A stretch of 28,888 nucleotides of DNA from positions 1 to 28,888 of the IMG/VR virus record IMGVR_UViG_3300037493_001368; one strand, 5' to 3'. The DNA comes from a virus. Taxonomy: Duplodnaviria; Caudoviricetes. Position numbers and translations under genes: made by a program. Shown piece by piece: positions 1 to 28,888 of this stretch (positions are counted from its first letter, which is position 1; every line of letters begins with the position of its first letter). The notes below the pieces were generated by a model. That model had not been told where the DNA came from. It was given only the letters and a program-made list of their open reading frames with translations, and made no database searches.

Positions 1-1
1 G

Positions 2-88
2 GAACTCCAGACTTACATCCAAGAACTAGAAGATTATGAAAATGGGGATTGGCATATGAATTACCTAAATGAAGGGGAAACAGAATGA
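2..88 (+). CDS. 3' end of an upstream gene (partial)
   Basis: Frame 2 is open from the window edge (ELQTYIQELEDYENG...GETE*). Its TGA overlaps the next ATG (ATGA). Confidence 0.55.
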   Translation, partial: ELQTYIQELEDYENGDWHMNYLNEGETE

Positions 89-936
89 TACAAAACTCGG
101 CAGTATTAGTAGACTTAAACCTCTCGGTGTGGACTGGTCGCAAGATGGACAAGAAAACATCCGATGAGGTAGTGGTGGCAAAGTCCGCGCATAGTAAAAA
201 TGCGGCATCGGTATCTAAACATCTTTTAGCTGGGAACGATGCACTGGCTAAGATACAGAAACACGCGGCCGCTATTAGGTCTTGGCACTACGAGCAGTCA
301 TTGCCTTGGTCTGATGGCGGGTCGCGTCTGTTACCGATGAAAGTATTCTTTGACTACAAGGCTAAGCTAGGGGAGTTTGAGCAAGAGTTCAATGACTTGG
401 TGACAGAGTTCGTTAGGCAGTATCCGCTACTGGTATCAGCGGCGGCGTTTCAGCTTGGCGATTTGTTTGACCGGAACGAATTCCCTGACGCAACAACAAT
501 CGCGGAACGTTTTAAGTTTAGGTATGTGTTTCTCCCCATCCCCGAGATGGGGGACTTCCGCGTCGACGTAGGCTCTGATATTAAGAATGAGTTGCAGTCA
601 CAGTTCGAGGGATATTACAAAGCTAAACTTGATGATGCGATGAAAGACATGTGGGATAGGTTGCATGACTGCATGAGTAAGTTGAGTGAGCGCCTAGACT
701 ACGCCGATGATAAGACGAGAAAGATATTTAGGGATACGTTGGTTAGTAATGCCCTAGACATCTGCAGTATGTTGAGTAACTTAAATGTTACTAATGACCC
801 CAAGCTTGAGGATGCACGTCGCAAACTCGAGAGCACGCTGATGGGTATAGATGCTACTGACTTACGTGAGGACTCGATACTACGTACCGATGTAAAGCGC
901 AAAGTAGACGACATACTGAAATCGTTTGACTTTTAA
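85..936 (+). CDS. DUF3150-like phage protein
   Basis: 283-aa ORF with RBS GAAGGGG. N-terminal VLVDLNLSVWTGRK and a helical C-terminus resemble DUF3150-type proteins (recognised by eye). Confidence 0.65.
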   Translation: MIQNSAVLVDLNLSVWTGRKMDKKTSDEVVVAKSAHSKNAASVSKHLLAGNDALAKIQKHAAAIRSWHYEQSLPWSDGGSRLLPMKVFFDYKAKLGEFEQEFNDLVTEFVRQYPLLVSAAAFQLGDLFDRNEFPDATTIAERFKFRYVFLPIPEMGDFRVDVGSDIKNELQSQFEGYYKAKLDDAMKDMWDRLHDCMSKLSERLDYADDKTRKIFRDTLVSNALDICSMLSNLNVTNDPKLEDARRKLESTLMGIDATDLREDSILRTDVKRKVDDILKSFDF

Positions 937-954
937 TTCGATAGGGTGTACATT
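926..954 (+). promoter_or_regulatory. putative sigma70 promoter, with the -10 inside a candidate operator
   Basis: TTGACT(926-931)-17 nt-TACATT(949-954). ACATTGTTAA at 950-959 recurs at 10890-10899. Confidence 0.45.
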
Positions 955-977
955 GTTAAGGACTGGAGAATAAGTTT

Positions 978-1160
978 ATGTTTGATTACATTGAAAGAAT
1001 ATTTGACGAGTATGGGCATGGGCTTATATTAAAGAGCATGTATGGGCTAAAGGTTGAGCCCGACCCCAACCGTGAGAAACGGGTGCAGGCAGTGATTGCA
1101 TCCATGGGAGACAAGTATTTATTGGCTAAGCCTGTGGGGAGACTAAATGGAAGAATTTAA
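978..1160 (+). CDS. hypothetical phage protein
   Basis: 60-aa ORF with GGAG upstream; overlaps the next gene. Confidence 0.6.
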   Translation: MFDYIERIFDEYGHGLILKSMYGLKVEPDPNREKRVQAVIASMGDKYLLAKPVGRLNGRI

Positions 1161-1317
1161 CGAGCGGGATTTGTTTGCGGCACTGGCTATGGTCGGCATG
1201 ATAATTAGAACACCAAGCGGTGAATGGGCTGATGATTATGTAGTTGGTAGTGCATACGAATTAGCAGACGCAATGATGAAAGAAAAGGAAAAGCGTGATG
1301 AACGAACAAGCAATTAA
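1147..1317 (+). CDS. small conserved-type phage protein (RDxFAAxAM...AYxxADAM family), not in ORF track
   Basis: Manual translation MEEFNERDLFAALAMVGMII...AYELADAMMKEKEKRDERTSN (56 aa), preceded by GGGGAG. Confidence 0.75.
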   Translation: MEEFNERDLFAALAMVGMIIRTPSGEWADDYVVGSAYELADAMMKEKEKRDERTSN

Positions 1318-1762
1318 AGAAGAACGCGAAAGAAGTGCTAGAAAGCAAGCCCAAATAGACGCCGAAGTAAACAATAACAAAGAGCTCGTGTATAACTATG
1401 TCGCCTCACGAAAAGATGTAGTGGGTAAGACTTGCGTAGAAGAATTAGGGTTCTTTGCTAAAGGCCAACGGTATCTAGAATGGCTATCCTTACGCGGGCA
1501 CTTAATTCGTATGAAGCGAGTAGTTGGGGGCAAGCGACACTATGTATATAACGCAGGAATCCCTTACATAAAACCTGTTACTGATGTATCTGTATCAGTG
1601 GAAGAGACGAGTGCAAAGGAAAAGATAGCCAGTGTTACTAGGGTGTATAACTTATTAGACCGACCTCAAGAGCCTAAAACTAAGGAAGAACGAGAGAAGC
1701 TTAGACGTTCATCTAAAAGTGTGGCTATTGGCAGTAGTATGACTATGTTCGGGAGTTGGTGA
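1298..1762 (+). CDS. hypothetical protein, possible winged-helix region
   Basis: ORF of about 154 aa with an ATG at 1298 after AAGGA; tightly packed with its neighbours. Confidence 0.65.
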   Translation: MNEQAIKEERERSARKQAQIDAEVNNNKELVYNYVASRKDVVGKTCVEELGFFAKGQRYLEWLSLRGHLIRMKRVVGGKRHYVYNAGIPYIKPVTDVSVSVEETSAKEKIASVTRVYNLLDRPQEPKTKEEREKLRRSSKSVAIGSSMTMFGSW

Positions 1763-1929
1763 TGGAAGATATTCATTATTTTAGGCTAGGGTATTACGTT
1801 AATAAAGTAGCATCCGACAATATGTCGGAAGAAGAAAAAGGTAGGGTAATAGCAGGGTATTACCTTATGCTAGATAAAGAAGCCGAACGAGATGCGAGGG
1901 ACAGAGCCAATGGCAAACGAGGTGATTGA
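1762..1929 (+). CDS. hypothetical phage protein, not in ORF track
   Basis: MEDIHYFRLGYY...GKRGD (55 aa); TGATG overlap with the upstream stop and GGGAG RBS. Confidence 0.6.
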   Translation: MEDIHYFRLGYYVNKVASDNMSEEEKGRVIAGYYLMLDKEAERDARDRANGKRGD

Positions 1930-2047
1930 GTATATTCAGTGCTACTGGATATCGTTTACATTGGGCATGGCATGCATGTTTTTAATAGGAGAATGGAATG
2001 AGCGACGGAATGACAGAAATGATAGAAGAAGAAAACGCACTAGCTAG
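1910..2047 (+). CDS. small putative membrane peptide, not in ORF track
   Basis: MANEVIEYIQCYWISFTLGMACMFLIGEWNERRNDRNDRRRKRTS (45 aa): one hydrophobic segment and a basic tail; GAGGGA upstream. Confidence 0.45.
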   Translation: MANEVIEYIQCYWISFTLGMACMFLIGEWNERRNDRNDRRRKRTS

Positions 2048-2240
2048 GCAAGTAGGTGGTAATCACTACGCTGATATGCCGATACAGCCAGTAGAGTTCA
2101 TTGTGGCCAACGAACTGGGGTTCTTAGAGGGCAACATAGTTAAGTATGTATGCCGACACCACGCAAAGAACGGTGCCGAGGATATCATGAAAGCGATACA
2201 CTACTGCGAGTTGTTGTTACAGACTAAGTATGGTGACTGA
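1998..2240 (+). CDS. DUF3310 (SaV-like) phage protein
   Basis: Motifs QVGGNHY, IQPVEFI, GFLEGNIVKYVCR, KNGAEDIMKAIHY; AGGAG RBS. Confidence 0.85.
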   Translation: MSDGMTEMIEEENALARQVGGNHYADMPIQPVEFIVANELGFLEGNIVKYVCRHHAKNGAEDIMKAIHYCELLLQTKYGD

Positions 2241-2913
2241 TATGAAAACGTGTAAGAAGTGTGGAATTAACAAACCATTACAAGCATATCCAAAGTCTAA
2301 ACGCACAATTGACGGGCATATGGGGTCATGCCAAGAATGCCGAAATGCATACGCAGTAGCATGGAGGGCAAGAGACCCAGAAAAAAACTGTGCGATTAGA
2401 GCTGAGTGGAGAGCAAAAAATCCTGATAAAGAACGCCAATATTACGATAATTGTTTAGCCCGTGAAGGTAAATCTAGACGAGTACCTAAAACTCCTGAAG
2501 AAATACGGACACGTCAAAATGAATATAACAAGAGATGGAGAAAGCAAGACAGGGCAAAACATCCTGAGAAATACAAAAGCTCACCGCGGAAGATAGAATG
2601 GCAAAAAATAGACAGGATTATGAACCCTGAAAAATACAAGGGATATGTAAAAAATTGCTACGAAAGAAACCGCCAAAAATACATAGCTAAAACAAATGCA
2701 TGGCGAGAAGCTAATAAAGAATATGTGACGGAAAAACAAAAAACATATAACAGAAATAGGGTAGATAACTTACGAGACACATACGTAAAGAACTTAATTA
2801 AAGGGAAAACAGAAATACCAATGGCAATAATACCGCAAGCACTTATAGAAGCAAAACGATTACAATTAAAAATTAGGAGAATGGCAAATGAAAACAGTAA
2901 CGCAATTACGTGA
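2230..2913 (+). CDS. zinc-finger, basic helical-repeat protein with an HNH-endonuclease-like N-terminus but no HNH core
   Basis: KTCKKC...SCQEC zinc finger and repeated WRxxxPEK-like segments. The start may be ATG 2242. Confidence 0.65.
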   Translation: MVTDMKTCKKCGINKPLQAYPKSKRTIDGHMGSCQECRNAYAVAWRARDPEKNCAIRAEWRAKNPDKERQYYDNCLAREGKSRRVPKTPEEIRTRQNEYNKRWRKQDRAKHPEKYKSSPRKIEWQKIDRIMNPEKYKGYVKNCYERNRQKYIAKTNAWREANKEYVTEKQKTYNRNRVDNLRDTYVKNLIKGKTEIPMAIIPQALIEAKRLQLKIRRMANENSNAIT

Positions 2914-3082
2914 TGAACTAGCAGAAGTATTTGACCAACTTAAACTAGGTCTTATCAAACCTAAAGAAGCAGGTGAACTTGCCAACGTAGCAGGCAAGAT
3001 GATTAACAGCGCAAAGGTACAGCTTGAATACTATGCCTTGCGTAAAGAAACCCCAACGATTGACTTCTTAAAGGGTGAATAA
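2888..3082 (+). CDS. small helical phage protein
   Basis: 64 aa (LRDELAEVFDQLK...ANVAGKMINSAKVQLEY); AGGAG upstream; overlaps the previous gene. Confidence 0.75.
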   Translation: MKTVTQLRDELAEVFDQLKLGLIKPKEAGELANVAGKMINSAKVQLEYYALRKETPTIDFLKGE

Positions 3083-3281
3083 CATGACACAAGGCGCAGG
3101 AATACCACTAACGGACGCGGAACTACGTGGCACACTAACGGCAATGCACGAGGGGTTACTAGGTATGCAGGCTAGGCTTGATGACCACCAAAAAGTAATC
3201 GAGCAGTTGATGTTGGTAATGCAGAACATGACCGCAGGCCAAGTGCCTAATGGATTTAGACAGCCTAAGAAGGTGAACTAA
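3075..3281 (+). CDS. hypothetical coiled-coil protein
   Basis: 68-aa ORF; the likely start is ATG 3084 after AAGGGTG. Confidence 0.6.
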   Translation: MNNMTQGAGIPLTDAELRGTLTAMHEGLLGMQARLDDHQKVIEQLMLVMQNMTAGQVPNGFRQPKKVN

Positions 3282-3282
3282 T

Positions 3283-3459
3283 ATGACAAACAAACGAACA
3301 ATGCCAAGATGGGTATGGTGGAAAAAGGGCGAGTGTGTAGTTGAAGTAATTAAAACAGGGCACTTCCCAACATCTATCATAGGCAAGCTACCTAGTGGTA
3401 AAGAGTCAGAGATAGACATTGACGAACTTGACATACACAACGATGGGGTGGAACTATGA
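3283..3459 (+). CDS. hypothetical phage protein, not in ORF track
   Basis: MTNKRTMPRWVWWKKGECVVEVIKTGHFPTS...GVEL (58 aa); AAGGTG RBS; ATGA overlap with the next gene. Confidence 0.65.
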   Translation: MTNKRTMPRWVWWKKGECVVEVIKTGHFPTSIIGKLPSGKESEIDIDELDIHNDGVEL

Positions 3460-3698
3460 CGTGGAATTATCGCATAGTTAAGTTTGAAGGCGCGTTTGAC
3501 GAGCCGTATTATGAAATCAAAGAAGTGTACTACAACCGAGATGGTTCTCTTATGGGGTTTTGTGATGCTACCGTAGCAAGCGAAACCTTTGAGGGCATAA
3601 TCGAAGTGCTTGACCAAATGAAAGCTGATGCACACCGCATTATAATTGATGAAGAAGAATTTTATCGGGAAGACACTAAACGAGAGGAGTTTGATTAA
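3456..3698 (+). CDS. conserved-type small phage protein (WNYR...EVYY family)
   Basis: MTWNYRIVK...IKEVYY motif; GGGGTGG upstream. Confidence 0.75.
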   Translation: MTWNYRIVKFEGAFDEPYYEIKEVYYNRDGSLMGFCDATVASETFEGIIEVLDQMKADAHRIIIDEEEFYREDTKREEFD

Positions 3699-3923
3699 AT
3701 GAAAATCACATTAGACTTAACAGACTCAACGCAGTTAGCTGAGATACTGGATGCCATAGTAGGTGCACACTTGAAGTCAAGTAGGAAGCAGATTATTGAC
3801 TGGCACTCAACCCACCCCGACGACGTGGAGTACGACACCAAAGTAATCGGAGCCTTAGATACAGTAATAGAATACTTTACAGGAGAGGATGATGACACAA
3901 CACAAATGGCACAAAGAGATTAA
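3699..3923 (+). CDS. hypothetical phage protein
   Basis: 74-aa ORF with GAGGAG RBS. Confidence 0.7.
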   Translation: MKITLDLTDSTQLAEILDAIVGAHLKSSRKQIIDWHSTHPDDVEYDTKVIGALDTVIEYFTGEDDDTTQMAQRD

Positions 3924-4167
3924 AGCGTGGGCTGATGGTGCAGAGATTGAGGCTTGTAGCGCAGGAATTTGGTTTAGTACTGATTACCCTAATTGGTGGG
4001 ATGTTCATAATGAATTCCGCATTAAACCACAACCTAAAGAGCCACAGTATATGTATGTGTATAGGATGGCAGGGCAACATAATGTTGAATTTAGATTTTG
4101 GGATACAAAAACAGATGCACCAACATATGTAGGAAAAATTAAATTGGAGAACGATGATGACATGTGA
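3889..4167 (+). CDS. hypothetical phage protein (HKWHKEIKAWADGAEIE type)
   Basis: 92-aa ORF with AGGAGAGG RBS; N-terminal motif typical of small proteobacterial phage proteins. Confidence 0.7.
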   Translation: MMTQHKWHKEIKAWADGAEIEACSAGIWFSTDYPNWWDVHNEFRIKPQPKEPQYMYVYRMAGQHNVEFRFWDTKTDAPTYVGKIKLENDDDM

Positions 4168-4372
4168 AAAAGAATGCAACCAAGGACGTGACTGCGACTG
4201 CCCTAGAACAACGGATAGAGCGACAGTAATTGTAGTAACGTTACTACTTTTGGCTATTGTTTCTATGGGATTTGGTGTATGGAAGCTTTTAAGTGGAAAC
4301 GCAGGACAGGACTGCGCTGTCGAGGTTCGCTTTCAAGACAGCACTGCCACCTATATTGGGAAGACTGTTTGA
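4154..4372 (+). CDS. small membrane protein with a Cys-rich N-terminus
   Basis: CEKECNQGRDCDC followed by the hydrophobic segment VIVVTLLLLAIVSMGFGVW; GGAG RBS. Confidence 0.7.
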   Translation: MMTCEKECNQGRDCDCPRTTDRATVIVVTLLLLAIVSMGFGVWKLLSGNAGQDCAVEVRFQDSTATYIGKTV

Positions 4373-4449
4373 TATACCAAACATTTGATATATCACTTTT
4401 TTGAGTTTAATTTTATGCGTAAGTCTACACTTTTAGTTTAGTTTTGAAC

Positions 4450-4529
4450 TAAAACCTGATACTTATAGGTAACATAACGCACAAATTGGGTAAAACTTGT
4501 TACTTATAGGCAACATAACTGACAAATTG
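4450..4529. repeat. two imperfect tandem copies with a 41-bp period, each containing an 18-bp palindrome
   Basis: TAAAACCTGATACTTATAGGTAACATAACGCACAAATTG (4450-4488) vs TAAAACTTGTTACTTATAGGCAACATAACTGACAAATTG (4491-4529), 34/39 identical. Confidence 0.85.
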
Positions 4530-4547
4530 TAAACTAGGAGAAACAGT

Positions 4548-4718
4548 ATGAAACTAGAATTGATAGGCGATTTGATTGACCAACCTGATGGTAGCGCCAT
4601 AGCCCAACTGGACGTGGACGAGGAAGGCAAGATGTATCTAATGCAGTTAGGTTTTGAATACTTGATAATACGTGGTATCGAAGCCGCTGAGAGGGAGAAA
4701 GAAAATGGCAAGCCATAA
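4548..4718 (+). CDS. hypothetical phage protein, not in ORF track
   Basis: MKLELIGDLIDQPDGSAIAQLDVDEEG...ENGKP (56 aa) with a strong AGGAG RBS. Confidence 0.75.
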   Translation: MKLELIGDLIDQPDGSAIAQLDVDEEGKMYLMQLGFEYLIIRGIEAAEREKENGKP

Positions 4719-4953
4719 CGATATAACAGGCGATGCAATCAAGAGCAGGGTAAACAGTAAAGAGTTCGAGGACAACTTCGATAACATCTTTAGAAAGAAA
4801 CCAAAAGACCCGCTGTGCAATGTGTGCGGTAAGAGCCTAGGGGATAAAGGAAATGAGTGCGCGTATACGGCATGCCCACTTAACTGGGACGAGGCCCGCG
4901 TAGATGTTATAGGACAGAACGGCCCGACGGGCGACCACTACGAGGAAACATAA
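4705..4953 (+). CDS. hypothetical phage protein with a C-terminal CxxC...C..C motif
   Basis: MASHNDITGDAIKSR...FDNIFRK; ATG 4705 follows GAGGGAG and is preferred to the track's 4672 start. Confidence 0.7.
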   Translation: MASHNDITGDAIKSRVNSKEFEDNFDNIFRKKPKDPLCNVCGKSLGDKGNECAYTACPLNWDEARVDVIGQNGPTGDHYEET

Positions 4954-5177
4954 TGGTGCTATATAAAATATCAGTGGTACATCCAACGCACGGGGAATTA
5001 CTTGCTTGGGGTACAACCACTGCAGATGCACGGAAACAAAGGCATGACATGTACAGGAAGTACGAGGCAGACATCAAGCTACATCATGTTTATATTGAGA
5101 AGATGGTGGTGCCTACAAATGACAAGGCATCGTTCGCTAGATGGATGACGGCTAACTGCACTAGGGGTAAGGTATGA
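4953..5177 (+). CDS. hypothetical phage protein
   Basis: 74-aa ORF; TAATG overlap and GAGG RBS. Confidence 0.65.
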   Translation: MVLYKISVVHPTHGELLAWGTTTADARKQRHDMYRKYEADIKLHHVYIEKMVVPTNDKASFARWMTANCTRGKV

Positions 5178-5419
5178 GCATGATTGTAGTTCATCTAGAT
5201 GATACGGGGAATATAACCTCGATACAAAGAGAGAAGGAACCACAATATATACGCGGTAATTACCCTAGTTGGCTAAGGGAACGGATAGCATTGCTTAGGA
5301 TGTTAGATGGGAAGGGTGATTTAGTACACTTGAAAGGGTTTAAAGTTAATCCGAATTACATATTTTTAGACGTAACAAAGAAAGAACTTACCGAAGTCGG
5401 TAAGCTACTAGGAACATAA
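5174..5419 (+). CDS. hypothetical phage protein
   Basis: 81-aa ORF; ATGA overlap and AGGGG RBS. Confidence 0.65.
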   Translation: MSMIVVHLDDTGNITSIQREKEPQYIRGNYPSWLRERIALLRMLDGKGDLVHLKGFKVNPNYIFLDVTKKELTEVGKLLGT

Positions 5420-5420
5420 C

Positions 5421-5723
5421 ATGGCAGTAACACCGGAAAAGAAAGTAAAACAAAAAGTAGTTAAGATTTTAGAAGAAGCGGGAGCCTATTACTTTTACCC
5501 TGTATCGGGTGGGTATGGGGCATCGGGGGTACCTGATGTAGTGGCTTGCTTCAAGAGTAAGTTTATAGGCATAGAGTGCAAAGCCGGAAAGAACGTGCCT
5601 ACTGCATTACAGCTTAAGAACCTAGCGTCTATCTCAAAGAATGGTGGGTATTCACTTATCATCAACGAGGAAAACATAGAAGACTTACAGCAGTGCATCA
5701 CAAGGATTATGGAGGGGCGATGA
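5421..5723 (+). CDS. VRR-NUC domain nuclease (PD-(D/E)XK; possible Holliday junction resolvase)
   Basis: TPEKKVK, SGVPDVVAC, FIGIECKAG, PTALQ motifs. Confidence 0.85.
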   Translation: MAVTPEKKVKQKVVKILEEAGAYYFYPVSGGYGASGVPDVVACFKSKFIGIECKAGKNVPTALQLKNLASISKNGGYSLIINEENIEDLQQCITRIMEGR

Positions 5724-5965
5724 GAACCGTAGCATTATCGGAAGGCCGTAGAGAAACTATATACATGTTTCTAAAGAAACGCGGCGCGGCTACTGCTAGA
5801 ACAGTGGCAAAAGAATTTAACATATCCCAACGAACAGCAAGTCGACATCTGTATTGGCTGTTAGAGGAAGGGTATATTGTAGTGGCTCGCTGTGAGCCTA
5901 CGAGGTTTTCAAAACACCCCGTTAATTTTTATTCATTAGTCGGAGATGACGTTCATGCACGATAA
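5720..5965 (+). CDS. winged helix-turn-helix DNA-binding protein
   Basis: ATARTVAKEFNISQRTASRHLYWLLEEGYI; ATG 5720 with GGAGGGG RBS and ATGA overlap. Confidence 0.75.
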   Translation: MRTVALSEGRRETIYMFLKKRGAATARTVAKEFNISQRTASRHLYWLLEEGYIVVARCEPTRFSKHPVNFYSLVGDDVHAR

Positions 5966-6389
5966 ATTTAGAGAAATAGTTAAAGAGTACAACGCGGATA
6001 TATGTGAAGAAGTTAGGGCATTACTAGACCGCATGGATAAATTCCCTGATGAGTTTATAGAGGATAGGCTAAACAATAAGTGGTATAGGGTTAGACAGGC
6101 TCTTGACAGTGAGGAAGATGAGTCCCCGTTTACCGTATCGGAGTACCGTGCCTTGCATAATAAACTGGCCGAACTAAAACGAAACGCACTTAGGCAATCT
6201 ATACTTAAAACAATAGTGCATGTGGTCGATGACTATGAGCTAACATACGATGACAAAAATAGTATAGAAGCAATTAAAGCTCTCCGACTGCCAACTACAG
6301 CCTCAACGCTAACGCTGGGTAAAGTGTCTCTAAGCTCCACAGAGCTTGCCATGATAAAGAAACTTGCAAAAGAAAAAAGTAGCCAATGA
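5946..6389 (+). CDS. hypothetical phage protein
   Basis: 147-aa ORF overlapping both neighbours. Confidence 0.65.
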   Translation: MTFMHDKFREIVKEYNADICEEVRALLDRMDKFPDEFIEDRLNNKWYRVRQALDSEEDESPFTVSEYRALHNKLAELKRNALRQSILKTIVHVVDDYELTYDDKNSIEAIKALRLPTTASTLTLGKVSLSSTELAMIKKLAKEKSSQ

Positions 6390-8212
6390 ACATAATCACA
6401 CTAGACTTCGAGACGTATTACGATAGGGACTGGTCATTAACTAAAGTTACCACAGAGGAGTATATCCGTAGCCATCGCTTCGAGGCTATCATGTGCGGGG
6501 TAAAGGTTAATGATGAGAAGCCCTATTGGATTACGGGCACTCGGGAAGAAATGAAATCGCAATTACAATCCCTTGACTGGGCTAACTCCGCATTACTTGC
6601 GCACAATACTATGTTTGACGGTGCGATACTCTCGTTTGTATTTGACTGCCATCCAAAAGTCTTACTAGATACATTGTGTATGGCTCGTGCATTGCATGGG
6701 GTTGAGGCTGGCGGTTCGCTTAAGGCATTGGCTGAACGCTATGAGATTGGGGTCAAGGGCAACGAAGTTATCAACGCTATGGGTAAACACCGTCTAGATT
6801 TTAGCACGGAAGAACTTGAGCGCTACGCCGAATACTGCGTCAATGACGTGGTGCTTACTTACGACCTATTCCAAATCCTAGTAGCCAAATTCCCACCCAA
6901 GGAACTCAAGGTAATTGACCTTACATTAAAGATGTTTACCGAGCCTGTGCTTGAGTTAGATGCACTGATGTTAGAGCAACACATGCGCATTGTCTGCGAC
7001 AAGAAAGCCAAGCTACTCGCGGCTTGCGAGACAGAAAAAGAAATGCTGATGTCTAACGAAAAGTTCGCAGGACTACTACGCCAATTACAGGTAGACCCCC
7101 CAATGAAGACGAGCCCAACCACGGGCAAACTAACCTATGCATTTGCTAAGAGTGACGAGGCGTTTAAAGAACTACTAGAGCATCCCGACTTACGCGTTCA
7201 AGTTTTAGTGGCAGCCAGACTCGGTAATAAATCTACTCTGGAAGAGTCTCGAACACAACGCTTCATGGGAATAGCCAACCGCGGATTGATGCCAGTACCC
7301 CTAAGATACTACGCCGCGCATACCGGACGGTGGGGTGGTGACGATAAAGTAAACCTGCAGAACCTTCCCTCACGCGGACAGAACGCAAACAAACTTAAGC
7401 TATCTATCAAAGCCCCCGAAGGTTACATCATGATTGACTGTGACTCGTCACAGATTGAAGCGCGGGTACTTGCATGGCTTGCTGAACAGGACGACTTGGT
7501 TGAAGCTTTCGCTAAGGGTGAAGATGTTTATAAGATAATGGCAAGTAGCATCTACTCTAAACCCGTAGAAGAAATAGAGACGTTCGAACGCTTCGTAGGT
7601 AAGACTACTATTCTTGGGTCAGGGTACGGCATGGGTGGAGATAAGTTTCACGGCCAACTAATTACGTCAGGTGCAGAACTAGACTTGCAAGAGTGCAAAC
7701 GCATTATCTCGGTATACCGTGCAACCTATTCGAAGATTCCAGCATTGTGGCGCCAAGCCCAACTGTGTATTGAAGCGATGATAACGGGTAGTGCATGTAC
7801 GCTAGGTCGAGAAGGTGTGATTAGGTTTGACCCCGACATGAAGGGATTCGAATTACCCAACGGTTTGTGGCAACGGTATGATACTATTAGGCAGGGCACT
7901 AACAAAGAAGGGTACCCTGAGTTTTCATACAAGACTCGTAAAGGCCAAGTTAAGTTGTACGGTGGTAAGCTTATAGAGAATATATGCCAAGCACTTGCTA
8001 GGTGCATTATTGCAGAACAGATGGCATTGATTGCTAAGAAGTATCGGGTTGTACTAACAGTTCACGATGCTATCGGTGTGATTGCGCCCGTCGCAGAAGC
8101 AAAAGAAGCGCAGGCTTACGTAGAAGAATGCATGCGTTGGGTACCGAAGTGGGCCACTGGCCTACCATTGAATTGTGAATCAGGTATAGGGGAAAGTTAT
8201 GGTGAGTGTTAA
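6386..8212 (+). CDS. polA: phage family A DNA polymerase with 3'-5' exonuclease
   Basis: ExoI LDFET, ExoII AHNTMFD, ExoIII YCVND; HTGRWGG, NLQNLP; motif A DSSQIEARVLA; motif B RFVGKTTILGSGYG; motif C TVHD. Confidence 0.95.
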   Translation: MNIITLDFETYYDRDWSLTKVTTEEYIRSHRFEAIMCGVKVNDEKPYWITGTREEMKSQLQSLDWANSALLAHNTMFDGAILSFVFDCHPKVLLDTLCMARALHGVEAGGSLKALAERYEIGVKGNEVINAMGKHRLDFSTEELERYAEYCVNDVVLTYDLFQILVAKFPPKELKVIDLTLKMFTEPVLELDALMLEQHMRIVCDKKAKLLAACETEKEMLMSNEKFAGLLRQLQVDPPMKTSPTTGKLTYAFAKSDEAFKELLEHPDLRVQVLVAARLGNKSTLEESRTQRFMGIANRGLMPVPLRYYAAHTGRWGGDDKVNLQNLPSRGQNANKLKLSIKAPEGYIMIDCDSSQIEARVLAWLAEQDDLVEAFAKGEDVYKIMASSIYSKPVEEIETFERFVGKTTILGSGYGMGGDKFHGQLITSGAELDLQECKRIISVYRATYSKIPALWRQAQLCIEAMITGSACTLGREGVIRFDPDMKGFELPNGLWQRYDTIRQGTNKEGYPEFSYKTRKGQVKLYGGKLIENICQALARCIIAEQMALIAKKYRVVLTVHDAIGVIAPVAEAKEAQAYVEECMRWVPKWATGLPLNCESGIGESYGEC

Positions 8213-8877
8213 TGGCTAAGTACACATGGTCATATAGTAGTTTAAATTTATTCCTGCAGTGTCCGCACAAGTATTTCAGGCTTAGAATTAAGAAGGACAT
8301 AGTAGAACCACCTGCAGACCACTTACTATATGGGACGATGGTACACGAGGCCGCTGAACACTACATGAGGGACGGCACGGCTATACCTGAGAAGTTTATA
8401 TTCTTGCAAGAACAACTAAGACCCTTAGAGCAGATTGAGGGCGATAGATACTGTGAGCATAAGATGGGCTTGAAGGAAGACCTAACACCCTGTGACTTTT
8501 ATGACCCTGAAGTTTGGTGGCGTGGTGTAGCTGACTTGCTGATTATCCGTGCAGATAAGGCGTTCTTAGTAGACTACAAGACGAGCAAGAACAGTAAGTA
8601 TGCAGACACTAAGCAGTTAGAAATATTATCTTTAGCTGTGTTTAAACACTTCCCTGATGTTAAAAAGATTAAAGCGGGGTTGATGTTTGTAGTGTCAAAA
8701 GATTTTGTAAAAACAGACTTTACAAATGACAAGCAACATATATACTGGATGAAATGGTTGGAAGATACTAAGCGTTTAGAAGCTTCTATCGAGAAAGAAT
8801 CGTGGAGTCCAAAACCTAACTTCACTTGCAAAGGATGGTGCCCAGTAGTAGACTGTCATCATAATACACGGAGTTAG
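8212..8877 (+). CDS. PD-(D/E)XK exonuclease, Cas4/RecB-like with a four-Cys cluster
   Basis: WSYSSL..F.QCP, GTMVH, RGVADL, VDYKT, QL and C-terminal CKGWCPVVDC; TAATG overlap with the polymerase stop. Confidence 0.85.
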   Translation: MAKYTWSYSSLNLFLQCPHKYFRLRIKKDIVEPPADHLLYGTMVHEAAEHYMRDGTAIPEKFIFLQEQLRPLEQIEGDRYCEHKMGLKEDLTPCDFYDPEVWWRGVADLLIIRADKAFLVDYKTSKNSKYADTKQLEILSLAVFKHFPDVKKIKAGLMFVVSKDFVKTDFTNDKQHIYWMKWLEDTKRLEASIEKESWSPKPNFTCKGWCPVVDCHHNTRS

Positions 8878-8879
8878 CT

Positions 8880-9128
8880 ATGGCTACAAAGAAACGAGAT
8901 TACAAGCAAGACTATGAATTACAACAGAAACGCGGTGAGTTACCCGACCGCATGGAACGCCAACGTGCACGTAGAGCCCTAGATAAAAAAGGGGTTGACC
9001 GCACTGGTAAAGATGTAAGTCATGTAAAGGCATTAAGTAAGGGCGGTTCAAATTCAGATGGGTACTACTTAGAAGACCCAAGTAAGAACCGTGCACGTAA
9101 CTACAAAAAGAAAACTGTAAAGAAATAA
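8880..9128 (+). CDS. small HNH-like endonuclease
   Basis: RDYKQDY...KDVSHVKALSKGGSN...SKNRARN pattern of minimal phage HNH proteins. Confidence 0.7.
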   Translation: MATKKRDYKQDYELQQKRGELPDRMERQRARRALDKKGVDRTGKDVSHVKALSKGGSNSDGYYLEDPSKNRARNYKKKTVKK

Positions 9129-9139
9129 ATTACGACAAG

Positions 9140-9311
9140 TCTCTAGTCTGTTAGGTGCGAGTGGGATTAGAGAGCCGCGATAAATCGGTTCATGGAAAAA
9201 CCACACCAATTAAAGTAGAGCATCCTTTCAAAAGCAAGACCTCGCTTTATGATTTAATCGACTGACCCACGAGACGGGTCACTTACAACGCCAATCGAAA
9301 CATCGATGTGG
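9140..9311 (+). ncRNA. candidate structured RNA or cis-regulatory leader of the helicase gene
   Basis: Five adjacent stem-loops, several with G-U pairs in the + sense (see findings). Confidence 0.4.
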
Positions 9312-9342
9312 TGCAATTCTCTATCGCCGACGGGGGCATTTA

Positions 9343-10890
9343 GTGCAAATTATTGACAACAAAGCATTGCTATTGAAAGTGCGTGACCCACAAAAAATAA
9401 TAACGGTCATACCAAAAAGCAAGCTATTAGATTCAGGTGAAGTGCTAGTACATTGGGGTTTAGAAGAATCTCAAGTGCTAAAGAACCTTCGCTACAAAAG
9501 CGTACCTAGTCCCATTTTGGGACAATACCAATGGCCTGGCCTATACAAGCCATTTAACCATCAGAAGACCACTGCGTCTTTCTTAACCCTGCACCGCAAA
9601 GCATTTTGTTTTAGCGAGATGGGTACAGGCAAGACAGGTAGCGTTATATGGGCGGCTGACTACCTAATGAACATCGGCGCTATTAAACGTGTTTTAGTAT
9701 TGTGCCCGCTATCAATCATGCAGTCCGCATGGCAAAACGATATCTTTAAATTTGCGCTCCACCGTACGTGTGTGATTGCGCATAGTCATTCCCGAGAGAA
9801 ACGCATTAAGGCTATCAACAGCGATGCCGACTTCGTTATCTGTAACTTCGACGGGCTTGAGATTATTAGCGAAGAAGTGGCTAAGAACAACTTTGATTTA
9901 ATCGTAGTAGACGAAGCCAACGCATACAAGAACCCACAGACTAAACGCTGGAAAGTATTGAACGCACTGGTAAAACCGGATACTTGGTTATGGATGATGA
10001 CGGGTACTCCAGCGGCACAATCCCCCACAGATGCATTCGGGTTAGCTAAGTTGGTCAGTCCTGCATCAGTGCCTAAGTTCTTCGGCGGGTTTAGAGACAT
10101 GGTGATGCAACGCCTAACGCAATTCAAATGGGTACCACGTGCACGGTCAGAGGATATCGTATTCCAAGCACTGCAACCGGCTATCCGATACACCAAAGAA
10201 GAATGCTTGGACTTACCGGAAGTTACCCATGTATTTAGGGAGACACCACTATCTAAGCAACAAGTAAAGTATTACGAACTACTTCGCAAGCAGATGACTA
10301 CCGTAGCGGCAGGGGAAGAAATTACAACCGTCAATGCGGCCGCCAACTTAAATAAACTATTGCAGTTAAGCGCAGGTGCAGTCTACTCGGATAGTGGAGA
10401 AGTCGTGGCGTTCGATTGTGCTGAGCGTATGAGTGCATTAAAAGAAGTTATCGAAGAGGCTAGCCACAAGGTCTTAATCTTTGCTCCGTTCAAACATGTT
10501 ATCCATCAGATTTCAACTGAGCTAACAGCATGCGGCATCTCCAATGCAATTATCAACGGCGAAGTATCTGCCACTAAACGGACGTCAATCTTTGCACAGT
10601 TCCAAGATACGCAAGACCCGAAGGTGCTAGTCATTCAACCACAGGCCGCGGCTCACGGAGTAACACTTCATGCGGCAAACGTAATTGTATGGTGGGCACC
10701 GATTACTTCTATCGAAACTTACTTGCAAGCCAATGCCCGTGTACACCGCGCAGGGCAAAGAAACCCAGTTACCGTTGTGCACTTGCAGGGTAGTCCGGTA
10801 GAGACCCGTGTATATAAGATGTTGGACGAGAAAGTTGATATACATTCACGGATGATTGACTTGTACAAAACAGTTATAGAAGAAGGTTGA
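9343..10890 (+). CDS. SNF2-family (SF2) helicase
   Basis: Q motif PFNHQ, Walker A EMGTGKT, DEAN box, MTGTP, HGVTL, QANARVHRAGQ; GTG start with GGGGG RBS. Confidence 0.92.
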   Translation: MQIIDNKALLLKVRDPQKIITVIPKSKLLDSGEVLVHWGLEESQVLKNLRYKSVPSPILGQYQWPGLYKPFNHQKTTASFLTLHRKAFCFSEMGTGKTGSVIWAADYLMNIGAIKRVLVLCPLSIMQSAWQNDIFKFALHRTCVIAHSHSREKRIKAINSDADFVICNFDGLEIISEEVAKNNFDLIVVDEANAYKNPQTKRWKVLNALVKPDTWLWMMTGTPAAQSPTDAFGLAKLVSPASVPKFFGGFRDMVMQRLTQFKWVPRARSEDIVFQALQPAIRYTKEECLDLPEVTHVFRETPLSKQQVKYYELLRKQMTTVAAGEEITTVNAAANLNKLLQLSAGAVYSDSGEVVAFDCAERMSALKEVIEEASHKVLIFAPFKHVIHQISTELTACGISNAIINGEVSATKRTSIFAQFQDTQDPKVLVIQPQAAAHGVTLHAANVIVWWAPITSIETYLQANARVHRAGQRNPVTVVHLQGSPVETRVYKMLDEKVDIHSRMIDLYKTVIEEG

Positions 10891-10915
10891 CATTGTTAAA
10901 CATAAGGAGTAATAT
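10887..10915 (+). promoter_or_regulatory. sigma70 promoter with a palindromic operator over the -35
   Basis: TTGACA(10887-10892)-17 nt-TAATAT(10910-10915); imperfect palindrome TTGACA-T-TGTTAA. Confidence 0.7.
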
Positions 10916-10943
10916 AAAATTTCACTGGATATAAGGAGGTACT

Positions 10944-11345
10944 ATGTCAGAAGAAAAAGTAGACTTAGCTAAGAAGTTAGTTAAGATTTACGTAAAAATT
11001 AGGGACAAACGTAGAGCAATCTCTGCGGCATATGAAGAAGAAGACAAAGCTTTAGAAGCGCAATTAGATGTAATTAATAATGAGCTTTTAGAAATACTTA
11101 AAACGATGGGCGCTGAAAGTATGCGTACAGAATTTGGTACGGTTACAAAGCGGATTTACAAACGCTACGACACGAACGATTGGTATTCATTCCATAACTT
11201 CATTAAAGAGCACGATGCATTAGATTTATTAGAGAAGCGAGTTAGTCAAGGCAACATGACTCAATTCCTAGAGGATTACCCCGACCTGCATCCACCGGGA
11301 TTAAACGTAAACAGCAGATACGCAGTAGTTATTACTAAAAAATAG
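10944..11345 (+). CDS. conserved-type phage replication-module protein (coiled-coil N-terminus)
   Basis: 133 aa with TAAGGAGGT RBS; YVKIRD, SMRTEFGTV, DW..F..FI, LLEKRV, PPGLNV motifs. Confidence 0.8.
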   Translation: MSEEKVDLAKKLVKIYVKIRDKRRAISAAYEEEDKALEAQLDVINNELLEILKTMGAESMRTEFGTVTKRIYKRYDTNDWYSFHNFIKEHDALDLLEKRVSQGNMTQFLEDYPDLHPPGLNVNSRYAVVITKK

Positions 11346-11354
11346 GAGATACAA

Positions 11355-12257
11355 ATGTCTACAGATTTAGCATTATCAAACATGCCCTTACCGGCTCACT
11401 TACAAAAGTTCGAACTAGATGCAACTACAAAAGCATTGATGGGCGGCGGTGAAGGTTCTAACAATCATCGTATTTCTATCCGTGGTCGTGTATTCCGCAT
11501 GATTTCAGGTGGCAAAGAAGTTGCGGCTAGTGAAGCAAATACCATGAACGTAATCATCGTTGCGGCGGCAGAGCACATATCGCGTACATTCTACGAAGGC
11601 GCATATGACCCCAGTAAAGAAGCTACCCCACCTGATTGTTGGTCGGCTGATGGCATAACACCGGACGCAAAAGCAAACAATGCGCAAGCTAAGAAGTGTA
11701 TGGACTGCAAACAAAACGTCGGTGGTTCCGGTTCCAATGGTTCACGTGCTTGCCGTTACCGTCAACGTGTTGCGGTGTTGTTAGAGAATGACCCACGTGG
11801 TGACGTGTACCAATTAGACTTATCAGCTACTTCAATCTTCGGTGACGCAGATAATGGTCGTATGCCTTTACAAGCGTATGGTCGTTACTTAGGTGCGCAA
11901 GGTGTGCCTGTCTCTGCAGTGGTTACTGAGATGAAGTTTGATATCAACGCAGATACACCAAAACTTACTTTCAAACCTGTCAGCTATTTAGATAACGACG
12001 CGTTCATGAATGCCATGGAGAAAGGCAAATCAGAAGCGGCTAAGCGTTGTGTCACTATGACAGTAGCTCCACCAAAAGCGGCACAAGCGGCTATCGCAGC
12101 ACCTAAACCAACAGCGGCCCCTGCACCAGCACCGGAAGCAAAAGTTGAGGAAGTAGAAGCTGAGCCAGTCGTAGTCAAGGCTAAGAAAGAGGAAGCAGCC
12201 CCTGCACCAAAAGCAGATATGTCTTCTATTCTAAGTACTTGGGATGATGAGGAATAA
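11355..12257 (+). CDS. putative single-stranded DNA-binding protein
   Basis: Beta-rich core with Cys cluster (PDCWS, CMDC, ACR), Ala/Pro linker, acidic tail WDDEE; located in the replication module. Confidence 0.65.
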   Translation: MSTDLALSNMPLPAHLQKFELDATTKALMGGGEGSNNHRISIRGRVFRMISGGKEVAASEANTMNVIIVAAAEHISRTFYEGAYDPSKEATPPDCWSADGITPDAKANNAQAKKCMDCKQNVGGSGSNGSRACRYRQRVAVLLENDPRGDVYQLDLSATSIFGDADNGRMPLQAYGRYLGAQGVPVSAVVTEMKFDINADTPKLTFKPVSYLDNDAFMNAMEKGKSEAAKRCVTMTVAPPKAAQAAIAAPKPTAAPAPAPEAKVEEVEAEPVVVKAKKEEAAPAPKADMSSILSTWDDEE

Positions 12258-12259
12258 TC

Positions 12260-12508
12260 ATGGTAGCTTCTACACGAGGCTATTCTACGGGATTCATCGA
12301 CGACGTTAACGCGGCAGATAATACAATGGTGGGGGTGCAGTTAGCCCTTGCCTGTATTATGTCGAATGTTCCAGTAATGAAAATAGCCAAGCACTTTGGA
12401 GTATCTCGTACTACCGTCTACGCATGGTTCAAAGGGGAAAGCAACGTCCCTAGACGTCACCATGAGAAGATTAATGTTCTGCTTCATGAATTGCATGTAG
12501 CAGGTTAG
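12260..12508 (+). CDS. Cro/CI-like HTH regulator
   Basis: PVMKIAKHFGVSRTTVYAWFKG helix-turn-helix; GAGG RBS. Confidence 0.85.
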   Translation: MVASTRGYSTGFIDDVNAADNTMVGVQLALACIMSNVPVMKIAKHFGVSRTTVYAWFKGESNVPRRHHEKINVLLHELHVAG

Positions 12509-12514
12509 CAAGTA

Positions 12515-12593
12515 ATGGGGGGCTAGGTTAGCCACCAAAAGAGCACTGCCGTCGTGCTTTGCCCCTATAATTTTAACGGTTGAGGACGGTATG
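12515..12593 (+). promoter_or_regulatory. candidate cis-regulatory RNA (junction plus pseudoknot) over the primase RBS
   Basis: Three stems; loop TGCCGTC is complementary to GACGGTA spanning the end of the SD and the A of the ATG. Confidence 0.55.
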
Positions 12594-15440
12594 AATACTC
12601 CAAAGGAATTTTTAGAATCAGTATTGCCCGCAGGTGGTAAATACTTTCTGTTTGGAATAAAGCAAGGGGACGGGGAAGCCTCTAACACAGTACGTCAAAT
12701 AGGCATTGAAACTATTGATGAGTTGTTGGAGAAATCAGCAGGGTTTGTAGAGAAAGGGTTTGATGCGTTCTTCGCATTGGCGTCTTTTAAAACAACGAAA
12801 TCCCGTATTGTTGCAAATATAAACGAACTAAAGTCTTACTACCTAGACATTGATTGTGGGGAAGGGAAACCCTATGCCAATGCTGTGGAAGGTATGAAAG
12901 CATTACGTCAGTACTGCAAGCAAGTTGGTATGCCCAAACCTACGGTGGTTTCATCAGGCCGTGGACTACATGCATACTGGCCGTTTACAGAAGCAGTGTC
13001 GTATATAGACTGGATACCCCATGCAGAAGCATTTAAGAAATCATGTATCGCGCACAAGTTTGATATCGATTTAAGCGTACCTGCTGACGGTGCGAGGGTG
13101 CTTCGCATCCCGGGAACTATGCATTTGAAAGACCCGAACAACCCACTACCCGTAGCGATAGTTACGCAGGGTGAACCGAGCGCGTTCAGTGTATTTAAAG
13201 AACTATTCCCTGCAGATAGTGGTGGTCTTGCTATCGCTGGTAAACGATTGAACTATGGTGCCTTAGATGAAACTACTAAGCGGACTATGGGCAACATGGA
13301 ACATTCGTTTAAACGAATCATGCAGAGAAGTATGAAGGGAGAAGGATGTAATCAGCTAAAACATATATTTGAAAACCAAGAATCGATTAGCTACGATATG
13401 TGGCGAGCAGGACTATCTATTGCAAACAAATGCACGGATAGAGAGATAGCGATTGTTAAGATGTCTGAGAAACATCCGGGGTATAACTACAACACCGCAA
13501 TGACTAAGGCGGCCGACACTACTCCACACAGATGTAGTACATTTAAAGAGTTAAACCCTATGGGTTGTGAAGGGTGTAAGCACAAGATAACTACCCCACT
13601 TCACTTAGACTCCGCAGTCATAGAAGCTACGGCTGAAGACAACATCATAGTATCAATAGATAAAGAAACAAAAGAGCAAGTAACATACACAATACCGCCA
13701 TACCCGTTCCCGTTTGCTAGGGGCAAGTTAGGCGGCGTATATAAAAAGGGAGATGAGGATGAACCGGATATCTTAGTTTATGCCCACGACTTCTATGCAA
13801 CACAACGAATTAAAGACCCCGAACTGGGGCACACAATAGTCTTTAAACTACACTCGCCAAAAGATGGTGTTATAGAGTTTGCGGCACCCCTAGCATCTAT
13901 TATGTCTAGGGATAAATTCCGAGATACTCTTGCACATCATGGGATGGCAGTATTACCAAAACAGGTGGATTTACTTATGTCATATGCAGCAAAATGGGTT
14001 GAGCAAATGCAAACAACCAATGAATTAGAACACGCACGTACCCAATTTGGGTGGACTCCAGACAACGACGCAATCATTATCGGGAGCGATGAAGTACGAG
14101 CAACAGAAATTAGGCACAGCCCCCCAACGACACAAACCTTAGCGTTTATACCAACGTACCAAACAAAAGGTAGCTTTGACGTATGGAAAGATGTAGTTAA
14201 CGTATATGGTAAGGCAGGTATGGAGCCTCGAGCATTTGCATTCTTCTTAGGGTTCGGCTCACTATTAGTCCGTCATACTAAGGTAGAGGGTTTTGTATTG
14301 CACTTGATGAGTAACGCATCGGGTTCAGGTAAGTCTACAATCTTACACGCTATCGCAAGTATCTACGGTAATCCGAAACCACAGATTGTTAACGCTAAAG
14401 ATACGCAAAACTCTAAGATGCAAATCATGGGTACACTGCATAACTTCCCTGCGTTGTTCGATGAGATTACTAACATGCCCCCGCTTGAGAAATCAGATGT
14501 GGTATATCAAGCAACACAAGGCCGTGCTAAACATAAAGCCAAAGCACAGGAAAGCGGCATCCGTGTAAATACAACATCATGGGAAACCGCACTGATTAGT
14601 ACCGGAAACAGTTCATTAGTGGATGACTTACTATCCCTTAAAGCAATCCCTGATGGCGAGCTAAACCGTTTACTTGAGTTCTATATCGAGAAGGATGAAG
14701 ACGCAGACCCAACATGGTCACGCACTCACTTCGGTAAACTATACGACAACTACGGGCATGCTATTCGTCCGTTTGCCCAATACCTTGTAGCTAACCTAGA
14801 AGCGGTAAAAGATTTGATGGAGCAAGTGCAACAGCGCATAGAGAAGTTAGCAGACGCCCAACCATCAGAACGCTTTTGGCTAGTGATGGCATCCGTAGCA
14901 ATTACCGCGGGTATTATCTCAAGACGCCTAGGACTGCATGATATCGACCATGTACCTGTAATGCATTTTATCGTTGACCATATCAAGGCGTCACGTGTAA
15001 GCGTCAAGAAATATATTGCCGACCCTGCTGAAAGTATATCAGCCTACTTATACAGTCACTTGGATGAAATGGTTATCGCTAACGGCATCAAGGATAAACG
15101 CACTAGCTTAGATTCACAGGCTATACGTGAGCCCCGCGGTAAGGTTATGTCTATTAGGTACGAGCCGGATACCAAGGCACTATACGTGTCAACCGCGGCA
15201 TACCGTCAGTATTGTCAGAAGTTGCAGATTGGATTTGATGAATCTCTTCGTCCGCACAAGAAATCAAATGCATTAATCTCTGATGAGAACAAGAAACGAT
15301 TGGGTGCAGGTACTTCGTTTAGTGCGATGAACGGCATTGCGGTACTACACTTCGATGCTACCAAACTTCCTAACTTTGATGAAAAGGCGCTAGAAGATGC
15401 TATCAGTACTGGGTCTGCCGATAGAGATACAGTGGTCTAA
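12591..15440 (+). CDS. AEP-type primase fused to a DUF927/P-loop helicase domain
   Basis: YLDID, SSGRGLHAYW, RVLRIPGT primase motifs; Cys cluster C..F...CEGC; FGW; Walker A SGSGKST; Walker B LFDEIT. Confidence 0.88.
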   Translation: MNTPKEFLESVLPAGGKYFLFGIKQGDGEASNTVRQIGIETIDELLEKSAGFVEKGFDAFFALASFKTTKSRIVANINELKSYYLDIDCGEGKPYANAVEGMKALRQYCKQVGMPKPTVVSSGRGLHAYWPFTEAVSYIDWIPHAEAFKKSCIAHKFDIDLSVPADGARVLRIPGTMHLKDPNNPLPVAIVTQGEPSAFSVFKELFPADSGGLAIAGKRLNYGALDETTKRTMGNMEHSFKRIMQRSMKGEGCNQLKHIFENQESISYDMWRAGLSIANKCTDREIAIVKMSEKHPGYNYNTAMTKAADTTPHRCSTFKELNPMGCEGCKHKITTPLHLDSAVIEATAEDNIIVSIDKETKEQVTYTIPPYPFPFARGKLGGVYKKGDEDEPDILVYAHDFYATQRIKDPELGHTIVFKLHSPKDGVIEFAAPLASIMSRDKFRDTLAHHGMAVLPKQVDLLMSYAAKWVEQMQTTNELEHARTQFGWTPDNDAIIIGSDEVRATEIRHSPPTTQTLAFIPTYQTKGSFDVWKDVVNVYGKAGMEPRAFAFFLGFGSLLVRHTKVEGFVLHLMSNASGSGKSTILHAIASIYGNPKPQIVNAKDTQNSKMQIMGTLHNFPALFDEITNMPPLEKSDVVYQATQGRAKHKAKAQESGIRVNTTSWETALISTGNSSLVDDLLSLKAIPDGELNRLLEFYIEKDEDADPTWSRTHFGKLYDNYGHAIRPFAQYLVANLEAVKDLMEQVQQRIEKLADAQPSERFWLVMASVAITAGIISRRLGLHDIDHVPVMHFIVDHIKASRVSVKKYIADPAESISAYLYSHLDEMVIANGIKDKRTSLDSQAIREPRGKVMSIRYEPDTKALYVSTAAYRQYCQKLQIGFDESLRPHKKSNALISDENKKRLGAGTSFSAMNGIAVLHFDATKLPNFDEKALEDAISTGSADRDTVV

Positions 15441-15594
15441 GTTTGATGTGGGCACTTCTATATTTATTCCCTGCATTAATAGGGTGCCCGTAGCGAACTA
15501 CGTAACTAAGGTTACGCAAAGATTGAAGTTCCGAATAGTTATTAAATTTGTCGTAGAAAATGACGTGTATGGCTTGCGCGTTTGGCGAATTTAG
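15397..15594 (+). CDS. small conserved-type phage protein
   Basis: 65 aa (WSKFDVGTSIFIPC...GLRVWRI) overlapping the primase 3' end. Confidence 0.7.
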   Translation: MLSVLGLPIEIQWSKFDVGTSIFIPCINRVPVANYVTKVTQRLKFRIVIKFVVENDVYGLRVWRI

Positions 15595-15602
15595 TATAGG
15601 AT
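15574..15602 (+). promoter_or_regulatory. putative sigma70 promoter for a short non-coding transcript
   Basis: TTGCGC(15574-15579)-17 nt-TAGGAT(15597-15602). Confidence 0.45.
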
Positions 15603-15608
15603 GCTTTT

Positions 15609-15664
15609 GCGATTCCCCGTCGCTTAGTACCCCCTCAGACCCCGCTTCGGCGGGGTTTTCTTTT
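15609..15664 (+). ncRNA. candidate C-rich small RNA (about 56 nt)
   Basis: 5' hairpin GCGA-TTCCCCG-TCGC, single-stranded TAGTACCCCCTC, terminator hairpin; no ORF. Confidence 0.4.
15637..15664 (+). terminator. Rho-independent terminator with a C(UUCG)G loop
   Basis: AGACCCCGC-TTCG-GCGGGGTTT followed by TCTTTT at the convergence of the two gene blocks. Confidence 0.9.
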
Positions 15665-18600
15665 ATGAACCAAAGTTTTCTACTAAGTACGGTCTCATTT
15701 TTGGATTTAAACGAACGCCATCTACCGTATCTTTAAGCGCATTCTCACGTGCAGTGTACGATTTATTGATAGTATCTTGTGAAATTTTAATTCCAGGTTC
15801 AGGGTGGATTGAGTTGAAGTTAGCTATTTTTTCATTTATATCCATCATGCCATCTGTATCACCGGTAGTACGCGCAAGGTATAAGTTATCTAGTAACGCG
15901 CCTCTTCTTTCTCCGATATATTTTTCAGCCTGCTTCATAGACCCAGCACGAGCATACGCTTCGCTAAGAGTAGCGGGGGTAAACCCAAGTATTTGCATCG
16001 CTAGGTTATATGCATTGATATCCTCTACGATTGGAGCCCCTTTAGAATTTAGCGCTCCCTCAGTTGCATACCGAATACCCTTCATACCGTTACGAATAAA
16101 GGATGGCATTACCGCTTCAATGGCTCGTTCGTTGTGGCCTTTTTGTAGCTCGTCAAGTGCACGAGATGGGTTTGTAACTAAGGCGGAATAAGCTGGGCCC
16201 ATCATGTGTTCGATAGCGTAGATAAGTGGACCAACATCTGCCAAACGTTTTTTATCGTCACGCCACAACATACCATTGAAACCAGTACGAGAAGCGATGT
16301 CTATGTTGAGCAACTGATTGAGCGGGCCTTTGTAACCTAAATCGCCAATGGCAGTACGCACAGATTCATCTGCATCAAATGGTTCGTCGTCATCACCCAA
16401 AGCTGCATTTAACGTAGAGGCTACTAAAGTAGCGCCGCCATATAGAGGCATACCTTGAACACCAGCGAATAAGTAGGCCATACCAAAGATACCGGTAAGT
16501 TGTTTACGTGCAACGTCCCTAACTTCTTTAGATTCACCTGCGTATGCTTGTTGAGCTAAGCGACCTACTAAATAAATCTGTGCTTGAGCAAAGCGTTTGA
16601 AGGTAAACATAACTTTACCCCAGCCTTGTTGGAAGAACCTAGGACCTGCATCAGTTAGCGCATGGCTATGTGCAGATGTGTTTACACGGATAGCTTCTTC
16701 GATTGCTTCTTCTTTAGACATGCCTGATTTTCTAGCTAGGTCAAAGGTGGCAATTAAGGTTACTTCACGGTTAAAGCGCTCTGAGTTTTGGAACAAGAAC
16801 CCAAGTCCATGCTCAACCTTAGAACGAATGCCGGTATAGTCTTCAGTGCTTACCTTACGCATTTCAGTCATTTCATAGCCAACGCCACGACGTATAGCAG
16901 AACGGTCTACGGCTACTTTATATAAGTCTGCGTATTCCCCTTTGGCATTAGTACCAAATGTGCGGTCAGGCATAAACTCAGAGTTGTTATCTAAGCCACC
17001 AGCAAAGTACATCTTAGTAGCTCTAGACATTGCACTAGCGGCTTCACCAAACCCATACTTACCCCCTAGTAAGCTGTAAACAACGATGGGCAACTGAGTT
17101 AAGTTGATAACCGCAGAAGAAACGTTACCTGTAATGTAAGATAGGTAGCTGAAATAAGAAAGCCTAGATGCCCAAGGTGCCGCAGTTGGGTTGCTTAGGA
17201 ACTGTTCTTGAGATGCAATGTTGTCGTATATGTCGCGGTTAGCCATTGAAGGGTTAGCTTCGTATACTGTCTTGACGCCTTTAATAGCATTACCAATCTC
17301 AGGTGCATACTCCATGTTAGCAAGTTGATGTGCCATACGACTACCAACTGCTGCGAAGCCCTGAACTACATCTGATGTATACCCTTTATAACCTTCACGG
17401 GTTTGGAACTGTTGCTTCAAGGATTCAGCTGGGAACAAGTCTAGGTAAGACCTATAGATGTCGTTAATTACTTCATCGTTTACTTTAGCTTTTTGCAAGT
17501 CTGAAATAACACCTGCCATAAATCCGGTAGGTGGTGCAGAGCGATGGGTAATTTGCGCTATCTGGGTATACTTTTGAATGTTAGTGCCGCCGGCTTTTGC
17601 AATAGCATCTGCAATCGCATCTAATTCTCTTTGGGACTCTCTTGCAAATACTACGCGTTCTCCATTAGTATCGGTAAAGGAAATCCAGTAATCACCGGAA
17701 CGTAGCAATGGTAGGTAGAATGGAATACGGCCAGCTTCAAACTTAGCCTTCATCTTCTCTACTAAAGTCAAATACTCCCTGTTGTTTTGCTGAGGAATTT
17801 GATTGATTAGTAAATCTAAGTACTTATCACCGTATGCTTTGTATTGGTCAGCAAGTTCGATTGCGTAGTTTTGCAATGGTAGAGGTAAGTTTTTAAACTG
17901 TTTAACCAATGCATTATCCGCGTCTTTTGCATCTCTTGGGTCAAGTTTAAGACGAGATATATCTAGAATAAGCGTATTAAATTGTTTTACTTGTGCAGGT
18001 GTCATTGCCTTGATTAGCTTAGACCCTTTATTCACAATCCTAGAAACTTGCTCACGATACTCAATACTACGAGCGCCACGGTATTCAACCGCTGTCAAAA
18101 GATTTTTTAGTGTAGGGAAAGTTTTGCCAAAAACTTCGACTAGGTTAGGTAGGCTCATAAACCCTAAAGCGCCCTTCCTGAGCGAGTCTGGTACGGTTGA
18201 TACCGCATTTAAGGCACCTTCTATTACCGCTGGTTTTGGTTCGGGTAAATTATCTAGTACGGTATCTGCAATCCCAATCTCACTTGAAGCTTCTTGGGCT
18301 TTTTGTTTAACGTTAGCAGTCTTTCTAGTTTTTTCCCGTTCTTTAGACTTCTCTCTGTATATACGAGCAATATCTTTTTTGTTTACTCTGCGGAATGCAG
18401 CTTCACCTAAGTCTTTACGAAGGGCAGCTACTGTTTCACCAAGAGAACGTGCACCATCACGGATAAGTACTTCAATCATTTGGGTGATTGCTTTTAGTAT
18501 ATCAGGTGGAGTTTCGCCCGGAACGATATTAAGTTTGTGTTCAAACATGGCGGATAAGGCAGCGCCTAGATTAGCAGCAGCTTGCTCTCTGGTTAGTTCT

Positions 18601-21600
18601 TCACGAGTAGCAGCCATTTTAGGGGTTTTTGTATCGGGAGTACTTGCGGCAGTACCTTGTACAGTTTTAGTTATATACTTAGTTTCAGAGCTTGCGAAGT
18701 CCTCTGTTGGGAAGAACTCTTGAATTGATTTTGACTCTGGTATTACAACTATAGGAAAGCTTTTTACCCCTTTAGGGATAACCTTAAACACCACGTTTTG
18801 CATAAACTCGTTAGGTACATTGATACAACCAAATGAGATGCGGTTATCTTCAGGAGTAGCGGATTCTAAACGTGCTTGACGTTGCTCAGCTGGTGCACCT
18901 AAATAGGTTGGGTGCATAGCGATAGAGTAGTTGTCAAATATTTGCAGGGTAATAACATTACCGTAATGAGGAACATTTTTTACACTTGCATCAAACATCC
19001 CGGCTTCAGTAACTTTATCTTTTTCTGCTATTGACTCTACGTTCGCCGTCTTTTTAGCTGCTTCGGACCTAACATCCCCTTTAGTTTTACCAGTAAGAGA
19101 TGCAGATTTACCAGCTAGTACGCCGTTTGCATCAATCACATAGGTCAACCCCATTTGTTTATCTACGATAGCAATAGGTTTATTCGGGTTAGCCCTCATG
19201 CGGTTATCAGCGACTTGTTGGATATAGCCTGGAACAGCTACGTTTTTAAAGTCTACCTTTGGACGCTCAACTGTTTGTTTTATTGTGTAGGTTGTGACCG
19301 GTATATTTACAGTATGGATTTGCGTATTTGCAGGATTGAGGTTCACCAACATCGCCACGGACAACATGCCGTGTTTAACAGATAGCCATACTTTATTAAA
19401 TAGGTCAGCTAATTTATGCTGCGCGTTCTTTGCACCTGCGAATACCCAATCTGTAAATTCTTCGGTAAACTTATCTAGGGCAACATTAGAATCCGTAGTA
19501 CCGTAGTGTTCGTTAACCCTAGATAGTTCTTCTGGAGTAAGTTCCGCCTCTACTGCAGCATGCACTGCTTCGGTCATATCTGTAGAGTTATTTACTTCGG
19601 CCTGAGTTACTTTCTTAGCTTTAGCTTTGGGTTTCTTAGCCGCTTTTGGTGCGGGTGCTGCCTCGGGCTCTTTAGTTTCTAGAGTAGCTACATGTTCTTT
19701 AAGCGCCTGTAATCTTGCTGGGGACGGCACTTTGACAGCTTCCCAAACTAGTTTTCCTAGTTTAGTTTTTGGAGTTGCATTTAAATCACCAGCATCACGG
19801 GCAATAAAGTAATGAGATTCTGATAGGTCATCTTCTAATTTTCTACGTCTAGCGGTATCTTCACGTCTAGGTTTACGTAGGTTATTTATTTTTTGCTCTA
19901 GGGGCATCAACTCTTTGTAGATTTCTTCAACTGAAGTTAGATGCCTATTTAATTTATTTAAATCTGGTTCTGTAATATTTTCGTCGGCGGCTACCTGTTC
20001 GGCCGTGTAGTCTTCAATAGGCTCTTGAAGAGTTTTTACTACAGGTGCTTTTACAGGCACTTCTTCAGCTACGGCTTCTTCTATCGGTGCTTCTTCAACT
20101 ACAGCTTCAGGTTCTTTGCGATTAACTTCACTTGCATAGAAGTCGGCTTCTTCTTGGGTTAATTGGTTTTTGCCGTGTAGAGATATTACTTCTTCTTGCA
20201 AGTATTTAGGCATGTCTTCAAAAGCTATGCCGGTGTCAAAGTTATCCCAGGTCTCTTCAATAGGCTCTGCCTGTAGTGCTTCTTTTGCTTGAAGTGTGTC
20301 TAATGGGGCTTCGTTCGTAGCTTTTTCGGCTACAACTGGGGCTTGTTCTTTTACTGTTGCAGGAGGCAACGCGGCTTTAAAGTTTGTTACGCTTTCCTGT
20401 AACTTAGGGCTCAACCTAGATTGGGATAAGTAGATATCAAGACCCGCATGTAGTCTATCAACATCTTCCTGCTTAGTAATATCTAAGTTATTCAACGCGC
20501 CTTCTTTGCGCAATATGGCTGAATGGCCAATACCTAAGTCTTTCCAAGTTTGGTCGGATGTAACTGTAGTAGGCTCTGTACGTGCAGCCTCTATTTGTTT
20601 TGCTTTTACTTTAGGGCCGAAGTCAGAAGCTTGTGCTATCAGTTGTTGTAACGGTGCAGATGGAGACAAGCCGCTTTCTTTCATGCGAACGTTCTGCATG
20701 ATGTCAAATTGTTTAGGTGCTAGCTCTTCTAATGCTTGCTTTTGGTCTACTTTAGCTTGCGCTTCTGCTTGTTTTTGTTGTTGTGCGGCAGTCTTCACAG
20801 ATGCAAGGGCTTCAGGAGTTGGTTTACCTGTTGCACCGAATAGGGCTTCTTGTTCTACGGGGGTTAATTCTGCTTGTGCAGTTTCTTCCGTAGGCATAGC
20901 AGGGCCAACTTCCCCTTGAGTAAATCCTGCAACCGGTTCCATACCCGGTAAGTCCATAGGTAGGTTTGCTTGTGACCGTTGGGCTGCTTGTGCAGCTGCT
21001 TGCTCTTGAGCTTGTTGTGCTTGAGTTACCATGTCAGCTTGACGCTGACGTTCTGCCATTGCTTCGTCTATTTGTTGTTGTCTAACAGCTTCTTCTTGAG
21101 CGGCACGTTGTTGCTCTATTGCTTTTTCTTGGGCATTTTTTGCAGCACCTTGGATAGCACCAAACGGAGTACCCGCAATAGCACCACGCACACCACTTTC
21201 AACAATGCGGTTAAAGTCTTTATCAGTCCACATATCGCGGTTTTCATTTACGAAACCTTCTGCAGCAATGTTAAGTGCCTCTTGCGCACTTTCAGTTAGA
21301 CCTTCTGTACCTACACTTGTAAAAGCTGCCTTAGTAATGTTTTTAGCTAAGCCCGGACGCATACCAGATTGCTCTAGAATTTTACCGGTAATAGCGGCTT
21401 TACCTGCTGGGGATAGAGAGCTTAATAGTTTTGCTGGAAGAACAGAATCTAGCGCAGCGCTAACTGACCCAAATAGTATGGATGCACCGGGAGCTAGTTG
21501 ACCGGAATCTTGATAGATACTTTGAAATACTTCAGGGGTGTTCATTGCAAATGAACCGAGGTATACACCAACCCCTTGACCTTTAGCCTGCTGCCTTGCA

Positions 21601-22154
21601 GCGTTCTCTGCACCGACACGACCAGCAACGTGAGCTAATTCTTCAGCGGAGGCACCTGTCTCTACAAGGCCCGGAGTTATACCCGCTAATTCTTTTTCTG
21701 CTAGTTTAGCAGCACCACGTTTAGCAACTGCACCGCCTATACCGCCTGGTACGAGCATGCTAGCCATATCAGGGGTTACTTCACCCAATGTTTCTAGTGC
21801 GTATCTAGCAGCGTCGCCCAGACCACTTACTTCTTTATAGGATTCAAACTGTGCGGGGTTTTCTCGAGCTAGCTGTTCTTCCGTAGCTTGGGCTTCTGCC
21901 ATTTGAGCTTTGGCATAGTCATCAAACCCTAATGCACTTGCACCTAGGGCAGGAAGGATATCCCCAAAGGTTTCACCCATACGAGTTGCCCCGCGAGATA
22001 CGCCTTTGGTAAATGACCCCATTAATCCATAATCAGGACCAGGAAGTTTAAAGTCATGTTTTTCTGATAATTGGCGTACTTGGGCTAGAAATTGCTCTTG
22101 TGTTAGGTCGTCTCTAAATTTGACTGGGCCTAACTTTGGTAAATTAACAATCAT
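15663..22154 (-). CDS. large internal virion/DNA ejection (polyvalent) protein with an L,D-transpeptidase-like domain and a PLxRFG-like region
   Basis: 2163 aa; last gene of the virion block; Gly/Ala-rich hydrophobic N-terminus; AMH...ISFGCINV motif; YLPLLRSGDYW motif. Confidence 0.8.
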   Translation of the reverse strand: MIVNLPKLGPVKFRDDLTQEQFLAQVRQLSEKHDFKLPGPDYGLMGSFTKGVSRGATRMGETFGDILPALGASALGFDDYAKAQMAEAQATEEQLARENPAQFESYKEVSGLGDAARYALETLGEVTPDMASMLVPGGIGGAVAKRGAAKLAEKELAGITPGLVETGASAEELAHVAGRVGAENAARQQAKGQGVGVYLGSFAMNTPEVFQSIYQDSGQLAPGASILFGSVSAALDSVLPAKLLSSLSPAGKAAITGKILEQSGMRPGLAKNITKAAFTSVGTEGLTESAQEALNIAAEGFVNENRDMWTDKDFNRIVESGVRGAIAGTPFGAIQGAAKNAQEKAIEQQRAAQEEAVRQQQIDEAMAERQRQADMVTQAQQAQEQAAAQAAQRSQANLPMDLPGMEPVAGFTQGEVGPAMPTEETAQAELTPVEQEALFGATGKPTPEALASVKTAAQQQKQAEAQAKVDQKQALEELAPKQFDIMQNVRMKESGLSPSAPLQQLIAQASDFGPKVKAKQIEAARTEPTTVTSDQTWKDLGIGHSAILRKEGALNNLDITKQEDVDRLHAGLDIYLSQSRLSPKLQESVTNFKAALPPATVKEQAPVVAEKATNEAPLDTLQAKEALQAEPIEETWDNFDTGIAFEDMPKYLQEEVISLHGKNQLTQEEADFYASEVNRKEPEAVVEEAPIEEAVAEEVPVKAPVVKTLQEPIEDYTAEQVAADENITEPDLNKLNRHLTSVEEIYKELMPLEQKINNLRKPRREDTARRRKLEDDLSESHYFIARDAGDLNATPKTKLGKLVWEAVKVPSPARLQALKEHVATLETKEPEAAPAPKAAKKPKAKAKKVTQAEVNNSTDMTEAVHAAVEAELTPEELSRVNEHYGTTDSNVALDKFTEEFTDWVFAGAKNAQHKLADLFNKVWLSVKHGMLSVAMLVNLNPANTQIHTVNIPVTTYTIKQTVERPKVDFKNVAVPGYIQQVADNRMRANPNKPIAIVDKQMGLTYVIDANGVLAGKSASLTGKTKGDVRSEAAKKTANVESIAEKDKVTEAGMFDASVKNVPHYGNVITLQIFDNYSIAMHPTYLGAPAEQRQARLESATPEDNRISFGCINVPNEFMQNVVFKVIPKGVKSFPIVVIPESKSIQEFFPTEDFASSETKYITKTVQGTAASTPDTKTPKMAATREELTREQAAANLGAALSAMFEHKLNIVPGETPPDILKAITQMIEVLIRDGARSLGETVAALRKDLGEAAFRRVNKKDIARIYREKSKEREKTRKTANVKQKAQEASSEIGIADTVLDNLPEPKPAVIEGALNAVSTVPDSLRKGALGFMSLPNLVEVFGKTFPTLKNLLTAVEYRGARSIEYREQVSRIVNKGSKLIKAMTPAQVKQFNTLILDISRLKLDPRDAKDADNALVKQFKNLPLPLQNYAIELADQYKAYGDKYLDLLINQIPQQNNREYLTLVEKMKAKFEAGRIPFYLPLLRSGDYWISFTDTNGERVVFARESQRELDAIADAIAKAGGTNIQKYTQIAQITHRSAPPTGFMAGVISDLQKAKVNDEVINDIYRSYLDLFPAESLKQQFQTREGYKGYTSDVVQGFAAVGSRMAHQLANMEYAPEIGNAIKGVKTVYEANPSMANRDIYDNIASQEQFLSNPTAAPWASRLSYFSYLSYITGNVSSAVINLTQLPIVVYSLLGGKYGFGEAASAMSRATKMYFAGGLDNNSEFMPDRTFGTNAKGEYADLYKVAVDRSAIRRGVGYEMTEMRKVSTEDYTGIRSKVEHGLGFLFQNSERFNREVTLIATFDLARKSGMSKEEAIEEAIRVNTSAHSHALTDAGPRFFQQGWGKVMFTFKRFAQAQIYLVGRLAQQAYAGESKEVRDVARKQLTGIFGMAYLFAGVQGMPLYGGATLVASTLNAALGDDDEPFDADESVRTAIGDLGYKGPLNQLLNIDIASRTGFNGMLWRDDKKRLADVGPLIYAIEHMMGPAYSALVTNPSRALDELQKGHNERAIEAVMPSFIRNGMKGIRYATEGALNSKGAPIVEDINAYNLAMQILGFTPATLSEAYARAGSMKQAEKYIGERRGALLDNLYLARTTGDTDGMMDINEKIANFNSIHPEPGIKISQDTINKSYTARENALKDTVDGVRLNPKMRPYLVENFGS
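18735..19230 (-). other. YkuD-type L,D-transpeptidase catalytic domain within the 2163-aa protein
   Basis: IAIVDK..GLTYV, TG, TEAGMF, IAMH (His1081), SFGCINV (Cys1110), IVVIPE occur in the canonical YkuD order. Boundaries are approximate. Confidence 0.8.
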
Positions 22155-22171
22155 AACAATTCCTTAAACGT

Positions 22172-23770
22172 TTAGTCCGCAGCTCCATACGTTCCGCCAC
22201 CAAGAGATTCTGCAGTTCTAACCCCTTCATCAGCCTCTAGAACTTGGCCTAATGCATTAGCAATGTACCCTTCTCGTAAGAGTTTTAACTCGCCTTTAAA
22301 CAATTCATTTCCAACGTCGTTATTATACTTCTTTTTAAGCGCAAGATATGCGTCCGTGTAAGCAGGGTCTGATTGCATATTCTTCATGACTGATTGTTTA
22401 GTCGCAATTAACTTAGCTGCTGTCGCTGCATCCGCAGATTTCATTCGTTTTTCGTACATAGCAATTGTTTGTGAATGTTGTGCGGCTGCTTGGTCTAGTT
22501 TTTTCAAATCTAATTGGGCTGCAACTTTAGCTTTCTTAGCATCATACATGCCGGTAGCATTTCTAACTTCAAGGTCAGTTTTATACCCAATCTTAGCAAG
22601 TTCTGCAGCATTATTTTGTGCTTCTCTGTGTTCTTTACTGCGTATGCCATAATCAGCAGCGGCTACTTTTTCAGCACGGTCAGCTTGTGCTTGACGAGTA
22701 GATAAATCAAATTGTTTTTCACGTGCAGCTTCGACTTTATCTTTAGCTGCTGAAAGCCCTTGTAGTGCATTAATACCTGATTTACTAATAGCTTCGCCTT
22801 CTTGGCCTTTTCTAGCACCAGCAATACCTAACCCAAATTGAGCTAATGCCATCCACGGTGCAGCTTCTTCTGCTTTACCTGTTTTTTCTTCCATGGCTTT
22901 TAGTCTTGCATCGTTTGCGGCTCTGTTAGGGTCTATACCAATTAATCCTGCACGCTCGTCGATTAACGCTTGAGGAGATTTTACCTCTTGTTTTAACTTT
23001 TCATAGGCAGAGCTATTGTCTGTTATGTTAGTCCAATCCAAATCCCCTAGTTTAGAAGAGAATGAAGATGACTTGTTAACTGGGGCAGCTGCATCAGCAG
23101 CAGCTTGTACGTTATCTTTAACCATTGGAGGTTGTGCGGATAATGGTTTAGCTTGTGCGGGTGCTACTGGAGCTAATGTTCCAGATTGACTTAAGGATTG
23201 CAATTCTGATAGAGACATTTTAGGTAGTCTTTCAGATATAGCTTGTGCCTGTTCACGTTCTACGTCAGATTGCTCCATGAACAACCCACCTAATCCAGCT
23301 TTAGGGCCGTATTTAGATTGAAGGTCAGCACGTAGTTTTTCAGCAAGTAGGTATTCGTCCCCAACAGCTTGTCTTCCTTCCCACCAACGACCCACTGGAG
23401 ATGCTGCTTTTACTTCGCCTTGAGTTGCATATCCAGGAACATCGCCACCATCATCAAATGCAATTATGCCGCCGCCCGCGTAAGAACCACCATCGAACAT
23501 GCCTTCGGCTACTGGAAGAGATGCGATACCGGGGTCTACTTGAGCTGCTTTTTGTTCTATTACCGTTTGAGTTGGAGCCTGCACTGGAGCACTTGGGGCT
23601 GGACTTTGCGGCATATCTTTAATCATCGCTGCCGCTAGTTTTTGCTCTGGAGTACCAGTCAATAGGTATGCATTAACGTGCTGCGCCCTAACATCTGCAG
23701 GGATAGCGAGCATGGATTCAAATATAGTATTTAAGTCCGGTTTTGTGATTGGGCGCATGTTCTGTTGCAT
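22172..23770 (-). CDS. putative internal virion/ejection protein
   Basis: 532 aa, Ala-rich helical; GIASLP and YAGGGIIAFDDGG motifs; lies between other internal proteins. Confidence 0.65.
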   Translation of the reverse strand: MQQNMRPITKPDLNTIFESMLAIPADVRAQHVNAYLLTGTPEQKLAAAMIKDMPQSPAPSAPVQAPTQTVIEQKAAQVDPGIASLPVAEGMFDGGSYAGGGIIAFDDGGDVPGYATQGEVKAASPVGRWWEGRQAVGDEYLLAEKLRADLQSKYGPKAGLGGLFMEQSDVEREQAQAISERLPKMSLSELQSLSQSGTLAPVAPAQAKPLSAQPPMVKDNVQAAADAAAPVNKSSSFSSKLGDLDWTNITDNSSAYEKLKQEVKSPQALIDERAGLIGIDPNRAANDARLKAMEEKTGKAEEAAPWMALAQFGLGIAGARKGQEGEAISKSGINALQGLSAAKDKVEAAREKQFDLSTRQAQADRAEKVAAADYGIRSKEHREAQNNAAELAKIGYKTDLEVRNATGMYDAKKAKVAAQLDLKKLDQAAAQHSQTIAMYEKRMKSADAATAAKLIATKQSVMKNMQSDPAYTDAYLALKKKYNNDVGNELFKGELKLLREGYIANALGQVLEADEGVRTAESLGGGTYGAAD

Positions 23771-23779
23771 ATCTTATCC

Positions 23780-24907
23780 TTATTTTAATGCGTTAGCTAA
23801 GCCTAAGCCCGCTAAACCTAAACCGCCAATCTGTGCACCAATACTTTGAGGTGCTTGATAAGATTGAGTAGTAGATGCCAATTGTACAGGTAATCCACGG
23901 AGAATGTTACTGTAGAAGCCAAGTTGTTCTTGTGGGTAGTCACGTTGACGTAAGAAGTCTTGGTATGCAGTATCAAGTTGTGTTTGTTGTAATGCTTGTT
24001 GTTGTGCAGCTGAACCTTGTTGTGCGCCTAGACGAGCTATGTCAGATGCTTGTTGTGTAGAACCTAATGCGCCTAGACCCGTTGCTGCCTGTTGAATACC
24101 GCTTAAACCTGTACCAAATAGTTGTTGTCCTAGACCTGCAGCATATTGTTGGCCTTGTTGGTTTTGCTGGTTAGCTTGTAAGCCCGCTGCCTGGTTAGCT
24201 GTTTGAGCTTGCATTTGGCGTGCTTGGTCAGCTTGAAACTGTTGTTGTGCATTTAGATAGCCTTGTTGACTACCTTGCATTTGAATGTCACCTAGTTGTT
24301 GGTTTAGACCACGGTTTTGCTCAGCCTGTAATAGTGCGTTCCTAGCCCCACCAAATGTACCACGGCCAATCGCACCACTCATTAATGCATTTTTATCTAG
24401 GGCGCCTTTTTGTTGTGCTTCACGTAAGGCAATGTTAGTTACGTTTTGTTGGTACGGGCTTGAATAGTAATCAGCAGCGCCTTGACCAAATTGTTGAGTC
24501 CCTACTTGTTGTGCATTATAGTTGGTAGGTTGATATGCTAGAGCCTGATTTAAGCCCGCACCAGCACCAGCCATGCTCATCCCACCAGCTACATTAAGAC
24601 CTTGAGTTGCTTGACCAAACTGACCTGGTGTGCTCAAGTTAGAATAGTTTTGTTGAATGCCTTGTTGTTCAGGAGTAAACCCCGCTACACGAGCAGCCCC
24701 GTATGGTTGGTACCCTTGGTATGATTGTGCTTGTGTACGGTTTAATAAGTTCTCAAAGTACGGACGTGCATATTCAGGCAAGTTAGTTTGCGTAACCGTT
24801 TGGTTTGTAGGTGCTGGTGCACCGCCGCCTTTACCGTATAACTTAACGCTTTTACCAACTTTCTGGAATGCCTCTTCAGGCAACATCTCTAGGTGATTAT
24901 ATCTCAT
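23780..24907 (-). CDS. putative DNA ejection/pilot protein
   Basis: 375 aa, Gln/Gly/Ala-rich; LPEYARPY, GTFGGAR, YQDFLRQRDYP motifs; hydrophobic Gly-zipper C-terminus. Confidence 0.65.
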   Translation of the reverse strand: MRYNHLEMLPEEAFQKVGKSVKLYGKGGGAPAPTNQTVTQTNLPEYARPYFENLLNRTQAQSYQGYQPYGAARVAGFTPEQQGIQQNYSNLSTPGQFGQATQGLNVAGGMSMAGAGAGLNQALAYQPTNYNAQQVGTQQFGQGAADYYSSPYQQNVTNIALREAQQKGALDKNALMSGAIGRGTFGGARNALLQAEQNRGLNQQLGDIQMQGSQQGYLNAQQQFQADQARQMQAQTANQAAGLQANQQNQQGQQYAAGLGQQLFGTGLSGIQQAATGLGALGSTQQASDIARLGAQQGSAAQQQALQQTQLDTAYQDFLRQRDYPQEQLGFYSNILRGLPVQLASTTQSYQAPQSIGAQIGGLGLAGLGLANALK

Positions 24908-24909
24908 AC

Positions 24910-25329
24910 TTATTTCTCCGCTGGCAATTCATAAAACATGAACCGCGACTTAAACCCATCATTTTGAAAGACCTTACCCCAACCTTCACGTCCATAGGAC
25001 TCGATAACTGCACAATCATTATCTTTTGCGAATCGTTGAAGTACTTTCAACATATCCGGTTTCCATTTAGCTAACTCAACTCCACCTGTAAAGTGCATAA
25101 CTAATGCTTTCATTCTAGGGTAAGTTATAACTTCAGTAACTACCGCTCCCAAAACATTGTCGTCATCTTCAAAGGCTATCCACAACTGCTGTGGTTTTGT
25201 TTCTATCCCTACTTTAATATCTTCTACTGTAAATCTACCATACGTGTACTTAGCGGCTCCGTCTAGATAAGCCCTTACTTGAGGCCATACTACTTCTAAG
25301 TATTCTAAAGGTACAAAAGATACTTGCAT
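24910..25329 (-). CDS. GNAT-like acyltransferase-fold protein of the virion module
   Basis: QLWIAF, GAVVTEVITYP, FTGG, RFAKDNDCAVIESYGREGW pattern. Confidence 0.65.
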   Translation of the reverse strand: MQVSFVPLEYLEVVWPQVRAYLDGAAKYTYGRFTVEDIKVGIETKPQQLWIAFEDDDNVLGAVVTEVITYPRMKALVMHFTGGVELAKWKPDMLKVLQRFAKDNDCAVIESYGREGWGKVFQNDGFKSRFMFYELPAEK

Positions 25330-25332
25330 TTC

Positions 25333-27384
25333 CTAGGCGGTCATGTATTTATTAGGGTTAATTTTCTTACCTTGTTTCTTAGAGCCTGTACGTTCTTTAC
25401 GAACTTTATCCATCATTGCATAGAACTTCTTAGCACCGCCACTGCGTTTAACTTGCTCTGGTGGGATGTACGCTTCGCCATCTGCAACGCGAGCTGGCTG
25501 TCTACCGTTAATAGTAGTTTTAATTGAGTCTGACATGCCATCACCAGCACCACGGATAGGACGAGCATTATGTCGTTTTTGTAAAGCTGCTAGACCTGCA
25601 TCAGTACTACCATTGCCTAAGTGACTAACTACGTCTGCTGGAACTACAAAGCCGCCATCTTTCAACCCGCCGCCAGCCGCTTTCATGGTAGGTTGTTGTG
25701 GGTTAATGTTAGAGAACTGTGCTTGTTCTACTGCACCAGGCATTGTGCCTGTCATTACTGAAGCCGCTGGGTTATAAGTCCGTTGAGCTGCGTTGATGTA
25801 GTCTTGCATAGTTAGTGGCGCGGAAGGGTTAGCATTATGCAGCATTTTCCCAAATATTCTTCCCATACTATTAGCACCACCTTTGCCGCCCATACCACCC
25901 ATACCGTTAGGTTCAACTTGATTGCCAGATGTTCTACCCATTGGGTCTGTAATTGCATTACCTAATAATGAGCTAAGACCATTAGGTGTACTTGCTTGTG
26001 TGCCGTCAGCATTTGGAATTGCTGCTACGGTTGATAGGTCTGTTGGTGCAACGCCATAAGAAGCTACGCCACCCATTGTTGGTATGTACCCACCTGCATC
26101 AAAGCCAACTACTTTTGCATTCTCAGTAGCAGCTGCTGACGCTAGATTGTTTAGTCGACCTAAGCCGTATGGCTCAGCTAGTGTGTTTTGTGCTGCGGTA
26201 CCATCTGGACTACTATATAAGTTTGCAACGCCACCAGTAGTCAACCCACCCTGCGCATAGCCTGGCGCTTTGTTGAAACCTGGGTATGGGTTAGCCTCAT
26301 TAAAATAAGAAAGCTCTGGGGAGCCAGCTGTGCGATTAGCCAATAGTTCTTGTTCTGTAAACGTTCTTGGGCCACGGTCTTGTGCAGAATACGGACCTTC
26401 GTATTTCATTTGGTAACTGGTATCTTCTGGAACGCCTGGCTCGTCTGGTTGAATTGCTAATAATGGAGACGCAACAGTAAGAGCATCCATCCATGGAGAA
26501 TTCTTTATAACATTTCCTGCGGCATCTTGGTATCCAGCTTTAAGGAAGTCAGAGTAATTGCCAACCCCACCAGGCTGCATTAATTTACTTACGCCAGAAC
26601 CAATGTCACCCATTGCACCTGTTTGTGCTACGTTACCTACTGAGTTAATAGCCGTATCAGCTACACCTTGAGTTAGACCACCCATACCTACGGGGGTTGT
26701 AGACATTAAACCTGTACCTGCTGCTTCTCCAACTGATTGACCTACAGTACCAACTAAGTTTTGTGGTATTGATTTTAAACCACCTAGAGTGCCTTCCCCT
26801 ACGTTTCCTATAGAACCAACTAAGTTATCAGGAATAGATTGCATTGCCCCTAGCGTATTACCACCTACTGTACCAACCAAGTTTTGTGGTATTGCCCCTT
26901 GCATTCCGCCTAGTCCGCTTGAAGCTTGAGCTGCAAGATAATCTGGAGCCGCAGTAGTAGCACTTTCTGCAATATTTGGAAGTAGTTTCGTTGTATCTAC
27001 GGCTGCTTCTGTACCAAACGCACTTAGGTTACCGGCTAAATTACTACCACCGTATCCACCAAGACCTGCACCAATGCCAGACATTAAATCACCGGTAGCT
27101 AAGAACCCTAGTGCACCGGTAGTCATACCCGCACCTAAAGCACTCATGCCTAAACCTGCTGGGCCTAAGAACGCGCCTAAAGCAATAGGTGCAACAGCAC
27201 CTAGAATATCACCAAACCAACCTGCTTCTGGTAGGCCTGTTTCAGGATTAATAGTCAAAGTACCACCACCTTGCATCGCAAGGGCTTGAAGACCCGCCAC
27301 TTCCCGCGGTTGCATGTGCACAAGCATTGACTCACCATTACGTCCTAGGCTTGCTACCCCTTGTGCTAATTGATGTCCTGACAT
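25333..27384 (-). CDS. putative internal virion protein
   Basis: 683 aa, Gly/Ala-rich; N-terminal GRNGESMLVHM...TINPETGLPEA; C-terminal FVVPADVVSHLGNGS and GDGMSDSI motifs. Confidence 0.65.
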   Translation of the reverse strand: MSGHQLAQGVASLGRNGESMLVHMQPREVAGLQALAMQGGGTLTINPETGLPEAGWFGDILGAVAPIALGAFLGPAGLGMSALGAGMTTGALGFLATGDLMSGIGAGLGGYGGSNLAGNLSAFGTEAAVDTTKLLPNIAESATTAAPDYLAAQASSGLGGMQGAIPQNLVGTVGGNTLGAMQSIPDNLVGSIGNVGEGTLGGLKSIPQNLVGTVGQSVGEAAGTGLMSTTPVGMGGLTQGVADTAINSVGNVAQTGAMGDIGSGVSKLMQPGGVGNYSDFLKAGYQDAAGNVIKNSPWMDALTVASPLLAIQPDEPGVPEDTSYQMKYEGPYSAQDRGPRTFTEQELLANRTAGSPELSYFNEANPYPGFNKAPGYAQGGLTTGGVANLYSSPDGTAAQNTLAEPYGLGRLNNLASAAATENAKVVGFDAGGYIPTMGGVASYGVAPTDLSTVAAIPNADGTQASTPNGLSSLLGNAITDPMGRTSGNQVEPNGMGGMGGKGGANSMGRIFGKMLHNANPSAPLTMQDYINAAQRTYNPAASVMTGTMPGAVEQAQFSNINPQQPTMKAAGGGLKDGGFVVPADVVSHLGNGSTDAGLAALQKRHNARPIRGAGDGMSDSIKTTINGRQPARVADGEAYIPPEQVKRSGGAKKFYAMMDKVRKERTGSKKQGKKINPNKYMTA
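26740..26915 (-). repeat. three intragenic peptide repeats of about 20 aa
   Basis: LGGMQGAIPQNLVGTVG / LGAMQSIPDNLVGSIG / LGGLKSIPQNLVGTVG; the DNA TACCAAC(T/C)AAGTTTTGTGGTATTG recurs. Confidence 0.8.
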
Positions 27385-27393
27385 ACTATATCC

Positions 27394-27624
27394 TTATATA
27401 ACTATCTTTAAAGTGCCGGCATCGTTCCACACACTTCCGACGGGCAATCCTGTTGCGCTAGTTGGTAAATTATTTAATGTAATACTATCAACAACAATGG
27501 GGTTTGTCGAGCCTAATTGCCTAAAATACGAGTTTAATGAACGCACTAGCTGGTCAAAATACTGTGGTGAGTATTCAGTCGGGGGTAATGGCAAGAGCGG
27601 AGGTGCAAATGATTTTAACGCCAT
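27394..27624 (-). CDS. small tail-associated protein
   Basis: 76 aa; LPLPPTEY, YFRQL, LPTSATGLPVGSVWNDAGTLKIV; AAGGGG RBS; follows the tail tubular gene. Confidence 0.6.
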   Translation of the reverse strand: MALKSFAPPLLPLPPTEYSPQYFDQLVRSLNSYFRQLGSTNPIVVDSITLNNLPTSATGLPVGSVWNDAGTLKIVI

Positions 27625-27626
27625 TG

Positions 27627-28886
27627 TTAACCCCTTGTTCCATCTGGACGTGCATCAACTCTAGGCATACCCAACTGCCACTGTGTACCCACATTACTAG
27701 ACTCGATTCTAAAGTTCATTTGACGACCACGAGCCCTGATAAATACTTGGTTTGTATACTGGTTAACCGTAGCGGTGGTGGTGATAATAGGTCTATCAGT
27801 TGCCACACCAGAAGCATTTATGTCTGAACTTGCAGCGCCAGGGAAGTTCCGTACCCCAACAGTAACCGTAGCTTCAGGGGTTATAGGTGCGCCCGTTACA
27901 GGGTTAGTAGTTTCTGAGCTAGTAAAGTTAATGTCTGGAATAACTCGACGAACTAACATGAATTTATCGCCATCTTCAATATCAACGTCAGCCGATTGGA
28001 TAAACGAGTTCATGCCTACAGGTGGTGCGCCTAGTGGTTGCCCATCGTTATTACCTGATTCATGTGTATATATCCAACCATCATGTGCGGCAAGGGGGAA
28101 ACTAAACACACCAGCATCAACCCAAGCGGTTCGATTAATATTGCCATAGTACCAAATGTTGTCTGCGTAGTTATATATAACGTACCTATCAATTTCAATT
28201 GAGTTAGCCGTGCAGTAGAACCATATAATCTCATTAAACTGATTATTAGTACCCGCAAAGAATATCTGCCCTTGTTGGCGGTTAATGTTCTCAAATACAA
28301 ATTGCCTTATAGTGCAAGGTAGCGTATCTACACGACCATTATAGATGTAGAACTTATCATTACCCATCCAATAAATAACGTTGTTAGCCGAAGCAACAGT
28401 ATTACCGCCTATAATTGATACCCCATTAGCAACTTCTTGAACACCAAACACTTCCGCAGTGCCTAAGAATTGCATAGATGATAAAGAGATATCTGTCCAT
28501 ACTAGTGTTTCTTGTTTAGCATGAAATGCTGTGATGATGCTTGTGCCTGATTGCAAGTACAAAAATCCAGCCGTATTAGTTAACTCTGGTTTCCAATTTG
28601 TTGGGTCTGGTCCTGTATCCGGAGATACATTTGCCCAGCGAATTAATAGCTGATTAAGTGAACCTAAGTAATCAGGTGCTGATGCCCCGGCGTCATACTC
28701 AGTACAGCTAAGCGCAATTAAATGCCCTGATGGGGCAAATATTAGTGTGCCTACTTGTTGAGGCACTGCAACTGCTCCGCCTAGTGACGACATTAAAACT
28801 GCGCGGGTATTAAAGTTAGAGTCATACGCCCAATAGTATACGTCTCCATTGGATACGCTAATTATCAAATCGTCATTAAAGTTGTC
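27627..28886 (-). CDS. tail tubular/DNA stabilisation protein (P22 gp10 or T7 gp12-like), 5'-truncated by the window
   Basis: Frame stays open to the window edge (...DNFNDDLIISVSNG); beta-rich; IRWA, YWMG, FNEIIWFY, RTAW, RARGRQ, PDGTRG motifs. Confidence 0.75.
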   Translation of the reverse strand, partial: DNFNDDLIISVSNGDVYYWAYDSNFNTRAVLMSSLGGAVAVPQQVGTLIFAPSGHLIALSCTEYDAGASAPDYLGSLNQLLIRWANVSPDTGPDPTNWKPELTNTAGFLYLQSGTSIITAFHAKQETLVWTDISLSSMQFLGTAEVFGVQEVANGVSIIGGNTVASANNVIYWMGNDKFYIYNGRVDTLPCTIRQFVFENINRQQGQIFFAGTNNQFNEIIWFYCTANSIEIDRYVIYNYADNIWYYGNINRTAWVDAGVFSFPLAAHDGWIYTHESGNNDGQPLGAPPVGMNSFIQSADVDIEDGDKFMLVRRVIPDINFTSSETTNPVTGAPITPEATVTVGVRNFPGAASSDINASGVATDRPIITTTATVNQYTNQVFIRARGRQMNFRIESSNVGTQWQLGMPRVDARPDGTRG

Positions 28887-28888
28887 GG

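Follow-up and report, generated by a model that had tools for sequence, protein, structure and literature searches.

A predicted YkuD-fold enzyme carried as optional cargo by a giant polyvalent-type phage protein

Among the YkuD-family enzymes, hydrolases such as Csd6 (4xzz), Pgp2 (6xj7), Bd1075 (7o21) and DpaA (8ikr) are marked by an aromatic D-Ala pocket. The consulted sections of PMC10653827 and PMC8938487 describe the family as including hydrolases of L,D-type links. The canonical L,D-transpeptidase (LDT) motif, H-G-(S/T)-x10-(S/T)-x-G-C-h-R, is given in the excerpted text of PMC12729407, according to which anchoring is the commonest specialized role of LDTs, the known acceptors being a C-terminal Lys or an N-terminal residue. 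The second position after the Cys (Cys+2) is Arg in most transpeptidases and is not diagnostic (PMC8938487, in part).

Wall enzymes are also found in phage virions, where they can usually be dispensed with but are of use in stationary phase, as stated in the consulted parts of PMC1796659 and PMC6116005. For the polyvalent proteins, the main text of Iyer et al. 2017 (PMC5512222) lists lysozyme, SpoIID-like and DD-peptidase domains; the terms YkuD and transpeptidase do not occur in that main text, and the supplements might list the domain. Within the full-text literature open without subscription, we found no paper on a YkuD/L,D-transpeptidase domain in phage virion or polyvalent proteins, nor on a sortase-like tag for L,D-transpeptidases.

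The window analysed here is the whole of a 28.9-kb virus record (completeness 46% according to CheckV). Its internal virion/ejection cluster lies on the minus strand and ends with the gene of a giant polyvalent-type protein of 2163 aa (15663..22154), the slot of which we liken to that of T7 gp16 on gene-order analogies with T7. This placement, already proposed by the sequence-only reading, is supported by family matches, since the giant matches phrog_10089 (E 1.9e-81) and the virion RNAP family phrog_2206 (E 9.4e-5), and its C-terminal 675 aa (aa 1479-2153, same strand) constitute a PLxRFG domain (NF032893, E 1.1e-132) that scores 443.8 bits against a cut-off of 100. Upstream, on the same strand and in the position of podophage ejection genes, are located a virion structural (tail-tube-like) protein that is probably cut at the window end (27627..28868; phrog_3287, E 9.5e-44, profile positions 123-524), a probable internal protein of 683 aa (25333..27384), a DNA ejection protein of 375 aa (23780..24907; phrog_4287, E 5.8e-10), and a 532-aa protein (22172..23770) that has no family match and is, by its position, a probable ejection protein. 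The 683-aa protein is Gly-rich and has no family match either; its C-terminal domain, which served as the marker for sampling relatives, matches an estimated 4100 or so stored viral stretches. A 139-aa gene (24910-25329), with no significant family match, stands where cultured relatives have an acyl-CoA N-acyltransferase. The primase gene and the giant gene converge, and behind them lies an inverted repeat, rich in GC and with a run of T (15617-15660), that looks terminator-like by eye.

The giant has conserved ends and a shuffled central cargo. Its N-terminal scaffold (aa 3-323; 21186..22148, minus strand) is 41-42% identical to those of its closest scaffolds, the module-less giants L224 and L227, and its C-terminal scaffold (aa 1294-2162; 15669..18275, minus strand) is 47% identical; these two regions are the only ones over which both relatives match it. 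The C-terminal scaffold, the shuffled cargo and the virion gene context are common to other polyvalent giants (PLxRFG NF032893, LPD38/LPD39; F116/H66, Pavtok, POI1126). From the homology of its C-terminus to cultured phages (71 records), the virion gene context and a mass-spectrometry note in the record of the homologous H66 gp60, we infer that the giant is likely packaged and ejected with the DNA.

The central cargo of the giant contains a predicted YkuD-fold Cys/His enzyme at about aa 966-1152 (18699..19259, minus strand). An AlphaFold2 model of this domain (pLDDT 88) shows the YkuD beta-sandwich and matches YkuD-family structures, all top matches being enzymes that act on wall peptides. The sequence-only reading had proposed this fold for residues ~975-1140: the structure comparison agrees with the fold and with its location, whereas the fold extends further at both ends and the unit that moves is larger still (about aa 848-1165). 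The ORF, the peptides quoted from it, and the coordinates of His1081 (18912..18914, CAC), the predicted catalytic base, and of Cys1110 (18825..18827, TGT), the predicted nucleophile, are all present in the sequence on the minus strand. Cys1110 is the sole Cys of the giant and belongs to a conserved [S/T]-x-G-C motif, the Ser1107 of which is 25 residues after His1081. The topology of the model is consistent with the two predicted catalytic residues being adjacent in space.

Both residues are invariant in all 121 aligned sequences, which were found without motif patterns, and in 76 of 76 distinct viral segments, where the search patterns partly fix the Cys and not the His. The long His-Cys insert carries an Asp-Asn-Arg signature of the subfamily (aa 1103-1105; 18840..18848, minus strand), the Asp and Arg being invariant in alignment A1; DNR is present in 35 of 41 phage cores and in all 80 parsed bacterial cores, figures that are partly fixed by the search patterns. 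A chance match was rejected because the domain is matched by 249 of 442 candidates (E<=1e-3), the His and Cys are invariant and the model fits YkuD structures, and an assembly artefact was rejected because both an independent contig (L001, 99%) and P0124 contain this stretch of the protein.

However, the domain differs from described L,D-transpeptidases (Ldtfm 6fj1, LdtMt2, Vibrio cholerae LdtA 7aj9) in its His-Cys distance of 29 residues, which includes the D-N-R insert, and in its embedding within a phage structural protein. Instead of the canonical motif it shows H-P-T, the longer spacing to Ser and C-I-N. The residue after the His (His+1) is R, A, P, S, Q or K across the 41 phage cores and never Gly, and a non-Gly His+1 is also common to bacterial relatives. 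With respect to the four YkuD hydrolases cited above, identity is 15-18%, no NTF2 domain is present, and Cys+2 is Asn instead of their Ala or Val. This copy has no Pfam or NCBIfam match and does not reach the PF03734 gathering cut-off (23.4), which is passed by 7 of 22 homologous giants; 29 of the 121 alignment members match at E<=0.1. Family searches and the alignment support the assignment to an uncharacterized proteobacterial subfamily that had been suggested from the sequence.

Compared with L001, the domain (aa 955-1150) shows 27 synonymous and no non-synonymous changes in 196 codons, being the most constrained segment of the giant gene. Of nine other pairs, eight give an omega of 0.03-0.12 for the domain and one, which is near-identical, gives 0.29; in all nine the value is below that of the upstream flank. 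The fastest-changing part of the giant with respect to L001 is aa 341-847 (19614-21134; 81% identity, omega 0.26), which is without recognized domain.

The domain belongs to a module (about aa 848-1165; 18660..19613, minus strand) that is mobile between scaffolds and optional. For instance, aa 848-1196 are 76% identical to P0125, the rest of which is unrelated, with ART-PolyVal and LPD38 after the module, whereas L224 holds an ART instead. Viral scans revealed 65 distinct embedded copies, many of them near-duplicates; they represent 41 distinct catalytic cores, and the ORFs that hold them span 1145-5524 aa in view. Their scaffolds are of PLxRFG or LPD38 type and carry cargo such as InPase, RadC, methylase/SNF2 and ART. 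The survey of homologous giants for domain swaps at this position, which had been suggested beforehand, was carried out by module-blind sampling through the 683-aa neighbour gene (best 80 of 466 confirmed matches, part of the collection being scanned). Twenty-two of these loci show no giant and 20 a truncated module-less one; among the 38 informative giants the module is present in one, and the slot of the relatives is occupied by cytoplasmic effectors such as ART, ParB, InPase and methylase/SNF2.

No cultured phage matched the YkuD-fold domain beyond weak matches in two of them (MN047793.1 and MZ326862.1), one match lying under no annotated gene, which could offer a tractable system. A 1500-aa protein encoded next to muzzle and ring genes of crAss type (L093, 6746-11275, adjoining crAss-type tail genes; also L096) contains a divergent copy without the hydrophobic stretch described below. 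In larger phages the enzyme occurs in stand-alone, signal-peptide-like copies, which group by themselves in the tree (L007:9923-10594, L009:9887-10420, L069:9938-10483, L086:9929-10420), and L009 has a second, truncated copy.

The upstream part of the module was modelled together with the enzyme (aa 848-1165, alignment A3, pLDDT 84.7). The model shows four helices (aa 851-936; 19347..19604, minus strand; block pLDDT 72-95 over most), a low-confidence segment (aa 932-950, with pLDDT <50 from aa 932) and then the enzyme. A basic-then-hydrophobic stretch (aa 922-940; 19335..19391, minus strand), the first half of which is the last helix of the predicted bundle, is signal-peptide-like in other members and weakly so here. 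Ahead of the domain, 57 of 65 modules have a hydrophobic 12-mer (>=1.5), against 327 of 2828 control windows; that of this giant scores 1.46, just below the threshold.

Like T7 gp16 and the virion-associated lysins, the module would make the last and largest of the internal proteins the carrier of a wall enzyme, and it is probably dispensable but helpful. Unlike gp16, its predicted chemistry is Cys-dependent and directed to peptides and its position is central, and it would not be a one-for-one replacement. In agreement with the sequence-only reading, no Pfam glycosidase is detected in the internal proteins of the window. The implied substitution of the module for a glycan-cleaving enzyme is nevertheless not supported, since Pfam wall hydrolases, divergent forms of which Pfam may miss, were found neither in 22 module-bearing giants nor in 25 complete module-less ones, and since an SLT, M23 or tail lysozyme is encoded directly upstream in 5 of 27 module-bearing loci (98 upstream ORFs). 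Four of six cultured giants scanned (that of Pavtok over its first 4655 aa) carry wall enzymes at aa 58-367, namely SLT twice and Hydrolase_2 plus M15 twice.

Bacterial relatives were studied in 80 genome loci, the best 80 of 601. TpsA-like genes are located within 3.5 kb of the enzyme in 27 of these loci and TpsB-like genes in 20. After viewing the C-termini of the neighbours, a tag pattern was defined, P-x(0-5)-[K/R]-x-x-(R-[N/G/H] or L-H)-stop, and 54 of 80 loci have a tagged same-strand ORF that ends just upstream of the enzyme, the frequency elsewhere being 14 of 6302 ORFs. This Pro-rich C-terminus ending in R-[N/G/H] is common to unrelated proteins of the envelope (TpsA, OmpA-type barrels and Lpp-like proteins), as in L118:6012-9938, L125:8459-9391 and L175:9389-9706. 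Twenty tagged proteins were scanned: three are outer-membrane barrels above cut-off, without a match to the OmpA C-terminal domain, six match the Lpp family below cut-off, and in two the best match, also below cut-off, is Alanine_zipper. The stand-alone enzyme occurs as a tandem pair behind a small tagged, secreted-looking protein in L113, L116, L126 and L153. These neighbourhoods suggest wall anchoring through guilt by association, and resemble those expected of protein-anchoring LDTs such as E. coli LdtA-C, which act with Lpp, or those of beta-barrel anchoring in Coxiella and alphaproteobacteria. However, only one Pro and the penultimate Arg are invariant in 28 aligned tags, several of which have no Lys, unlike the known LDT acceptors.

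A quick, unrooted tree (77 of 171 rows, after 90% de-duplication and with 35 bacterial rows kept at random) places the bacterial copies in one group (SH-aLRT 99), with the more diverse phage copies outside it. It gives no direction of transfer because the bacterial sample was picked by similarity. It is a speculative idea, which we hold to be rather doubtful, that the subfamily is a sortase-like L,D-transpeptidase that would read the C-terminal Pro-rich...[K/R]-x-x-R-[N/G/H] tag, treat its last residue as a D-Ala to be removed and join the protein to diaminopimelate, phages carrying a diverse set in injected giants to unfasten such tethers or to staple their own conduit. The bacterial sorting system might then derive from the phage pool. 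A gene of ~257 aa with a tag-like tail, located in structural clusters of phages that carry the module (L076:3311-4081, L097:3439-4212), is a possible phage-encoded substrate.

Our tentative preference is that the virion delivers the module as an accessory enzyme, which would hydrolyse L,D-type peptide links of the host wall. The ejected giant would bring the enzyme to the wall during passage of the ejection conduit through the periplasm; a stem peptide would be bound to Cys1110 as an acyl-enzyme and then released by water. Its targets would most likely be protein-to-peptidoglycan tethers, otherwise 3-3 links or stem ends, and cutting them would loosen the envelope locally. Such an enzyme would help where the host or its growth state brings heavy tethering or cross-linking of the wall, and would not be an essential drill. 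Against hydrolysis, however, fold scores tie between the hydrolase Csd6 (12.2) and Ldtfm (12.0) and do not separate hydrolases from transferases, and the bacterial relatives look like anchoring enzymes, that is, transferases. Moreover, 37 of 38 relatives manage without the module, which occupies the central slot of cytoplasmic effectors and not the N-terminal region where cultured giants have their hydrolases, and the substrate may differ because the phage copies fall outside the bacterial group. Hydrolysis is placed ahead and transpeptidation follows it closely; the computed results do not separate them. A true transpeptidase, a possible reading to which we give less credence, could fasten the conduit or a phage protein to peptidoglycan, or reseal or stiffen the wall at the entry site, thereby protecting the infected cell and hindering superinfection. 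The position of the bacterial relatives behind tagged envelope proteins is as expected of anchoring enzymes, anchoring is the leading specialized LDT role in the source cited above, the hydrophobic stretch could hold the domain at the inner membrane, and the co-occurring hydrolases would make the hole. However, no more than 6 of 99 viral loci show the tag pattern, the near-identical phage L001 lacks it, and Cys+2 is not the usual Arg, a residue that is no firm guide. Cytoplasmic domains after the module in P0125, L004, L047 and L058 also conflict with a simple topology in which the intact protein is membrane-anchored and periplasmic, so a single-anchor topology does not fit several giants.

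The cytoplasmic effectors found in the same slot would agree with a domain that reaches the cytoplasm together with such cargo, where it would act on wall precursors or on muropeptides under recycling, or that processes the giant itself; the consulted text of PMC5512222 proposes self-processing of polyvalent proteins by peptidase domains. This is unlikely, as many of 30 bacterial N-termini look by eye like signal peptides and the top structural matches are enzymes of wall peptides, and the module is not needed for processing since most giants lack it. Still less probable is a separate exported product, arising through an internal start or leader-peptidase cleavage and acting late in infection from inside the cell as a lysis aid or in exclusion. 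Although one group (L008, L010-L015, L023-L036) has a stretch that resembles a complete signal peptide ending in A-x-A, no A-x-A site was found in the group of this giant, where the predicted overlap with the last bundle helix also speaks against cleavage, and an internal start with a ribosome site is present in 3 of 64 modules against 192 of 1920 control windows, which gives no sign of internal starts. The departure of His+1 from the canonical motif and the lack of a Pfam match for this copy could be expected of a captured bacterial gene that has decayed to an inactive relic and serves as a spacer or for wall binding, but the strong constraint on the domain, the retention of His and Cys in every viral segment and the non-Gly His+1 of the bacterial relatives make this very improbable.

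To our knowledge, the known wall enzymes of virions are glycosidases and endopeptidases. A capsid-delivered Cys enzyme of L,D-transpeptidase fold would add new chemistry to phage entry. The YkuD-fold domain is small, foldable and directly assayable, and it extends the repertoire of domains in polyvalent proteins. Together with their tagged neighbours, the bacterial relatives make up a case of their own, open to testing, for a protein-to-wall sorting signal of Proteobacteria that has yet to be described; if true, it would represent an undescribed Gram-negative wall-sorting system for adhesins, barrels and Lpp-like proteins.
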